Source of the DNA: Promethearchaeota archaeon | Lineage (GTDB): Archaea > Asgardarchaeota > Lokiarchaeia > Sigyniarchaeales > SOKP01 | Length of the DNA stretch: 64,000 nt | Assembly (NCBI GenBank): GCA_016840085.1 | Contig: JAEOTA010000064.1 | Coordinates: 21,583-85,582 of the forward strand | Direction: 5' to 3' | In this document: positions 1 to 64,000 of the stretch, one piece after another | How the letters are laid out: each line of letters begins with the position of its first letter | How positions within the stretch are numbered: the stretch's first letter is position 1 | Notes under the pieces: model-generated | Seen by the model: the letters and a program-made list of their open reading frames with translations, nothing else | What the model was told of the DNA's origin: nothing | The model's database searches: none | Translations under genes and position numbers: made by a program

Positions 1-1097
1 TCCAAAAAAACAATAAAAGATTTTATAAAGCAAGTGTAGATTCTGTTAAATATAATTCCATTTATATGCCTTCCATTTATATCCTTATCGGGATTTTAAC
101 AATTATTACTTTATTTATTGGAGGAATGTGGGTTATTGAAGGGAGAATGGAACTTGAAACAATAGTAATTTTACTTTCCTACATTGCATCTCTGGGTTTT
201 CCATTAATGATGTTAGGACAAATCATGTTAGTATATATTCAAGCAGATGCCGCACTCACCCGAGTAAGGGAAGTTTTGGAATCTACTCCAGATATAAAAG
301 ACTTTCCAAATGCGAATCCAATAATTTCTCTAAAAGGAGACATTGAATTTGATAATGTGTCTTTTGGATATACCCATGATCATCGGATTTTAAAAGATGT
401 ATCATTTAAAATACCCACAGGAAAAACCTTGGCGATCTTGGGTACCACTGGTTCTGGAAAATCTACAATAATCAATTTGATACCTCGCTTCTATGAAGCA
501 AGTGATGGAAATATTAAAATTGATCAAATAGATATACGTAATTATCTATTAAAGGATTTAAGACAAAATATCGGTATTGTGTCCCAGGAAACTTTCTTAT
601 TTAATAAATCAATTGCTGATAATATTGCTTATGGGAAAAATGATTCTTCAAGAGATGAAATTATTAAAGCTGCTCAAATTTCTGATTTACATGATTTTAT
701 TATTTCTTTACCTAAAGGATATGATACTATAGTTGGTGAGAGAGGTACAAGACTATCTGGTGGGCAAAAACAGCGTTTATCAATAGCTCGAGCATTAATA
801 ATCAAACCAAAAATCTTAATTTTAGACGATTCAACAAGTTCTGTTGATGTTGAAACTGAGTATAAAATTCAAAAAGCACTTACGAAAATAATGAAAGAGA
901 CCACAACTATTATTATTACCCAAAGAATTTCTACAATCAGAGGAGCAGATTACATTTTGATTCTAGATAGAGGTCGCGTAGTTGGTTTTGGAACTCATGA
1001 TGAATTGATAAAAGCAAATGTTCTATATAAACAAATCTACGAAACTCTATACCAAAAACAAAAATCAAAAATTAAATTAGAAGAAGGAACTAACTAA
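1..1097 (+). CDS. ABC exporter subunit (TMD+NBD), 5'-truncated by the window edge
   Basis: Frame is open from position 3. Walker A GTTGSGKS, signature LSGGQ, degenerate Walker B ILDDS and switch ITQR, as in heterodimeric exporters. Confidence 0.93.
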   Translation, partial: QKNNKRFYKASVDSVKYNSIYMPSIYILIGILTIITLFIGGMWVIEGRMELETIVILLSYIASLGFPLMMLGQIMLVYIQADAALTRVREVLESTPDIKDFPNANPIISLKGDIEFDNVSFGYTHDHRILKDVSFKIPTGKTLAILGTTGSGKSTIINLIPRFYEASDGNIKIDQIDIRNYLLKDLRQNIGIVSQETFLFNKSIADNIAYGKNDSSRDEIIKAAQISDLHDFIISLPKGYDTIVGERGTRLSGGQKQRLSIARALIIKPKILILDDSTSSVDVETEYKIQKALTKIMKETTTIIITQRISTIRGADYILILDRGRVVGFGTHDELIKANVLYKQIYETLYQKQKSKIKLEEGTN

Positions 1098-1101
1098 AAG
1101 G

Positions 1102-3600
1102 GTGATAAAATTAGTGTATAACAATCAAGAGGATAAAGACGAAGAGGAGCAAAAAGAAATAATTCAACCTAGCGCAAGTTCCCGACATCGATTTATGTTT
1201 GAAGATGAGAAAGCTAAATTAGATCATCCAAGAAAAGAATTATGGAAATGGCTATTGTCATATATAATTCCATTTCGATGGAAATTTTCATTATTTTTCA
1301 TATTTTTGTTAATAGGCACGGTTATATTATCTATAACCCCGGTATTATCAGCAAGCATTATAGATAATGGAATCGTTACTAGAAATGGCGATTATATTCT
1401 AATGATGAGTACGATTTATTTATCTTTAATGATTTTGATGGCAATAACTAATTATATATCCCAATTTGGTATGGGTAAATTATCTCAGAGAATTACTTTT
1501 GAGATTAGAAATGATATTTTCTTTAAATTACAAGAAATGTCTTTAAGTTATTTTGATCAAAGATCATCAGGAGATATTATATCAATAACAACTAACGATG
1601 TTACAATCCTTAATCAATTAGTTGGTGGTCAATTTGTTCAAATTATAACTAGTTTTGTTTCAATTGTCCTAACAGTTGTATTTATGTATATATTGAATCC
1701 ATTTTTGGCTCTAATTAGTATGGTAATTTTTCCATTATTTTTTTTTACAACATATATTTTTAGAAAGATCGCAATTAAATTATTCAAAGAATCAAGAAAG
1801 ACAATTGGTAAAGTTACTTCTTCGATACAAGAAAATATTGAAGGAGCAAAAGTTGTTCAAGCATATGGGCAAGAAAAAAGAGCTTCTTCAGAATTTGATA
1901 AAGCTAATATAGCAAATTATAATGCAATGGTTAAAATTCGAAGATATATGGCAACCATCTTTCCTTTAATTACATTAATTACAACTATCCTTACAGCAGG
2001 GATTTTATTAGCTGGGGGATTTACAATTCTAGGAAATGTCTCTATTTTTGGAATTCCTGTTTCAGTAGGCGTACTTAGTGCCTATATCAGTATTTTAGGT
2101 CAATTCTTCAGACCCTTTATGATGTTAATGCAAATTCAACAAGTAATCGAAGCAGCTATGGCTGCAAGTGACCGAATATATTCTATATTAGAAGAAAAAG
2201 CAGAAATTCCAGATCCAAGTTCACCTAAAGTATTCAGTGAAGTGGAAGGTGGTGTTGAATTTGAAACAGTAAGTTTTGGCTACACATTTAAGAAAAATCA
2301 AATAGTTGATGAGAAGCCTTTAGGAAACTCTATGATGAATCAAGTTATCAAGACAATAAACTCCTTTCCTGAACCTTATTCATCTTTTATTCTTGATAAT
2401 ATGAGATTTATACCTAATAATATTAGACAAAAACTTTTTTTAAATCTGATGGGAAGTACACCAGATGAAATTCCAGAAAAAATTGATAAAATTTTAGCCG
2501 AATTTCAATTTGCAGTTCCTAATACAGTGATAGCAAGTAAATATCCTGAATATAAGAATTCTTTTAAACTTAAATCTTTAGAAGATAATTTAAAAAAAAA
2601 AAAAGATTTTACATTTGAACAAATGATATCATCAGAAACAGTTCTTATGATGGTAAAATTCTTAGAAAGAGCATTGCGAGCCGAGAGAGGAATACAATCG
2701 AGTAGTGCTAGAATGGGCGGAGAAGGTGGAAATTTAATTAGTGGTAAAATGGGGCGTATGTCGCCTAGTACTATCAAAAGAATGCTTGCTAGTATTGAAA
2801 TTTCTCCCGAAATCCAAGAACAGATACCTAAACTTGTATTTGACGCCATTGAAGAACAAAAAAAAATTATTCAACATGAACAATCAACGGGTTATGTTTT
2901 AAAAAATCTTGATCTAAAAATATCTTCAGGCATAACATTAGCTATTGTAGGAGAAACTGGTGCAGGTAAGACTACCTTGATCAAATTAATTGCACGATTT
3001 TATGATATAAATGATGGAAATATTCTTATTGATGGTATAGATGTTCGAAATGTTCGAAAGGAAGATTTAAGAAATTTGATTGGGATTGTCCCCCAAGATG
3101 CTTTTATTTTTACAGGAACAATCGAGGAAAATATATTATATGCATTTGAAGAGCCAACTCCAGAATTAAAACAAAGAATGATTGAAATCTCGAAATTTCT
3201 GGGTTTACATAATTTCATTGAAACCCTATATAAGGATTATAATACAAAATTAAAAGAGAACGGTTCAAACATTTCTATTGGTCAAAGACAACTAATTGCT
3301 TTTGCGAGAGCCTTAATAACTAATCCTAAAATCCTAATACTGGATGAAGCTACATCCTCAGTTGATCCATATACAGAAACATTAATTCAAGATGCATTAA
3401 ATAAAGCACGCAAGGGACGAACTACAATTATTATAGCCCACCGTCTATCAACAATAAAAAACGCTGATCAAATAATCGTTTTAAGTGCTGATAAAAAAGC
3501 AATAATAGAACAAGGAGATCACGATACATTACTTTCCTTGAATGGAAAGTATAAGCGTCTACTAGAAATGCAACATCGTGATATTGAAGTAGATAAATAA
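1102..3600 (+). CDS. ABC exporter partner subunit (TMD+NBD) with a ~200-aa insertion in the NBD
   Basis: TM helices, GETGAGKT, ISIGQRQ, ILDEAT, IAHRLST. The insertion lies between FETVSFGY and VLKNLDL. Confidence 0.93.
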   Translation: MIKLVYNNQEDKDEEEQKEIIQPSASSRHRFMFEDEKAKLDHPRKELWKWLLSYIIPFRWKFSLFFIFLLIGTVILSITPVLSASIIDNGIVTRNGDYILMMSTIYLSLMILMAITNYISQFGMGKLSQRITFEIRNDIFFKLQEMSLSYFDQRSSGDIISITTNDVTILNQLVGGQFVQIITSFVSIVLTVVFMYILNPFLALISMVIFPLFFFTTYIFRKIAIKLFKESRKTIGKVTSSIQENIEGAKVVQAYGQEKRASSEFDKANIANYNAMVKIRRYMATIFPLITLITTILTAGILLAGGFTILGNVSIFGIPVSVGVLSAYISILGQFFRPFMMLMQIQQVIEAAMAASDRIYSILEEKAEIPDPSSPKVFSEVEGGVEFETVSFGYTFKKNQIVDEKPLGNSMMNQVIKTINSFPEPYSSFILDNMRFIPNNIRQKLFLNLMGSTPDEIPEKIDKILAEFQFAVPNTVIASKYPEYKNSFKLKSLEDNLKKKKDFTFEQMISSETVLMMVKFLERALRAERGIQSSSARMGGEGGNLISGKMGRMSPSTIKRMLASIEISPEIQEQIPKLVFDAIEEQKKIIQHEQSTGYVLKNLDLKISSGITLAIVGETGAGKTTLIKLIARFYDINDGNILIDGIDVRNVRKEDLRNLIGIVPQDAFIFTGTIEENILYAFEEPTPELKQRMIEISKFLGLHNFIETLYKDYNTKLKENGSNISIGQRQLIAFARALITNPKILILDEATSSVDPYTETLIQDALNKARKGRTTIIIAHRLSTIKNADQIIVLSADKKAIIEQGDHDTLLSLNGKYKRLLEMQHRDIEVDK

Positions 3601-3710
3601 GGTAATTTCTACTACTTATTTTCAAATCTATATACTAAATTTTTTAAAAAACCCTAAATTAGAATCTACTTTTAATTAATATAATAAATTATTCTCGAGG
3701 TGAAGTAGGA

Positions 3711-4433
3711 ATTCCATATTTCGATTATTCTGGAAAAAAAATTTTCTATCAAATCAAAGATAATAATTTTCAAAATGCCCTTATTTTTATCCATGGATCT
3801 GGTGGAAATTCAAATATTTGGAGAGAACAATTTAATCTAAATATTGATTATAACATATATGCTCTTGATTTACCCTCTCACAATAATTCTGATGAGTTTT
3901 TAGAACACTCTCTTGAATTATATGTAGATGTAGTTAGAAGGTTTATAGAAACTTTAGATCTAAAAAATGTTATTTTAGGTGGTCATTCCTTAGGGGGAGC
4001 AGTAATACAATCTTACTATTTTAAGTATCCAAGCGATATCACCGCATTAATTTTAATTGGAACTGGAGGGAGATTGCGTGTTATGCCCGTAATCTTAGAA
4101 ACTGTGAAAAATAACTTTCAAATGTTTATAGATAGTATAGATGATGATCTTAAAAAGGAGTATTTGAAAACAGCCCCGAACGTTATATATGATGATTTTA
4201 AAATTTGTGATGGATTTGATACACTTGATAAAACTGCCTTAATCAATATCCCTTGTTTAATATTAGTTGGTAAAGAAGATATTATGACTCCTGTAAAATA
4301 TTCCGAATTTTTTCACAAAAAGATTAACATTTCTGAACTTGTAATAATTGAGAAGGCAGGGCATTTGGTAATGTTAGAACAGCCAAGAAAAATGAATCAA
4401 GCAATAGAAAATTTTATTAATAATTATTTTTGA
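3711..4433 (+). CDS. alpha/beta-fold hydrolase (longer than the ORF-track call; probable ATT start)
   Basis: Frame is open from 3663 and encodes IFIHGSGG, ALDLPSH and GHSLGG upstream of the 4074 call; catalytic D (GKED) and H (AGH) lie downstream. GAGGTGA at 3697-3703. Confidence 0.85.
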   Translation: MPYFDYSGKKIFYQIKDNNFQNALIFIHGSGGNSNIWREQFNLNIDYNIYALDLPSHNNSDEFLEHSLELYVDVVRRFIETLDLKNVILGGHSLGGAVIQSYYFKYPSDITALILIGTGGRLRVMPVILETVKNNFQMFIDSIDDDLKKEYLKTAPNVIYDDFKICDGFDTLDKTALINIPCLILVGKEDIMTPVKYSEFFHKKINISELVIIEKAGHLVMLEQPRKMNQAIENFINNYF

Positions 4434-4920
4434 ATCATAAGGAATAAAAATTTCTTTAACCTTTATTAAACACTTTCCTGATTATAGAATTAAAAGATTT
4501 ATTTTTGAATTTAATACTGATCGTATTGTTCTTAGTAATATTGAAATACTTTTTTCTATAATTTGGAAAATGAACTTCATACTACTATGAAGTATTTAAC
4601 AAGTATTTTATGAATGAGGTTTACATTATATTTATAAAGAAAAAATTTCATGAAATCTTTTCAAAGTATTTATAAAGACAAAATCGCTTGGGTCGATAAA
4701 GCATAAATTATTAAATTTATTACCCCTTATAATTTAATAGAATTGAAGCTTCTAAATTTAAACAAATAAAGTTTATAAACACGTTAAATAGATTATTAAA
4801 ATTAGTACTATTTTAGAGTAAAATAAATTGGTTATATTCTTATGGGAAATTTGTTAAAACTCTATAAAATTCTAATAATATTTAATTATTGAGTCTAAGA
4901 TTGGGTTTTGATCAATAATA

Positions 4921-6660
4921 ATGGATAATGAAAAAGATGTAAATTGTCAAGATAGAAAAAAACATTATAATAAAGGATATCAGCACAAAAACAATTCAGA
5001 ATTTAAAAATTATTTTAATTATAAAGAATTAGAATGTGTTCCTATTTTTGATAATTTGAATAATCAAAACAATCTTTTTCAAGGATCTATTGCTGATATT
5101 ATTAAAAATATAATAATGTTGGCGAACGAAAAGAGAATTAGACTTAAAATGTTTACTCAACAATTAGAAATATTTAAAAACTATACAACGAATTCTGAAA
5201 GGACTGTCTTTATGACTGCCACAAAATTACTTCAAGATCTTATATTGGATGGCAAAATACCCGTTTTCATAAATAATTCTTATCAAACTTCATTAGGGAG
5301 GAGTTATATTAGTAGAGGTGAAAAAGGTTTTGATCATTTTTATTCATATGCTGAAGCAATATATGAACATCGTTGTCTATTTGATATGAATACAAAAATA
5401 GATATTTATATTGGACACACGGAAAAAACGATAAGAAAAAGGTTTGAATATGAAATTGAGAAAGCTATTAATGAATATAAAGAGCTAGGGGAATTACCAT
5501 CCAGATTAATTGAACAAGCTATATTGATAGCTACTGAAAAAGAAGTTAGTGCTGTGGGAGTTAAAATTTATGGAGTAGAGAATGAAAAATATAATGATCT
5601 AGATCATTTTCTTAGTGTGTATTTAAGCTTACAAGAAAGTTTTAAATTTAATATTAGAAAACAGCTGGCAGATTCTCTTTTAAAAAAATATTTTGAAACA
5701 AATATCCTTGAAAAACATTATTCAAAAATAGATGTGTGTGATCGTGAAAAATGGTACAAACAGAATTATCCAGATTCATATGGAACGGTCAATCCATTTG
5801 GGCTTAATATGAATTCTAATGTTGAAAGTGTTAAGAAATATATTACCTTACCGATGTATGATATTGCCTTTATGCTCTCTTTAGGATATCGAGTACCTAA
5901 AATTTCAAAATTATTAAAAAAATTATATGGAATAAAGGAGGCTTCTGAAGATAATGTTTATGCCCGAATAGCACAATTCTATTGTAGTGTTGAAAATGTT
6001 GAAGATAAATTTTTAAAACCTGTTATTCAAGCATTATTAGAAAATTATCCTGAGCTATCAGGAGAAAAAATTGGTGAAATAATTCATAGGAAAGGAGGTA
6101 AACAATTCTTTGAAGCAGAAGGATGTCCATTTAAACGATGGTTTGGAGATATTAAATTAAGGGAATTAAAAAAGGCCATGGCTCTTAATGATTTTAACTG
6201 GACTAATATAAGTTATTTAGTAGAAAAAATTAGGAAAGGAGATTATATAAAAGGATTTCATAAATCTCATTGGATAAAATTATTTATAAAAGGAGCTTCT
6301 AATGATGAGTTAGCATCAAATGCAGGTTATGAAAGTGCCGATTCTTTTAGAAAACATTTCTTTGAATTGGAAGAAACCAAAAAAGCATTTGGTGTTTCTA
6401 GCAAAAAAGAAGCCATAAAAAAATATAGAAAGTTAAAAACCATTATAATATTAAAAAATACCTGTTCACTTTCGTTCTCGACTTTTGAAAATATATATAC
6501 GAATATATTTGGATTTCAGAGTCGTCAAGAATACGTAAGTAAGTATAAACAACATTATAATACTGGAGATTATTTATTCGAAAGATCTCTTAAAAACTAT
6601 TTTGAGGCATTATTTGATGGAATGTCCTTGCAAGAGATAATAGTTGTATATGGATTTTAA
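4921..6660 (+). CDS. GIY-YIG-like nuclease domain protein (free-standing, homing-endonuclease-like)
   Basis: AIY...YIGHT...RKRF and REKWY...GTVNPFGLN match the GIY-YIG motif pattern; long helical C-terminal region. Confidence 0.6.
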   Translation: MDNEKDVNCQDRKKHYNKGYQHKNNSEFKNYFNYKELECVPIFDNLNNQNNLFQGSIADIIKNIIMLANEKRIRLKMFTQQLEIFKNYTTNSERTVFMTATKLLQDLILDGKIPVFINNSYQTSLGRSYISRGEKGFDHFYSYAEAIYEHRCLFDMNTKIDIYIGHTEKTIRKRFEYEIEKAINEYKELGELPSRLIEQAILIATEKEVSAVGVKIYGVENEKYNDLDHFLSVYLSLQESFKFNIRKQLADSLLKKYFETNILEKHYSKIDVCDREKWYKQNYPDSYGTVNPFGLNMNSNVESVKKYITLPMYDIAFMLSLGYRVPKISKLLKKLYGIKEASEDNVYARIAQFYCSVENVEDKFLKPVIQALLENYPELSGEKIGEIIHRKGGKQFFEAEGCPFKRWFGDIKLRELKKAMALNDFNWTNISYLVEKIRKGDYIKGFHKSHWIKLFIKGASNDELASNAGYESADSFRKHFFELEETKKAFGVSSKKEAIKKYRKLKTIIILKNTCSLSFSTFENIYTNIFGFQSRQEYVSKYKQHYNTGDYLFERSLKNYFEALFDGMSLQEIIVVYGF

Positions 6661-6826
6661 AATATTTATCTGCTACTATTAATTAATAAAGTTAACTTTT
6701 TTCTTAATCTAACCTTTTAATTATTGCAGAGAATAGATATAGAATATGATTTTTAAATTATAATTCTCAATTTCAAAATAATTTGTATGAAAAGAAAAAA
6801 AATTAGCCATTTATAAAATTTTAAGA

Positions 6827-7624
6827 ATGCGTCAGTACACATATGGTCCTTTTCAATCAAGACGATTAGGGCTCTCATTAGGCGTAAATGTTTTGCTAAA
6901 TTATAAATTATGCACTTTCAATTGTGTTTATTGTGAAATTGGTTTAACAGATCAAGAAAATTTTGTGTCTCCAGAATTTAGAATAAAATTACCGCCTTCA
7001 CCACACTTTAGAAAAGAATTAATTTCAATCTTAAAATATGTACCTCATCTAAATTCTATTACTTTTGGATATAATGGTGAACCTACATTAAATGAAAATT
7101 TATTAGATTTCTTAGAAGTAGCTTCAGATGTGAGAGAGAGGTTAAATTGGACAAACAAAAGACCTATTCTTACATTATTTACTAATTCTAGTACTTTATA
7201 TTTTAAAGATATAAGAGAAAAAGTCAGAGAATTTGAACTTGTTTTAGCAAAATTAGATGTAGCAACTAATGACGATTTTAAAAGAACTAATCGACCACAC
7301 AGCAAATCAACAAATATTGAAATTATTATTGAATCACTTACTAAACTAAGGCAAGAAATGCCTAGAGGACATAAATTAGCTATTCAAAGTTTAATTTATA
7401 ATTCATATAGAGAAGATTTCATTCCAAATAATAATACTATAAATTTGAACAAATTAGCTCAAGCCTTAAAAATGATAAGACCTGATTTTATACAAATTTA
7501 TTCGACAGCAAGGATACCCGCAGAATATTTTGTCTATTCGATAGATGACGAAAGAAAAAGGGAAATAGTGAAAGAATTAAAACTTAAAATTAATGATGAT
7601 GATATTAAAATAAATTATTATTAG
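6827..7624 (+). CDS. radical SAM protein (COG0731-like)
   Basis: YGPFQSRRLGLSLG, CTFNCVYC (CxxxCxxC), GEPTL. Confidence 0.9.
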   Translation: MRQYTYGPFQSRRLGLSLGVNVLLNYKLCTFNCVYCEIGLTDQENFVSPEFRIKLPPSPHFRKELISILKYVPHLNSITFGYNGEPTLNENLLDFLEVASDVRERLNWTNKRPILTLFTNSSTLYFKDIREKVREFELVLAKLDVATNDDFKRTNRPHSKSTNIEIIIESLTKLRQEMPRGHKLAIQSLIYNSYREDFIPNNNTINLNKLAQALKMIRPDFIQIYSTARIPAEYFVYSIDDERKREIVKELKLKINDDDIKINYY

Positions 7625-7688
7625 TAGGTTAAACAAAAATATTTATAATTTATTTTTTTATTAAGTAGATATTTATAGATTTAATTTA

Positions 7689-8702
7689 GTGATTGAAATC
7701 GACGAGAAATATATTGCTGGAGTAGATATAGGAGGAACTTGGATACGAGTTGCGGTTTGTCCAGTAAATTTAAAAGAAGAAAGTATTAGAATAAAAATCA
7801 CTAAAACATTAAAAGAAAATAAATATTCAATTAGTAATTCAGTTTGTAAGCTTATATCAGAATTAATAGATGAAAATTATATTAAAAAAACACAAATTTT
7901 AGGAATAGGTGTAGCTTCAGCTGGTCCATTAAATACTGAAACAGGCGTTGTCTTTAATAATGCTAATTTAGGATTTAGAGAAATTCCTTTAAAAGAACCA
8001 ATTGAAGAGAAATTTCACGGAATACCTCTATATTTTATTAATGATTGTAATGGAGCTGTGTTAGGTGTGCATTACTTTGAAGCAGATGGAGGGGAAAGAG
8101 ATAACCTTGTATATATCACTATTTCTACTGGAGTGGGAGGAGGTGTCATCTGTAATGGGCATCTATTACTAGGTAAAGAGGGAAATGCGGCAGAAGTAGG
8201 GCATGCATTAGTTGAGCCAAGAAGTAGAGCTCAATGTAATTGTGGAGCGTATGGGTGTTGGGAAGCTTATAGTTCTGGAACAGGTGTCCGAAACAGGGCA
8301 TTAGATGCATTGCAAGAAGGAAAACTTAATGCAGATATCTTAATGAGCATTTTAGAAGAAGATAAATCTAAATTAACAGCCAAAGAAGTTTTTCAAGCAG
8401 CTAGAGAAGGTGATGAATTATCTAAAAAGATAGTTAATGATTGCATATTCTATACAAAAGTAGGAATTGGTATAGTTAATAATTATTATGATTGTACTTC
8501 AATTTATTTTGGAGGGGCAATGATGAAGGATAAAGAACAGATAATTCCTCACGTAATTGAGCAATTTGAGAGGGATCCTATTAAATTCACTATGAATCAT
8601 CCTCCAAAAATAAAATTAACAAAATATCGAGATGAAATTGGTTTAAGAGGAGCATTAGCTTTTGTGAAATATAAATTAGAAAATCACCAAGTTATTTCTT
8701 AA
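7689..8702 (+). CDS. ROK family sugar kinase (glucokinase-like)
   Basis: GVDIGGT, NDCN, STGVGGG, EVGH, CNCGAYGCWE. Confidence 0.93.
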   Translation: MIEIDEKYIAGVDIGGTWIRVAVCPVNLKEESIRIKITKTLKENKYSISNSVCKLISELIDENYIKKTQILGIGVASAGPLNTETGVVFNNANLGFREIPLKEPIEEKFHGIPLYFINDCNGAVLGVHYFEADGGERDNLVYITISTGVGGGVICNGHLLLGKEGNAAEVGHALVEPRSRAQCNCGAYGCWEAYSSGTGVRNRALDALQEGKLNADILMSILEEDKSKLTAKEVFQAAREGDELSKKIVNDCIFYTKVGIGIVNNYYDCTSIYFGGAMMKDKEQIIPHVIEQFERDPIKFTMNHPPKIKLTKYRDEIGLRGALAFVKYKLENHQVIS

Positions 8703-8729
8703 AATTGAATCAAAAATGAAGAAATTCTA

Positions 8730-10160
8730 ATGGAAAGGGAAAATTTAATATTCACTTTAAGTGGAATCCGAGGAATAGCAGAAAAAGCTTTGGATTTCAA
8801 TATCACGAAAAAAATTACTATTGCCTATGGATTATGGCTTGATGGTAAAAATACACAAGTTGTTGTAGGGAAAGATACCAGACCAAGTGGAGAAATAATT
8901 GAAAAAGCTGTGATTGAAGGCCTAATCACAGTTGGTTTAGAAGTTATCAATCTAGGAGTGTGTCCTACTCCTATTATTATTCATGCTAAAAATAAGCTTA
9001 ATATTCCGGGAGGTATTATTATCACAGGCTCCCATAACCCACAAGAGTGGAATGGATTAAAACTTCTTTCTACAAAAACCTTTCTTAATAATAATGATCT
9101 AAAGGAAATCTCTATTAAATTAAATGAGATTGATCTAAACCATTACCCTTCAATAAAAGTTAATCGCAATCGATACATAAAAACCTTAGATCCAATTAAA
9201 GATTATATTCAAGATCTCTACAAATATATTGATTATAAAGGCATTATAGCCCAAAATGATCTTAGTGTTGTTATTGATACAGGAGCAGGAGCAGGAAAAG
9301 TCGCGACATCTCAAATCCTCAGTAAAATAGGATGTAAAGTGAAATTAATTAATGATGATTTACTGGTTAATAAGATATTTCCGAGAGAGATTGAACCTAT
9401 TGAAGAAAATTTAAAAGATCTAATAATGGAAGTTTGGCAAGGTAACCATGATATTGGTTTTGCGCATGATTCTGATGCTGATAGATTAGCAATAATTGGT
9501 GAAAACGGGATATGCTATCCTGAAGATATTGGATTAGCACTTATTACTGATTATTACCTTAAAAATAATTCTGATAGGGGGAAAGAAATTATATTTGTGA
9601 CAAATTTGGCTTCTTCTTTAAGATTCGAAGTAATTGCTGAAAGGTATGGCGCTCAGGTAATTAGAACGCCTATAGGAGAAAGATTTTTAATAGAAAAAAT
9701 GAATGAGTTAATAGAAGACCCATCTAAAAATTGCCTTGTATTTGGAGGAGAAGGTTCATGTGGAGGAGTTATAATCCCTGATTTTAATAACACAAGAGAT
9801 GGAATTTTTGCCTCCGCTAAAATTATTGAAATTTTAGTTAAAACAGGAAAAAAAGTATCAGAATTGGTATCAACACTCCCTAAATATTATTCATATAGAG
9901 AAAAAATCAATATTAAGAATAAAAATATCAACGAAATTATTAGATTATTAAAGAAAGAATTGTTAGAAGAAGGAGAAGAAATAGAACAATTTAATCTTGA
10001 TCTCAGATTTGGAAAAGAAAAAGAGTGGTTTGTTTTAATTCACCCTTCTAATACTGAGCCAATAATTAGAGTTATAAGTGAAGCAAAAAGAAAGTCATTA
10101 GCGAGAGTTTATTGTGAGACAACAGCAGAACTTATAAAGCTAGAAATATCAATGTTATAA
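8730..10160 (+). CDS. phosphohexomutase (phosphomannomutase/phosphoglucosamine mutase family)
   Basis: SGIRG, TGSHNP, DSDADR, PSNTEP. Confidence 0.93.
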   Translation: MERENLIFTLSGIRGIAEKALDFNITKKITIAYGLWLDGKNTQVVVGKDTRPSGEIIEKAVIEGLITVGLEVINLGVCPTPIIIHAKNKLNIPGGIIITGSHNPQEWNGLKLLSTKTFLNNNDLKEISIKLNEIDLNHYPSIKVNRNRYIKTLDPIKDYIQDLYKYIDYKGIIAQNDLSVVIDTGAGAGKVATSQILSKIGCKVKLINDDLLVNKIFPREIEPIEENLKDLIMEVWQGNHDIGFAHDSDADRLAIIGENGICYPEDIGLALITDYYLKNNSDRGKEIIFVTNLASSLRFEVIAERYGAQVIRTPIGERFLIEKMNELIEDPSKNCLVFGGEGSCGGVIIPDFNNTRDGIFASAKIIEILVKTGKKVSELVSTLPKYYSYREKINIKNKNINEIIRLLKKELLEEGEEIEQFNLDLRFGKEKEWFVLIHPSNTEPIIRVISEAKRKSLARVYCETTAELIKLEISML

Positions 10161-10287
10161 TTTTTTACAATATTTTTGTTGAAATTGCAATGTGTTTTCC
10201 CATCCATTTCCCATTTTCTCTTTCTATAAGGTTCAATCTACCGTTAAATTTAAATATTTAAGTATAATATATTTATTTTAAACATAT

Positions 10288-10460
10288 TTGTTGATTATTT
10301 CATGGTAATTAAAGATCATAGATGGATCGGGTTGGATTGTGGAGATACCTTAATCCGTACTCCGTCTATAAGTAAATCAATGACCATGACATTAATGTAT
10401 GTAGGATTTAATGTATAGATCCTTAATGCATTATCCTAATAAATACATAAAAATCAGCAA
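10288..10460 (+). ncRNA. candidate structured non-coding RNA (outer stem enclosing two long hairpins)
   Basis: Stems 10288-10296/10452-10460, 10300-10306/10383-10389, 10318-10326/10361-10369, 10334-10339/10351-10356, plus a second hairpin ~10395-10448. G-U wobbles favour the + strand. Confidence 0.5.
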
Positions 10461-10657
10461 AACATTGACTCTTTTCCTTTAACTTTTCATACTTTACTTA
10501 AATAGGAATTTACATAATTGAACTGAATCTCTACTTCTTAGACATTTTCTACACTGTATTAGCTTTGGTGCAGGATAATTTCAAATTAGGATAAATAAAT
10601 ATGTTTTTTTCCAAAAAATAAATTTATAAAAAAAATTAAAAAAATATAAAAAATGAG

Positions 10658-10918
10658 GTGAAAGAGTTGTTAGAATTAAAGGAATTGGCAGAGAAAAGAG
10701 AAGCTGCTAAACTTAAAAAAGCTCAAGAATTAGAAAAATTAGAATTACTTGAGTTTAGCCACAATAAACCACAAAAGAAACAAGATAGATTAGAAAAGCT
10801 AAATCTAAAGTTATTAGAACTTTACGAAAGAGCGAAGTATAATCCAAGATACTTAGAAGAAAAGCAAAAATACTTAAGAAGTCTAGAAGTCCTGAAAGAA
10901 AATTACAGGAATCTTTAA
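10658..10918 (+). CDS. small charged helical hypothetical protein
   Basis: 86-aa ORF, K/E/L-rich. Confidence 0.55.
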   Translation: MKELLELKELAEKREAAKLKKAQELEKLELLEFSHNKPQKKQDRLEKLNLKLLELYERAKYNPRYLEEKQKYLRSLEVLKENYRNL

Positions 10919-10979
10919 TGCTGCTAAAGAGATAAAAAGACAATAAAGGTGAATTATAATATCAGCAAATAATAATGAA

Positions 10980-12236
10980 ATGGACCAAGAAATAGTAGAT
11001 CTCCAGACTGTATACGATAAAACAGAGAAAATTCAGAACACTATTCACAATAGAATTCATGTAAATAAATGGGAGTCAAATTTAAGGAAATCATATTTAT
11101 TTCATTTTTTCATGGGTCTTCACTTGATATCAGGAGTACTATTACCCTTTTTCCTGACTTGGGGAAAATTAACTTTCGTCGAGGTTATGTTGTTACAAAG
11201 CTACTTTACAATTATGATTTTAATATTTGAGATACCTTGTGGCGCTATAGCTGATTATATTAGCAGAAAGGTCTCTTTACAACTAGGAGCTTTAATCACT
11301 GCGATGGCAGCATTAATCTATGGAAGCTATCCGAACATAATCATTTTTGCTATTGGTGAAACTTTATGGGCTTTTGCTAGTGCTTTAACCTCTGGTACTG
11401 ATCAAGCTTTTATATATGATACATTGAGAAAACTTGAAAGAGAGGATGATATATCAAAAGTGATGGCTAGAAATAGGAGTTTCACATTGTTTGGCATAGC
11501 AATTTCAGCTCCAATAGGTTCAATCATAGCTGCGTATGCTTCGTTAAACCTGGTAATGACTTTTATGTTTATTCCATTTTTCATCGCAACATTAATATCA
11601 CTGACATTAAAAGAACCAAATCATGATTTAGAGAAAAAGAAAACTGAGAATTATTTCACTGTAATAAAATCTGGATTTAATGAACTCAAGAGAAATAGCG
11701 TTCTAAGAGTATTATCGTTTGAAATGATAATAACAGAGACAGCAGTCTTCTATATAATTTGGCTATATCAACTTTATCTTGAAGCATTACAATTTCAATT
11801 AATATTCTTTGGATTCATAAGCACATCAATGACTTTAATACAGATAGTTTTTAACAACATAGTTATAAAACTTGAAAATAAATGCAATAATAAGAAACGG
11901 TTCTTACAATTTTATTCGATAATACCAGGAATAGGATTTATTCTTATGTCAGTGATTTTCTTCATCCCGGTTAGCATTCCTTTAATTCTTATAGTAATAG
12001 GATTCGGTTTTTCACGGAGCTTACTGTTTACTAAGGCGATAAATAGCCAAATTGAGACACAGAATAGAGCCACAGTGATAAGCACAATAAATATGATAGC
12101 AAGTCTTATAAGAGCGATTCTTTACCCTTTCATTGGATACTTTGTAATGATTAATTTAAGTATAACATTTCTATTTCTGGGTGCCATGATAATCGTGTTT
12201 GCATTGTTCTCAAGAATTAAGAGCGAATATTTATAA
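10980..12236 (+). CDS. MFS transporter
   Basis: About 12 TM segments; FEIPCGAIADYISRK, SGTDQAFIYD. Confidence 0.9.
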   Translation: MDQEIVDLQTVYDKTEKIQNTIHNRIHVNKWESNLRKSYLFHFFMGLHLISGVLLPFFLTWGKLTFVEVMLLQSYFTIMILIFEIPCGAIADYISRKVSLQLGALITAMAALIYGSYPNIIIFAIGETLWAFASALTSGTDQAFIYDTLRKLEREDDISKVMARNRSFTLFGIAISAPIGSIIAAYASLNLVMTFMFIPFFIATLISLTLKEPNHDLEKKKTENYFTVIKSGFNELKRNSVLRVLSFEMIITETAVFYIIWLYQLYLEALQFQLIFFGFISTSMTLIQIVFNNIVIKLENKCNNKKRFLQFYSIIPGIGFILMSVIFFIPVSIPLILIVIGFGFSRSLLFTKAINSQIETQNRATVISTINMIASLIRAILYPFIGYFVMINLSITFLFLGAMIIVFALFSRIKSEYL

Positions 12237-12390
12237 TAAACTTGTTTTTTTAATTTTGAATATTTAATTTTTAAGGAGATTAAGAATATGGGAGAAAAAA
12301 AAATCCTTATCATAAAATATTATTTTCTATTTTTGTAATAGCAAATTCTTTTTATTTGATTAAAAATGAAAAAGTAAGAGGTATCGAAAC

Positions 12391-13926
12391 ATGAAAAGAG
12401 TATATATTACAACTCCAATATATTATGTGAATGATGATCCACATATTGGGCATGCTCATACAACAATTATGGGTGATATTCTAAAGCGTATTTTAAAAAT
12501 GCGTGGAGTTCAAGTTTTTTATACAACTGGTGTTGATGAACATGGACAGAAGAATCAAGCTAGTGCCCACGAAAGCGGTTTTTCTGTAAATAATTATTTA
12601 GACCAAAAAGCTACTGTTTTTAAATCTGTATTTGAAAAATTAAATATTTCTTTTGATTTTTTCGTCCGAACATCACGAGAGGGTCATAAAAATTATGTAA
12701 AGCAGGTTTTGGATGAACTTTTTAGCAATAAATTGATTTATAAAAAATATTATGAAGGGTTGTATTGTCTTGGATGTGAACAGTTTAAAAAAACTTCAGA
12801 TTTAGATGAGAATGGGCTGTGCCCTGATCATAAAAAAGAACCTGAAATTCAAAAAGAAGTGAATTATTTTTTAAAAATTAGTGAATACCAATCCTGGTTA
12901 ATAAATTGCATAAAAAAGAATAAAACTCTCATTCAGCCCACAGTTTATCAAAAAGAGGTTTTAGCCATGTTAAATGAGCCATTGGATGATTGGTGTATTT
13001 CTCGCCCAAAAAGCAGGGTGACATTGGGAATTGATTTCCCATTTGATAGTAATTTTGTTACTTATGTATGGTTTGATGCACTTTTAAATTATATTTCAAA
13101 TCTCAAGCTAAATTTTGAAGGAGAATCCGAGTTTAATAATTATTGGGCTAATTTAATTCATCTCGGGGGAAAAGATATAATTAAAACCCATTGTATCTAT
13201 TGGCTTATAATGTTAAAAATTCTTGATTTAAATCTACCAAAATCTATCCAAATTCATGGACATTGGGTCGGTAAAGGAGGAATCAAGATGTCAAAATCGT
13301 TAGGAAATGTTATAGACCCATTAAAACTTCAACAAAGAATTGGAACAGATGCCATTCGATTTTTTTTATCTAGTAAAATGACAAATAAAGATTCTCGGAT
13401 TAACCCCTCACTTATTAAATCTTGTTATGAGAATGATCTTGCAAACAATATCGGAAATCTATTGTATCGTGCCTGTAAATTTACACTAAAGAACTTTGGT
13501 GATAAAGTACCAGAACCTGGAGATTTAATTGAAAGAGAAAAAATTTTACATTTATTTTTAGAGAAAATATTGAAAGTAAATATAAGTCAGCCCAGCTTAA
13601 AGATTTCTTATGAATTAGCTAATTCAATCCTAATTATTGGAAATAAACTAAATAAATATTTTAATGATGCAGCCCCTTGGAAACTCATAAAAGGAAAAAA
13701 CAAAGAGAAAGAAGTGAAAACAGTCTTATATACTGTTCTGGATGGAGTTAAAGTTCTCTTTGAATTGGCATATCCAATTATTCCAAATACTGCAAATGAA
13801 GTTTTAGAAATTATTGGAGCAAATAGAATACCTGATCGAATTATTAATCACAATATTCAAGTGGGTAAACTCAAACCAGGTTCAAAAATTTTAAGTCCAA
13901 AAATAATCTTTCCAAAATTAGTTTAA
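12391..13926 (+). CDS. metG: methionine--tRNA ligase, bacterial-type single-knuckle form
   Basis: YITTPIYYVN-PHIGH, YCLGCE..CPDH, YVWFDAL, KMSKSLGN; no C-terminal OB domain. Confidence 0.93.
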   Translation: MKRVYITTPIYYVNDDPHIGHAHTTIMGDILKRILKMRGVQVFYTTGVDEHGQKNQASAHESGFSVNNYLDQKATVFKSVFEKLNISFDFFVRTSREGHKNYVKQVLDELFSNKLIYKKYYEGLYCLGCEQFKKTSDLDENGLCPDHKKEPEIQKEVNYFLKISEYQSWLINCIKKNKTLIQPTVYQKEVLAMLNEPLDDWCISRPKSRVTLGIDFPFDSNFVTYVWFDALLNYISNLKLNFEGESEFNNYWANLIHLGGKDIIKTHCIYWLIMLKILDLNLPKSIQIHGHWVGKGGIKMSKSLGNVIDPLKLQQRIGTDAIRFFLSSKMTNKDSRINPSLIKSCYENDLANNIGNLLYRACKFTLKNFGDKVPEPGDLIEREKILHLFLEKILKVNISQPSLKISYELANSILIIGNKLNKYFNDAAPWKLIKGKNKEKEVKTVLYTVLDGVKVLFELAYPIIPNTANEVLEIIGANRIPDRIINHNIQVGKLKPGSKILSPKIIFPKLV

Positions 13927-15749
13927 TCTTTTAATTCATTTAAAATAATCTCAGCTAATTTTTTCCCCACTATCTGAGATAATTCTTTTAAAGAAGCCCT
14001 TTTTATATTGATAACACTCCCAAAATAATTAAGTAATTTATTTCTTGTAACTGGACCTACTCCTTCAATATCGTCTAAAATTGAGCCTGTCATGCGTTTT
14101 TTCCTTTGCTTTTTGTGGAGTCTTACAGCGAAACGGTGAGCTTCGTCCCTCACTCTTTGAAATAATTTTAAGAGTGGTGAATTTTTAGGAAGGATAATAG
14201 GGTTTTTATTATTAGGTATAAAGAGTTCTTCATACTTCTTAGCTAATCCTATAATAGGAATTTCAAGACCTAGTTCTTGTAACACAGAAACACCCGCGTT
14301 CAATTGTCCTTTTCCCCCATCTATTAATATTAAATCGGGAAGTTCTAAGTTTCGGTTTAATAACATTGTATATCTTCTTTTTAAAACTTCTTTCATCATT
14401 GCAACATCATCGGGTGTCGATTTAGTTCTTATTTTAAAGTGCCTGTAATTCTTATTATATGGTTTTGCTTCTAAAAAATAAACCATTGAGCCAGTTGCGT
14501 CTCTCCCTTCAATATTTGAAATATCAAAGCCTTCAATGATCCTAGGTTCTTTTTGTAGTTTTAAAATTTCTTTTGCTTCTTTTAATACCTCTTCTCTAAA
14601 ATCTTCTTCATCCATTTTAATCTGTTCCATTTGAACCTGCTGATTAACCATAACTTTAGCATTTCTATTAGCAATTCGTATTAGGCTTATTTCATAGTCA
14701 TCTATAGGAGATCTTATTTGTATCTCTCCTTTTATATCTTTTAAATACTTAATTAGAATATCAAATCTTTCGCTTACTTCAGCAATAATTATTACATCTG
14801 GTAATTGGGTTTTAAAATCTTGATAATATTGTTCCAAGATAGAAGAAAGCAACTCACCTTTATGAACTAGTTTTTCTCTTAAATCGAAATTAAAAGAATT
14901 TTTATTTATTATTCTACCCTCTCTAATATGAATTATTATCATTGCCACATAATTATCTTCAGAATGATATCCAATGATATCCTTATTCGCATCATGATTT
15001 AAGAATACATGTTGCTGATCGGTAGCATGATCAATATCATCCAATTTATCTCTCCAGAAAGCTGCTAATTCAAATTCTTGGGATTTTGCAGCATTTTGCA
15101 TTTTTTCTTCGATTTGTTTTTTTAGTTCACTTGTTTCTCCTTTTAAAAACATTTCGATTCTTTTAATATTGTTGCGATATTTTTCTTTTGTTATTTCAGT
15201 GAAGCATGGACCCAAGCAAAGTTTTAATTGATAATATAAACAAGGGTTTTTTTTCTTTCTACCAGGTTTTTTACAAGAACAGTAGGGGAATATTTTCCTT
15301 AAATCCCTTAGTATTCTTACAATTTCTTTTTTATCTGTATAAGGTCCTAAAAACAAATTGTTTTGGGAATATTTTTCTGGATTTCTAATTACACGGATTC
15401 TGGGAAAGTCTTCTGAGTAAAAAATTGCTACCCAAGGATATGATTTAGAATCCCTCATTATTACGTTATAGCGAGGGAGATATTTTTTGATTTGGATATT
15501 TTCTAAAAGGAGTGCTTCTTTCTCATTTTCTGTTATAATATATTCAATAGAACGAATCTTATTTATTAATTCTTTAATTTTTTCCTCATAATAGGGATCT
15601 GTATAACTAGTTTTTAAGAAATATTGATTTACTCTTTTTTTTATATTTTTAGATTTTCCGATGTAAAGTATTGAACCTTTCTTATCTACAAATAAATAAA
15701 CTCCAGGTTCGTTAGGTAAACTTTTTCTTTGTAATTCTAAGTCCTTCAT
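13923..15749 (-). CDS. uvrC: excinuclease ABC subunit C
   Basis: PGVY..YIGKS GIY-YIG domain, UVR domain, FDISN, DGGKGQL, RDEAHRFA, C-terminal HhH. Confidence 0.97.
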   Translation of the reverse strand: MKDLELQRKSLPNEPGVYLFVDKKGSILYIGKSKNIKKRVNQYFLKTSYTDPYYEEKIKELINKIRSIEYIITENEKEALLLENIQIKKYLPRYNVIMRDSKSYPWVAIFYSEDFPRIRVIRNPEKYSQNNLFLGPYTDKKEIVRILRDLRKIFPYCSCKKPGRKKKNPCLYYQLKLCLGPCFTEITKEKYRNNIKRIEMFLKGETSELKKQIEEKMQNAAKSQEFELAAFWRDKLDDIDHATDQQHVFLNHDANKDIIGYHSEDNYVAMIIIHIREGRIINKNSFNFDLREKLVHKGELLSSILEQYYQDFKTQLPDVIIIAEVSERFDILIKYLKDIKGEIQIRSPIDDYEISLIRIANRNAKVMVNQQVQMEQIKMDEEDFREEVLKEAKEILKLQKEPRIIEGFDISNIEGRDATGSMVYFLEAKPYNKNYRHFKIRTKSTPDDVAMMKEVLKRRYTMLLNRNLELPDLILIDGGKGQLNAGVSVLQELGLEIPIIGLAKKYEELFIPNNKNPIILPKNSPLLKLFQRVRDEAHRFAVRLHKKQRKKRMTGSILDDIEGVGPVTRNKLLNYFGSVINIKRASLKELSQIVGKKLAEIILNELKD

Positions 15750-15895
15750 GAATAAATTAAAATCTATTGATATTTATGATATAATAGTTTGTTGAATTTT
15801 TTATTTTTATCAACAAAAGAATCAAGATATAATTAATAATTAAAGAGAATAAATGTTATTTATTATTATTAAACATAAGCAGTAATAGGTTTAAT

Positions 15896-16111
15896 GTGAA
15901 AAGTAGTGTTTTTATGGTTAATATTAGAATTTGTCCAAGATGTAAAAAGCCTACATTAAGAAACGCAACAAATGTTAGTGGTTGGCTTGCTCCCGATTTA
16001 TATGAGTGCAGTGATAAGAAGTGTGGTTATATTGGTAGATTTTATATTGAAGTTGATTCAGAAGATTTTAAATTAGATCAAGAAGAAAATTCTTTTAATT
16101 TAGAAGAATAA
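15896..16111 (+). CDS. small zinc-ribbon protein
   Basis: CPRC...CSDKKCGY; directly upstream of the R15P isomerase gene. Confidence 0.7.
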   Translation: MKSSVFMVNIRICPRCKKPTLRNATNVSGWLAPDLYECSDKKCGYIGRFYIEVDSEDFKLDQEENSFNLEE

Positions 16112-16122
16112 AACAATAATTT

Positions 16123-17064
16123 GTGATTTTTATGGAACAATTATTAAACGATGCTGAAAGAATTAGGTCATTAGAAATACAAGGTGCTACTAATGTAGCA
16201 CTTAGAGCAATTGACTTTTTAAGTGATTATGCTAAAAGATTAAAATGTGAGAATATTGACAAATGTTTTGAGAGCCTTTATAATGCAAGAGATATTTTAA
16301 TTGAAACAAGGCCCACGGAACCTGCTATGAAAAATGGTTTGAAATTTATTATGAAAAAATTAGAAGAAGATAAAGAAAACTTATATGCTGAGTATATTTC
16401 TGATTTCATTGAAAAATATAAGAATCAATACTATGATATGATTCAAATATCAAAGAAAAGAATTGCTGAAATTGGCGCTCGACGAATTCCTGCTACCAGT
16501 AAGAAATATACTGTAATGACACATTGCCATTCATCTTTAGTTGCTGCGATTCTATTAGAGGCTAAAAAGCAGGGAAAGAATTTCAAGGTAATAAATACAG
16601 AAACTCAACCTAGATTGCAAGGTCGGAAAACAGCAAAAAAGTTATTAGATGCTGGAATTGAAGTCACTCAAGTTATTGATAGCGCAATGCGATGGGCTGT
16701 TAGGCATTTTCAAGTAGATTTAATTTTAATTGGGGCAGATAGTATTACTTCTGAAGGAACAATTATCAATAAAATAGGATCAAGATTGCTAGCATTAGTA
16801 GCTCATGAAGAACACGTACCTTTTTATGTGGCATCTCCATTATTGAAATATAATCCAGAAACCAATTTGGGTATTTTAGAAATTATCGAAATGAGAGAGC
16901 CAAAAGAAATATGGGAAAATCCTCCAGAAGGTATAGAGATCCTAAATCCTGCATTTGAGACAGTAAGTAGAAGGTATATCGATGGATTAATTACAGAAGC
17001 AGGAATATTTGCTTCAAGTCATGTCCCAAATTATTTCGCGAAAATATATCCAGAAATGGTGTAA
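16123..17064 (+). CDS. ribose-1,5-bisphosphate isomerase (eIF2B-alpha/beta/delta family)
   Basis: IQGAT, RPTEP, THCHSS, ETQP..QG, GADSI, NKIGS, NPAFE; near form III RuBisCO. Confidence 0.88.
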   Translation: MIFMEQLLNDAERIRSLEIQGATNVALRAIDFLSDYAKRLKCENIDKCFESLYNARDILIETRPTEPAMKNGLKFIMKKLEEDKENLYAEYISDFIEKYKNQYYDMIQISKKRIAEIGARRIPATSKKYTVMTHCHSSLVAAILLEAKKQGKNFKVINTETQPRLQGRKTAKKLLDAGIEVTQVIDSAMRWAVRHFQVDLILIGADSITSEGTIINKIGSRLLALVAHEEHVPFYVASPLLKYNPETNLGILEIIEMREPKEIWENPPEGIEILNPAFETVSRRYIDGLITEAGIFASSHVPNYFAKIYPEMV

Positions 17065-17483
17065 TGTTCCAATAGTTAGTATCGAGAATTTCACTAATTC
17101 TATTGAGGGATTTCATTAATATTGTAAATAAGGATATTAATACTTGCATTTATAAAAATCGTTAATGAATAATTCCCCGTTATCTGATAAGACATAAATT
17201 TTATGTATTGATTTTTAGAAAATCTTTATACTCCAAATTTGAATATACTGAATAGAATTCATATGGATTAATTTTGCTATATAAGAGAAAGAAAAATATC
17301 GTAAAAATAGTATATCGTGTTGATTTTTTAATGATTTAGACGGACGTATCGTTGAGTCTATTTACACACTTGTGATAAGTGTATTATTAATAAAAAAGAT
17401 AAAAAAAAAATTTAATTTGAAAAATAAGAAGTATAAAAAATTGAAATTAAAAAATAAATAAGAAATGTTTTTAGGAGTTTAGT

Positions 17484-19142
17484 TTGACAATTGAAATCTT
17501 TATTAACTTTTGTAGAGTTGTTACTGATTTTATAAAAGAAAATATTGATGCTAAAAATAATGATTTTGATAATTATATAAAGTATATTAAAAATAAAGGA
17601 GTCAATGGTAATTTAATTCTTAAAGAAATTCTCAAAGAAGATAGGTTAAAAGAGTTTATTATAACAGCAGGAATAAGAGCAGATAAAAGAAAAAAACTAC
17701 AACTCAGAAGATGCTCACAAGTTATCTCTCTAGCCTTAATTAAATGTCCTGAATACAACAGTCTTAAAGAGAAGTTAACCAAATTGACTAATTTGAGTGA
17801 TACACAAATAAGGAACTTAATAAAAAGATATATCCCCCTTTTAAAAGAATTTAACCCTAATCTAAATTTAAGCAAATGGTTGCCTAAATCTTATATTTAT
17901 ACTTATACTAAAGTTAAGAAATTAGTGGAGGAGGTAGGTTTAGAGAAGACTAGTAAAAAGGGCATCTTATTAAAACCTAAACAAGAACAACAATTTGAAG
18001 AGTTAGCAAAGAAGCAAAAGCCATCTCGAGTTCCGCTATTGGTGAAATGTGGAGCTTGTGGATATAAATGGTCTACTAATGCATTTAATTTACAACAAAA
18101 AAATTGGTGTAAATACTGTGTTTTTAATATATATACATATGATAAAGTTAAAACATTAGTTGAGAATAAAGGTTTTGAAAAATCAGGTGTAAAAGGAATA
18201 CTACTAAAACCAGAAAGTAAAAATGAATTTAAGGAATTAGCAAATAATAGAAAGCCAAATAGAGTCCCACTTTTGGTGAAATGTGGAGTTTGTGGATATA
18301 TATGGTCTACTAATCCCGATCGTTTACAACAAGGAAAATGGTGTGAATGTTGTGGTAAAGGAATGTACACATATGATAAAGTTAAACAATTAATAGAAAA
18401 TGTAGGTTTTGAAAAGGCAGGTAAAAAGGGAGTATTAATAACGCCAAAAAATAAAAAAAATTTTGATGAACTAACTCATAAACACCCTCCAAGTCGAGTT
18501 CCTTTATTGATAGAATGTGGAGTATGTGGGTATAAATGGTCATCTGATGCAGATCGTTTACAAAGAAAACATTGGTGTCCAACTTGCTCCGAAGGTGAAT
18601 TCGAGCAGATATGTCGTTGGTATATCGAAAAAGTTTTTAGTTTTATATTCCAGTCAAAAATAACTTTCCCGAAAACGCAATTAAACAAAGTAATTAATTT
18701 CTATAATATAAAATACTATACTGAAGCAGAAAAAGATTTAATCCATGATCTGATTAAATATGGACATTTAGATGGTTATTCTAAAATTAAAAATAGAATA
18801 AAAACTATAAAAATAGCATTTGAATATAATGGTGAACAACATTATAAGTTTCTAAAACATTTCCATAAAGATAAAGCGGATCTCATACATCAAATACTTC
18901 GAGATAAAGTAAAATAGAAGCTTTGTGAAGAAAATAACATAATTCTTATTGAATTTCCCTACTATATTGATAAAAAAATGAAAAATTCGAAAAAAATTCA
19001 AAATTATATTGTTAAAGAGCTTAGGATAAAAGCTAGTATTGAAATACCTTATAATTTACCTAAATACAACCATAATTGTCCAGATTTTGGACAGTATAGG
19101 TTAGATCAATATCTTAAAGATAATAATCAAAAACTATTTTGA
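17484..19142 (+). pseudogene. zinc-ribbon-repeat PD-(D/E)XK-like endonuclease, interrupted by an in-frame TAG at 18915-18917
   Basis: Three CxxCG..W..WCxxC repeats, LDGY..IAFEYNGEQHY. RDKVK*KLCEENNIILIEFPY continues in frame for 74 codons to TGA at 19140-19142. Confidence 0.75.
17898..18599 (+). repeat. three tandem 234-nt (78-aa) zinc-ribbon repeat units
   Basis: Units start at 17898, 18132 and 18366 (YTYxKVK...RVPLL.CG.CGY.WS...WC..C). Confidence 0.92.
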
Positions 19143-19182
19143 GATATTTATAGCTTTTTTTTAATTTTAATATATTATATAA

Positions 19183-20460
19183 TTATTTCCCCCATTTTTC
19201 AATTGCTTTTTTCAATTCTGGTGAAGTCTTAGCTTTTTCTTCTAAAGAAGAACCTTCTAATACAGAATCTATCGCCTGTCTTATTGCCTTTGCCCCTGCT
19301 TCTGTACCGTTAGGGTGACCGTGGCAACCTCCACCAAATTGGAATACCATATCTTTGCCTAATATCTCAATTAAATCGGGGATATGCAATGGACTTAAGC
19401 CTCCAGAAGCAACAGGTAAAGTTGGTTTAATTTTTCCCCAATCTTGATTAAGAATTGTTTGACTATTGTCTTCAATTTTTGATTTAGTAATTACATTATT
19501 AATTTCCAATACTTCTTTTTTAGCGCCCTCCATTTTTCCCACTACCGTTCCTGTGTGCAATTGATCCATACCAATTAATCGCATTAATTTAGCTAAAGCT
19601 AACATAGTCATTCCATGTTTTTTGTTTCGAGTAAATGCTGCGTGCATTGCTCTGTGAGCGTGAATTACTAAGTCTTTATCATCGAGGTATTCTCTAATTT
19701 CTTGTAAAGCTGAAAAGCCTATGGTCACTATATCTACCATTACATATTCACCACCATTATCCTTGATAAAATCAGCCCGTTTTTTCATTGTGCTGAGAGG
19801 TGATGTTATGTTCGGCATATAGAATTTCCTTTCACCAGTCTCGCTTTCAACTTTATCACGGATTTTCAACGTTTCTATAATTCTTCTCTCAAACTTATTA
19901 AACACCATACTTGTTAAGTTTTCATCATCTTTAACGATGTCAAGTCCTCCTCTCCAAGCTTCTCCACACACTTTTGCATGCTCGGATTCATTCAATCCTA
20001 CCTTTGGTTTTACAATTGTTCCTAGAAGCGGACGATCTCTGATTTTAGTCAATTTTCTAATGCCTTCAATTCCGAATTTTGGTCCCTTATATGCATTTAT
20101 GACATCTCGAGGAAAACTTATATCTAATAATCTCAAATATTTTAGTGCTTTCATTCCAAAAATATTTCCAGCAATAGCACTTAGTATCTGAGGTAAATTA
20201 TTGATTTCGAAAAGTTGTTTAGTATAAGCAATTTTTACTACATTGTTTTCAGGATTAATATAAAACGCCGCTGGTTTGAGTCTTTCAGCGATATCAACAG
20301 ATAATGTTGCTATTTCAGTCCAAGTACCAATCGAACTTTCTTTTGCTATTTCTTCACATGCTTGTTCTATATCCTTACAATCTAGTGCTTTTTCTACATA
20401 ATACATCGCGATAAGATCATTTTCATTTGGTTTATACTTTAAATTTACGTAGTGTACCAA
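19183..20460 (-). CDS. rbcL: ribulose-bisphosphate carboxylase, form III
   Basis: ESSIGTW, GTIVKPKVGL, GLDIVKDDE, HAHRAMH, SGG, GGGCHGHP. Confidence 0.96.
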   Translation of the reverse strand: MVHYVNLKYKPNENDLIAMYYVEKALDCKDIEQACEEIAKESSIGTWTEIATLSVDIAERLKPAAFYINPENNVVKIAYTKQLFEINNLPQILSAIAGNIFGMKALKYLRLLDISFPRDVINAYKGPKFGIEGIRKLTKIRDRPLLGTIVKPKVGLNESEHAKVCGEAWRGGLDIVKDDENLTSMVFNKFERRIIETLKIRDKVESETGERKFYMPNITSPLSTMKKRADFIKDNGGEYVMVDIVTIGFSALQEIREYLDDKDLVIHAHRAMHAAFTRNKKHGMTMLALAKLMRLIGMDQLHTGTVVGKMEGAKKEVLEINNVITKSKIEDNSQTILNQDWGKIKPTLPVASGGLSPLHIPDLIEILGKDMVFQFGGGCHGHPNGTEAGAKAIRQAIDSVLEGSSLEEKAKTSPELKKAIEKWGK

Positions 20461-20593
20461 TTAATTTCACCAAACTTGATTTTGTTTTCAATTTAAATAA
20501 ATAGATGAATATTTCTTAATAAGAAATGAATTATAATTATAAAATCATAAAAAATTAATAATATTTTTAATTATCTTACAGAGTGAAGAAACT

Positions 20594-20905
20594 ATGAGTG
20601 AAGCAAAAAGCAAAGTTATGACTATAGACGTTAAAGATCTTAGTTTTAAAAATGAACAGCACGTTCTTGATATGATAAGATTCTTATCAGAGGCGCTCCC
20701 ACAAATAAATCTTGATCGTAATGGAAATGATATTAGCGTTGAAATGCCAATTGCATTATCCAAGAGAGCTTTAAAACTAAGGATTAAGAAATTTTTGTAT
20801 AAAAAAGGTTTAAACAAAGATTTCAGACCCATTTCCCATAAATCAATAGAATCAGAAGGATATATAGTAAAAGAAAAGAAAATTGTTGAATTAAGTTATT
20901 ATTAA
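20594..20905 (+). CDS. rpl22e: ribosomal protein eL22 (L22e)
   Basis: LSKRALKLRIKKFLYKKGL..FRPIS resembles the eukaryotic eL22 motif SKRYLKYLTKKYLKK; 103 aa. Confidence 0.8.
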   Translation: MSEAKSKVMTIDVKDLSFKNEQHVLDMIRFLSEALPQINLDRNGNDISVEMPIALSKRALKLRIKKFLYKKGLNKDFRPISHKSIESEGYIVKEKKIVELSYY

Positions 20906-20955
20906 ACCTTATTCTCTTTAATTATAATTATATAGTTAAAAAACTATACTTAGTT

Positions 20956-21930
20956 GTGTCTTTGAATAATACAAATCTCAATTTATCAATCGAATCTATT
21001 GACGACTTAATGCGATGTATTAATTTAGCAAGTCTCTTAGAATTATCAGGATGGCCAAAACCTGGAAATATACATCGCACTAAAAATTATGAAAATACTA
21101 AATTTGAACATTTTTTAGCAGGAATTGCTGCGATTCAGCCAAATTTTAGAGAATTTTGTAGAAGAATTTCACAATATTCATTTGAAAGTAATAAAGAGTT
21201 TAGAGAAATAAATTTAGGGCTCTTCTTCAAAAAAGCAGCAAAAGAAATGATGAGATGGCAAAATGGAGGAAATGTTTTATTGGGACATATTTTAATATTA
21301 AGTCCCCTCGTAGCTGCCGCTATAATTTGCTTAAAAAAAAGGAAAACTGACTTTGCTAATTTTAAACTCTATTTAAGTAAAGTTATTGAAGAAACTACTG
21401 TTGATGACACAGTTAATTTATATAAGACCATAAGGTTATGCAACCCTGGAGGATTAGGGAAGATTGATAAATATGATATCAATGATGACAATGCATTAAG
21501 AGATATAAGATCAGATAAAATTAAATTAAAAAAAATTTTTGAACTATCCAAAGATTATGATTTAATAAGTTTAGAGTATTCGACTAATTTTAAGATAATT
21601 TTAAGTGAAGGTCTTCCATATTTTATAGGAATATATAATATTTTTAAGGATCCAAATATCGCAATTGTAAATACATTTTTAAAGTTACTTTCAGCGCATC
21701 CTGATACACTCATAATCAGAAAATCAGGACTAGAATCCGCTTTATATGTTTCAAAATCCGCATCAGAAATTTTGGAATTTGGAGGAATTTCTTCAGAAAA
21801 AGGGTTTAAATTGTCTACCCAATTAGATATAGAACTCCACGAAAAAAAAGGGAAAATGAATCCAGGAACTACAGCTGATCTCATTTCTGGTGTAATCCTT
21901 TGTGCATTGCTTTTTGGGTTTAGATTTTGA
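20956..21930 (+). CDS. citG: triphosphoribosyl-dephospho-CoA synthase (CitG family)
   Basis: PKPGNIHR, DTLIIRK, NPGTTADL. Confidence 0.9.
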   Translation: MSLNNTNLNLSIESIDDLMRCINLASLLELSGWPKPGNIHRTKNYENTKFEHFLAGIAAIQPNFREFCRRISQYSFESNKEFREINLGLFFKKAAKEMMRWQNGGNVLLGHILILSPLVAAAIICLKKRKTDFANFKLYLSKVIEETTVDDTVNLYKTIRLCNPGGLGKIDKYDINDDNALRDIRSDKIKLKKIFELSKDYDLISLEYSTNFKIILSEGLPYFIGIYNIFKDPNIAIVNTFLKLLSAHPDTLIIRKSGLESALYVSKSASEILEFGGISSEKGFKLSTQLDIELHEKKGKMNPGTTADLISGVILCALLFGFRF

Positions 21931-22012
21931 ATTAAAAAAAATTATTTGTTAGGATTATTTTATTATGTTTAAGAGATATGGACAATTATTTTCTGTTTAG
22001 GTTTAAAAGATT

Positions 22013-22363
22013 ATGGAATTCTGTGATGAATGCGGTAGTATGATGTTACCTTCAAATGTAAATGGAGAAAAAGTATTCAAATGTAAGTGTGGAGCAATTA
22101 AGCCTTTTTCTAAAGATAAATCTGATGCATATAAAGTAACCACTAAAATAGAACATTCAATAAGAGATGAAGTGACTAATCTTACTGAAGTCATGAAGTG
22201 GAAGGAAAAAAATTTAAAAAGTACTATTAAAAATTTTAAATGTCCTCGTTGTGGTTATTCAAAAGCGCATCTTGTGACGCGTCAGACGCGTAGTGCTGAT
22301 GAGGGTATGACTCATTTTATCATATGTTTAAAATGCGGCCGCCATATAAAAATAGGAAGTTGA
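22013..22363 (+). CDS. tfs: transcription factor S / RpoM family
   Basis: MEFCDECGSMM; CPRCG...QTRSADEG.T.F..C..C. Confidence 0.93.
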   Translation: MEFCDECGSMMLPSNVNGEKVFKCKCGAIKPFSKDKSDAYKVTTKIEHSIRDEVTNLTEVMKWKEKNLKSTIKNFKCPRCGYSKAHLVTRQTRSADEGMTHFIICLKCGRHIKIGS

Positions 22364-22375
22364 TTTATGAATTGA

Positions 22376-22672
22376 TTAATTAAAAAGTCTTCTTATTATT
22401 TCTATTTTTTCTATATCGTGTAAAAAATCAATTTGAATTAACTTATTAGAATTCCTTATTCCTGAGATAATTTTAATCTGCTTTGAAGAAACTTTAAGCT
22501 TTTTCTTAAATAAGTATATTAATTCATTATTTGCTTTATTTTGAATCGGTTTTGAACGAATAGAAATTGATAAATAATCACCATGATCAATTAACTTTTG
22601 TCTTTTTGCATTTGGCTTAACCTTTAATTTTAATATAAATGATTTTTCTGAGTTTTTAGTTAGAAATGACAT
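22376..22672 (-). CDS. DUF167 (YggU) family protein
   Basis: VKPNAK, P..NKAN.ELI, IISG..NSNK. Confidence 0.88.
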   Translation of the reverse strand: MSFLTKNSEKSFILKLKVKPNAKRQKLIDHGDYLSISIRSKPIQNKANNELIYLFKKKLKVSSKQIKIISGIRNSNKLIQIDFLHDIEKIEIIRRLFN

Positions 22673-22693
22673 TACAATTTTATTAATTCTTGC

Positions 22694-24073
22694 TTATATT
22701 AAATTATCAATATTGGTTTTCAACCGATTATATGAAGGTTTTGATAATCTAATCCCTCCAGCTAATTTGTGTCCCCCACCTAATCCTCCTAATTCATTTT
22801 TTATATTAGAGATAATTTTATTTACACCACTCTCCGAATTTTTTTCAAGAAATTTTCTTGAACATCTAATACTTAGCTTAATTGTCCCTGACTTCTTTTC
22901 AGGACCACCTAATAATAAAATTTTATCAGAATCAAAAAGTTCATTGACAGCACTAAAACTTGCTGTATCTGACCAGTTACTTGGTGGAATTTTCCCTTTA
23001 ACTTCTATAAAAATAGCTTTTTCTGTTTCATAACGAGGTAATTCATTAGTACAAATTATCAAATTCTGTGAAAGATTTTCAATATATTCAGAATAAAGAT
23101 TTTTTGCATAACGTGTAATGTTCCTCGCCTGTATAATTGAAATAGCAGCACTTATATTTTTGAAACATAAAATATTTAATAAAAGCGCATGTTCAAAAGC
23201 AAAATTTAATAAACCTGATTTATGTGGGATAAGCGCATAATGACCAGTATTGTTTATGTTCAATTCTTTCTGAATAACTTGAATTTCATTGTCATTTAAT
23301 TCAATAACTTTTTTTTTTGGATTTATTTGTAGTTTGTCTAAAAACATATTAATTTTTTGATCTGATTCTCCACTTAATCCATTAATGAAAGGTAAAATAC
23401 TATGTTTTAAACCATTTTTAATAGAATTATGCATGTTCCCAAAAAGAATAAGTCCATCTTTGTCCTCAATGAGCTCTTCATCAATTAATTCTTGATATAC
23501 TTCACGATTATATGATTGAAGTTTATCCATTGACTTTAAAGAGTCTCCAGCAATACCTATAACTGCTAACCATCCCTGCTTTATTATTTTTGGATTTATT
23601 TCTTTTGCAAACATGTATGCTAATGTGGCTCCTGCGATATGTTCAAGTCCATCATAACCATGAATAGTTGGGTTGACGAAATATAAATTTTCAGGGAATT
23701 TTATGGTTTTAAAATCATCGTCTACTTCGTGGTGATCGAGAATAAAAAAAGTTTCTTTTCTGTTTCTTATTATTGGTATAAGTTCTGAGAGGTTAGATCC
23801 AACATCAGTAAATACAAGGGCAGTTTTAGGACTTTGTCTATTCGATAAAATACCTCTTAAATAATTTTCCCAAGAAACAGATCTATTATAAATAAAATAA
23901 TCATAATTTAAATTTATTTTATATAATAAATTTTGGATTATATGAAGGCTACTAATTCCATCAGCATCATTATGAGATATCGTAATAACTTGTGAATAGG
24001 CTCCATCGATAAATTGGTCTACGGCTTTATTAAAATCTTCCAAGAATCTTATTTTATTTGGCTTTTTGACCAT
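22694..24073 (-). CDS. DHH family phosphoesterase (RecJ/Cdc45-like)
   Basis: SHNDADG, TDVGS, LDHH, GGGHKLAGG (DHHA1). Confidence 0.9.
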   Translation of the reverse strand: MVKKPNKIRFLEDFNKAVDQFIDGAYSQVITISHNDADGISSLHIIQNLLYKINLNYDYFIYNRSVSWENYLRGILSNRQSPKTALVFTDVGSNLSELIPIIRNRKETFFILDHHEVDDDFKTIKFPENLYFVNPTIHGYDGLEHIAGATLAYMFAKEINPKIIKQGWLAVIGIAGDSLKSMDKLQSYNREVYQELIDEELIEDKDGLILFGNMHNSIKNGLKHSILPFINGLSGESDQKINMFLDKLQINPKKKVIELNDNEIQVIQKELNINNTGHYALIPHKSGLLNFAFEHALLLNILCFKNISAAISIIQARNITRYAKNLYSEYIENLSQNLIICTNELPRYETEKAIFIEVKGKIPPSNWSDTASFSAVNELFDSDKILLLGGPEKKSGTIKLSIRCSRKFLEKNSESGVNKIISNIKNELGGLGGGHKLAGGIRLSKPSYNRLKTNIDNLI

Positions 24074-24363
24074 TTAAATCATTTTACACCTAAAATTCAA
24101 TAATCTATAATAAATCCTTCTTGTCAAATTGAATCGAATAAGTTCTACTCAATATAAAATTAATAGAAATACAAATATTCAAATATAATTTTACTAAATA
24201 TACATTTTTTCATTAAAAATCTTATAAATTCCAAATAAATTTTATGATTATAAACATTCCGATTTGTTTGGGCTTTTTAGAGGAAATTTTGATAAAAATT
24301 AAAATCTGAAGAAAAATTATTTAAATTTAATTTTAATTTTCTGTTCTAAATATCTTAAAACAA

Positions 24364-26085
24364 ATGGCTATGATTAATATTAATCAATCTAGAAAGGTAA
24401 AATACTTAAGTATTTTTACGGTTACAATTGTAATCTTTTCCATATGTCTTCCAACATTATTACAAAATTGGAATGGTAATTCTAACTCTCTTTTCAGTCA
24501 CAATAATGCTTTGAAAGATCATATTAATATAAGTAATTTCTCAAAGGAAAATTATAGTGCAATACTTTCAGAAGAAAAACATGGTTTAGGAAATATCACT
24601 GTAACTGATTTGTTGTTTAATCAATTGGAGTTAGGTATCTATAGCTATAATGATATTTATCCTCTCCTTACAGAGGATTATAATTCTACTGCTATAAATA
24701 TGACTATCGAAGATTTCAAATTTATCAATGTTACAACACCAGCTAAACATGACAATCTTGATAACATTATCTCAAATAAAAATAATATTACTTTAATGCT
24801 TAATGAAAGTTTATATTTTAAGTATAATGATTCAAAAACGGGGTATTTAATTTATCTCTCTCGTTTATTTAAGTGCCGTCTTATCGATTTTTATATACAA
24901 AATGGAACAGATATTGTAAAGCTTGAAGAAAAAATAGATTTTTACTTTGACAATTATGATTTTATAGTTTTTCACTATAAGGACTTTCTCCGAGAAAACC
25001 CAACGTTTAACTTTTCTGGCGCGATTTTTAATTTTTCAATGCATTTCATTTGGGAATGGGACTTATTGATAGAAGATTGGGAGCTTATCCAAAATAATGG
25101 TTTAACAATAGAAAAAGCATTAGAAGATTACCCAGTTGATTTTGCTTATAGTTTTCATTTAACTGGAAGAAAGTATAATCAAAGTGAAATAGGTCAGTAT
25201 ATTTTAGTTGATAATTTGTTTGTTGCCTTGAGGATTGATTTATTTGATAAAGATTTATTAAATAATTACATATTGGAATTAAATGATGAGATAGTAGACA
25301 TTAACTCTCATTTAAATCCAAATAATTCGATTAATGTTTTATTATCTGATTCGTTCACACCGAATTATAACAATTTTAGATTAAATTTTACTACAATATT
25401 TACTTTACAATTTGATAATCCTGTTGGAAAATTATGGAGTATCGATAGACTTGTGGCTAAACGAAATATACGAGAAAGAATTTATTTTGCTTCAATAACT
25501 GCAGGACCAAAACATTTTTATTTAAAATCTTTATCGTTTTATGAACCTAGTATTCTTTTTGAAGAAATGATTAGTGCATTCTCATTATTCGATAGACAAG
25601 TAGATTTTGAATATATCAACACTTCTACTCTTGGCGAAACAAGGTTGATAGTGACTGTACCTTATTTGATTCTAGGGGAAACATGTCCTTTCACCCTTAA
25701 ATACGAAACTACAACAGCTTTGAAGATTATTATTACCGATATCATTCGTATGCCATTAATCGGAGCAAAAATCAAACTTTTTTATTATGGTAAAGAATAT
25801 GGAACATATATTTCATCTAATCGAGTTCAACCAATATCACTTGGAAAAACAGATGAGAATGGTGAAGTCATACTAAATAACGTTGTTATCGGAAACTACA
25901 CTGTGAAAGTGTATTACAGGAATTCATTTCTAAAGGAGGCTTCTGTCAATACTTATAAGGAGAATAATTATGTACGCACAAATATTCCTCATTTCCCTCT
26001 CTGGATAGTAGTTTTTGGAGCATTAAATGGGATTATTATTGTTATAGGTGTTTTATTTTATTTCAAAAATAAAAAACTGCGATAA
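24364..26085 (+). CDS. membrane-anchored extracellular protein with a carboxypeptidase-regulatory-like domain
   Basis: N- and C-terminal TM segments, many NxS/T sequons, PLIGAKI..TDENG..GNYTV. Confidence 0.75.
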   Translation: MAMININQSRKVKYLSIFTVTIVIFSICLPTLLQNWNGNSNSLFSHNNALKDHINISNFSKENYSAILSEEKHGLGNITVTDLLFNQLELGIYSYNDIYPLLTEDYNSTAINMTIEDFKFINVTTPAKHDNLDNIISNKNNITLMLNESLYFKYNDSKTGYLIYLSRLFKCRLIDFYIQNGTDIVKLEEKIDFYFDNYDFIVFHYKDFLRENPTFNFSGAIFNFSMHFIWEWDLLIEDWELIQNNGLTIEKALEDYPVDFAYSFHLTGRKYNQSEIGQYILVDNLFVALRIDLFDKDLLNNYILELNDEIVDINSHLNPNNSINVLLSDSFTPNYNNFRLNFTTIFTLQFDNPVGKLWSIDRLVAKRNIRERIYFASITAGPKHFYLKSLSFYEPSILFEEMISAFSLFDRQVDFEYINTSTLGETRLIVTVPYLILGETCPFTLKYETTTALKIIITDIIRMPLIGAKIKLFYYGKEYGTYISSNRVQPISLGKTDENGEVILNNVVIGNYTVKVYYRNSFLKEASVNTYKENNYVRTNIPHFPLWIVVFGALNGIIIVIGVLFYFKNKKLR

Positions 26086-26091
26086 ATTACT

Positions 26092-26418
26092 TTGATAGTT
26101 ATTTTCTGTGATAATATAGAAGATTTTATTATATTTCTAAAGAAACGAATTATGAATGAGATCTTTTATGAATTCAAAGAAATTACAAGTGATTCATTAT
26201 CTATTAAAGGAAATATTGAAATTGTGCTTCACTTTTTAGCAAAAATTGAAGAAATTATAATACTTTATGAGACTAAGCAAATTATAGCAAAATCAAGTAA
26301 TTCTAATATTGATGGACAAGTAATTAATGCTTTAAAAAATATTTTTCAGGGAGTTGATCCCTCATTATCTCTTGTGAAGGGAAAAATACGAGAGATATTC
26401 CTGAGTTATTCTTCATAA
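26092..26418 (+). CDS. hypothetical protein
   Basis: 108-aa ORF directly after the previous gene. Confidence 0.65.
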   Translation: MIVIFCDNIEDFIIFLKKRIMNEIFYEFKEITSDSLSIKGNIEIVLHFLAKIEEIIILYETKQIIAKSSNSNIDGQVINALKNIFQGVDPSLSLVKGKIREIFLSYSS

Positions 26419-26458
26419 ATTCGGATGTAATATAATAGGATTATCTAATTTTCCTAAT

Positions 26459-28045
26459 TTAATTATGGTCGATTTGTTCCCCATATCCTATTAATCGATA
26501 ACGTCTATTAATAATTCGAGAAATTGCATAAATGAAATTTTCTGGTGGACAAATAGGAGGTGTTAGTTTTATAATGACACTATTTTTTAATATTTTTGTA
26601 ACAGTTCCCCCTGTTTTTTCAGTTCCCACAACTAATAATAATTTCTCTCCATGTTTGAGAGGTTGAACTTTCATTTGAACTTCAGATCCAATAACTCTAT
26701 CTAAAAGATTTACATTTAGCTCAACTTCACTAAGAATATTAGGTAAAGTTCCTGTTCCTCCAACTAAATGGCCAATTAGATGATCTCCTTTTGTTAACGC
26801 GGGATCTAGTTTTGTTCCTAAGCCTATAAGACCGCCAGGTTTAGCATTTTCTAAAATGTTATTTCCTTGGCTAATACTTACGACTGTAGATTTTAATGGT
26901 ACATATTGATCTTTAACACGTATACCAGGGCTAATTTCGATTTGATCTCCAACTAAAATTTTTCCTTTTAAAACAGAACCTCCTATTACACCACCTTTTA
27001 AATCTTTAATTTCTTTACCTGGACGATTGATATCAAAGGATCTTGCTATTAAAAATTGAAATAATTCGTCCTCTTTAAACTTTGGAGAAGGAATAACCTC
27101 TTCAAAAGCTCTCACAACAAGATGCATATTCGCTCCAAAGACTGCAGATACGGGTATAACTGGAGCATTTTCAGCAACAGTTCCTTTTATAAATTCTTTA
27201 ATTTGTTGAAAATTCTCTAAGGCTTGTTCTCGAGAAACAGCATCAATTTTATTTTGTAATATGATAACATTTTTTATCCCAGCAATATTTAAAGCTGCTA
27301 AATGTTCCCGTGTTTGGGGTTGGGGGCATTGTTCATCAGCTGCAATTAAGAGGCACGCCCCGTTCATTAATGACGCACCACTTAACATAGTTGCCATTAA
27401 AATCTCATGACCAGGCGCATCAACAAAGGAGATATTTCTTCTAAACTCTAAATTTCCTTGACATTTCGGGCATGAAAATCGAAGTTTTCCTTTCTCTCTA
27501 TTTTTCTCTGCAAGATGGGCTGTTGTATATTCATCACATTCAGGACAATAAAGAATTGAGGCATTAGAATATCCTAACTTTATTGAAATACCTCTTTCTT
27601 GCTCTTCAGAGTGTCGATCAGTCCAATCTCCTGTTAACGCCTTTACTAGAGTAGTCTTCCCATGGTCTACATGCCCAACAAGTCCTATATTGCATTCTGC
27701 TTGTTTTTTTATTAATTCTTTTATTTTTGTTCCTTTTTCCTTAGAAATTAATTTTGGTTTAGGCTTTGGTTTAGATTTTGGTTTAGATTTTGATGGAATT
27801 TTTTCATCAGTTATTTCTTTAATTACTGTTGAAGATTTTGTTTTTGCATCTATTTCTTCAATTACTTTTTTAGCGTTTGTAATTATTTTTTCCGCAGTTG
27901 CTTTTCCCACGCCTTTTATTTGTAATTTTATTAAATCTTCAGGTTTTACAGTAGCTAGTTTTTCAATTGAACCAATTCCTGCCGCTTTCATTTTTTCTGC
28001 GATAGATTTACCAATTCCCGAAATATCTTCTAATTCATAGGACAT
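26459..28045 (-). CDS. eif2g: translation initiation factor aIF2 gamma subunit with an N-terminal HhH extension
   Basis: GHVDHGKTT, RGISIKLGY, Zn knuckle, DAPGHE, NKID, RSFDINRPG, RLIGYG. Confidence 0.95.
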   Translation of the reverse strand: MSYELEDISGIGKSIAEKMKAAGIGSIEKLATVKPEDLIKLQIKGVGKATAEKIITNAKKVIEEIDAKTKSSTVIKEITDEKIPSKSKPKSKPKPKPKLISKEKGTKIKELIKKQAECNIGLVGHVDHGKTTLVKALTGDWTDRHSEEQERGISIKLGYSNASILYCPECDEYTTAHLAEKNREKGKLRFSCPKCQGNLEFRRNISFVDAPGHEILMATMLSGASLMNGACLLIAADEQCPQPQTREHLAALNIAGIKNVIILQNKIDAVSREQALENFQQIKEFIKGTVAENAPVIPVSAVFGANMHLVVRAFEEVIPSPKFKEDELFQFLIARSFDINRPGKEIKDLKGGVIGGSVLKGKILVGDQIEISPGIRVKDQYVPLKSTVVSISQGNNILENAKPGGLIGLGTKLDPALTKGDHLIGHLVGGTGTLPNILSEVELNVNLLDRVIGSEVQMKVQPLKHGEKLLLVVGTEKTGGTVTKILKNSVIIKLTPPICPPENFIYAISRIINRRYRLIGYGEQIDHN

Positions 28046-28169
28046 GTTAGTATAAAATTTAGGTATTATAACTGCTGTATAAATATTTTCCTATGAATCA
28101 TTAAGAAAAGATTTTTTATTAAATTAATCAATAAAATTAAGAGTTTTAAAAAGAAATAGAGATAAAGTT

Positions 28170-28388
28170 TTATTTAGTTTTTATTGTTTTAATCCCACCA
28201 GACTTTTTCTCCAGCTCTTTAAATGAGACTCTCAAAAGACTATCAACATAAAAAGTAGATGTTTTTTTACAATGTTTACACATAATATAGACTGGTGCGG
28301 GATATTGGGTAGGATCTATATCTTCCATATCAATTTTGAATGTAATTTTGCTTTCGCAATGTGGGCAAAAATTAAATCGAAGAGGCAT
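28170..28388 (-). CDS. small Zn-finger protein
   Basis: CPHC...CKHC; 72 aa. Confidence 0.7.
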   Translation of the reverse strand: MPLRFNFCPHCESKITFKIDMEDIDPTQYPAPVYIMCKHCKKTSTFYVDSLLRVSFKELEKKSGGIKTIKTK

Positions 28389-28486
28389 TTTCAGTTAATT
28401 TAATTTTATAATAAATAGATTCTTATTTCTATTATATTTTTTTTAATATAAAATAAATAGTTATAATTGCTTATTACTGATTCTAA

Positions 28487-30610
28487 ATGGTTAAGTTATC
28501 ATTAAAAATAGTTGTTTATTCTTATCTTGGATTATTGATTCTTTTTCCATTTTTGAACCTTTTTTTAGATTATTATTCGGATAATTCAAATGATTTAGAT
28601 TTTTCAAGAATCGAAATTGATCTTAGTAATGATACTGAAATTGATTTATCCTTATTACCAAAAATTGATTATGAAACATTAAATGGTATATGGTACAATC
28701 CAAAGATTGAAATGCTAATTATATCACCTAACAGATCTGATTTTATTAATGTATTAAAACCATTGGTGGATTGGAAAAACGAGAAAGGTGTAAAGACAAT
28801 TATCTTAAGCAATTATTCATTATATTATGGTGTAGATGATGCTGCTAGGATTAGAAATATGATAAAATCTTACTATGAAAAAGAAGATATTAAATGGGTT
28901 CTTTTAGCTGGTGATGCGCAAGATGACTTGATCCCAATTAGAATGGTTTATAACCCTGATGTGTTAAGATGGGGTGAGGGCGCAAGGGAATCAATTCCAG
29001 GAGATTATTATAAACCTACTGATTTTTATTATGCGGATCTTACAGGTAGTTGGGATAGTGATGGTGATGGAAATTGGGGAGAAGCTCCTCAAGACAATAC
29101 TTATGGTTTAGATGAGATCTCATGGATTCCTGAAGTCTATGTTGGTCGATTTCCAGCTGATACAGCTAATGAACTTGAAATTATGGTAAATAAAACATTA
29201 AAGTATGAGGTTGATCCCAATATTGGTAATTGGATGAATAGAATGCTTTTGGCTGGTGGAATATCTAGTTATGTTCCCCAAGAATATGAAAGTCACTTGA
29301 CAGATTATATCATACAAAATTATGCAAAATTTGAATTAAGTTGCACTCATTTAATAGAAGAAGGTAATCTTACCCGTTCAAACCTTAAAAATTATTTTGA
29401 CGATGGATATTCAACAGTAATCATGGCAGGTCATGGAAGTCCAACAGCCTTCTATCGAAATCCTAGTAGTATTGGTTATACATCTTCGGATGCTAACTCA
29501 AGTTCGAATTTTCACATGCCCTCTTTAGTTTATCTCGATGCCTGTTCAACATCAAGCTACGATTATAATGATAATAGCTTAGGAGAAGTATTAATAAGAA
29601 GAATTAATGGGAGTGCTATTGGTGCAATTGGAGCTCTAAGATTTAGTTATTATTTCGAAAATGATGAGAATCTTGAAAAATTAAATCGTGGGAATGCAAA
29701 ATTATTTTGGGAAGAATTTTTTCTTAAAAAGAAGTATCAGCAAGGAAGAGCGTTATATGATTCAAAAGTTTCTTATATAAATAGTGATTATTATAAGAGA
29801 GGGGAAGGCTCAACAGATTATGATTTTGAACGGAAAAATATTTTAACTTATTGTCTTTTAGGAGATCCTGAAGTCGATATTTACACTAATAGACCAAAAA
29901 ATGCATTAGATCCTTCTTTTGGAGATATTTATGAAGGTCAACTAGTTTCTGCAATAATAAAAGACGTAAGTGGTAAAATTGTGCCTTATGCCAGAGTTCA
30001 TTTTAAGACTATAGATGACAAATATTATACCGCATATGCAGATGGTAATGGAGTAGTAAAATTTCGGGTTCCTTGCCAAACTAGTCAAATATATAATGTA
30101 ACAATCACGGGACATAATTTAATATCTTCTTATTTTAATTTTACCACTTATACCGATAATTCTATGCCCGAATTATTAAAAGTAGAACTTTTTCCTGAAA
30201 ATCCTGGAACATCGGATACACTTCATTTTAATATTACTACGTTTGACGATCATTCAGGGATAGAAAGTGTCTATCTGTTTATTTCTAAAGATAATTTCAA
30301 ACATTATACAAATTATAGGATGATAAATGGAATCTTAGATGATGATAGTATTTTTATGCTCGAGACTGATAAGTTGAAACCTGGAAAATATTCCTACCTT
30401 ATTATTTCAAGAGATTATGCTAATAACACAAATGTTTTTTATGAAAAAAGTTTTAAATTTACAATACCTAAACCGCTAATCGATTATGTGCTTCCTATTT
30501 CTTTAATGTTAATTATAGGAGCTGCAGGAATTTCAATTTTTATCTTTTATAAAGGGTTGCAAACTTATTTAAAAATAATAAGAAATTACGAAAGAAATTT
30601 ATCATCTTAG
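28487..30610 (+). CDS. C25 (gingipain-like) cysteine peptidase, membrane-anchored
   Basis: WKNEKG, VLLAGD, TDFYY, VGRFP, GHG, DAC, LLGDP; TM segments at both ends. Confidence 0.9.
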   Translation: MVKLSLKIVVYSYLGLLILFPFLNLFLDYYSDNSNDLDFSRIEIDLSNDTEIDLSLLPKIDYETLNGIWYNPKIEMLIISPNRSDFINVLKPLVDWKNEKGVKTIILSNYSLYYGVDDAARIRNMIKSYYEKEDIKWVLLAGDAQDDLIPIRMVYNPDVLRWGEGARESIPGDYYKPTDFYYADLTGSWDSDGDGNWGEAPQDNTYGLDEISWIPEVYVGRFPADTANELEIMVNKTLKYEVDPNIGNWMNRMLLAGGISSYVPQEYESHLTDYIIQNYAKFELSCTHLIEEGNLTRSNLKNYFDDGYSTVIMAGHGSPTAFYRNPSSIGYTSSDANSSSNFHMPSLVYLDACSTSSYDYNDNSLGEVLIRRINGSAIGAIGALRFSYYFENDENLEKLNRGNAKLFWEEFFLKKKYQQGRALYDSKVSYINSDYYKRGEGSTDYDFERKNILTYCLLGDPEVDIYTNRPKNALDPSFGDIYEGQLVSAIIKDVSGKIVPYARVHFKTIDDKYYTAYADGNGVVKFRVPCQTSQIYNVTITGHNLISSYFNFTTYTDNSMPELLKVELFPENPGTSDTLHFNITTFDDHSGIESVYLFISKDNFKHYTNYRMINGILDDDSIFMLETDKLKPGKYSYLIISRDYANNTNVFYEKSFKFTIPKPLIDYVLPISLMLIIGAAGISIFIFYKGLQTYLKIIRNYERNLSS

Positions 30611-30611
30611 T

Positions 30612-31169
30612 TTAATGTTCTTCATTTTGGATTTTCTCCTTTTTCATTTTTATTAGATATAAAATTGAACTTACAGTCCCAAAAATACCTTGGATAATTA
30701 AGGCTAAGGATATCAATAAAACAGCAAGAAGATCCTTGAAAATAAATAAAAATATAATAATAAAGATACCTGCTACAGTAAATCTCAAAATAGAGGAAAG
30801 TTCACTGAATACAATTTTCCAGGTTTTAGATTTTTTTACTCGTGCTTCTAAGTCTCGATGATATTGATCTTCTCCAATTTCTTTTATATACCAACTCCCT
30901 TCTATGTTATTTGCAAAAATTAAAATACTCCACCATAAAATAAAGAAACTAAAATAAAAGTCTAATGAACCTAATACTATAATAGGTATTTGCATTAAGA
31001 TCATTCCTTTCCAGCCAACACGTTTAGCTATTTTATTTGTTTCTAATTTCAATTCTTTAGAAACATATCGTGTGCTAAGTATATCAAGCGATCTCCCAAT
31101 GAATGTTAAAAATGCGTTTATCAAATATTGATACCATTGTACATTACGTATAATTAATTGAAAAATCAT
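30612..31169 (-). CDS. hypothetical membrane protein
   Basis: Several hydrophobic segments; LDILST..ETN motif. Confidence 0.75.
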   Translation of the reverse strand: MIFQLIIRNVQWYQYLINAFLTFIGRSLDILSTRYVSKELKLETNKIAKRVGWKGMILMQIPIIVLGSLDFYFSFFILWWSILIFANNIEGSWYIKEIGEDQYHRDLEARVKKSKTWKIVFSELSSILRFTVAGIFIIIFLFIFKDLLAVLLISLALIIQGIFGTVSSILYLIKMKKEKIQNEEH

Positions 31170-31328
31170 ATTCTTCAGCTCATCTTACGGTATTCCTTTT
31201 AAATTTAATCTTTTTAATGAAAAACTTTTTTTATTAGGCTTTATTATTTCTAACTACACTTTACCAAATAAGTAAAGATTTACATTGTAAATAATTATAC
31301 TTATTAAATGGTATTAAATCGTGGTTTT

Positions 31329-31509
31329 ATAACCACATAAATATATAGCATCTTGCTAAGCGCCGGACGTTAAACTTATAAGCGTTGCAGGATAGTACTG
31401 CAGTTGCGATCTGTGGGAAACCTCAAACTGTGAGTTCGCTCACGGTCATGGCTTTAAAGGATAATACCCGGTCCCATCCGAACCCGGAAACGCTTATTTA
31501 TGTGGTTAT
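31329..31509 (+). other. processing stem with a bulge-helix-bulge-like motif enclosing the permuted 5S rRNA
   Basis: ATAACCACATAAA 31329-31341 / TTTATGTGGTTAT 31497-31509; TAAGCG 31357-31362 / CGCTTA 31491-31496; AAA bulge 31488-31490; CCGG 31363-31366 / CCGG 31484-31487; ACG 31367-31369. Confidence 0.85.
31369..31489 (+). rRNA. rrf: 5S rRNA, circularly permuted gene (3' half - UUCG - 5' half)
   Basis: 3' half GTTAAAC..AGCGTT..AGTACTG..GCGA..GGGAAA..CTGTGAG (31369-31434) precedes the 5' half CTCACGGTCATGGC..ACCCGGTCCCATCCGAACCCGGAA (31439-31489). Helices I-V can be drawn; length is 121 nt. Confidence 0.9.
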
Positions 31510-31606
31510 TAATGACATTAAACCTTTTATTTCTCTAAAAATAAGTTTTTATACGATTAATTATAAGTTTAATTAATATTTCATAATAAATTACCTAAAA
31601 ACACGT

Positions 31607-32149
31607 ATGCCAAAAAAGTATATCGTTCTTTTTAAAACTATTGGTAGAAAGTGGTTTCTATTTCTTATTATTATAATAATTATCGTGGCAATAATTAACC
31701 CCGTAGCAGCAATTTGGATGACCGGCATCACTTTAGTATTATTCCTTTTATCGTATGTTCCAAGAATATTTTTTAAAAATAGATTGCATAAATTCATGAA
31801 TAAATTTTTTAAAATAGAAGATGAATTAATAGCCAGAAAACTAAAGAAATCTTTGAAAATAATTCAGGAAGATATGTTTGATTTATCCCAAAAACAAGAT
31901 AAAAAGAAATGGTTGATTGTTTTTCTAAATAAACAATATATTTTTTATCATCAAGAAACTATTCAGGCATTTAAGGATCTTTACAAAAAAGGTTATAGTG
32001 AGAAAGAAATCCTTGATAATTTAACTAATTACAAAATTGGTATTAGAGCTGAGGTTAAAGCAATAAAAGATACTTTAATTAAACTTAAAAGAATAAGTGA
32101 AAGGGAAATTTCTGTAAAAGAACATTACGAAAAGCAAAGATTTAATTAA
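31607..32149 (+). CDS. hypothetical protein with an N-terminal TM hairpin
   Basis: Two hydrophobic segments followed by a basic soluble domain. Confidence 0.75.
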   Translation: MPKKYIVLFKTIGRKWFLFLIIIIIIVAIINPVAAIWMTGITLVLFLLSYVPRIFFKNRLHKFMNKFFKIEDELIARKLKKSLKIIQEDMFDLSQKQDKKKWLIVFLNKQYIFYHQETIQAFKDLYKKGYSEKEILDNLTNYKIGIRAEVKAIKDTLIKLKRISEREISVKEHYEKQRFN

Positions 32150-32190
32150 TCTCTTCAGAAAGAAATTAATAAAAAAAAAAAAATTAATAT

Positions 32191-32484
32191 TTAATCTATA
32201 GTTCCGAATTTTAAATCGAAGCTAAAATATTTTCGAACTGGTTTTTTAACATTCCAAACACACTTTAAACCTTTTTCGAATTGAACAAGATCCCCTTTCT
32301 TGAATTCTATTTTCTCTTTTGTTTCTGGATCTGTGACTTCTACTTCTCCCTCAAGTATATAACAAGTTTCAGTATCTCCATAAGACCAATCAAATTCACT
32401 TACTTCTTTGCTCCAAGTCCCCCAAGATTTAACATTTAATTGCTCTAATTGCTCTTCAGACGGTATTTTCTTTTTCATTTTCAT
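32191..32484 (-). CDS. cupin (DUF861/Cupin_3) protein
   Basis: W.TW..E..F.W.Y..TETCYILEG.V..GDLV.F..G..C.W. Confidence 0.9.
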   Translation of the reverse strand: MKMKKKIPSEEQLEQLNVKSWGTWSKEVSEFDWSYGDTETCYILEGEVEVTDPETKEKIEFKKGDLVQFEKGLKCVWNVKKPVRKYFSFDLKFGTID

Positions 32485-32803
32485 TTTAATGCACCTAATT
32501 TAAAAATTAAATTTTACTTAATTAAATATTTTTTAAACAATGAATTGAGAGAAATTATTGTTCCTAGATTAATAAAATTTATTTTGAAAACCTTAATTAA
32601 TGAATTATATTTTCAAAAAAGAATAAAAAACAAAAATAAAAAATTATTATACAAATAAATTACATTTTAAAATTCCGATTAAGTAAACAATATTAAATCA
32701 AAAAAAGATTATAATTATAACAAAAAATTATTAATCTATTCTAAAAGCGTCTATATCTAATAATTAAAACAATTCGCCTAAAAATCAAAATGAGATTATA
32801 TTA

Positions 32804-33325
32804 ATGCCCAAAAAGTTTATCCTAAAGATTCTTACTGCCGGGGAGGGAGGTGTAGGAAAAACCACACTCCTTCATAGGTACGTGGAAGGTAAATTCTCAG
32901 CGGAGACGAAAATGACAATAGGTGTTGAGTTTTTCCTGAAAGAGGTTGAGATTGATCAAAAACATTGCACTCTGCAGCTTTGGGACTTCGGGGGACAAGA
33001 AAGGTTTCGATTTTTGCTTGAAAGTTATGTATTAGGGGCAAAAGGAGCGCTGTTAATGTTCGATCTCACAAGAGTATCAAGCCTTGAAAATTTGCATCAA
33101 TGGATAAAGATTGTTCGAAAGGGAAATCCGAATCTTCCTGTTCTTTTTTTAGGGACCAAATTAGATTTAGAAGATGAGATACAAGTTGATGATGATTATG
33201 CAAGATCATTTCTAAATGAATTTAACTTAATTGATTTTCTTAAGATTTCTTCAAAAACGGGCGAGAATGTTCATGAAGCTTTTAGTATATTAACACAAAA
33301 AATATTAGAGCGACAAACTTATTGA
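32804..33325 (+). CDS. Rab/Ras-like small GTPase
   Basis: GEGGVGKT, TIGVEF, WDFGGQERF, TKLD, SSKTG. Confidence 0.95.
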   Translation: MPKKFILKILTAGEGGVGKTTLLHRYVEGKFSAETKMTIGVEFFLKEVEIDQKHCTLQLWDFGGQERFRFLLESYVLGAKGALLMFDLTRVSSLENLHQWIKIVRKGNPNLPVLFLGTKLDLEDEIQVDDDYARSFLNEFNLIDFLKISSKTGENVHEAFSILTQKILERQTY

Positions 33326-33765
33326 ACTCCAAACTTGCATTAGTAGTTGTTGATTCTAATTTTGTACTTCTTCCTTTTCAGTTTAAAGTGGATTATTTAA
33401 ATGAAATAAGGCACATGGTTGAAGGCAAACTTAAGTTTATAATATATCAACAGGTTTTGAATGAGCTTGAATCTAAGAAAAAAAGAGAATCGCAAGCAAC
33501 GAAATTTATTAGACTTCTTGAGTCAGGCTTATCTTACCTAGACAAACATAAAGCGGATTATGATATTGATTTTATAAATGATATTAAGAACATTGAAGAA
33601 ACAACAGATGATTTTTTATTGAGAAAAATTATTTGTTTGAAAAAGGAAGGAAATAATGTATTTTTTGCAACTAACGATTCTAATTTACGTAAAAAAGCAA
33701 AAAAACAACACATAAATACAATTTTCCTTAGGCAAAAAAAATATTTATCTATAGAAAGAATTTAA
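33322..33765 (+). CDS. PIN-domain protein (Fcf1/Utp24-like)
   Basis: VVDSNF, V..EL, TDD.LL, ATND..LR..A, I.LRQ. Confidence 0.85.
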   Translation: MNSKLALVVVDSNFVLLPFQFKVDYLNEIRHMVEGKLKFIIYQQVLNELESKKKRESQATKFIRLLESGLSYLDKHKADYDIDFINDIKNIEETTDDFLLRKIICLKKEGNNVFFATNDSNLRKKAKKQHINTIFLRQKKYLSIERI

Positions 33766-33892
33766 TTTAAATAATTTGCTATATCCAAACAAAAATTTTA
33801 AAATTTTATAAAAAGATGTAGATAATTAATAAGTATTGAATTCAACATTATAAAAAATTAAATCTTATTGTCTATTTTAATGCAATAACAGA

Positions 33893-34408
33893 ATGTCTAA
33901 GCCAAAAATTTTAAAAATAATTACAGCAGGAGAGGGTGGAGTGGGTAAAACAACACTCCTTTATCGATATGTGGAGGGAAGATTTTTAGCAGATACACGC
34001 ATGACCCTAGGCGTAGAGTTTTTCATCAAAGAAGTTGATGTTGGAGGGAAAAAGATAAATTTACAGGTGTGGGACTTTGGAGGTCAGGAACATTTTAGAC
34101 CATTATTAAAAAATTATGCATTGGGAGCAAAAGGTGCACTATTACTTTTTGATCTTACCAGACCATCAAGCTTAGAGAAAATTAACCAATGGGTTAATAT
34201 TTGCAGAGAAGATAACCCAGATATACCTATTATTTTTTTGGGAACGAAATTGGATTTGATTGATTTAATATCTGTTGATGATGGTTATGCTCTGAGATTT
34301 AAAGTAGAATATAATTTTTTTGAATATTTAAAAATCTCCTCGAAAACTGGTGAAAATGTGAATTTAGCATTTGAGTTGTTAGCAGAAGAAATTGTAAGGA
34401 AGTTATAA
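33893..34408 (+). CDS. Rab/Ras-like small GTPase (paralog of 32804)
   Basis: GEGGVGKT, TLGVEF, WDFGGQ, TKLD, SSKTG. Confidence 0.95.
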   Translation: MSKPKILKIITAGEGGVGKTTLLYRYVEGRFLADTRMTLGVEFFIKEVDVGGKKINLQVWDFGGQEHFRPLLKNYALGAKGALLLFDLTRPSSLEKINQWVNICREDNPDIPIIFLGTKLDLIDLISVDDGYALRFKVEYNFFEYLKISSKTGENVNLAFELLAEEIVRKL

Positions 34409-34423
34409 AATTTTAGTATGATA

Positions 34424-35623
34424 TTAAATCCTGTTTATTAGAATACTTTTAATATTTTCTTTATTTAAATTAACCGGATTATTCTTTAATCCAGTTTTCT
34501 CTGCAATTTTATCAACATCTTCTTCTTTTATGGCATATTTAGCTAGCCTATCAATTTTTAATTCTTTTGTCCATTTTTCAAGTGTTTCAATTAATATCAT
34601 GATATAATGGTCTATTTTTCCCTCTTCTATCTCTTCTTTACCTACTAATAAAGCGCCAATTTTAGCATGTTTTTGCAACCCTTTCTTGCCTGATGGTCCA
34701 ATTTCTCGTAGAATTTTAATATTCATTCTAGTAGCTTCAGCAAGAAGCGTACCACATACTACACCATGAGGAATATCAAAGAAACCGCCAATTGACGAAG
34801 CCAATCCATGAACAATTCCTAAACCTGCATTTGCTAAAGAAATTCCAGATATTAGTGAGCCGTATGCCATTGCTGCTCGAACCTTAACATTCGATGCTCC
34901 AGTTGAGCATGCTAATATTAAATTTTCACTTATATATTTCATCCCACTAAAAGCTAAAGCATCAGTCATAAGATTAGCTTTAGGAGATACATAAGCTTCA
35001 AGTAATTGTGTAAAAGCATCCATTCCACACGCGGCAGAAATAGTTGCTGGACAGGAAATCATTAACTCAGGGTCGATTATTGCTACATTTGGTATTAAAT
35101 TATCATGACGAAGGGATTTTTTAAACCCATCTGGACCTATCTCGCTAATAACCGCATTTTTAGTAGCTTCACTTCCAGTACCTGATGTAGTTGGTATTGC
35201 TATATATGGAATTTTCTGACCATCGTGAGCTTTGTCACCTACTCCTTCTAAATAATTTTTAATTGAATCTCTTTTTGGAATCATTGCGGAAATTGCTTTA
35301 CCTGCATCTGTGACGCTTCCTCCCCCTATAGCAACAACTAAATCAGGCTTTTTATCTCTATATTGACTTGCAGCATTGTCAACTATATTAGGTGAAGGCT
35401 CACCTGAAATTGAAATAGTTGAATAGTTAAATGATTAACTTTCTAATATTTTTATTATCTCATCCCATTTTCCATATCTTTTAAGTGATTTTTCACCTAT
35501 TACAAAAAGTATATTCCTTCCGTACCTAGGCATAATATCAAAAAGTTGAGTTAATGCACCAGAACCAAAAATTATATGAGGAATACTAGCAAAATTAAAA
35601 GGAGGACCCATAATATTCATCAT
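34424..35623 (-). pseudogene. iron-containing alcohol dehydrogenase interrupted by an in-frame TAA (35435-35437)
   Basis: The two track ORFs share a frame; the bridge encodes GEPSP and AIGGGSVTDAGK. PTTSGTGSE and GLGIVH..HG lie downstream. Confidence 0.88.
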
Positions 35624-35778
35624 TTTTGATTTTACTTTTAGCTTTATTATAATAATTTCAAATTAAAATATAATTTTATTGTAAGTAACATTAAATCATT
35701 AATATTGTTATAATAAGATTTTTAACTTAAATTAGATAATTTGTTTTATAACAGACTAAAGAGCAATAATGATTTAAA

Positions 35779-36117
35779 ATGAAACAAGTCAATGAAAACG
35801 ATTTTGAATATAGAAAAGGAGAAAGTGGTGTAAAATACTTAATGCGAGGACCAAGCATTGACTGGGGAGTAATATTGCTCAAACCAGGTGAGATGATGGG
35901 AGATAAAGCACATGGACATAATTTCATTGATGAAACCTTCTACTTTGTAGAGGGTAATGGTGTTATGATCATTAATGATAAAGAATTTCCAGCGTCTCAA
36001 GGTAGCGTGTTTCTCTGTGAACCAAAAGAAATGCATAATATTAGGAATGATTCTGATAAACGTGTTAAAATTGTGTTCATTAAGGCGGAGTATCGTCCCG
36101 AGGATAAAATTGAATAA
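35779..36117 (+). CDS. cupin-domain protein
   Basis: HGH...ETFYFVEG.G...EMH. Confidence 0.85.
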   Translation: MKQVNENDFEYRKGESGVKYLMRGPSIDWGVILLKPGEMMGDKAHGHNFIDETFYFVEGNGVMIINDKEFPASQGSVFLCEPKEMHNIRNDSDKRVKIVFIKAEYRPEDKIE

Positions 36118-36155
36118 TTAATTTAATATTTAATATAGCTTAATTGAGAGTTAAT

Positions 36156-36533
36156 ATGGCAAAAAAAAAAGGAAAAAAAGGAAAGAAAGGTAAAACATAT
36201 GATCAACCAGTAATTACAAGGGTTAAATACCCGAGTAAAGAACTGGGAGAGATTTTTGCAATTGTAGTTGATATATTAGGCGGAGATCGAATGAGAGTAT
36301 TTTGTGAAGATGGAAAGCATCGGATTGGTAGAATCCGTGGAAAAATAAAAAAAAGAGTATGGATAAGGCGTGGAGATTTGGTAATTGTAAATCCATGGGA
36401 ATGGGAAACCGAAACTAAAGATGGATTGGGGAAGGGTGAAATTACATGGAGGTATACTAGAGCTGAAATCTCGTGGCTTGAACGTAAAAACAGAATTCCA
36501 GATATATTAGATATTAATAATATCTCATTTTAA
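36156..36533 (+). CDS. eif1a: translation initiation factor aIF-1A
   Basis: LGG.R..V.C.DG..R..RIRGKIKKRVWI..GD; WRYT. Confidence 0.95.
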   Translation: MAKKKGKKGKKGKTYDQPVITRVKYPSKELGEIFAIVVDILGGDRMRVFCEDGKHRIGRIRGKIKKRVWIRRGDLVIVNPWEWETETKDGLGKGEITWRYTRAEISWLERKNRIPDILDINNISF

Positions 36534-36706
36534 TTAAATTAGTTTTAATAGGCTCTCTATTCTAGTGCTTAAACCTTTTTCACATATCTAGCGTTAAGAA
36601 TCTCAAAAAAGCAAAATTTTATAATTTAGTAATACCTAATAAGCTTATACTTTTTTTTCTGTTTATGTTTTATAAACCCAAATTCAAATGAGATTCGTGA
36701 TAAAAA

Positions 36707-37456
36707 TTGTCTGAAAAAGAAGAGAATTTAAACGAGAGTGAAAGTAAAGAATTTGAGATCGATGAGAGTCCTATATCGGGATCTGAAGAAGAACTAACAA
36801 CACTTTTTGCTGTAAGGACAACTATTAATCAAGAGAGCAATATTCTTAAACAAATTTTTTATCGTTTCCGCATATTGGACATAATACCCGATATTCGGGC
36901 TATGCTCGTTTCTCCTCTGCTACCAGGCTACATATTCTTCGAGGCTCCGACTAAGAGGGAAGTCCAAATTGCTGTTCAAGGAATACCTCATATTAAAGGA
37001 AGAATAGTTCAAAATATTGAGTTAAGGGAATTGAAACATGTCTTACTCCCAAGAAGCGTCACTGAGTATTTAGAAGAAGGAGACACAGTTGAGATTATTA
37101 GTGGTGTATTTGAAGGTGCAAGAGCTATCGTAATGCGAATGCCTCATGATACATCAAGTAGTGAAGAAGTCGTCGTTCGATTGTTACAAGAAGAAACTCC
37201 AATTACAATTAAAATTCATGGAGATTATTTGAAATTAGTTGAAAAGAAGAAACCTGTCCTAGAAGCTATGCCAGAAATAAAAGTTTCAGCAGGTACTGTC
37301 ACTGATATGGAAAAAGCAATAACTTTTGAAGATGAATTTGAAGAATTTGAAGAAGAATACCCAGATAGTTTGAGAAGTGAAGAAACTGAAGAATATTCTG
37401 ATGATGAAGAAGAACTCGAAGAAGAAGATGAATGGGCTAAATTTGATGGTTTCTAA
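36707..37456 (+). CDS. spt5: transcription elongation factor Spt5 (NGN+KOW) with acidic extensions
   Basis: FAVRTT..QE, LPGYIFFEA, KOW motif GDTVEIISGVFEG. Confidence 0.9.
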   Translation: MSEKEENLNESESKEFEIDESPISGSEEELTTLFAVRTTINQESNILKQIFYRFRILDIIPDIRAMLVSPLLPGYIFFEAPTKREVQIAVQGIPHIKGRIVQNIELRELKHVLLPRSVTEYLEEGDTVEIISGVFEGARAIVMRMPHDTSSSEEVVVRLLQEETPITIKIHGDYLKLVEKKKPVLEAMPEIKVSAGTVTDMEKAITFEDEFEEFEEEYPDSLRSEETEEYSDDEEELEEEDEWAKFDGF

Positions 37457-37674
37457 CACGAAATTACTTTTATTCAGAATATTTTCTTCAAAATAAACAT
37501 AATTTATATTAATTAATCAACTCTAGTGTTGTCATATAACATAGCAATGGAATTATAACTATTCGTTGCGTTTACCCTAAGAATCTACTTAATAAGAGGA
37601 TTTTTATATATAAACTTTTTTTAAAGAAATAATAAAGATTTGAAATTTAGATAAAAAATCTTCTATTGAGTTAA

Positions 37675-38424
37675 ATGATTAAAAATATCTTTATCATGAA
37701 ATCCACAGGGGAATTAATTTTTTACAAAACATATGAAGATATCTTTAATGTAAAACTCACAAGTAGTTTTTTAAGTGCAATCTTCTCGTTTGTAAAACAG
37801 ACATTAAAAACTGAAGAATTATCTGAAATTGAAGTAGGGCTTTTTAGGTTTATATTTGAAATTGAGAAAATTAGGAATGATGAATTACTGTTTGCGCTAT
37901 TTAGTGATCGAACTGAAAATTTAATTGAGTTAAGAAAGCAACTAAGAGAAATAAAAAACCAATTTCTAAATAAATTTGATGTAGATTTATTAACTGATCA
38001 TTATGATGGTGAGATTTCAAAATTTCTCGATTTTGAAAATAATATTAATGACATCATGGAAAGCAGTAAACAATTAATTTCAGAAGAAATCCAAGAAGAT
38101 TTAATAAATATTTTTAATGAATTGCATACATTCTCTTCTTTTGTCGTATCCTCTGCAATTTTAACCCAAACGGGAAGGGTAATTGTTTCCTATTTAGAAC
38201 ATAATGTTCTTACAGAGATTATAAGACTTCTAGAAGGAAGATTTCTCGCTGGTAATTATATAGTTAATGAACTAATCTCCTTAGAAAAATTTGGTGTGCT
38301 TTCATTAGTAGGAATCAATGATAGTTTCATATCAGTAATTCAATTTAAAAAAAATTGCCCTTTTGAGACAGGACTTGTCATTTCAAAAAGATTCTCAAAT
38401 AGACTGCAAAAATTAATTTGTTGA
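37675..38424 (+). CDS. longin-like + roadblock-like domain protein
   Basis: N-terminal IFIMKSTGELIFYK..L.SSFLSAIFSF (longin-like); C-terminal SAILTQTGRVIVS (roadblock-like). Confidence 0.7.
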   Translation: MIKNIFIMKSTGELIFYKTYEDIFNVKLTSSFLSAIFSFVKQTLKTEELSEIEVGLFRFIFEIEKIRNDELLFALFSDRTENLIELRKQLREIKNQFLNKFDVDLLTDHYDGEISKFLDFENNINDIMESSKQLISEEIQEDLINIFNELHTFSSFVVSSAILTQTGRVIVSYLEHNVLTEIIRLLEGRFLAGNYIVNELISLEKFGVLSLVGINDSFISVIQFKKNCPFETGLVISKRFSNRLQKLIC

Positions 38425-38614
38425 ATTTTGTGAGATAGATTGTTCAAAACATAGTAATTATTATCTGTTTCATAAAAATTTTTAAAAAAAGAGTAATATC
38501 ATTTTTGATATCGCTAATCTGTTTTCCAAAAATTAAAAAATAAATTTACTTTTTACACTAGTATAATTACTTATCTAATAATTTAAAAATAATAATAATT
38601 AGGGCTAAAAAAAT

Positions 38615-39898
38615 ATGTCACGATTTATAGATCAAGTCATTAATGATGAGATTCTAAATAAACTTAGCTTAAAGAACAGATATTCCTTTTTAAACAATAA
38701 CCTAATGGCAGTTTTGTCTTCAGAACAATTTAACTTTCTTAAAAAGGTTCAAAAATTCTGCATGAGGTTTGAAAAGAAAAATGGAATCACTCATGGCCCG
38801 GATGAAGACGTATACGATTGGATACCAACTTTTGGTGCTGAAGGTTATATCACACGAGCACATAATTTTGAAATGATTGACATTACTTATGAAAATTATG
38901 GAGCTGTATATGATTTCCTTCGCTATTTAGCTATCGACATGTTCGATACTCAATTCGCCATGGGGAGTGGCGCAACAGTATTGGCAATAAATCCAATTTT
39001 TGAACACCATGAAAATGTTCCTGAAAGATTAGAAGCATTGAAAGACTTAGCTACTGGTAAAGCACCTGGTGCAATGCTTATTACAGAACCAGAAAGAGGT
39101 TCTGATGCGGTCCATCAGTTAACCACATGCGATGAACAGGAAGATAGTAGTTTTTTACTCAATGGTGAAAAAGTTTTCAACGTCAATGCACCAAAAGCGA
39201 AATGGGCAGTTGCATATGCTACTGCTGAAAAGAATAATGGAAATTTAATGGCACAATTCTTAATCAATACATCTTGGGATGGGTGGTCCTGTGAACGTGT
39301 AGGGGTTCCCTGGGTGCCAAAACTATATATAGGTCATGAATGGTTTGAAAATCTCAAGGTACCAAAGGAATATATATTAGGACCGGTTGGTAAAGGGAGG
39401 GAACATCTCTTTGAAGGATTGGTCCCTGAAAGAATTGGTATCGCTTGTGGAGCTATTTCTCAATGTTGGGGAGCAGTATCTCATGCTGCGATTTATGCTA
39501 ACATGAGAAAGCAGTTTGAGCAAGAAATTCTTAAATTTCAAGGAGTTGGTTTTCTTTTAACAGATTTATGGGCAAAAACTACTAATTTAACCCTCGGATT
39601 ATTAAAATTCTGTGAAGCCTATGACGAAAAAATGGAAAAATTTGAAGGAAAAATCCCAACGAATATCTCTCGTGTAATGGTTGCAAGTGCTTCTCAACTT
39701 AAGTATCATTGTACTAAACTCTCCAAACAGGTCTGTTATGAAGCTGCCAATTTAATGGGTGGTGCTGGTGTATCAGATAATACAGCAATGGAAGATTATA
39801 TAAATATTTCTAGAATCCAGGAGATTATTGGAGGAACCCGACAAATTCAGCAATATATCATGAGCATGAGCCTCCGCCAACTTTTCAAAATGCTCTAA
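38615..39898 (+). CDS. acyl-CoA dehydrogenase
   Basis: TEPERGSD, LNGEK.F..NA, RKQF..I..FQGV, MGGAG, IIGGT.QIQ. Confidence 0.93.
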   Translation: MSRFIDQVINDEILNKLSLKNRYSFLNNNLMAVLSSEQFNFLKKVQKFCMRFEKKNGITHGPDEDVYDWIPTFGAEGYITRAHNFEMIDITYENYGAVYDFLRYLAIDMFDTQFAMGSGATVLAINPIFEHHENVPERLEALKDLATGKAPGAMLITEPERGSDAVHQLTTCDEQEDSSFLLNGEKVFNVNAPKAKWAVAYATAEKNNGNLMAQFLINTSWDGWSCERVGVPWVPKLYIGHEWFENLKVPKEYILGPVGKGREHLFEGLVPERIGIACGAISQCWGAVSHAAIYANMRKQFEQEILKFQGVGFLLTDLWAKTTNLTLGLLKFCEAYDEKMEKFEGKIPTNISRVMVASASQLKYHCTKLSKQVCYEAANLMGGAGVSDNTAMEDYINISRIQEIIGGTRQIQQYIMSMSLRQLFKML

Positions 39899-39992
39899 AA
39901 TCTTTTTTTTTTTCTATTTCTTTTTTAATTGGTACTCCTTTTAGCTCATGCAAGATTAATAATTACAAATTCTAATCTGAGAAGAGTTAAAA

Positions 39993-42236
39993 ATGGAAGA
40001 ATTACTTAATATTGCTAAAAATGCCTTTCCACCCATATCAGGATCAGAAAAGGTAAAGGGACTTCAAGAAGAGGTTGAAATTTTATGGGATAAATGGGGT
40101 ATCCCGCATGTCTATGCGAAATCAGTGAGGGATGCATATTTTACTCAAGGTTATATCCATGCAAGTCATAGATTATGGCAAATGGATACTTTTAGACGTT
40201 TAATATCGGGAAAATTATCAGAAATATCGGGTGAAGCAGCACTTCTAGGTGATAAATACTATAGAACAATTGGATTACATCGATTAGCGAAAATATGCGC
40301 GAAAAAAATAGAAGAAAATAAAGATTCAGACATGTATCGCTGGTTAAATGCGTATGTGAATGGTGTAAATCTAGGTATTAAAAAAGCCCAAAATAATCCC
40401 CCTATTGAATTTTCTATTTTGGATATTAAACCTCGTGAGTGGTTATTAGAAGATTCTTTTAAAATTATTAGTTTGATTGAATGGGGATTAAGTAGTTGGA
40501 ATTATCCTCTAGAAGTTTTGCGAGAGCACTTAATAACCAAACTAGGATCTGAAAAGGCTAAACAATTCATCCCTTTATTTTCAGAAGTAAATGTTAGTGA
40601 ATCTTTAGGTAGTAATGCTTGGGTTGTAAGTTCCAATAAATCAGAATCTGGAGCTGTATTACATGCAAATGATCCTCACCTTCCACTTACATGTCCTGCT
40701 TTATGGTTTTTAATTCATTTAAATTGTCCAGAATTAAATGTAATGGGTACTTCGCTTCCTGGATTACCAATGGTAGTTATAGGGCATAATGAGAATATAA
40801 CTTGGGGTTTAACCAATGTTACTGCCGATACAATTGACTTATTTAAATTGGAGTTGAATCCTCAAAATCAGAATCAATATAAATATAATGGGAAATGGAT
40901 TGATTTTGAAGCAATTGAAGAGTTAATAGGAGTCCAAGGTAAATCTGAACCAATACCTCATAAAGTTCTAATTTCAAAATTCGGTCCGTTGGTTGATTAT
41001 TATGAAATAAATTTGAACTATTATAATTTCAATCTTCCTGGAAAATATGCGTTACGATGGTCAAGTTTTGAACCAGAACTCCAGAACAATATCATGGGCT
41101 TTATCAAAGTAAATAATGCTTCAAATTGGGAGGAATTCAGAAATGGAATAAAACATATAACCATCAATCCTCAGAATTTTATTTATGGTGACGTAAATGG
41201 GAATATAGGGCATCAACATGGTGGAAGAATTCCCGTAAGAAACTATGGGGATGGATCTAAGATAACTCCAGGCACAGATGAAAAATATAATTGGAAGAGT
41301 CTATCATCTTTTGAACAATTATACTCAAATTATAATCCTAAAGTGGGTTTTATATATACCGCTAACTATAATGAGGATAAGGCGCCAAATGGTCTATTAA
41401 TAGCACAAGACAGGATTGAACCCTTTAGACAAATCAGGTTAAAGAAGTTATTACAATCAAAAGAAAAATTTTCAATAGAGGATTTTAAGAAATTTCAACT
41501 TGATAGATATACTGAAGAAGCTGCAGAATTATTGCCTATAATGTTAAAATATTTAAAATCTGCTAAAATTTCAGAAGAATATTCTCACTTTATCACTATT
41601 TTAGAGGAATGGGATTATCATTTGGCTAAAAATAGTATTGCTGGCACAATTTATAAAATATGGCATCAAAAGACGCTTGAATTCATTCTAACACCATTAA
41701 TTGGTGAAGATTTATTAGAAACATTTCTGGGTAGTCGCCCTTTTAATCTAAAAAGAATTTTAGATTCCTATGAAAAAAATGAAAATGAACTTGAAGATAT
41801 TCTGCTTAATTCCTTTAAAAATACGATTAATTTTCTAACAGATAAATTATCATCTGATTATAAAAAATGGCAGTGGGGAAATCTACATAAACTTACACTT
41901 GTCCATCCATTTTCACTTGTTAATGAGGATGCAAAAGTATTAAATATAGGTCCTTTTAAAATTGGTGGAGATTCAAATACGCTAAATAATGGTTCTTTTG
42001 ACCCTTTAGACAATTATAATGTCGTAGTAGGACCTTCATACCGTCATATACATGATTTATCGGATTGGGATAAATCAATAACAGTCATTCCAGGAGGACA
42101 ATCTGGATTACCATTTCATAGACATTATAAAGATATGATAAAGTCATGGGTAAAAGGAAAATATATTCCTTTTTTATTTACACGAGAAGCTATCTCTGAG
42201 AATTTAGAAGGCACTTTACGATTAATACCGGAATAA
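39993..42236 (+). CDS. penicillin acylase family Ntn-hydrolase (peptidase S45)
   Basis: WDKWGIPHVYA, RLWQMD..RR, GSNAWVV, ANDPHL, PGGQSG. Confidence 0.94.
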   Translation: MEELLNIAKNAFPPISGSEKVKGLQEEVEILWDKWGIPHVYAKSVRDAYFTQGYIHASHRLWQMDTFRRLISGKLSEISGEAALLGDKYYRTIGLHRLAKICAKKIEENKDSDMYRWLNAYVNGVNLGIKKAQNNPPIEFSILDIKPREWLLEDSFKIISLIEWGLSSWNYPLEVLREHLITKLGSEKAKQFIPLFSEVNVSESLGSNAWVVSSNKSESGAVLHANDPHLPLTCPALWFLIHLNCPELNVMGTSLPGLPMVVIGHNENITWGLTNVTADTIDLFKLELNPQNQNQYKYNGKWIDFEAIEELIGVQGKSEPIPHKVLISKFGPLVDYYEINLNYYNFNLPGKYALRWSSFEPELQNNIMGFIKVNNASNWEEFRNGIKHITINPQNFIYGDVNGNIGHQHGGRIPVRNYGDGSKITPGTDEKYNWKSLSSFEQLYSNYNPKVGFIYTANYNEDKAPNGLLIAQDRIEPFRQIRLKKLLQSKEKFSIEDFKKFQLDRYTEEAAELLPIMLKYLKSAKISEEYSHFITILEEWDYHLAKNSIAGTIYKIWHQKTLEFILTPLIGEDLLETFLGSRPFNLKRILDSYEKNENELEDILLNSFKNTINFLTDKLSSDYKKWQWGNLHKLTLVHPFSLVNEDAKVLNIGPFKIGGDSNTLNNGSFDPLDNYNVVVGPSYRHIHDLSDWDKSITVIPGGQSGLPFHRHYKDMIKSWVKGKYIPFLFTREAISENLEGTLRLIPE

Positions 42237-42387
42237 AAAGAAAAAGGAATTAAGGAAAATAATAAATAAATTGTGTTTTTATGACACGGACATCTGATTT
42301 CTTTAAATCTTTTTATATTTGAAAAATTAAAAGGATAATATCTTAATTAAACATTATTAAAATTAAAAATTTGAATATTTTATTAAA

Positions 42388-43677
42388 ATGAGTGAAAATA
42401 AACGTTATAAAACTCAAGTTATTAATGACGAAATTTTAGAAAAATTGAGCCTTGACAACCGATATAATTTTGTAAATGATAATCTAAGGGTAATCTTAAC
42501 TGATAAACAATTAAATTTCCTTAAGCAAGTTCAGGATTTCTGCGTAAATTACGAAGCAAAAAATAAAATAACTCATGGTCCTAATGAAGATGTTTATGAG
42601 TGGTATCCTGATTTTGGAAAAGAAGGGTATATAACTCGTCAAACTCCATACTCATGTATTGATTTGAATTATGAAGATTATGGAATGGCTATTGAATTCA
42701 TGAGAATCCTCGCCCTTGATAACTTCGATCCTCAATTTGCAATGGGTTCTGGAGCAACTGTTATTTGTATTAACCCGATTTATGCCCATCATGAAGATGT
42801 TCCTGAAAGATTGGAAGCGTTGAAAGAACTTGTCACTGGTCAAGTGGTAGGATGTTTATTAATGACTGAACCAGAAAGAGGGTCTGATGCGGTTCACCAA
42901 TTGACCACATGTGACGAACAGGAAGATGGGAGCTTTTTACTCAATGGGACCAAGATTTTTAATACGAATGCTCCTAAATCAAAATGGGCAATTGCCTATG
43001 CTACTGCGGAGAAAAATCAAGGAAATTTATTGGGACAGTTTCTGATTAATACCTCTTGGGAGGGATGGAACTGTGAACGCGTAGGAATACCTTGGACACC
43101 TAAACTATATATAGGAAAGGAGACCCTTAATAATCTAAAAGTTCCAAAGGAATATGTATTGGGAGGAATAGGGAAGGGAAGGGAGCATCTTTTCGAGGGT
43201 TTGATTCCTGAAAGGATAGCTATCGCTGTGAGATGTATAAGTGCTTGTTGGGGTGCATTAGCACACGCAGTTATTTATGCAAATATGAGAAAACAATTTG
43301 ATAGAGAAATTTTACTTTTTCAAGGGGTAGGTTTTTCCTTAGCAGATTTATGGGCTAAAACAACAGCATTAACTCATGGAGTGCTCAAGTTCGCAGAAAT
43401 TTATGATGAAAAACACGAAAAATATGGAGATTTACCTGATCCAATAGCTCAGTCAATGGTTAACTCAGCAAGTCAATATAAATATATATGTGCCAATTTA
43501 GCTAAAAAAGTATGCTTTGAAGCTGCAAATTTAATGGGAGGAGCTGGAGTATGCGATAACACTTTAATGCATGATTATATTAGCGTATCACGGATTTTAG
43601 AAGTAGTAGGGGGTACAAAACAAATTCAACAGTTTATTATGTCGAGAGGTTTAAAGAGACTATTTAAAAACCTTTAA
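42388..43677 (+). CDS. acyl-CoA dehydrogenase (close paralog of 38615)
   Basis: Same motifs, with long identical stretches such as TEPERGSDAVHQLTTCDEQED. Confidence 0.93.
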   Translation: MSENKRYKTQVINDEILEKLSLDNRYNFVNDNLRVILTDKQLNFLKQVQDFCVNYEAKNKITHGPNEDVYEWYPDFGKEGYITRQTPYSCIDLNYEDYGMAIEFMRILALDNFDPQFAMGSGATVICINPIYAHHEDVPERLEALKELVTGQVVGCLLMTEPERGSDAVHQLTTCDEQEDGSFLLNGTKIFNTNAPKSKWAIAYATAEKNQGNLLGQFLINTSWEGWNCERVGIPWTPKLYIGKETLNNLKVPKEYVLGGIGKGREHLFEGLIPERIAIAVRCISACWGALAHAVIYANMRKQFDREILLFQGVGFSLADLWAKTTALTHGVLKFAEIYDEKHEKYGDLPDPIAQSMVNSASQYKYICANLAKKVCFEAANLMGGAGVCDNTLMHDYISVSRILEVVGGTKQIQQFIMSRGLKRLFKNL

Positions 43678-43753
43678 ATTCAATTTTTTTTAAAAAGAAA
43701 GAAATCCAAAGAAAATAAAAATTAAGTTTTTTATTTGATTTAATATAGTTTTA

Positions 43754-43963
43754 TTACTCCTCTTCTTCTTCTCCCATCAGTTCCTCTATTTTATCTTCTA
43801 ATTCTTCAATTTTATTGTCGAGTTCAGCTATTTTTGCATATGTTTCGCATGTTTCGCATCCATCATCTTCTTCACATTGAGGAAGGGTGTCACAAATTTC
43901 TTCTACTTTATCTCTCTCTTCTAATAATTTTTCAACTTCTTCTTCTAATTCTTCAATACTCAT
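43754..43963 (-). CDS. small acidic coiled-coil protein with four Cys
   Basis: C-x5-C-x5-C-x2-C between two heptad helices; AGGTG upstream of the ATG. Confidence 0.75.
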   Translation of the reverse strand: MSIEELEEEVEKLLEERDKVEEICDTLPQCEEDDGCETCETYAKIAELDNKIEELEDKIEELMGEEEEE

Positions 43964-44032
43964 ACTTCACACCTATTTATGTTAAGTTAATTAAGAAGAG
44001 ATAATTTAATTTTTTTTCTTTAAAAACATAAA

Positions 44033-44863
44033 TTAACGAAAAAAGTAAAAATACACGTATATAAGTAAAATTATCACAATTATTATTAAGAGAATAATAA
44101 AATAATATCTCCTTGTTTTTTTTGCTTTTTTATCCTTTTCCTTGCCTACTATACTATCATTTTTAGGAATAGGTTCCGGTTCTATATTTTGAATTACCTT
44201 CTGTTCACTACTAATTTTACCTATCTCTAATTCTTCTCTCTTATACAATTTTTTAGTTAATTTTTTAAATTCCTTTACTGATTTTTTAATCAATTCCAGA
44301 GTTTCTTTAGGTAAATCATCATCCTGGATTTCTTGATCTTGTGTCATAAAATCTAAACCAACGGTTAATTTGTAATTTTCTTCAAAACTTTTTTTGACAA
44401 AAGCATTAATTAATGAAGATTTACCGACAGCCGCCGCCCCAACAAGCAATATTTTAAACCTAAAATGATTTGAATCAACAATTTCGCCTAATCTCCCCCT
44501 AAAATCTAATAATGAAATTAAAGCTAACCTATAGAACAATTTATCCACATTTTTATGCTCTAAGGCTGATGTCTCCATAAACTCAAATAAATTGTATTGA
44601 TTTACTTTCTGTATTATTTTTTCTCTAGATATAGCTTCACCTATATCTTTTTTTAAATCATTTTTATTACCAACTAATATAATTGGGATGTTTCCTGAAC
44701 GTTCACGTAGATCGTTAAAATATTCGTCTATATTTTCAAATGTATCAGGGCGAGAAAGATCAAATACTAATGCTACTGCTGTAACTCCGTTGAAAAAATC
44801 AGTTTTAAAGAAATCAAACCGCTCTTGACCAGCAATGTCCCATAAACTAAGAGTTATCTTCAA
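44033..44863 (-). CDS. circularly permuted Rab-like small GTPase with a C-terminal TM anchor
   Basis: Motif order WDIAGQERF (G3), NKND (G4), ETSA (G5), GAAAVGKSS (G1), TVGLDF (G2), then a charged linker and a hydrophobic tail. Confidence 0.85.
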   Translation of the reverse strand: MKITLSLWDIAGQERFDFFKTDFFNGVTAVALVFDLSRPDTFENIDEYFNDLRERSGNIPIILVGNKNDLKKDIGEAISREKIIQKVNQYNLFEFMETSALEHKNVDKLFYRLALISLLDFRGRLGEIVDSNHFRFKILLVGAAAVGKSSLINAFVKKSFEENYKLTVGLDFMTQDQEIQDDDLPKETLELIKKSVKEFKKLTKKLYKREELEIGKISSEQKVIQNIEPEPIPKNDSIVGKEKDKKAKKTRRYYFIILLIIIVIILLIYVYFYFFR

Positions 44864-45059
44864 GATAAATATGGACCTCTACTATTATTATTTAAGAGAA
44901 AACTGCGATTCCTAAACAAAATTATGATTATAATTATAATAAATTCCAAATATTAAGTATTGAAACTTTACTGTTAGAAAATATAAAAGAAAGATATATA
45001 TTAAATTTTAAATATTGATTTAAAATTATGTAATAAAAAAATTGGAATTAGTTTTTCTC

Positions 45060-45572
45060 CTACATCTTTTTCTCTAAGATTTCAAGCAAATCTTCTTCGA
45101 GAGTCGAATGCCATTTTGGATGTTCCACGATGATCCCTATAAGATCACCAGTTTTGTTAAAAAAATAGAACGTTGGGATAGCTTTTAAGCCAAACTTAGG
45201 ATGAATTGCTTCAGGTGGAGAACGCTTTTTATGCTATATTACCTCTCCTGGTTTATGTAAAGCATTTACCATAATGCCATATAAAATTTGCAGGGTTACA
45301 TCTTCAGAGTTTAAAGTTTTTATGATTTTCATCATATGAGGCACATTCATTGAGCAATCAGGGCACCAATCCGCGCCCAATGCAATTATCTTTAATTTTT
45401 GGTCTTTTTCCTTTAATATTTTTTTAATTTTATCAAGAATTTTCAACTTTGGTGTATAGCTTTCAAAATTACTTTTTATTACTAGCTTAGCTTTATATAA
45501 TTCAAAATAATCATCAGGTGATAAAGTTGGAGATATTAGATCATTATATTTTAATTCTCTCATATATAACAT
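45060..45572 (-). pseudogene. thioredoxin-like protein interrupted by an in-frame TAG (45234-45236)
   Basis: WCPDC active site lies before the stop; the cis-Pro motif AIPTFYFF and G.IVEHP lie after it. The frame continues 57 codons to TAG at 45060-45062. Confidence 0.85.
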
Positions 45573-45721
45573 AGTGATAGTCTTTCTTAAAAAAATTCTT
45601 TTAATAACCGAGAAAAATTCGTCTGATAAACATTATTAGGAAGAACTTAGTGAAAAAAAAATTAATAAAAATTTACTTTAACCACTTATTCAATTGAAAT
45701 AATAAAAAAAGTGAAATCAAA

Positions 45722-47560
45722 ATGATAAAAGGATTTAGAGGGAGTTTGATATCAATAGATTTAACAGAATCTAAAGTGAGTAAAATACCATTAGATAATG
45801 AAATTGCTAAAAGTTATCTTGGAGGTGCTGGTTATGCTTGTCGCTATTTATACGATAAGTTGGATAAGAATACAGATCCTCTCTCACCTGAAAATATATT
45901 AATAATAATGACAGGTCCCTTGAACGGTACTTTTGCACCAAATACAGGAAGATGGGTTGTATGTTCTAAATCTCCTTATACAGGTATATGGGGGGAATCT
46001 AATTGTGGTAGTTGGTTTGGAGCAGAGATTAAAAAAGCAGGTTATGATGGTATAATAATTTCTGGAGCTTCAGATGTTCCAGTTTATTTGGAAATTAAAG
46101 ATGAGGATGTCAATATTAAAGATGCAAGTTTCCTATGGGGAAAAGGTACTTATTTTACTACAGAGAAACTTAAAGAAGTTTTTGGAAATCCTAAGGCAAA
46201 AGTTGCTTGTATAGGTCAAGCTGGTGAAAATCTAGTAAAATATGCTAATATAATCTCTGAAGAAAGAGCTGCAGGAAGAACTGGAATGGGTGCTATTTTA
46301 GGAGCAAAAAAGTTAAAAGGAATTATTGTTAAAGGTAAGAAGACTGAATTAGATGTAGCCAATGAAGAAAATCTAAAAGTGGCAATTAAGAAAGCAAGAG
46401 ATTATGTAATATCCTCTATTACTACTGAAGCTCAACGTTTATTTGGCACATCAGCTTTAATAGATACATATAATATTACAGGAGAATTAGTTATTAAGTA
46501 TTTTAATCAATCAAAATGGAAAAGCGCATATAAGATTTCTGGTATCACTTTGGCACAAGATCTACTGGTTAAAAATAGATATTGTCACTCGTGTGTGATA
46601 GGATGTGGTCGTAGAGTTGCTATTAAAGAAGGTATATATAAAACAGAAGAAATTGAAGGGCCTGAATATGAAACTATTGTAAGCTATGGCAGTTTACTTT
46701 TAAATGATAACTTAGAATCTATTGTTTATATGAATAAAAAATGTTTTGACTATGGAATAGATACTATTAGTTCTGGAGGTATAATTGGTTGTTTAACCCA
46801 TCACTATCTTTTAGGGAATATATCTTCCAAAGAAATCGATGGTATAAACCCTGAATGGGGCAATATTAAAGTTGCTGAAAAACTCTTAGAAAAAATTGTG
46901 TATCGAGAAGGGATAGGTAATGTCTTAGCAGAAGGTTCTAATGCTCTAGCTAAAAAATTTAATATTTCTCAAGATGAGATTGCTACTGTAAATGGATTGG
47001 AAGTTACTTACCATGATATCCGATCTAATTATGGGATGGCGATTGCGTATGGAATAGGAGGTGCACATAAAGGACCTTCACATAATCTCTGTGATATGTA
47101 TTATGTTTTAATGGGTATACCATTTGAAGAGATTAATGCTCCAACACTTACACTTGACAATTTCTCAGAGGATGAGGAGATGGCAAAAACTTGTTCAATA
47201 ATTATGGATTATAGGGCATTATATAGTTCAATAATCTTGTGTTCTTTTTGTAATCCATTACCCTCTCAAGTAGCAGCCTTAATAGAACATACTACAGGTT
47301 TGAAATTTGGTTTAGATGAAATTAAATTATATGGAGAAAGGATTTTAAATATGAAAAGAATGTTTAATATCAAAATGGGTTTAACTCCTGCTGATGACAG
47401 ATTACCACAAATTCTTTTAAGACCCTTTTTAGAGGGGGGATCTGCTGGAAAATCACCTAATTTTGAAAAGTTAAAGAGACTATTTTATAAATATCGGGAG
47501 TGGAACCCAGTAACTGGAAAACCAAGTGAAAATAAGGTGAGATTATTAAATATAAGATAA
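45722..47560 (+). CDS. aor: tungsten-dependent aldehyde:ferredoxin oxidoreductase family
   Basis: YLGG.G, KSPYTG, AAGRTGMGA, C..C.IGC, EYET, DTIS, DDRLP. Confidence 0.95.
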   Translation: MIKGFRGSLISIDLTESKVSKIPLDNEIAKSYLGGAGYACRYLYDKLDKNTDPLSPENILIIMTGPLNGTFAPNTGRWVVCSKSPYTGIWGESNCGSWFGAEIKKAGYDGIIISGASDVPVYLEIKDEDVNIKDASFLWGKGTYFTTEKLKEVFGNPKAKVACIGQAGENLVKYANIISEERAAGRTGMGAILGAKKLKGIIVKGKKTELDVANEENLKVAIKKARDYVISSITTEAQRLFGTSALIDTYNITGELVIKYFNQSKWKSAYKISGITLAQDLLVKNRYCHSCVIGCGRRVAIKEGIYKTEEIEGPEYETIVSYGSLLLNDNLESIVYMNKKCFDYGIDTISSGGIIGCLTHHYLLGNISSKEIDGINPEWGNIKVAEKLLEKIVYREGIGNVLAEGSNALAKKFNISQDEIATVNGLEVTYHDIRSNYGMAIAYGIGGAHKGPSHNLCDMYYVLMGIPFEEINAPTLTLDNFSEDEEMAKTCSIIMDYRALYSSIILCSFCNPLPSQVAALIEHTTGLKFGLDEIKLYGERILNMKRMFNIKMGLTPADDRLPQILLRPFLEGGSAGKSPNFEKLKRLFYKYREWNPVTGKPSENKVRLLNIR

Positions 47561-47582
47561 AATTCTAATGGAATTATTGCGG

Positions 47583-48113
47583 TTATTCTATTTTTCTATT
47601 TTTTAAGATTATATTGGTTAATAAATTAAATATTTTGTGGACATTTTCTCCAGTTTTAGAACTACATTCAATAAATCCATCTGCGTTTTTGAGTTTTGCT
47701 ATTTGCATTGCCTTTCTAGTTGAAATCTCTTTAAGATGAATTAAATCCGTTTTTCCACCTACAAAAATAATTGGTAGATCATATTCAATTTCTTTTTCAA
47801 CAATTTCAAACCAATCATCTATATGAGCTAATGATCCATAATTAGTTATGTCGTACATAAAAATAGCTCCACTTGCTCCTCGAATATAAGAAGGAAAAAG
47901 AAATCTAAATCTTTCCTCTCCTGCAAAGTCCCAAATTTGTAACTTTACCATTTCACCATCCACTTCAATTGCTTTTAATAAAAAGTCTACTCCTAATGTC
48001 ATTTGAATGTTTTCTTTAAAAAGATTTGTTAGGAATCTATGAGCTAAAGTAGTCTTTCCTGTTTGACTATCTCCAAAGAGTACTATTTTGAAAGTTGAAG
48101 TATAAGATGCCAA
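47583..48113 (-). CDS. Rab/Ras-like small GTPase
   Basis: GDSQTGKT, TLGVDF, WDFAGEERF, GKTD, CSSKTG. Confidence 0.94.
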   Translation of the reverse strand: MASYTSTFKIVLFGDSQTGKTTLAHRFLTNLFKENIQMTLGVDFLLKAIEVDGEMVKLQIWDFAGEERFRFLFPSYIRGASGAIFMYDITNYGSLAHIDDWFEIVEKEIEYDLPIIFVGGKTDLIHLKEISTRKAMQIAKLKNADGFIECSSKTGENVHKIFNLLTNIILKNRKIE

Positions 48114-48352
48114 CCCAATAAACCCAATATAAATTTTAAACCTAACTTTATAGGTATCTATTTGATAGCATAATTAATATAATTTTGTCCTTTAAAAATT
48201 TTATATTAAATCCAAAAGTTAATTTTAGCTAAAGATTATTATTAAAACAAATAAAACTTGCTTTTTATATGTTGAATCTCTTTATTATTGAGGTTTATTA
48301 TTAATTAAAAAAAAAATAAAAACCATATTCATTATCTGTTTTAAAAGAAAAA

Positions 48353-49396
48353 ATGATGACTCTTTTGGGGCAATATGAAGAAGATATTTGGGGGATTGAA
48401 GCATTAATAGAAGCAAAAAGATTAATTGATCCATTAAATATTGTTAGATGTCCTGTTTGTCTTGAATTAATCGGCGATGCTCCTAATAAGGATAATTGTA
48501 AGTTATGTAAAAATAAACTTCCTGAATTAGAGATCTCCCAATTTGAAAACCCTACAACCGAACTCTCAAGATTAAAAAGAAGATTTAATGAGATACTAAC
48601 TGTTATTGAAGATTTAGAAAGTGAAATTTCAGAATTTGAACATAATATAAAAATTGATGAACTAGACTTTTCTAAGAAATCTATTGAATTAGAAAACAGA
48701 ATTAATTCGTTGATATCTCCTATAACTATGCTAAGGGAACAGAGTTATTCAAAGATTCAAGAAATTAAAATAGAAATTAAAAATGTTGAGGAAAAAATAG
48801 GTTATTATAAAATTCTTGAAGATTATCAAAAAGAGTTTGGAAAAATCAGTAAACAAATTGAAGTATTAGATAAAAATATTAAAATGTTGAAGAAAAAAAT
48901 AATAAAACCTTATGAAGAAATTTTAAAGGATTTCTCCAATTGTTTTTATGAAACTTTATCTAAACTCAAATTTCCAAAATTGGATGAAAATGTAAAGATA
49001 GATAATGATCTTACTCCTTATGTAAGAGACACGAGTTATCAATCTTTAGGTAGTCTTGGAGCGACAGTAATAATAACTCAAGCATGGCATATAGCTTTAT
49101 TTAAAATTCTAGCTACTTATGAGTCTACTCATCCAGGATTTTTCTTAGTTGATTGTCCTCAATCAAATATAGGATTAAATACTAAGGAAGAAGATTATAA
49201 AGATGAGGAGATAGTAAAGGGTATTTACAATGAATATAAGAAACTTATAGAAAAAAAATTTTTAGAACAATTAATAATAGTCGATAATGTACCCCCTCCT
49301 GAATATGAAGAATTTACTTGTATTAAATTTACTAGAGATCCAAATATTCCCCCTTATGGTTTAATAGATGATGAAATTTCTGAATCCGAAGAATAA
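48353..49396 (+). CDS. C-terminal half of an SMC-like ABC ATPase (ABC-three-component/Lamassu LmuB-like), probably truncated
   Basis: CPVC/CKLC zinc-hook region, coiled coil, SLG signature-like motif, HPGFFLVDCP Walker-B-like motif, QLIIVDN; no Walker A. Confidence 0.65.
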   Translation: MMTLLGQYEEDIWGIEALIEAKRLIDPLNIVRCPVCLELIGDAPNKDNCKLCKNKLPELEISQFENPTTELSRLKRRFNEILTVIEDLESEISEFEHNIKIDELDFSKKSIELENRINSLISPITMLREQSYSKIQEIKIEIKNVEEKIGYYKILEDYQKEFGKISKQIEVLDKNIKMLKKKIIKPYEEILKDFSNCFYETLSKLKFPKLDENVKIDNDLTPYVRDTSYQSLGSLGATVIITQAWHIALFKILATYESTHPGFFLVDCPQSNIGLNTKEEDYKDEEIVKGIYNEYKKLIEKKFLEQLIIVDNVPPPEYEEFTCIKFTRDPNIPPYGLIDDEISESEE

Positions 49397-49661
49397 TAGA
49401 TATATGTTTTAAAGGAATCTATTTACTTTTGACTTAATTTCTTCATTGTCCCTTTTTACTGTCCAATTTACACCAAACTGTTGCCAACTGTATGATCTAT
49501 CATTTCTAATAGTTAAAAGCGTTTCATCTTCTTTTTTCTCAATGTTTTTAGTGAGAAACTTCCATTTATCCGAATTTAAAGCGTCAATTCTCCTTTTAAT
49601 TATATCTAATAAGCCAAAATCTTTATTGTATCTTTTTTGTAGTAAGTTTAAAAAAATGTTA

Positions 49662-50309
49662 TCATCTAGAAGAACTATTGATTTTCAGTTTTTCTAATAT
49701 TTGTTTGGCAATTTTTTTGTCTTCATCTGAAATAGAATCTAAATAAAAAGTGATTTCATTATTATTGAAAAAAATTATATCCTCAAACGCAAATCTTGTA
49801 AAAAATCTTGATATTTTTTCACATAATACTTTTTGAGCTTCATCTTTTAATCTAGCAACAAAATATTTTTCAAGACTCTTTTCGAAAAAGTCATACGGTA
49901 AAAGAAAAAGACTTTTGAAGTCTAATAATTTTGGTTCCTTAAATAATTCAATCTTATCAGAAGGAGGAAAATAATGTGCTCTAGTATCATCTCTTATTAT
50001 GCTTTTAATGCCTTTAATTCTTCTCTCTAAATCCTTTGAAGATAATCTATTACTTGGTACATTTTTAAGCTCAGCAAAAAGGATAGAGAAATCAGGACGT
50101 ATGTCACATGACTGAGATAAAATAACACCATTAGCTAATGAAGGTTTGACAGTATAATTAGCTTTTTCTGGCAACTTATCTGAATTTATGGATTTTAACC
50201 AGTGTTCTTTTACTTCTTCAAAATTGATTTGATTTGGTGTAATTTTAGGCAGGTTTTGTAAAATATCTCCTTGTTTGAGTGTATTGGGAGTTTCTTCAAG
50301 ATAAATCAT
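49662..50309 (-). CDS. hypothetical protein with QGD...SQSCD motifs (possible PemK/MazF-like fold)
   Basis: LKQGDIL, GVILSQSCDI, ARL...FF.RFA. Confidence 0.6.
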   Translation of the reverse strand: MIYLEETPNTLKQGDILQNLPKITPNQINFEEVKEHWLKSINSDKLPEKANYTVKPSLANGVILSQSCDIRPDFSILFAELKNVPSNRLSSKDLERRIKGIKSIIRDDTRAHYFPPSDKIELFKEPKLLDFKSLFLLPYDFFEKSLEKYFVARLKDEAQKVLCEKISRFFTRFAFEDIIFFNNNEITFYLDSISDEDKKIAKQILEKLKINSSSR

Positions 50310-50338
50310 TCAGATAGCTCACATCAATTTTATGATAA

Positions 50339-50944
50339 TTAAGATTCTAATATCATTAATATTTCTTCTTCGAATTGTCGATCATTTTCTTTTTCTTTTT
50401 CTATCATATTTAAAAGATCAATCAAATCATTTATTGCATTAATAATTTCAATGGATGTGTTCGATAACAGTGAATTTTTATAAGAATGCAGGAAATCTCT
50501 GTCAATCCAATTAACTTGGCAAATTTTCCATTGAAGAGCAGCATTAATTTTATCAAATGTCTCAGGATATATCTCTTCTAAACCAAAAAATTGGAAAATT
50601 TTGAAAATCTGTTCAAATGAAATGGATAATTGCTTTTTTGTCTTTTTTGAATATACTAAAAGGCCTTCTATAAATTTATCAAAAATTAAAGGTAGAATCT
50701 CTTTAAAACTATTATAAAACTCCTTTAAAACATCAAATAATGGATTTAGAATTTTATAAAACAGGTTGGCAACTTTAATTATAAAACTCTCCTTCTCTTC
50801 TATGGCAGGGGCTGCAGAAACTTCTGTGATTTCAATCTCATTAATTTTCTCACACTCTTCAAAATTTTTATATGCAGTAATGACACCATTAGAAAAATTT
50901 TCAAGAAAATCTTCATTGTAAAATGAATTTTGAACTTCAGCCAA
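50339..50944 (-). CDS. hypothetical protein
   Basis: 201-aa ORF overlapping the upstream gene by 8 nt. Confidence 0.65.
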   Translation of the reverse strand: MAEVQNSFYNEDFLENFSNGVITAYKNFEECEKINEIEITEVSAAPAIEEKESFIIKVANLFYKILNPLFDVLKEFYNSFKEILPLIFDKFIEGLLVYSKKTKKQLSISFEQIFKIFQFFGLEEIYPETFDKINAALQWKICQVNWIDRDFLHSYKNSLLSNTSIEIINAINDLIDLLNMIEKEKENDRQFEEEILMILES

Positions 50945-51671
50945 TTTTTTTTACACCTAATTTAGTCTTTAAATTTTCACTTAAAATATTATAAAAATAA
51001 TCAATAATTGCATCATGAGTACTGTTTAATTCATCAATTAATACTTGTTTTTTATCTATTGAAAATACTCGTTTCTTTATATAAATACTTTCTAATCGAA
51101 ATAGAAAATTTTCCTTTTCCTTGTTAGGTATTCCACGTAAGCGAATTATAAATTTATCATTTTCTTGATCAATAATTGTAATACCAAGGTGAAAGTCATT
51201 AAAGTTAATATTCCAATTTTCTGGTTTATTAATATATAATTTGAAGTGATTTGCTAAGTTAAAGTCTTTTTTAGGAAAAAGAAATTCGTCGATATATTCC
51301 ATTCTAAATTGCTGAATTTCATCTAAATTTAAGATTTTACATGATTTCAATACAATCTCTATTATCTGATCTTTAATATCAGCCCAGTGAGTATACTCCG
51401 TAAAAATAAATATTAATCCATCTGAAAAAAGCTGAACTTGCTCTTTTTTTTCTTCATTTAAAAATCGGATAGGCCCTATTTGAATGGGTAATTTTGCTTT
51501 AATTTGAATATCATAAGGATATTCTATTATATCTAAACTAGGAATACTCGGATAATCTTTTTTAAGAAGTGCTTCAACTTTAGCCATCATCTCAAATGAA
51601 ATCTTTTCTGGCTTGATAAATTTAAAGTCAATTCTAAATGTTTTAAGAGGCGGTTTTTCAATAGTTAGCAT
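50937..51671 (-). CDS. TIGR04255-like protein
   Basis: KPPL...I.F, Y..W..., RMEYIDEF (cf. RxGLRYIN), L...HD....F...L. Confidence 0.65.
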   Translation of the reverse strand: MLTIEKPPLKTFRIDFKFIKPEKISFEMMAKVEALLKKDYPSIPSLDIIEYPYDIQIKAKLPIQIGPIRFLNEEKKEQVQLFSDGLIFIFTEYTHWADIKDQIIEIVLKSCKILNLDEIQQFRMEYIDEFLFPKKDFNLANHFKLYINKPENWNINFNDFHLGITIIDQENDKFIIRLRGIPNKEKENFLFRLESIYIKKRVFSIDKKQVLIDELNSTHDAIIDYFYNILSENLKTKLGVKKIG

Positions 51672-51859
51672 TGGTTTTTTTTATCAGTATTTATTAATAT
51701 ATTATTATTTAACAATAAATTTTTTATGTTTATAAAATCCTTGAAAAATGAATTATTTTTTATTAAATTGAAGGATTTTATCCAATTTTCAAATAATTCT
51801 AAAGCTTAGCGTCAAGATTTGATTTATATAATTAGTAATTCACTAAAGAATTATCAACG

Positions 51860-52969
51860 TTAATGTCGTTTGAGAAAATTATATTGATTTTTCTCATGCT
51901 CTGCCCATCTTCTATGTCTTTCGAACTCATAAATATCTTTATATTCTTCAATTAATTCTAAAATTCGTTCAGGCTTCACATAACCAGCCCTCCTTGTTGT
52001 TTCTAACATTTCTTGTTCTTGTTCTCTTAAATAAAACAAAATTTGGTCTAAAGTTTCTCTTTCCTCTCTAATAAAAATGTTTTCTTCATTACGTGCTGAT
52101 TTATACATATTTAATACAGTTGGAAAATTTTCTATCCAATTTTCATGTTTCTCCTTATACTTTTCTACTTGTTGTACTCGATACCTTAAATTTGAATCTC
52201 CTATATAGTATAGTTCACTTAAACATTCTTCGAAAATTGGAATTAACTCAAAATGGTCTGATACCCTTTCTTTTATGTATTTTTTGTATTTTTCGAGGTT
52301 CTTATTTAAGATATCAAGATTATTTCTACTGGCTCCAAGTATTTTTATCTTCTCTTTCTCTGCTATTTTTTTCAGAAAAGGAAAAAGGGATTCTAAAGAA
52401 TATTCATCTCCATAAGCTAAGAGGATTCTTTTAAGCCCTTCAATATAATCTTCTTCTTGATACTTTTCTAAAATGGATTCAAGGATCCAAAAGGTTTGTA
52501 TTTTTTTGTATATGTTTTCTAACAATTCAGATTCGTCAAATTTTAATGAAATTGCTCTATTTATCTCCAAGATTCGCCTTAATTCATTTAATTTTTTTTT
52601 AAATAATATTCGATATTGTTTTTCGATTTTGTATTTTCTTAATTTCTTCTTAAGAATTTTTCTATCTTTCCTATATATTCTAAACTTTTTTAGATCCCAT
52701 AAAATCTCCTCTATTAAATCCCTCTTTTGCATGTATTGTTTGGATAAATCTATAATATTCCGTAGTTCTGGTTTTTTGTCTCTGAATTCTTCTCGTTTTA
52801 AAATCTCCTCTAAAAAATCCTCTGAAGATTTTTTTAAATTTTTTAAAATCTCTTCGATATTTTCCTTATTCACTCGTAATTCTTTAAAATTTTCACAAAT
52901 TTCGTTATAGAGCCTTGTTTTTTCTTTTTTGATTCTCTTAATAACATCTAAAATTATCGTCATGTTCAT
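51860..52969 (-). CDS. charged helical/coiled-coil hypothetical protein
   Basis: K/E/R-rich; ATGA overlap with the upstream ATPase gene. Confidence 0.75.
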   Translation of the reverse strand: MNMTIILDVIKRIKKEKTRLYNEICENFKELRVNKENIEEILKNLKKSSEDFLEEILKREEFRDKKPELRNIIDLSKQYMQKRDLIEEILWDLKKFRIYRKDRKILKKKLRKYKIEKQYRILFKKKLNELRRILEINRAISLKFDESELLENIYKKIQTFWILESILEKYQEEDYIEGLKRILLAYGDEYSLESLFPFLKKIAEKEKIKILGASRNNLDILNKNLEKYKKYIKERVSDHFELIPIFEECLSELYYIGDSNLRYRVQQVEKYKEKHENWIENFPTVLNMYKSARNEENIFIREERETLDQILFYLREQEQEMLETTRRAGYVKPERILELIEEYKDIYEFERHRRWAEHEKNQYNFLKRH

Positions 52970-54918
52970 TTCTCACTATTTTGATTATATAGTATATAAT
53001 CTAATGATTTAACCAGATATTTTTCTCCTGTAGCACCATTAATCACTAAAGCTAATCTATTAGGTAGCTGTGTTAACATTTGCCGCTCAATAGGATCTTC
53101 AGAAAAAAGAGTATTATTAGGAAAGTCTTCTCTAAAAATAATTTTTATGCTTGGTTGAGAAACAACATCCCTAAACAAGTTGTCAGGAGATTGATCCGCA
53201 ATAACAAAACCAACCCCACGGCTCCGATATTCCTTTAATAGTTCAGAGAATATTTTTGCCATTTGCTCTTTCATGATGAAATCGGTATCATCGCTGTTTC
53301 TGGTAATTGGTTTTTCTACAATGGCATGTGCTTCATCAATAACAATGAGGTGTTTTAACTCCTCAATTTCAGTATCTTTTGTATGAGTTCTGACGAGTTG
53401 AAATATCGCATTTACAATTATCGCTTTAGTGAATTTATTACACATTGACAAATCAAGAAATATATTCTTACCATCTATCCAATCTTTAAACCATTTTGGT
53501 AAATCTTTAGTTAATTTAAGAACACTCTGTACTTTTTCTTCAGAGAATACTTTAATCCTATTCCTAAGAGCTTGTAATAAGTTAGCTTGAACATCAGCGC
53601 CATAAGGATTGTTTTTAACATAATTTTCTACGCCTTTAAGTAAGGTTCCTAATAATTCTGGTAATTTCTTATTTTTCTTTATAAACGCTATGGCAGTACG
53701 ATAAATTATTTTTTCAAAAACATTCTTTAACCCTAAGGAAGCACATATATAAGTTGCAGTTTCTTGTAAACATTTTTCTAAGTATTGTCCTTCAAAAAAA
53801 TACGGAATCTGAAATTCATCATCAGAATATTTTACTGTTGAAAAATCTTGATAATAAATCTCTTGAGATGATTTCGCTACATTTAGAACTAAAAGACCTA
53901 CATTTTTAGCTTTTTTACAGAGTTCTTGTATAAATCTTGCAAGAAAATATGTTTTCCCACAACCTGATTTGCCAAATATAACTAAATCCTGAGGTAATTT
54001 TTTAATTAGGACATAGGTAACATGGTCTGTAATTACTCCATTTTTAATATGACGCCCTATTTTGATCGCTTTCTTTTTAAATTCATCATTAATATCAATA
54101 TATCTCACATTTTCATTTTCTAAAATCGGTAACCGTGGCAATGGTAGATTTTTAGGAAAATCTAAATCAATATCTTCTACAGCAACAGAATTCAAATAGT
54201 TATGGTCATTCTCAAATACATTCCCTGCTAAAATATCTAAGTGTGACACATTATTAGATTCATTAATACATGCTCTTTTTCCTGTAGTATTTTCTATATC
54301 CATTACTAGAAATTGTAAGATTCCCTTAGTCTCTGAATTTACTTTAGTTTTAGTGCGATTTGAAGTATAGGATACAAAAATCCTTAAATTATAGCTATTA
54401 GATTTCTCTTGAGAAGTGCCAAGAATAGGATCTCTCCGCCAAATTAAAATAAGTTTCACAGTTTGGTCGTTTTTATAATAGAAAGCGTTAATAAATCTCT
54501 CTAGTATATTAACTTTATTCCTTATCAATCCTTCTGGCAGTTCTATTTCCAATAGCTTAGATCCATTATTCTTTTCTATACAATCATTAGTTATTGGCTT
54601 TGCAATTACTTTTCCGTCTAAACCAGTGAATTTATATCTCAAATTTGAAAGCCATGCATGCCCAAGCTTAATCGCTTCGTCTTCTGATTTGGTTTTGGTG
54701 AAAAATATCACTTCTACTTGATTATTAGCTATAAATTCAACTCCATAAGTAGATTTAGGATCATCTCCAAAAGGATCTGAAAGAAAAGACCTAATATATT
54801 CTGGTATTTGGTAAAAAGGAACCGCATCTTTAGGAATTTCTTTTGGTTTAAAAATTTGTGGTGCCTGAGTAAGATGCACTTGAGTCTGCCAGAATAAAAT
54901 TGAATTTTTCATTGTCAT
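52966..54918 (-). CDS. HerA/VirB4/FtsK-superfamily ATPase (DUF87-like)
   Basis: IFGKSGCGKT, IVIDEAH, EYRSRGVGFVIADQSP. Confidence 0.88.
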   Translation of the reverse strand: MTMKNSILFWQTQVHLTQAPQIFKPKEIPKDAVPFYQIPEYIRSFLSDPFGDDPKSTYGVEFIANNQVEVIFFTKTKSEDEAIKLGHAWLSNLRYKFTGLDGKVIAKPITNDCIEKNNGSKLLEIELPEGLIRNKVNILERFINAFYYKNDQTVKLILIWRRDPILGTSQEKSNSYNLRIFVSYTSNRTKTKVNSETKGILQFLVMDIENTTGKRACINESNNVSHLDILAGNVFENDHNYLNSVAVEDIDLDFPKNLPLPRLPILENENVRYIDINDEFKKKAIKIGRHIKNGVITDHVTYVLIKKLPQDLVIFGKSGCGKTYFLARFIQELCKKAKNVGLLVLNVAKSSQEIYYQDFSTVKYSDDEFQIPYFFEGQYLEKCLQETATYICASLGLKNVFEKIIYRTAIAFIKKNKKLPELLGTLLKGVENYVKNNPYGADVQANLLQALRNRIKVFSEEKVQSVLKLTKDLPKWFKDWIDGKNIFLDLSMCNKFTKAIIVNAIFQLVRTHTKDTEIEELKHLIVIDEAHAIVEKPITRNSDDTDFIMKEQMAKIFSELLKEYRSRGVGFVIADQSPDNLFRDVVSQPSIKIIFREDFPNNTLFSEDPIERQMLTQLPNRLALVINGATGEKYLVKSLDYILYNQNSEK

Positions 54919-55031
54919 GAAATCTTTACACTCTAATCTCTAAATAAATCAATATAATGATTTTAAATTTAATTTATTTAAAGTTAAAGATTTTCGAATA
55001 CCATTAGACAAATAAATTACTATTACTTAAA

Positions 55032-58000
55032 TCACCCTCCAGGATAATCATCAGGACAATATGGATATACCTCAGAAGGATATCTCTTCTGTAAAACTTC
55101 AGGAGCATAATCTGAGATATTAACTATGTTAATTGGATCGTTTGGATCATACACATTTTCATCTGGACTTAATCCTGGTTCAAGATCTCCGTCATCATAA
55201 TCTACAAGATCATCAATATCATCTTTATTTTCATCTATTTCTCCTATATTTTTTATATCCTCTTCATCGTCTAGTCCACTTAACGAATCGTCAACATCCT
55301 CCTCCTCATCGATTTGATCAAGACCTTCAATATCATCTTCTATAAAATCGCCTATTGGGACTTCTTTGAGATCTATATCTGGTTCTATGTCTGGTACTGG
55401 CTCAGTATCTGGTTCTACATCTGGTACTGGTTCTATGTCTGGTATTGGTTCAATATCTGGTTCTACATCTGGCACTGGTTCAATGTCTGGCACTGGTTCA
55501 ATATTTGGTATTGGTTCTATTTCTGGTACTGGTTCTGTAATCGGTTCTGGTTCTATTTCTGGTACTGGTTCTGTAATCGGTTTTAGTTCTATATCTGGTA
55601 CTGGTTCTGTAATCGGTTCTGGTTCTATATTTGGTATTGGCTCTATTTCTGGTACTGGTTCTGTAATCGGTTCTGGTTCTATATCTGGTACTGGCTCTAT
55701 ATCTGGTACTGGCTCTATATCTGGTTCAATTTTCGGCTCATATTGTATTTCTGATACTCTTTCTACTCTTATATAAGAATCCTCTCTTGAGAGAGTTTCT
55801 AATCCCATATCAGTTTTGCTCAGAATTTGATCTCTAGTAATTTCAACATCAAATTCTCTTTTCAAGGGATTTCTATCTTTCGAGAACTTTGGCTCCAACG
55901 CCTCCCTCTTATAATAATGTTGCACTTCTCTTATACTAAGACTTTCATTCTTTCTTTTAACTTCTTCCCTGACTCGCTCAAATAGTTTACTTTTATTTTT
56001 CTCAATATCTTCCCTTACCTTTGCAGAAATCCATAAATATAGATCATTAAAATCGTCCTCCTCTTCAACTTTATCAAATCTACGATCAAAGGGATGTTCT
56101 TGCTTGTTCTCCTTGATAATATAATCATAGTTTTTTTCTTTAAAAGATTCAGGAGCTTGATTTTCATCTTTGGATGATTCTTTCTCCCCTCCTTCTTTTA
56201 TTCCTCCATCTATCCATTTATCTAGATTTACATCGCTTATATCTTCATTTAAAAGATACATTAATCCCTTGTTTTTAATGTAAAGTTCAAATTCTTCTTG
56301 TTGGTTTTTATATTTCTTCAATTCTTTTTTTGCTTTTTTTGCTAAGTAGTTTAGTTCTTTATAAGCTTTGGGAATAAAGCAAGCATGTCTTGCTAATTTC
56401 ACAGCTCTATTAAATTCCGTTAAATGTGTCTCTGAATAACCTATAAATTTTGCAAAATCTTGATAATTCAATATTAGAATATTCTTTCTATAAGGTATTT
56501 CATTTGGAACTTTAATTGTATCTTTATTTGCTCCTAAATAAACAATAATAAGGCATTTTTCTTTACCTTGATATCCTTTTTTAACTTTTTTTTCAATATT
56601 ATGTCGATCAGAACTAAGTGTATAGTCAATATTGACTAGTTTAATATTCTCTGGAATCGTGATCAAGTCTTGTTTTAATTCTATAGTTTTTTTAAAATTT
56701 AAATTTCTTATAATTGAATTATCAGATCTTTTAGATGAATTTAAATTAGAGGAAATTTCAAAATATGAATGACAGTTAAATTTTTTAGTATATTCCATAA
56801 AAATAAGTTCTAAAACGTAATGTAGCTTAACTCCAACTCTTTTTCCAATAATATCATTTGAGATTAAATCTGATTCGGATATTATATCTGAATATTTTTT
56901 TCCTTTTTTTGTTAAAGCTGCTATAAAACCCCTATAATGTTTCTCAATATGGTCGTAAAGAGGCGCTTCTTTTTCGTTTAGTGAGTATTTTTGCTTAAGT
57001 TGAGGATATAATTTGTTTTTGAAAAAATTAAGCAATTCTTCATAGGTTTTCTCATCATATAAATGCTGATATTTAGGTTTAAATCCCGCTGCTCTTAACA
57101 AACCTGTCCAAGATTTACCCAATCTTTTTAATTTTTGAATGAAACCACTATATCCATTATATCTAACATTATCTTCAGTCGGAACCGTTCCAACTTTTAT
57201 AATTTTTCTTTTTATTAAATCAGGATAAATTTCAGTCATAAACATTTTAATTAAATCTTGAAATAACATTCCTTTATACTTAAATTCTTTTAGTGGTTCA
57301 AAACCAGCTTCTTTTAATATCTCTCCGTAACTTTTTTTTAATTTATCTATATTGTATAAAAAACCCCTATAACCATTAAATGTAACTTGAGATCTTGTTG
57401 GAGGTTTACCCTCTTCAAGTGAAAGTTTTTCTTTTAAATCAGGGTAAATGATTTTTATGAAAAAATTTACTAGATCTTGAAAATTCATTCCAACATATTT
57501 AAATTCATTGTATAGAGTTATTCCCAATTTCTTTTTAATATCATTCAGAGTCATTCCAATTCTCCTAACGGCAGTTCTAAACCCTCTGTATCCTATATTA
57601 TCAATGTCATCTTTTTTAGGTGCTCGATTAAAATGAGGACATACTACATCACGGTAAAATAACAAAGCATTCTTCTTATTAACCCATTCCCATCTAGTTT
57701 TTAAAGTTTCAGGATTTACTCCGATTTTTTTTAGAAATAAGAGTTCTTCCTTTGTTTGATTGAAAAAGTTAACTTTAAAACCTGCAGTTCTTATCAAATC
57801 GTAATATGATTTATTTTCCTCATAGATTTTTGTTAAAAAGGATGAATATCCATTCATATTTATTTGAGTTGCAGTTGGCGGTGTACTTTCGTCAAGCGAA
57901 AGTCTAATCTTTAATTCTGGATATATAATTTTCTTAAAATATTTGACTAAAGAATCAAAATCCAATCCGACATATTTAAATTCCACATTAGGTGTAAATC

Positions 58001-58244
58001 CTGCTTTTTTCACAAATTCTACGTATGATTTGCATATTTTTTTTGAAGCATTCAAAAAACCTCTATAACCGAGTTTATTAATTTCCTTTATACTTGGGAC
58101 TCTATTAAAGTGAGGATAAATAACCTCTCGATAAAATGACAAAGTTTTTTCTTCATCGGCCCATTCCCATCTATATCTCAAATTTTTAGGATTAATACCT
58201 ATTTTTCTTAGAAATTCTAATTCTTCTTTAGTATGCGTTATCAA
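55032..58244 (-). CDS. large modular protein: six helical repeats, a putative PD-(D/E)XK-like domain, a Pro/Glu tandem-repeat linker and an acidic tail
   Basis: Repeats ..IYP..P....GYRGF....AGF; H.VLE..FE..RSDN..NIDYT; (I/V)EP(V/I)P(D/E) repeats. Confidence 0.7.
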   Translation of the reverse strand: MITHTKEELEFLRKIGINPKNLRYRWEWADEEKTLSFYREVIYPHFNRVPSIKEINKLGYRGFLNASKKICKSYVEFVKKAGFTPNVEFKYVGLDFDSLVKYFKKIIYPELKIRLSLDESTPPTATQINMNGYSSFLTKIYEENKSYYDLIRTAGFKVNFFNQTKEELLFLKKIGVNPETLKTRWEWVNKKNALLFYRDVVCPHFNRAPKKDDIDNIGYRGFRTAVRRIGMTLNDIKKKLGITLYNEFKYVGMNFQDLVNFFIKIIYPDLKEKLSLEEGKPPTRSQVTFNGYRGFLYNIDKLKKSYGEILKEAGFEPLKEFKYKGMLFQDLIKMFMTEIYPDLIKRKIIKVGTVPTEDNVRYNGYSGFIQKLKRLGKSWTGLLRAAGFKPKYQHLYDEKTYEELLNFFKNKLYPQLKQKYSLNEKEAPLYDHIEKHYRGFIAALTKKGKKYSDIISESDLISNDIIGKRVGVKLHYVLELIFMEYTKKFNCHSYFEISSNLNSSKRSDNSIIRNLNFKKTIELKQDLITIPENIKLVNIDYTLSSDRHNIEKKVKKGYQGKEKCLIIVYLGANKDTIKVPNEIPYRKNILILNYQDFAKFIGYSETHLTEFNRAVKLARHACFIPKAYKELNYLAKKAKKELKKYKNQQEEFELYIKNKGLMYLLNEDISDVNLDKWIDGGIKEGGEKESSKDENQAPESFKEKNYDYIIKENKQEHPFDRRFDKVEEEDDFNDLYLWISAKVREDIEKNKSKLFERVREEVKRKNESLSIREVQHYYKREALEPKFSKDRNPLKREFDVEITRDQILSKTDMGLETLSREDSYIRVERVSEIQYEPKIEPDIEPVPDIEPVPDIEPEPITEPVPEIEPIPNIEPEPITEPVPDIELKPITEPVPEIEPEPITEPVPEIEPIPNIEPVPDIEPVPDVEPDIEPIPDIEPVPDVEPDTEPVPDIEPDIDLKEVPIGDFIEDDIEGLDQIDEEEDVDDSLSGLDDEEDIKNIGEIDENKDDIDDLVDYDDGDLEPGLSPDENVYDPNDPINIVNISDYAPEVLQKRYPSEVYPYCPDDYPGG
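55372..55740 (-). repeat. in-frame tandem repeat of 12/18-nt units encoding IEPVPD/IEPD/ITEPVPE
   Basis: Recurrent tctatatctggtactgg and tctgtaatcggttctgg units. Confidence 0.92.
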
Positions 58245-58373
58245 TCTTTTTAGATATTTTAATATTAATTCTAGATTTTTATCTTAAAAGCCAACCAATT
58301 TTTAAAATATTGAGGAAAAGAATGAGTAAATTAAATAAAAATATTCAAAGATTTATCTTATTTCTAAAAATAA

Positions 58374-60725
58374 TTATTTAATTCTTAACAGCCGTTGCAA
58401 TAGAAAAAGAGCGCCTTCTTTAGATAATGGTTCATTATTCGAGCCACAATTAGGCGATAGAGTGCAGCATGGACAACCCCCTGGTGTAATTGAAGAACTA
58501 CAACTACAAGATTCTAATAATTTATATGTAAGTTTTAATAAGTCATTCAAGTTATAGTATAATGCTTCTGATATCCCGATACCACCTCTATAAGCATCAT
58601 AAATATAAATAATTGGCTGCTGCTTGACGGGATCAAAATTGATTGAGACACCACCTAAATCCCATCGAGAAATTTGAGCTAATGCTGGAGCCATCGCTAT
58701 CATTGCGTGCTCAATTGCATGAATTGAACCTCCCAAGATATCATTTATATTTTCTTTTTTTCCTTTTTCTTCTAATTCTTTTTGATAATCAAAAGGTATC
58801 AGGTACCAGAGTGCCTGACTCTCAAATTCAATAAGAGGAATATCGTCTAATGCGTGTCTTGAGCGTGTTTCTTGAGTAATAGTATCTATAACTTTATAAG
58901 AATAATATTCATGTTCTACTTTCACATTACCAAAATAAGTTTCAATATTATTATCTGGTCCAATTTTACTTTCTGAAATCACTTCAAGTGGGGTGATTTC
59001 TGTATGTTTTAAGGATTGGGTATAAAAATCAACATTTGCTTTTTTCAAAAAAACTAATCTCTCATTTAAATCTAGTTCCTCAACTAAATATGTTTCAGCT
59101 TCGTAAAGATACACTGCTCCAAGATGCAGATCTCGGAAAACATAACTCTCATCTTCAACCGTTAAGAGTTGATTATTTGAATTGGTTCTCAATAAAACTT
59201 TATAACTTTTATTTGAGAGATCATTTAACCCATATCTTTCATTTGGAAAGAAATCACTATTCCAATAATAGCGATCTCCTCTTTTCATAAGTAAAGATTC
59301 TGAAACTAAATCATCCAAACATTCGTTAAATAAATCTTTATTGCAAACTCCAAAGTTTATATTATCTTCGAGTTTAATGGGAATTTCTTTTGAACCACAG
59401 CATAGATGATTTTTAATAATATATTTATTATTTAATGTAATTAGAATTTCTTCCTGAATAGGTCCAAATAGCTGATCTGGATTATGTATATAAAATAGAT
59501 CTAATGGATTGGGCATAGGAATAAAAGTTGAGAGAGAGAGATCAGTTCCTCTTCCAGAACGTCCAATCTGTTGTTTAAAACTTGAAATTGTCCTTGGAAA
59601 ACCAGAAGTTATTGTAGCGTCTAAAGAGCCGATATCAATACCTAATTCAAGAGCATTAGTAGAACTAATGCCTAATAGTTTTTTATATTTAAAATTCTGT
59701 TCTATTTCCCTCCTTTTTTTTTTACTTATTCCTGCACGATAACTAAAAATTTTATCTTTTAAAACAGGAATAGTATTTCTGGTCCAAATTGCTTGTAATT
59801 CAGCCATTTTTCTAGAAAGGGTAAATGTTAATGTTTGAATTCCATTCTTATATTTTAAATGACTAACAAATAAATTCTTAGTTTCTTGATGAGCTGACCG
59901 ATACTTATTAGAAATCTCATCGTATGGTAAATCCCATAAAATAACTTTCTTAGCACCAGAAGGAGAATCATCTTTATCAATAACAACAAATTCTTCACCT
60001 ACTAGTTTTTCACAGAATTCTTTTGGATTATGGATTGTTGCGCTTGATATGATCCATTGAGGTTTAACATTATAATTGGCAAGCATTCGTTTTAATCTTC
60101 TAAGTAAGAATGCAAAATTTGAACCGAAAATTCCTCGATAAATGTGAATTTCATCAAGTACAATATATCTAAGATTTTGACAAATTCGCCTCCACTTCTG
60201 TTTAAACCAAGGTAAATAGAAATGAAGTCCGTAAGGATTAGTTATGATAATATTAGCGTTTGACAACACAAGTCTTTTTTCATTAGCTTCTACATCTCCA
60301 TCGTAAACACCAATTCTATTTTGTTTTATATTAGTTTCGGATAATAATTTTGATAAAATAGCCAATTGGTCTCTTGCTAATGCTTTGGTTGGAAAGACAT
60401 ATATTGCCGTCGTCTTTGGTTCTTGTAAAATTGATTGTAATACAGGAAGATTATAGCAAAGAGATTTTCCAGAAGCCGTAGAAGTAACAATTACAGTATT
60501 TTTTCCTTTACGAATTAAATTAATTGCTTCAGCTTGGTGACCCCATAATCTAATATTGTTATCATCAAGCCAGCGTTGAAGTCTTTTTCTTAGTGGCTCT
60601 TCTAGATCACGATATTGAGCAATTTGTTCAGGGATATGCTCAATATGGTATATTTGATCTTGATAATAATCTTGAGATTTTACGAAATCTAAAAATTCCT
60701 CGAAATCAATCATCAATAACTTCAA
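58374..60725 (-). CDS. DEAD/DEAH helicase with DUF1998 (Hrq1/MrfA/YprA-like)
   Basis: TASGKSL, PTKALARDQ, DEIH, SAT, ALELGIDIG, QQIGRSGR, HAIEH, YDAYRGG.G, terminal Cys cluster. Confidence 0.93.
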   Translation of the reverse strand: MKLLMIDFEEFLDFVKSQDYYQDQIYHIEHIPEQIAQYRDLEEPLRKRLQRWLDDNNIRLWGHQAEAINLIRKGKNTVIVTSTASGKSLCYNLPVLQSILQEPKTTAIYVFPTKALARDQLAILSKLLSETNIKQNRIGVYDGDVEANEKRLVLSNANIIITNPYGLHFYLPWFKQKWRRICQNLRYIVLDEIHIYRGIFGSNFAFLLRRLKRMLANYNVKPQWIISSATIHNPKEFCEKLVGEEFVVIDKDDSPSGAKKVILWDLPYDEISNKYRSAHQETKNLFVSHLKYKNGIQTLTFTLSRKMAELQAIWTRNTIPVLKDKIFSYRAGISKKKRREIEQNFKYKKLLGISSTNALELGIDIGSLDATITSGFPRTISSFKQQIGRSGRGTDLSLSTFIPMPNPLDLFYIHNPDQLFGPIQEEILITLNNKYIIKNHLCCGSKEIPIKLEDNINFGVCNKDLFNECLDDLVSESLLMKRGDRYYWNSDFFPNERYGLNDLSNKSYKVLLRTNSNNQLLTVEDESYVFRDLHLGAVYLYEAETYLVEELDLNERLVFLKKANVDFYTQSLKHTEITPLEVISESKIGPDNNIETYFGNVKVEHEYYSYKVIDTITQETRSRHALDDIPLIEFESQALWYLIPFDYQKELEEKGKKENINDILGGSIHAIEHAMIAMAPALAQISRWDLGGVSINFDPVKQQPIIYIYDAYRGGIGISEALYYNLNDLLKLTYKLLESCSCSSSITPGGCPCCTLSPNCGSNNEPLSKEGALFLLQRLLRIK

Positions 60726-60943
60726 TACCTATAATGAACAATATTAATTAAAAATTACAAAGGGCATAGATTTAATTATTTTTTAAATACACTTTTACAA
60801 TTATTAATATTCAAAAAAGTACCGATAATTCCTTTGCATTTAAAATTTGGAAAAGAGAACATCCATTATCCTTCGACTAAAATTTAAAAAATACTAATAT
60901 TTTAATCAGATTAAATCAAATTTATATAAACATACTTCTAATT

Positions 60944-61951
60944 TTGTATAAAATGTCTGGTACTGATTGGGATAAAATTGAATTTCAACATTTTATAAAT
61001 GAATACAGTAAAGATATTATTATCAAAAATGCTCCAGAAATACTATATACAAAAAAAGATAAAGAGCATGAAGCATATAATTCTTTAATTGCTTTCTTTT
61101 TCCTTACTGGTGCTATACTTATTTATATTGCACTTGCTTATTTGCTGGCATCGATATATTTTAATTTAATCTTTTTAATTGTTATAATAGTCATAGCAGG
61201 AATTATAGATATTCTATTAATTATAAATTATATTAAATCTAATGTATATATTAAACCATTAGAGTGTTGGGTCGAAATTTTCAAAGGTAAAGAGCAAGAT
61301 GATTTTAATTTTTATTGTTTTGTGTATTATCCTGTATTTTCTGGAAAATGCCATCCAAATGAAGCCAAAAATGCGATTTTTAAACTTTATCAAGAACAAG
61401 TATTAAAGAATAAAATTGACATTACTCAAGTTGAAATTTATTTCAAGATAAGTAAACAGAGTCAAAATAAAATAGGTTATTTTTTCCAATACGTTGAGGG
61501 AAGATCTTTTAATGACGAGGAAATAAATCGCAATTCTTGGAAATTTTTTTCATCTCAAAAATCAAGAGATGAAAATTTTATTGCAATTGCCAATTGGGAT
61601 CATCAATTTGAATGGCGTAATGATCTTGAGTTTGATTTCGATAAATTACATGAATATGCTCCTTGGGTGATTCAAAGATGGAATGATTTTAATTTGAAAC
61701 CGTTAACTGAAGGTTTTAAAAAAAAAATCAATTGGGATTTAAGATATATCGAATCAAAACCAAAATTAAAGCCATGGAATGATAATTATGAAAACCAAAC
61801 TTATGAAAATCCAAGAGCTTATAGAGAGATCGAGTTAATCAATGAAGCAGTTAATAAAATTATAGGATATGAAAAAGAAATATATAAAGCAAGCGATATT
61901 AAAGAAGAGCTTCCATTGTTTAAAGCTTATTTTAGGGATTTAAATTTCTAA
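60944..61951 (+). CDS. hypothetical membrane protein
   Basis: Two TM segments followed by a W-rich soluble domain. Confidence 0.75.
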   Translation: MYKMSGTDWDKIEFQHFINEYSKDIIIKNAPEILYTKKDKEHEAYNSLIAFFFLTGAILIYIALAYLLASIYFNLIFLIVIIVIAGIIDILLIINYIKSNVYIKPLECWVEIFKGKEQDDFNFYCFVYYPVFSGKCHPNEAKNAIFKLYQEQVLKNKIDITQVEIYFKISKQSQNKIGYFFQYVEGRSFNDEEINRNSWKFFSSQKSRDENFIAIANWDHQFEWRNDLEFDFDKLHEYAPWVIQRWNDFNLKPLTEGFKKKINWDLRYIESKPKLKPWNDNYENQTYENPRAYREIELINEAVNKIIGYEKEIYKASDIKEELPLFKAYFRDLNF

Positions 61952-63494
61952 ACATGTCTTTATTTCTTTTGTAGATTTTCAAATATTCACCAAATAACTT
62001 ATCATAAACACTTTTATTTTCTGAATTAGGCGTAAATTTATTCTTAATCCTAATCAAAGGAATAGCATCTGCAAAATTATTCAAAATTCCCAAACCAACC
62101 ATAGAGATAATGGCAGAACCTTTAGCAGCAGCTAAGTCTGGATCCTCCATTTGAATGATATTTCGATTTAAAATATCTGCTATAATTTGACACCAAACAT
62201 CTGATTTTGCACCACCTCCGATAAATTTGATTTCTTTAGTTTTACCAATCAACTTCTCAATATAAATTAACGCCCATTTAATATTATATGCAACACCCTC
62301 ATATATAGATCTCAGTAGATCATCTCTTTCATGGTTAAGTCCAAGATTGTAAAATCCACCTCGAACATTAGAGTTATTTAACGGGCTTCTTTCTCCAAAC
62401 ATCCATGGTGTAAATAGTAGATTCTTAGCTCCCGCCTCTGTTTTTTCTACAGTAGAATCCAAATAGCTATAAAAGTCATTTTTATTTTCTTTAAATCTTT
62501 CTATATCTGCCCTAAACATTTGATTTATAATCCAATCGAGACAAGCTGCTCCTGTTTCTTGTTTTGAAATACATAAATAATTATCTTGAGAGGAACATAT
62601 ACTACCAGTATAATGAAGAAGATCTTTCAATCGTTCTGATGTATGAGCTGCAACCCAGTCAGCCGTTCCTAAACAGATAATTGGTTGATTATCCAAAATT
62701 GCTCCTGATCCTATCGCAGAAGAAGTTAAATCACCAGAGCCAACTAAAACAGGAAGTCCTGTTTTTAATCCTAAATCTTCTGAAGCATTTGTTGTTAATT
62801 CTCCCGCTATTTCAGTAGCTTTTCTTATCTGAGGCAATTTTTCCTTATCTATTTTAAACTTAGTTAATATTTTATCTGACCATATAAATTTATCTATATT
62901 ACTATCCATCATCCAAGAGGTATTACCTAAATCTCTTGAGGTTACAGCGTTATTAGTGCATCGATAAATAATAAAATCCTTTACACTTAGAAATTTAAAG
63001 GTTTTTTCATATATTTCAGGGAGATTTTCTTTTATCCATATAATATGAGAAATTGGATCTTTTCCGTTATGTCCAGGGGCACCACCTGTGATTTTAAGAA
63101 ACATGAGTAAATTCCTTAACCCAAAACCAGAAATTTTTATAATCCCCTTTGAAAATTTTCGAGTTATAGTAGCGGCTCGTGTATCTAGCCAATTAATGCA
63201 GCTCATTAATGGGTACCCATCTTTGTCTATAGGTACAGTACAGTTCATCTGACAATCAAACGATAAAGCTAAAATTTGCTCTGGATTTACATTATTCTTT
63301 TGAATTAAAATGTGAGTAGCTTTCTTTATTGCATTCCAATAGTAATCAGCATTTTGTTCTGCCCATCCTGGTTTTGGATATTCTAATGGATATTCTTCTT
63401 TAATTTGAGATATTAAATTTAAGTTCAAATCAAATAATGCCCCTTTATTACCAGATGTCCCTAAATCATGAGTTAAAATATATTTTTGTTCCAA
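61932..63494 (-). CDS. FGGY family carbohydrate kinase (xylulokinase-like)
   Basis: DLGTSG.K, PGWAEQ, WLDTR, GERSP, EGVA, GGGAKS. Confidence 0.93.
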   Translation of the reverse strand: MEQKYILTHDLGTSGNKGALFDLNLNLISQIKEEYPLEYPKPGWAEQNADYYWNAIKKATHILIQKNNVNPEQILALSFDCQMNCTVPIDKDGYPLMSCINWLDTRAATITRKFSKGIIKISGFGLRNLLMFLKITGGAPGHNGKDPISHIIWIKENLPEIYEKTFKFLSVKDFIIYRCTNNAVTSRDLGNTSWMMDSNIDKFIWSDKILTKFKIDKEKLPQIRKATEIAGELTTNASEDLGLKTGLPVLVGSGDLTSSAIGSGAILDNQPIICLGTADWVAAHTSERLKDLLHYTGSICSSQDNYLCISKQETGAACLDWIINQMFRADIERFKENKNDFYSYLDSTVEKTEAGAKNLLFTPWMFGERSPLNNSNVRGGFYNLGLNHERDDLLRSIYEGVAYNIKWALIYIEKLIGKTKEIKFIGGGAKSDVWCQIIADILNRNIIQMEDPDLAAAKGSAIISMVGLGILNNFADAIPLIRIKNKFTPNSENKSVYDKLFGEYLKIYKRNKDMFRNLNP

Positions 63495-63592
63495 ACTTAT
63501 CCCTTTATTTTTTTAATATTAATAATTCAAATCCAAGGTTATTTTTAATTTCTTTTTATGAAATTAATATTCTATTCTATATTTAATTTCAG

Positions 63593-64000
63593 CTATGAAA
63601 TTGTAATAGAATATGGGTGTAACCCTACACCCTCTATCCCATCTGCCGATATGGCTTTTGGGACTGCTTTTTTAAGGATATTATATGCTCCATTCACATC
63701 CGCATTGATAATGATCCCTTCTTGACTGTGGTATAAACCTCTGCAAATACGCTTTCCCTGATATTTCTCATGCTTTTCAATTGGATCTTTATCTAAGAAA
63801 CTACATCTTGAAGTGAAAGATTCTGTCTCTAAAATGACATCAATCCCGATTAACTCTGCTTTGTATTTAATTAGGGACACTAATTTGGAAAAAGGAATTT
63901 GGACAAAGTTCTGGTTATTACGCTTTCCAATTTTTATTTTATGTTTCCAAGTTTTATTATAACCGATGACTATCGTTCCAAAATCGTGGTTAATGCAATA
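63593..64000 (-). mobile_element. tnpB: IS200/IS605-family TnpB, 3' part (truncated by the window edge)
   Basis: Frame is open to the window end: IVIGYNKNWK..NNQNFVQIPF..YKA..ESFTSRCS..INADVNGA.NI. Hairpin GGGTGTA/TACACCC at 63615-63632. Confidence 0.9.

What the first reader, a model, noticed from the sequence alone, without database searches (positions are those of the whole stretch)
31329..31509. BHB-type splice motif that would circularise the 5S and exactly rebuild the canonical junction
Seen: a 13-bp outer stem, then 6-bp TAAGCG/CGCTTA, a 3-nt bulge AAA (31488-31490), a 4-bp helix CCGG/CCGG and a second unpaired ACG (31367-31369). This is a relaxed bulge-helix-bulge/loop. Established: archaeal splicing endonuclease (EndA) cuts after the second nucleotide of each bulge and RtcB ligates the ends. 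Applying that rule gives cuts AC^G and AA^A, and ligation gives ...GAACCCGGAA|GUUAAAC..., the canonical 5S helix III sequence with its AA bulge, in a 121-nt circle. The upstream CCGG is an extra copy that mimics the helix III partner strand. Inference: 5S maturation depends on the tRNA-splicing machinery, and ribosomes may carry a covalently closed 5S unless the UUCG loop is reopened.
Basis: partly seen in the sequence, partly recalled or inferred. Interest (0 to 1): 0.95.

Follow-up and report, generated by a model that had tools for sequence, protein, structure and literature searches.

The report
Back-to-front 5S rRNA gene, ring-forming
This Asgard archaeon's only detectable 5S ribosomal RNA gene is written back half first between tRNA-intron-type cut signals, so a normal 5S can arise only by cutting the transcript and re-joining its ends into a 121-nt ring; environmental RNA from close relatives contains that joint, which explains why 5S genes look missing in many Asgard genomes.

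Summary
Confirmed and extended. Window 31369-31489 is a circularly permuted 5S rRNA gene, the only 5S found in this Asgard genome. The bulge-helix-loop geometry is as described, and the predicted join scores best of 49 against an independent 5S profile. In 85 family relatives the geometry holds at this register in 81 and never at 16 shifted registers. This includes 31 genes broken at a different site. Twenty-three genes also carry 29-31-nt BHB-type introns whose removal restores the normal sequence. Four metatranscriptomes hold ring-length contigs that read through the predicted joint and the UUCG cap, with no flank coverage. One matches an intron-bearing relative's doubly processed ring on every count reported. 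Congeners encode a two-subunit EndA with the relaxed-specificity loop. Not shown: cleavage itself, the joint for this exact organism, and that ribosomes carry the closed ring. The BHB fold is not the computed minimum-energy fold. It works like the permuted, circular SRP RNA of Thermoproteus; I found no paper on such 5S genes. This scan has reported the same phenomenon on other DNA (53 notes).

The parts
31300..31307 (+). probable archaeal TATA box, about 25 nt upstream of the outer stem
   Evidence: sequence; a similar element at the same place in relatives, read by eye; transcription start not mapped
31329..31341 (+). 5' arm of the 13-bp outer leader/trailer stem
   Evidence: conserved in congeners
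31346..31358 (+). small leader hairpin, conserved as a structure in many relatives; role unknown
31357..31362 (+). 5' strand of the helix flanking the splice motif (conserved core GCG)
   Evidence: changes on both sides in 6-9 of 31 sequences per pair
31363..31366 (+). decoy strand of the 4-bp central helix; mimics the ring's own helix III partner strand
31367..31369 (+). 5' unpaired ACG; predicted cut between 31368 and 31369
   Evidence: BHB rule
31369..31489 (+). circularly permuted 5S rRNA, 121 nt; predicted ring
31369..31434 (+). canonical 3' half of 5S (end of helix III, helix II 3' strand, helices V/IV, helix I 3' strand), encoded first
   Evidence: model 47-115 matches first
31435..31438 (+). 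UUCG tetraloop sealing the canonical 3' and 5' ends at the tip of helix I
   Evidence: a 4-nt loop in 82 of 85 genes, UUCG in 40
31439..31489 (+). canonical 5' half of 5S (helix I 5' strand, helix II 5' strand, helix III and loop C), encoded second
   Evidence: (RF00001 positions 26-52)
31484..31487 (+). 3' strand of the central 4-bp helix (helix III 3' strand in the mature RNA)
31488..31490 (+). 3-nt bulge AAA; predicted cut between 31489 and 31490
31491..31509 (+). 3' trailer: partner strands of the flanking helix and of the outer stem

Best explanation
The gene is transcribed on its own as a precursor of about 180 nt (inferred: TATA-like box upstream). Leader and trailer pair, and a decoy CCGG takes the place of the true helix III partner strand. 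This sets up a bulge-helix-loop (sequence and covariation shown). The two-subunit tRNA splicing endonuclease EndA cuts after 31368 and after 31489 (inferred from the established rule). RtcB then joins 31489 to 31369, as it does for excised tRNA introns (inferred), which gives a 121-nt ring (join shown in RNA of relatives). In the ring the terminal CCGG switches to its true partner at 31468-31471. Helix III with its AA bulge and loop C are restored, and helix I is closed by UUCG. The 5S is in effect the 'intron' of its own transcript. The ring is most likely the working ribosomal 5S (inferred: about 0.75). I put the making of the ring at about 0.93.
For: Sole 5S found in the genome. Best-scoring join. 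Geometry at exactly this register in 50/54 type A genes and 31/31 type B genes, and in none at 16 shifted registers. Type B genes break in loop C, and the same rule again rebuilds the sequence that type A genes carry intact. A third break in loop B occurs in family f3. Registers shifted by -1 and +1 occur in other Asgard families, each with matching changes in the decoy. Twenty-three genes carry 29-31-nt inserts. In 20 of them a 4/4 central helix lies at the register that restores the insert-free sequence; in three it is 3/4 at the register the RNA supports. RNA contigs from 4 studies cover only 31363-31489 and read through the joint. Several are 149-152 nt long (ring plus 30) or map twice. 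One of depth 183.5 matches the spliced ring of G062/G122/G131 in its 22 joint letters and its count of 14 differences, with no gap. These are the only family genomes with that signature, and all are permuted and carry the insert. RtcB is present. The EndA catalytic subunit with Tyr/His/Lys and the L1 loop is present in congeners. L1 is tied to relaxed-motif cleavage and reported throughout Asgard (PMC5829648).
Against: The BHB conformer is computed as a minority fold (P = 0.02 here; median 0.01-0.23 in most classes of relatives). No contig identical to this organism spans the joint: the one identical piece covers 31390-31464. Contigs give one mean depth, so they cannot show what share of molecules is closed at the cap, and library preparation may favour rings. 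The catalytic EndA subunit is not in this assembly; only a subunit lacking the catalytic His was found. uL5 and eS4 are also absent here although uL5 is in 5/5 congeners, so I read these as assembly gaps.
Confidence: 0.78

Rival explanations
1. The ring is only an intermediate. It is made by EndA/RtcB as above, then reopened at the UUCG cap to give an ordinary linear 5S, as permuted tRNAs are.
For: Precedent: permuted tRNA genes of Cyanidioschyzon merolae go through a circular intermediate (cited in PMC4267664). Contigs cannot show local depth at the cap.
Against: The linker is a fixed 4-nt loop of extra-stable type (UUCG 40, UUAG 17, UUUG 14, UACG 5 of 85), not a variable spacer. Contigs cross the cap at undiminished depth while precursor flanks are not seen, and no listed contig stops at the cap.
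Confidence: 0.16
2. No splicing is needed. The RNA is trimmed to a linear permuted 5S in which the upstream CCGG-AC-GUU forms helix III with 31466-31471 (the computed minimum-energy fold). Rings are by-products like the heterogeneous 5S circles of Sulfolobus and Halobacterium.
For: This fold is the computed minimum. Linear permuted 5S exists in brown algal mitochondria (PMC4267664). 5S circles with variable ends are reported as probable decay products (PMC12558985).
Against: Loop C would dangle. The 3-nt bulge and outer helix are held at one exact register across independent breakpoints. RNA joints all rebuild the canonical sequence and the flanks have no coverage. Intron-bearing relatives need splicing in any case.
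Confidence: 0.04
3. Assembly artefact or dead pseudogene, with a normal 5S gene unassembled elsewhere.
For: The assembly has gaps (uL5, eS4 and the EndA catalytic subunit are missing).
Against: 92 of 102 family genomes carry the permuted gene, mostly upstream of the same ORF (78/85), with compensatory changes in 21 of 36 pairs. Only 2 of 131 family genomes have a full-length Rfam 5S. Both of those look bacterial by eye, and both genomes also hold the permuted gene. The RNA is expressed.
Confidence: 0.02

Closest known systems
Permuted, circular SRP RNA of Thermoproteus tenax / T. uzoniensis (Plagens et al. 2015, PMC4731332; read)
   Same: An apparently missing universal RNA gene that is permuted at DNA level. 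Leader and trailer form a BHB motif, the splicing endonuclease cuts, ligation restores a functional loop, and the mature RNA is a circle. TATA box about 26 nt upstream of a short leader.
   Different: Here the RNA is the ribosomal 5S. The decoy strand mimics an internal helix partner. Breakpoints vary between relatives, genes may also carry introns, and the trait spans many Asgard families rather than two species. There, cleavage and protein binding were shown in vitro; here they were not.
Circularly permuted tRNA genes (Cyanidioschyzon merolae, Soma et al. 2007, as cited in PMC4267664; Thermofilum pendens from my own knowledge)
   Same: Halves encoded in inverted order, BHB-type ends, circular splicing product.
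   Different: The tRNA circle is reopened at an intervening spacer; here the old ends are sealed by a conserved tetraloop.
Permuted mitochondrial 5S rRNA of brown algae (Valach et al. 2014, PMC4267664)
   Same: A 5S rRNA whose ends have moved and whose helix I is a hairpin; missed by standard models.
   Different: It stays linear and permuted in the final product, with ends at the three-way junction; no splicing motif or ligation.
Circular archaeal 16S/23S rRNA made at BHB processing stems, including circular 23S in ribosomes (PMC12918454) and permuted 23S of Pyrococcus furiosus (PMC7758197)
   Same: EndA/ligase circularisation of an rRNA; shows that ribosomes can hold a circular rRNA.
   Different: Those genes are in normal order and the joint lies at the natural ends. 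PMC12918454 states that such processing involves 16S and 23S but not 5S.
5S circRNAs of Halobacterium and Sulfolobus (PMC12558985)
   Same: Circular forms of 5S have been seen in archaea.
   Different: They come from normal genes, have variable ends and are read as decay products; here one exact joint is needed to build the molecule.

Membership tests
5S rRNA (RF00001) | Full 5S sequence and five-helix structure in canonical order | tested here: met
   Met only after re-joining: 56.6 bits, model 3-115, against an HMM of sister-family 5S; helices I-III and the helix IV/V arm fold in the rotated sequence. In genomic order Rfam gives only 22.1 bits, under the cut-off of 38.
5S rRNA (RF00001) | Expressed as an abundant stable RNA | tested here: met
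   Contigs in four metatranscriptomes, confined to the ring; one piece identical to this gene. Contigs are a poor measure of level.
5S rRNA (RF00001) | Bound to uL18/uL5 in the large subunit | not testable with these tools
   uL18 gene present; uL5 absent from this assembly but present in 5/5 congeners.
Strict hBHBh' EndA substrate | Two 3-nt bulges, 4-bp central helix, helices on both sides | tested here: not met
   The inner side is a 3x1 internal loop with only 2 pairs beyond it; it is the relaxed type.
Relaxed BHB/BHL EndA substrate | 4-bp helix with one true 3-nt bulge, outer helix, and cuts two bases past each strand | tested here: met
   Central helix 4/4 in 84 of 85 genes; full geometry in 81, none at shifted registers.
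Relaxed BHB/BHL EndA substrate | Host encodes an EndA of relaxed specificity (two subunit types, L1 loop) and RtcB | tested here: inconclusive
   RtcB and one non-catalytic-type subunit in this assembly. The catalytic subunit with L1 is in congeners, including the two closest, but not in this assembly.
Relaxed BHB/BHL EndA substrate | Cleavage by the enzyme | not testable with these tools
   Needs an in vitro assay.
Permuted RNA genes restored by circularisation (Thermoproteus SRP RNA kind) | Gene halves in swapped order in DNA, no normal copy | tested here: met
Permuted RNA genes restored by circularisation (Thermoproteus SRP RNA kind) | Ligated junction seen in RNA at one exact site | tested here: met
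   in close relatives; not for this exact sequence.
Permuted RNA genes restored by circularisation (Thermoproteus SRP RNA kind) | The circle is the mature, functional form | tested here: inconclusive
   Cyclic contigs and a conserved tetraloop favour it; contigs cannot exclude reopening.

The most novel reading that the evidence does not exclude
Across much of the Asgard phylum the ribosomal 5S is a covalently closed ring cut out of its transcript like a tRNA intron. The gene is still being re-permuted and invaded by roughly 30-nt splicing introns, probably through the ring itself: breakpoint types A and B are the two strands of the same 4-bp helix and interconvert by reopening the ring and re-inserting it between leader and trailer. 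If the permuted state is old in the phylum, the ordinary linear 5S genes of some Asgard families, and perhaps of eukaryotes, could be reversions.
Probability: 0.4. Interest if true: 0.95.

Novelty: new variant of a known kind. Interest (0 to 1): 0.86.

Why it matters
A universal ribosomal RNA would depend on the tRNA splicing machinery for its very sequence and would probably work as a ring. [quoted passage not shown] It gives a search model that finds the gene in 75 of 151 genomes sampled from the phylum. It adds spliced introns to the 5S, where the best-documented insertions are retained expansion segments (PMC7812874). It also offers a natural series of relaxed EndA substrates. It bears on how rRNA genes and processing looked in the archaeal relatives of eukaryotes, and it can be tested with short transcripts and two enzymes.

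Tried and rejected
Rfam at gathering threshold finds nothing in the window; at E-value level only the loop C fragment is meaningful. ARAGORN finds no tRNA in the window. The bacterial-type promoter scan is uninformative for an archaeon. Exact-pattern scans of JGI metagenome contigs gave no hits, both for this organism's joined form and for an insert-free DNA version of the g16 gene; this is a weak negative. Cluster look-ups to name genomes failed. The taxonomy therefore rests on a relative's record title 'Promethearchaeota archaeon'; Lokiarchaeia is my inference from the gene content. The tree of the downstream protein is rough: bootstrap unsettled, six rows poorly filled. It needs 7 changes of breakpoint type but forces only 2 on well-supported branches, so I do not use it to order events. 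An alternative 4/4 register for the g16 insert predicts 16 differences and does not match the RNA contig's 14. In one search the f3 locus was cut one base off; corrected. Five distant loci (L165, L167-L170) and L132, L133, L144 were not resolved by the script. The idea that the 202-aa EndA here is a strict homotetramer was rejected: relatives have two subunit genes, and this one lacks the catalytic His. Ten literature searches found no description of permuted or spliced Asgard 5S genes; the library lacks most subscription papers.

Full report
Observation. The window is from an Asgard archaeon: a relative at 88% protein identity is titled Promethearchaeota, and Lokiarchaeia is my inference. The stretch lies in a 440-nt gap between two ORFs. 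Rfam sees only the loop C fragment at 31465-31490 (22.1 bits), and that is the only 5S-like match in the genome, in one copy. An HMM from 12 ordinary 5S genes of a sister family matches the locus in two swapped halves. After joining 31489 to 31369 and opening at the UUCG loop (31435-31438) it matches end to end at 56.6 bits, the best of 49 joins tried. So this is a circularly permuted 5S gene. The motif is a relaxed bulge-helix-loop, not a strict BHB. It is not the computed minimum-energy fold: the palindromic upstream CCGG prefers the internal CCGG by 5.7 kcal/mol.

Relatives as a natural experiment. The locus is in 23 of 24 congeners and 92 of 102 family genomes. I analysed 85 genes in full. 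Fifty-four break where this one does (type A). Thirty-one break 16 nt earlier, in loop C (type B), and carry the type A joint intact in DNA. In both types the decoy pairs with the terminal strand (4/4 in 84 of 85), a 3-nt bulge follows, and cutting after the second base yields rings of 119-123 nt once inserts are removed. Sliding both cuts by 1 to 8 bases never meets the geometry; background is 0.2%. RNAalifold, unprompted, predicts the same central and outer helices, with a C-G to U-A change in 13 of 31 sequences. Where the terminal strand is CCAG or TCAG (21 genes) the decoy is CTGG, like the ring's own partner strand, so it is a mimic and not a leftover repeat. Kin are not independent, so the weight lies in the separate breakpoints. 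These are types A and B, a third break in loop B in family f3, and registers shifted by one base either way in other families. Three genera contain both A and B, so the break has moved more than once; the tree is too rough to say more.

Introns. Twenty-three of the 85 genes have a 29-31-nt insert, at about six positions. In 20 a 4/4 central helix with two bulges lies at the register that restores the insert-free sequence of relatives. The inserts next to the cap have 3/4 central pairs. This shows, independently of the outer joint, that these 5S precursors look like EndA substrates.

RNA. Logan contigs of four metatranscriptomes (four studies) cover 31363-31489 and nothing of the flanks. A joint 31489 to 31369 is reported ('goes back 121', depth 60.5), and further joins read from the loop C end straight into the gene's start. 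Every listed loose end behind 31487-31489 continues into the gene's start or equivalent, never into the trailer. Several records are 149-152 nt long or map twice, as expected for a cycle assembled with 31-mers. The contigs come from relatives at 80-100% identity. Two groups have signatures of type A genomes G110 and G018. One contig (depth 183.5) has the 22 joint letters and the 14-difference, no-gap count of the ring of G062/G122/G131 after removal of their 31-nt insert. Those three are the only genomes of 135 with that signature, and all are type A with the insert; an unsampled insert-free strain is not excluded. Limits: no contig identical to this gene spans the joint, and contigs cannot tell how many molecules are closed at the cap.

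Machinery. RtcB is present. This assembly holds one EndA-family gene, which lacks the catalytic His. Of 18 congeners, 15 have two genes and the other three have the catalytic-type one. The two closest relatives have both. The catalytic subunit keeps Tyr, His and Lys and has the loop of Aeropyrum-type enzymes, which is linked to cleavage of relaxed motifs and reported across Asgard (PMC5829648). Its absence here parallels that of uL5 and eS4 and is best read as an assembly gap.

Distribution. The sister family f2 has ordinary 5S genes (12 of 14). The permuted model matches 75 of 151 genomes drawn from the phylum. Of 20 distant loci inspected, 15 loci from 15 families have the same layout with a canonical joint. 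Some families gave no match (for example 0/26 and 0/19), and I did not check what they carry.

Mechanism. Shown: permuted gene, conserved and covarying motif, exact joint in RNA of relatives. Inferred: own promoter, EndA cleavage, RtcB ligation, strand exchange to the native helix III, use of the closed ring in ribosomes (about 0.75). A speculative extension: types A and B are the two strands of one 4-bp helix, so reopening the ring at the other strand, re-ligating it between leader and trailer, and copying back to DNA would convert one into the other.

Comparison and novelty. It works like the permuted SRP RNA of Thermoproteus (PMC4731332), and it meets that kind's DNA and junction criteria; the mature-circle criterion is inconclusive. 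It differs from brown algal permuted 5S (linear), from circular 23S (normal gene order) and from 5S decay circles (variable ends). I found no paper describing it in ten searches, and one paper records that Heimdallarchaeum 5S genes could not be found. I class it as a new variant of a known kind. This scan has 53 earlier notes on the same phenomenon in at least 47 genomes. I saw them after searches had already given the breakpoints, introns and RNA joints; they supplied the SRP RNA paper and the hint of phylum-wide spread, both of which I then checked. Verdict: real, well supported, high interest (0.86).

Noticed in passing
L006, L014, L115-L118 (loop C); L007, L009, L022-L025, L102, L110, L113; L068, L077, L081, L109; L088, L092, L093; L112; L136 (two inserts): 29-31-nt BHB-type introns inside the 5S genes of relatives, at about six positions; removal by the BHB rule restores the insert-free sequence.
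   Followed up: yes
L112 (G129), insert in loop C: The 31-nt insert contains a copy of about 18 nt of the gene's own adjacent 5S sequence, which suggests that such introns can arise by local duplication.
   Followed up: no
L100 (G031, family f4) and L170 (G178): An extra hairpin of about 29 nt sits at the 5' splice junction itself, like an intron nested in the processing motif; read by eye.
   Followed up: no
window 31346-31358: A small leader hairpin between the outer stem and the splice motif is kept as a structure in many relatives; it could bias folding toward the cleavable conformer.
   Followed up: partly
G000 whole genome: ARAGORN finds only 26 tRNA genes, many about 30 nt longer than normal with inserts outside the anticodon loop. 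Many tRNAs are probably hidden by non-canonical introns of the same size as the 5S introns.
   Followed up: partly
G000:C32:1-2300: The ribosomal protein cluster starts at uS8 with unrelated DNA upstream, whereas G024 has uL5 there. uL5, eS4 and the catalytic EndA subunit are missing from this assembly despite 98.8% stated completeness.
   Followed up: partly
   Followed up: no
window 31607-32149 (+): A 180-aa membrane-type ORF with no NCBIfam match lies downstream of the permuted 5S gene in 78 of 85 relatives.
   Followed up: partly
L032 (G076) and L044 (G094): The only full-length Rfam 5S hits in family f1 look bacterial and sit next to 23S-like sequence, probably contaminating contigs.
   Followed up: partly
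G253 (family f30): Four equal-scoring copies of the permuted gene, several at contig ends; multi-copy or an assembly break.
   Followed up: no

Follow-up and report, generated by a model that had tools for sequence, protein, structure and literature searches.

A circularly permuted Rab-like GTPase with a predicted C-terminal membrane anchor in a lineage of Lokiarchaeia

Results

A single G domain in permuted order

In a 64,000-nucleotide stretch of a Promethearchaeota contig (JAEOTA010000064.1, referred to here as the window) we identified a gene encoding a genuine, circularly permuted G domain of the Rab-like type, a single domain which is broken at the turn between strands β2 and β3 and which runs on into a predicted tail anchor (Table 1). 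Its motifs follow one another as G3-G4-G5-G1-G2, not in the canonical order G1-G2-G3-G4-G5, and each occurs once. The Pfam Ras model (PF00071) matches the protein in two stretches (E = 3e-38), with residues 2-114 corresponding to model positions 47-157, MMR_HSR1 and other P-loop models begin at residue 137, and the Pfam hits of the 276-residue protein as a whole are of the Ras type only. Compared with Rab11 (3bfk), residues 133-184 correspond to chain positions 5-56 and residues 4-113 to positions 58-165; the two halves are therefore complementary without overlap, which places the break at the β2/β3 turn. When the sequence is re-ordered (residues 131-183 followed by 2-120) it aligns unbroken with canonical paralogues from its own genome, at best with 44% identity over 166 residues. 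The G2 region reads Y-K-L-T-V-G-L-D-F, which is of the Rab type and not TIE.

The open reading frame starts with TTG and closes with a stop at 44033-44035. Upstream, the same frame is closed by an in-frame TAG (44879-44881) six codons before the TTG, the Shine-Dalgarno-like AGAGGT read from the sequence overlaps this TAG, and among the stop-to-stop frames in the 370-bp gap upstream of the gene there is none that codes for a P-loop. A preliminary description of this locus, made from the letters and their translations, had reported the TTG, the TAG six codons up, the AGAGGT and the lack of an upstream P-loop, and had proposed the order G3-G4-G5-G1-G2 with each motif present once in two complementary halves and the break in the β2-β3 loop; the first set of statements matches our read-out of the sequence, and the second is borne out by the Pfam Ras and Rab11 alignments. 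A protein identical to that of the window is already on record (P0002). The position of the start codon (window 44861-44863) is kept in nine of 12 orthologues from the genus including the window copy, and hence in eight of the 11 others (loci L002-L010).

Table 1. Features of the permuted GTPase gene and its product, in window coordinates.
Feature	Position	Strand	Evidence or residues
Complete CDS, permuted Rab-like (RasL) GTPase, 276 aa	44033-44863	-	P0002 identical; gap-free orthologues, 12 genus loci
Shine-Dalgarno-like AGAGGT	44875-44880	-	Sequence
First half, residues 2-120, β3 through α5	44504-44860	-	Pfam Ras, Rab11 match, VIA-align
G3 DIAGQ	44825-44839	-	Residues 9-13
G4 NKND	44657-44668	-	Residues 66-69
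G5 TSA	44564-44572	-	Residues 98-100
New α5-to-β1 connection, residues 121-132, R-L-G-E core	44468-44503	-	Conservation, pLDDT 81-94
Second half, residues 133-180: β1, G1, α1, switch I, β2	44324-44467	-	Rab11 chain 5-56
P-loop G1 GAAAVGKS	44417-44440	-	Residues 142-149
G2 Thr167 in switch I	44363-44365	-	Invariant
Family-specific segment after β2, residues 181-214: D-x-L/I-P-x-E, then long Lys-rich helix	44222-44323	-	
Variable linker, residues 215-240, poorly conserved	44144-44221	-	pLDDT below 50, full-length model
Tail anchor (predicted): basic patch and hydrophobic helix	44039-44143	-	Sequence, AF2, hydropathy
Basic patch K241-R252	44108-44143	-	Sequence
23-residue hydrophobic helix Y253-F275, one residue (Arg) after	44039-44107	-	Sequence, hydropathy, AF2

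For the fold, an AF2 model of the full-length protein from a 15-sequence alignment gave a pLDDT of 58, with values below 50 in the linker and a helix at residues 246-275. This input was replaced by a deeper alignment of 134 diverse members covering residues 1-215, which gave a pLDDT of 85.2 and a pTM of 0.84, with low confidence confined to switch II (residues 14-18) and switch I (residues 162-166). The modelled elements follow in the order β3, α2, β4, α3, β5, α4, β6, α5, connector, β1, α1, β2 and a long helix (186-214), the connector being confidently modelled throughout and the residue blocks between 171 and 200 having mean pLDDT values of 89-93. Foldseek and VIA-align superposed residues 1-122 on Rab11 (58-178), RabA1a (60-179) and RhoA (51-181) with Z of about 12 and an rmsd of 1.4-1.9 Å, which for Rab11 and RabA1a extends over 116-122 residues, the Rab11 match reaching model residue 123. 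Both programs align sequentially, and the superposition on solved structures therefore covers the first half; the second half (133-180) is predicted to sit in its canonical place from the pTM and from sequence complementarity, not from superposition. The preliminary description had put forward such a comparison of a monomer model with Rab, and over the first half the two agree. The model suggests one compact domain, with a superposition that covers its first half only.

A conserved family found in one order

A search of 5.8 billion proteins returned >100 homologues with 57-89% identity from NCBI, JGI, ENA and Logan assemblies, all of which start at β3, and a search of 50%-identity representatives added distant members (38-45% identity) which likewise start at β3. 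Matches in the ESM Atlas were to generic small-GTPase clusters only. Across 134 aligned sequences D9, G12, Q13, K67, D69, S99, G142, G147, K148 and T167 are invariant, N66 is nearly so (at least 90%), and P185 and E187 of the LPxE motif are at least 90% conserved; V146 is invariant in the family alignments, like G142, G147, K148 and T167. In two homologue alignments R124, G126 and E127 of the connector are invariant or nearly so; residues 215-240 of the linker, again in two alignments, show no conservation. Twelve orthologues from the genus are gap-free over 185 codons, the α5-to-β1 junction included, and the nine comparisons with the window copy in which dS could be estimated gave dN/dS of 0.06-0.12. 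The window's genome encodes about 55 canonical small GTPases, which show 33-44% identity to its single permuted one. We regard the permuted gene as real and conserved, and as very probably functional.

When 400 genomes of the phylum were scanned, with the 6-8 best candidates scored per genome, members turned up in only two related GTDB families, both belonging to the same order; very divergent copies could be missed by this scheme. Collinear full-length matches were not found in the other 30+ families among these 400 genomes. In the first of the two (f1), 49 of the 53 species that make up the window's genus carry the gene, as a single copy per genome, and it also occurs in five further genera and in one of 42 species of another genus; in the second (f3) it is present in three genomes. 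This restriction suggests a late, lineage-specific origin. Members occur in a short form (about 208-243 aa), which consists of the G domain and the basic helix and lacks an anchor, a medium form (about 268-316 aa) with one predicted C-terminal transmembrane helix, to which the window copy belongs, and a long form (376-755 aa) with a disordered Pro-/charge-rich linker, a conserved domain and two C-terminal hydrophobic helices. The extra domain of the long forms spans about 110-130 aa, has no Pfam match, is not VWA and carries the motifs FPGC and ITP..G, as in the long-form genes at L013:64-2187 (707 aa) and L014:2412-3731 (439 aa). Each of these two loci also has, immediately downstream and in the opposite orientation, a gene for a large protein with TPR repeats.

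In a tree of re-ordered G domains 20 family sequences formed one clade (SH-aLRT 95) with two subclades; the backbone of this tree did not resolve, and no canonical sister group of the family emerged from it. The best solved matches of the window protein are Rab11, Ypt31, Rab7 and Rab6. A search for longer homologues as intermediates of a tandem duplication returned only unrelated multi-GTPase arrays with 26-31% identity, and fused di-GTPases (P0243 from a Lokiarchaeota MAG, P0263 and others), considered as sisters of the family, were rejected as the tree places them elsewhere. Within the window's own genome the re-ordered sequence shares 42% and 40% identity with the products of two adjacent, same-strand canonical GTPase genes (C24:132197-133431), one of which ranks with its closest paralogues. 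Such a tandem pair fits an origin of the permutation by duplication, fusion and truncation, without proving it.

A predicted tail anchor, old and easily lost

The hydrophobic tail Y253-F275 lies above the 1.9 threshold on the Kyte-Doolittle scale (19-residue averaging). On sequence the protein has what is expected of a tail-anchored protein, namely a single C-terminal transmembrane helix with a basic patch before it and an N-terminus that is β3 and holds no signal. The tail has no Cys and there is no lipidation site, and α5, after which a Rab tail would begin, here runs into β1. The preliminary description had noted a basic patch followed by a hydrophobic C-terminus of about 20 residues, which sequence and hydropathy resolve into K241-R252 and the 23 residues after it, and its proposal of a membrane-bound Asgard GTPase that does without lipidation agrees with the predicted transmembrane tail, the absence of Cys from that tail and the confinement of the family to Asgard archaea. 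It had further suggested searching homologues for both the motif order and the tail: the permuted order holds in all aligned members, but an equivalent tail is present in only 34 of the 134. Since the remaining 100 have no anchor, anchoring is not essential to the function of the family. Hydrophobic C-terminal tails occur in both subclades, and on a tree of the 134 sequences the anchor state changes at least two, and about seven, times; the anchor is therefore old, yet easily lost. The window copy falls within a nine-member clade in which all members are anchored.

In Ras-type folds the nucleotide pocket is on one face, and the start of β1, the end of α5 and the β2/β3 turn are all on the opposite one; joining the old termini by a short connector (12 residues here) and opening the turn should therefore leave the nucleotide site intact. 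After β2 the chain would leave the domain through the LPxE motif and the Lys-rich helix and pass along the variable linker into the C-terminal transmembrane helix. Positive charges precede this helix and a single residue follows it, so by the positive-inside rule the layout should be tail-anchored with the G domain in the cytoplasm. In its GTP state the protein would recruit partners to the cell membrane. On balance we think that it is probably a permanently membrane-tethered GTP/GDP switch which recruits its partners without lipidation or an escort cycle; that it binds and hydrolyses GTP, how it is oriented in the membrane and that it recruits effectors are inferences.

Relation to GTPases already on record

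The YlqF/YawG (YRG) GTPases are universal ribosome-assembly factors and do not belong to the Ras superfamily. Their order is G4-G5-G1-G2-G3 with the break between β3 and α2, whereas the window protein has G3 first, not last. In the summary given by Elias & Novotny (PMC2430557) they are described as natural permutants of the P-loop GTPase which are still active. The order found here is instead that of cpRAS, defined as G3-G4-G5-G1-G2 and opened at the link from strand 2 to strand 3 (Elias & Novotny 2008, Biol Direct 3:21, PMC2430557), which was offered as a counter-example to the claim that a permutation broken at β2/β3 cannot fold (PMC2430557). The preliminary description had given cpRAS as G4-G5-G1-G2-G3 and the present breakpoint as different from it; on this it was mistaken, as cpRAS and the window protein have the same order and the same β2/β3 break, with α5 joined to β1 and all G motifs kept. 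They differ in that cpRAS belongs to the Ras family, has TIE as its G2 motif, lies within large VWA- or macroglobulin-type proteins and is judged eukaryote-specific (PMC2430557), whereas the window protein is an archaeal, stand-alone GTPase of the Rab-like/RasL type with a predicted tail anchor. Its Rab-type G2, its stand-alone form and the confinement of the family to one order make an origin independent of cpRAS likely. One protein combining VWA and Ras (P0134) was considered as a cpRAS protein and rejected on its canonical motif order.

Members of the archaeal family have been recorded once before: Table S3 of Vargová et al. 2024 (bioRxiv 10.1101/2024.02.28.582541) annotates KKK41097.1 and KKK43026.1 of Lokiarchaeum GC14_75 as 'RasL ... 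Circularly permuted sequence', and the authors re-order permuted sequences for their alignments, the permutation being absent from the main text. Judged by reading the printed sequences, these two belong to the same family, with the same β3 start and junction as the window protein and with the common stretches KITLS-WDIAGQERF-FFKTDFF, the KILLVG-AAVGKS P-loop and LEI...IPKEV...basic helix. They are, however, short forms with an acidic tail end and no transmembrane helix, whereas the window protein has the predicted anchor. Our literature search found no archaeal permuted or tail-anchored Rab/Ras GTPase in the main texts of papers, that table being the sole record, and no paper on the anchored or long forms of the permuted family. 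The topology has been known since 2008, and a supplementary table has already drawn attention to the archaeal family; what has apparently not been described before is the self-anchored architecture with its variants, the distribution of the family and the selection on it.

Canonical Asgard Rab-like/RasL proteins (Thorarchaeota Rab 7EZB; Surkont & Pereira-Leal 2016; Tran et al. 2024) are of the same sequence type (E = 5.8e-23 to 7EZB) but have the canonical order and are reported to have no membrane signal, in contrast to the permuted order and predicted transmembrane tail of the window protein. Archaeal Rab-like proteins have been reported to be without a membrane-association signal or C-terminal extension (PMC4915359, PMC10933270), and Vargová et al. 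2024 found no Asgard sequences sister to eukaryotic Rabs (bioRxiv 10.1101/2024.02.28.582541). Eukaryotic Rabs carry prenylatable Cys in a hypervariable tail after α5, in place of which the window protein has a predicted transmembrane helix. Outside the archaea, a 243-aa Rab7-like protein from a Bolivina argentea transcriptome (P0308, EukProt) apparently starts at β3 and continues with the P-loop half, in the order seen here. It forms a single-member cluster, and could be either an artefact of transcript assembly or a permuted Rab of eukaryotes in its own right.

Genomic surroundings

The neighbours of the permuted gene are acyl-CoA dehydrogenases, AOR and a thioredoxin-like gene, with a methyltransferase in relatives, and this neighbourhood, which is metabolic, gave no clue to a pathway. 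The thioredoxin-like gene (Pfam Thioredoxin_9, 45060-45572, minus strand) contains one in-frame TAG at 45234-45236. This codon is TGG (a conserved Trp) in five orthologues from the genus; the TAG is therefore specific to the window genome, a conserved recoding was rejected, and sequence comparison indicates that it is either a genome-specific G-to-A nonsense change or a sequencing error. On the other side, downstream, a gene at 43754-43963 (minus strand), with 69 bp between it and the GTPase gene, encodes a coiled-coil protein of 69 aa that is very acidic and contains a C-x5-C...C-x2-C cluster. It is kept near the permuted gene in several genera, directly downstream in some, but an opposite-strand HD-domain gene intervenes between the two in many genomes and an operon was not established; the acidic protein is a possible candidate partner of the Lys-rich helix. 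Canonical Ras-family GTPase genes also occur in the window, one at 47583-48113 (minus strand, Pfam Ras E = 2.6e-45), 2.7 kb upstream of the permuted gene, and others at about 32966-33292 (plus strand; C60:54548-54874) and 34052-34465 (plus strand; C60:55634-56047).

Discussion

Tandem canonical GTPase genes and fused di-GTPases exist in Asgard genomes together with the permuted gene, from which a truncated, non-functional remnant of a GTPase pair, or a chimera made in assembly, might arise. The preliminary description had named such a deletion remnant or chimera as the case that would overturn its reading. That case failed, and we reject it as practically inconceivable, because the same junction is common to >100 independent assemblies, the frame is open and under selection (dN/dS about 0.1) and the catalytic residues are invariant; moreover, neither the search for longer homologues nor the G-domain tree yielded a close tandem full-length relative. 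A single ancient permutation event from which both this family and eukaryotic cpRAS descend, or descent of the one from the other, would account for the identical motif order and breakpoint, and among prokaryotes the Asgard archaea are the nearest relatives that eukaryotes have. Against it, cpRAS is of the Ras family with the TIE G2 motif, has been judged eukaryote-specific and lies inside proteins of ~840-970 aa (cpRAS-VWA type) or 3933 aa (DdiCPRas2), whereas the archaeal family has the Rab-type T-[VI]-G-[LV]-D-F, finds its best solved matches among Rabs and Ypt31, and is confined to two related families among 400 Asgard genomes; we think a shared origin very improbable.

Other alternatives to a simple tethered switch concern what the new chain exit does. 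The free N-terminus of β3 and the C-terminus of β2 lie at the edge of the sheet, and β2 with its helix could pair with the β3 of a neighbour, making a domain-swapped dimer or oligomer, and hence a membrane-bound multimer, the functional unit; the preliminary description had likewise raised domain-swapped oligomers. The long charged helix after β2 in the AF2 model would be in keeping with this, as would the argument of Anand et al., as relayed in PMC2430557, that a break at the β2/β3 turn impairs folding; the monomer model is, however, confident as one compact unit (pTM 0.84), and we hold the swapped arrangement to be unlikely. It has also been considered that GTP binding shifts β2 and thereby moves or releases the basic helix, an Arf-like coupling on a Rab-like scaffold. 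The LPxE motif and the basic helix after β2 are conserved family-wide, in the forms without a transmembrane helix as well, and the helix has high pLDDT beside the G domain, but the idea is drawn by analogy, and forms anchored by a transmembrane helix need no regulated membrane-binding helix; we hold such a nucleotide-coupled tether to be unlikely. Equally speculative is an adaptive, as opposed to neutral, value of the permutation itself, whereby moving the exit from α5 to the end of β2 would couple the tether and its basic helix directly to switch I and the interswitch, and the nucleotide state would control membrane engagement; we would give this little credence. Were it true, it would represent an independent archaeal form of lipid-free, GTP-regulated membrane engagement comparable to the amphipathic-helix switch of Arf, and direct evidence for Asgard Ras/Rab-like GTPases working at membranes.

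Whether the many Asgard Ras/Rab-like GTPases act at membranes bears on the origin of eukaryotic trafficking; the narrow distribution of the permuted family argues against a role of its own in eukaryogenesis. The family represents the second natural instance of the G3-G4-G5-G1-G2 permutation, whose structural possibility was at one time disputed outright, and the first from prokaryotes that our search turned up, and it provides a small stand-alone protein in which the folding, nucleotide cycling and membrane coupling of this topology can be tested. With the permanently tethered switch as the preferred reading, one lineage of Lokiarchaeia would have joined a Rab-like switch to the membrane by a predicted transmembrane helix of its own, which has been repeatedly gained or lost.
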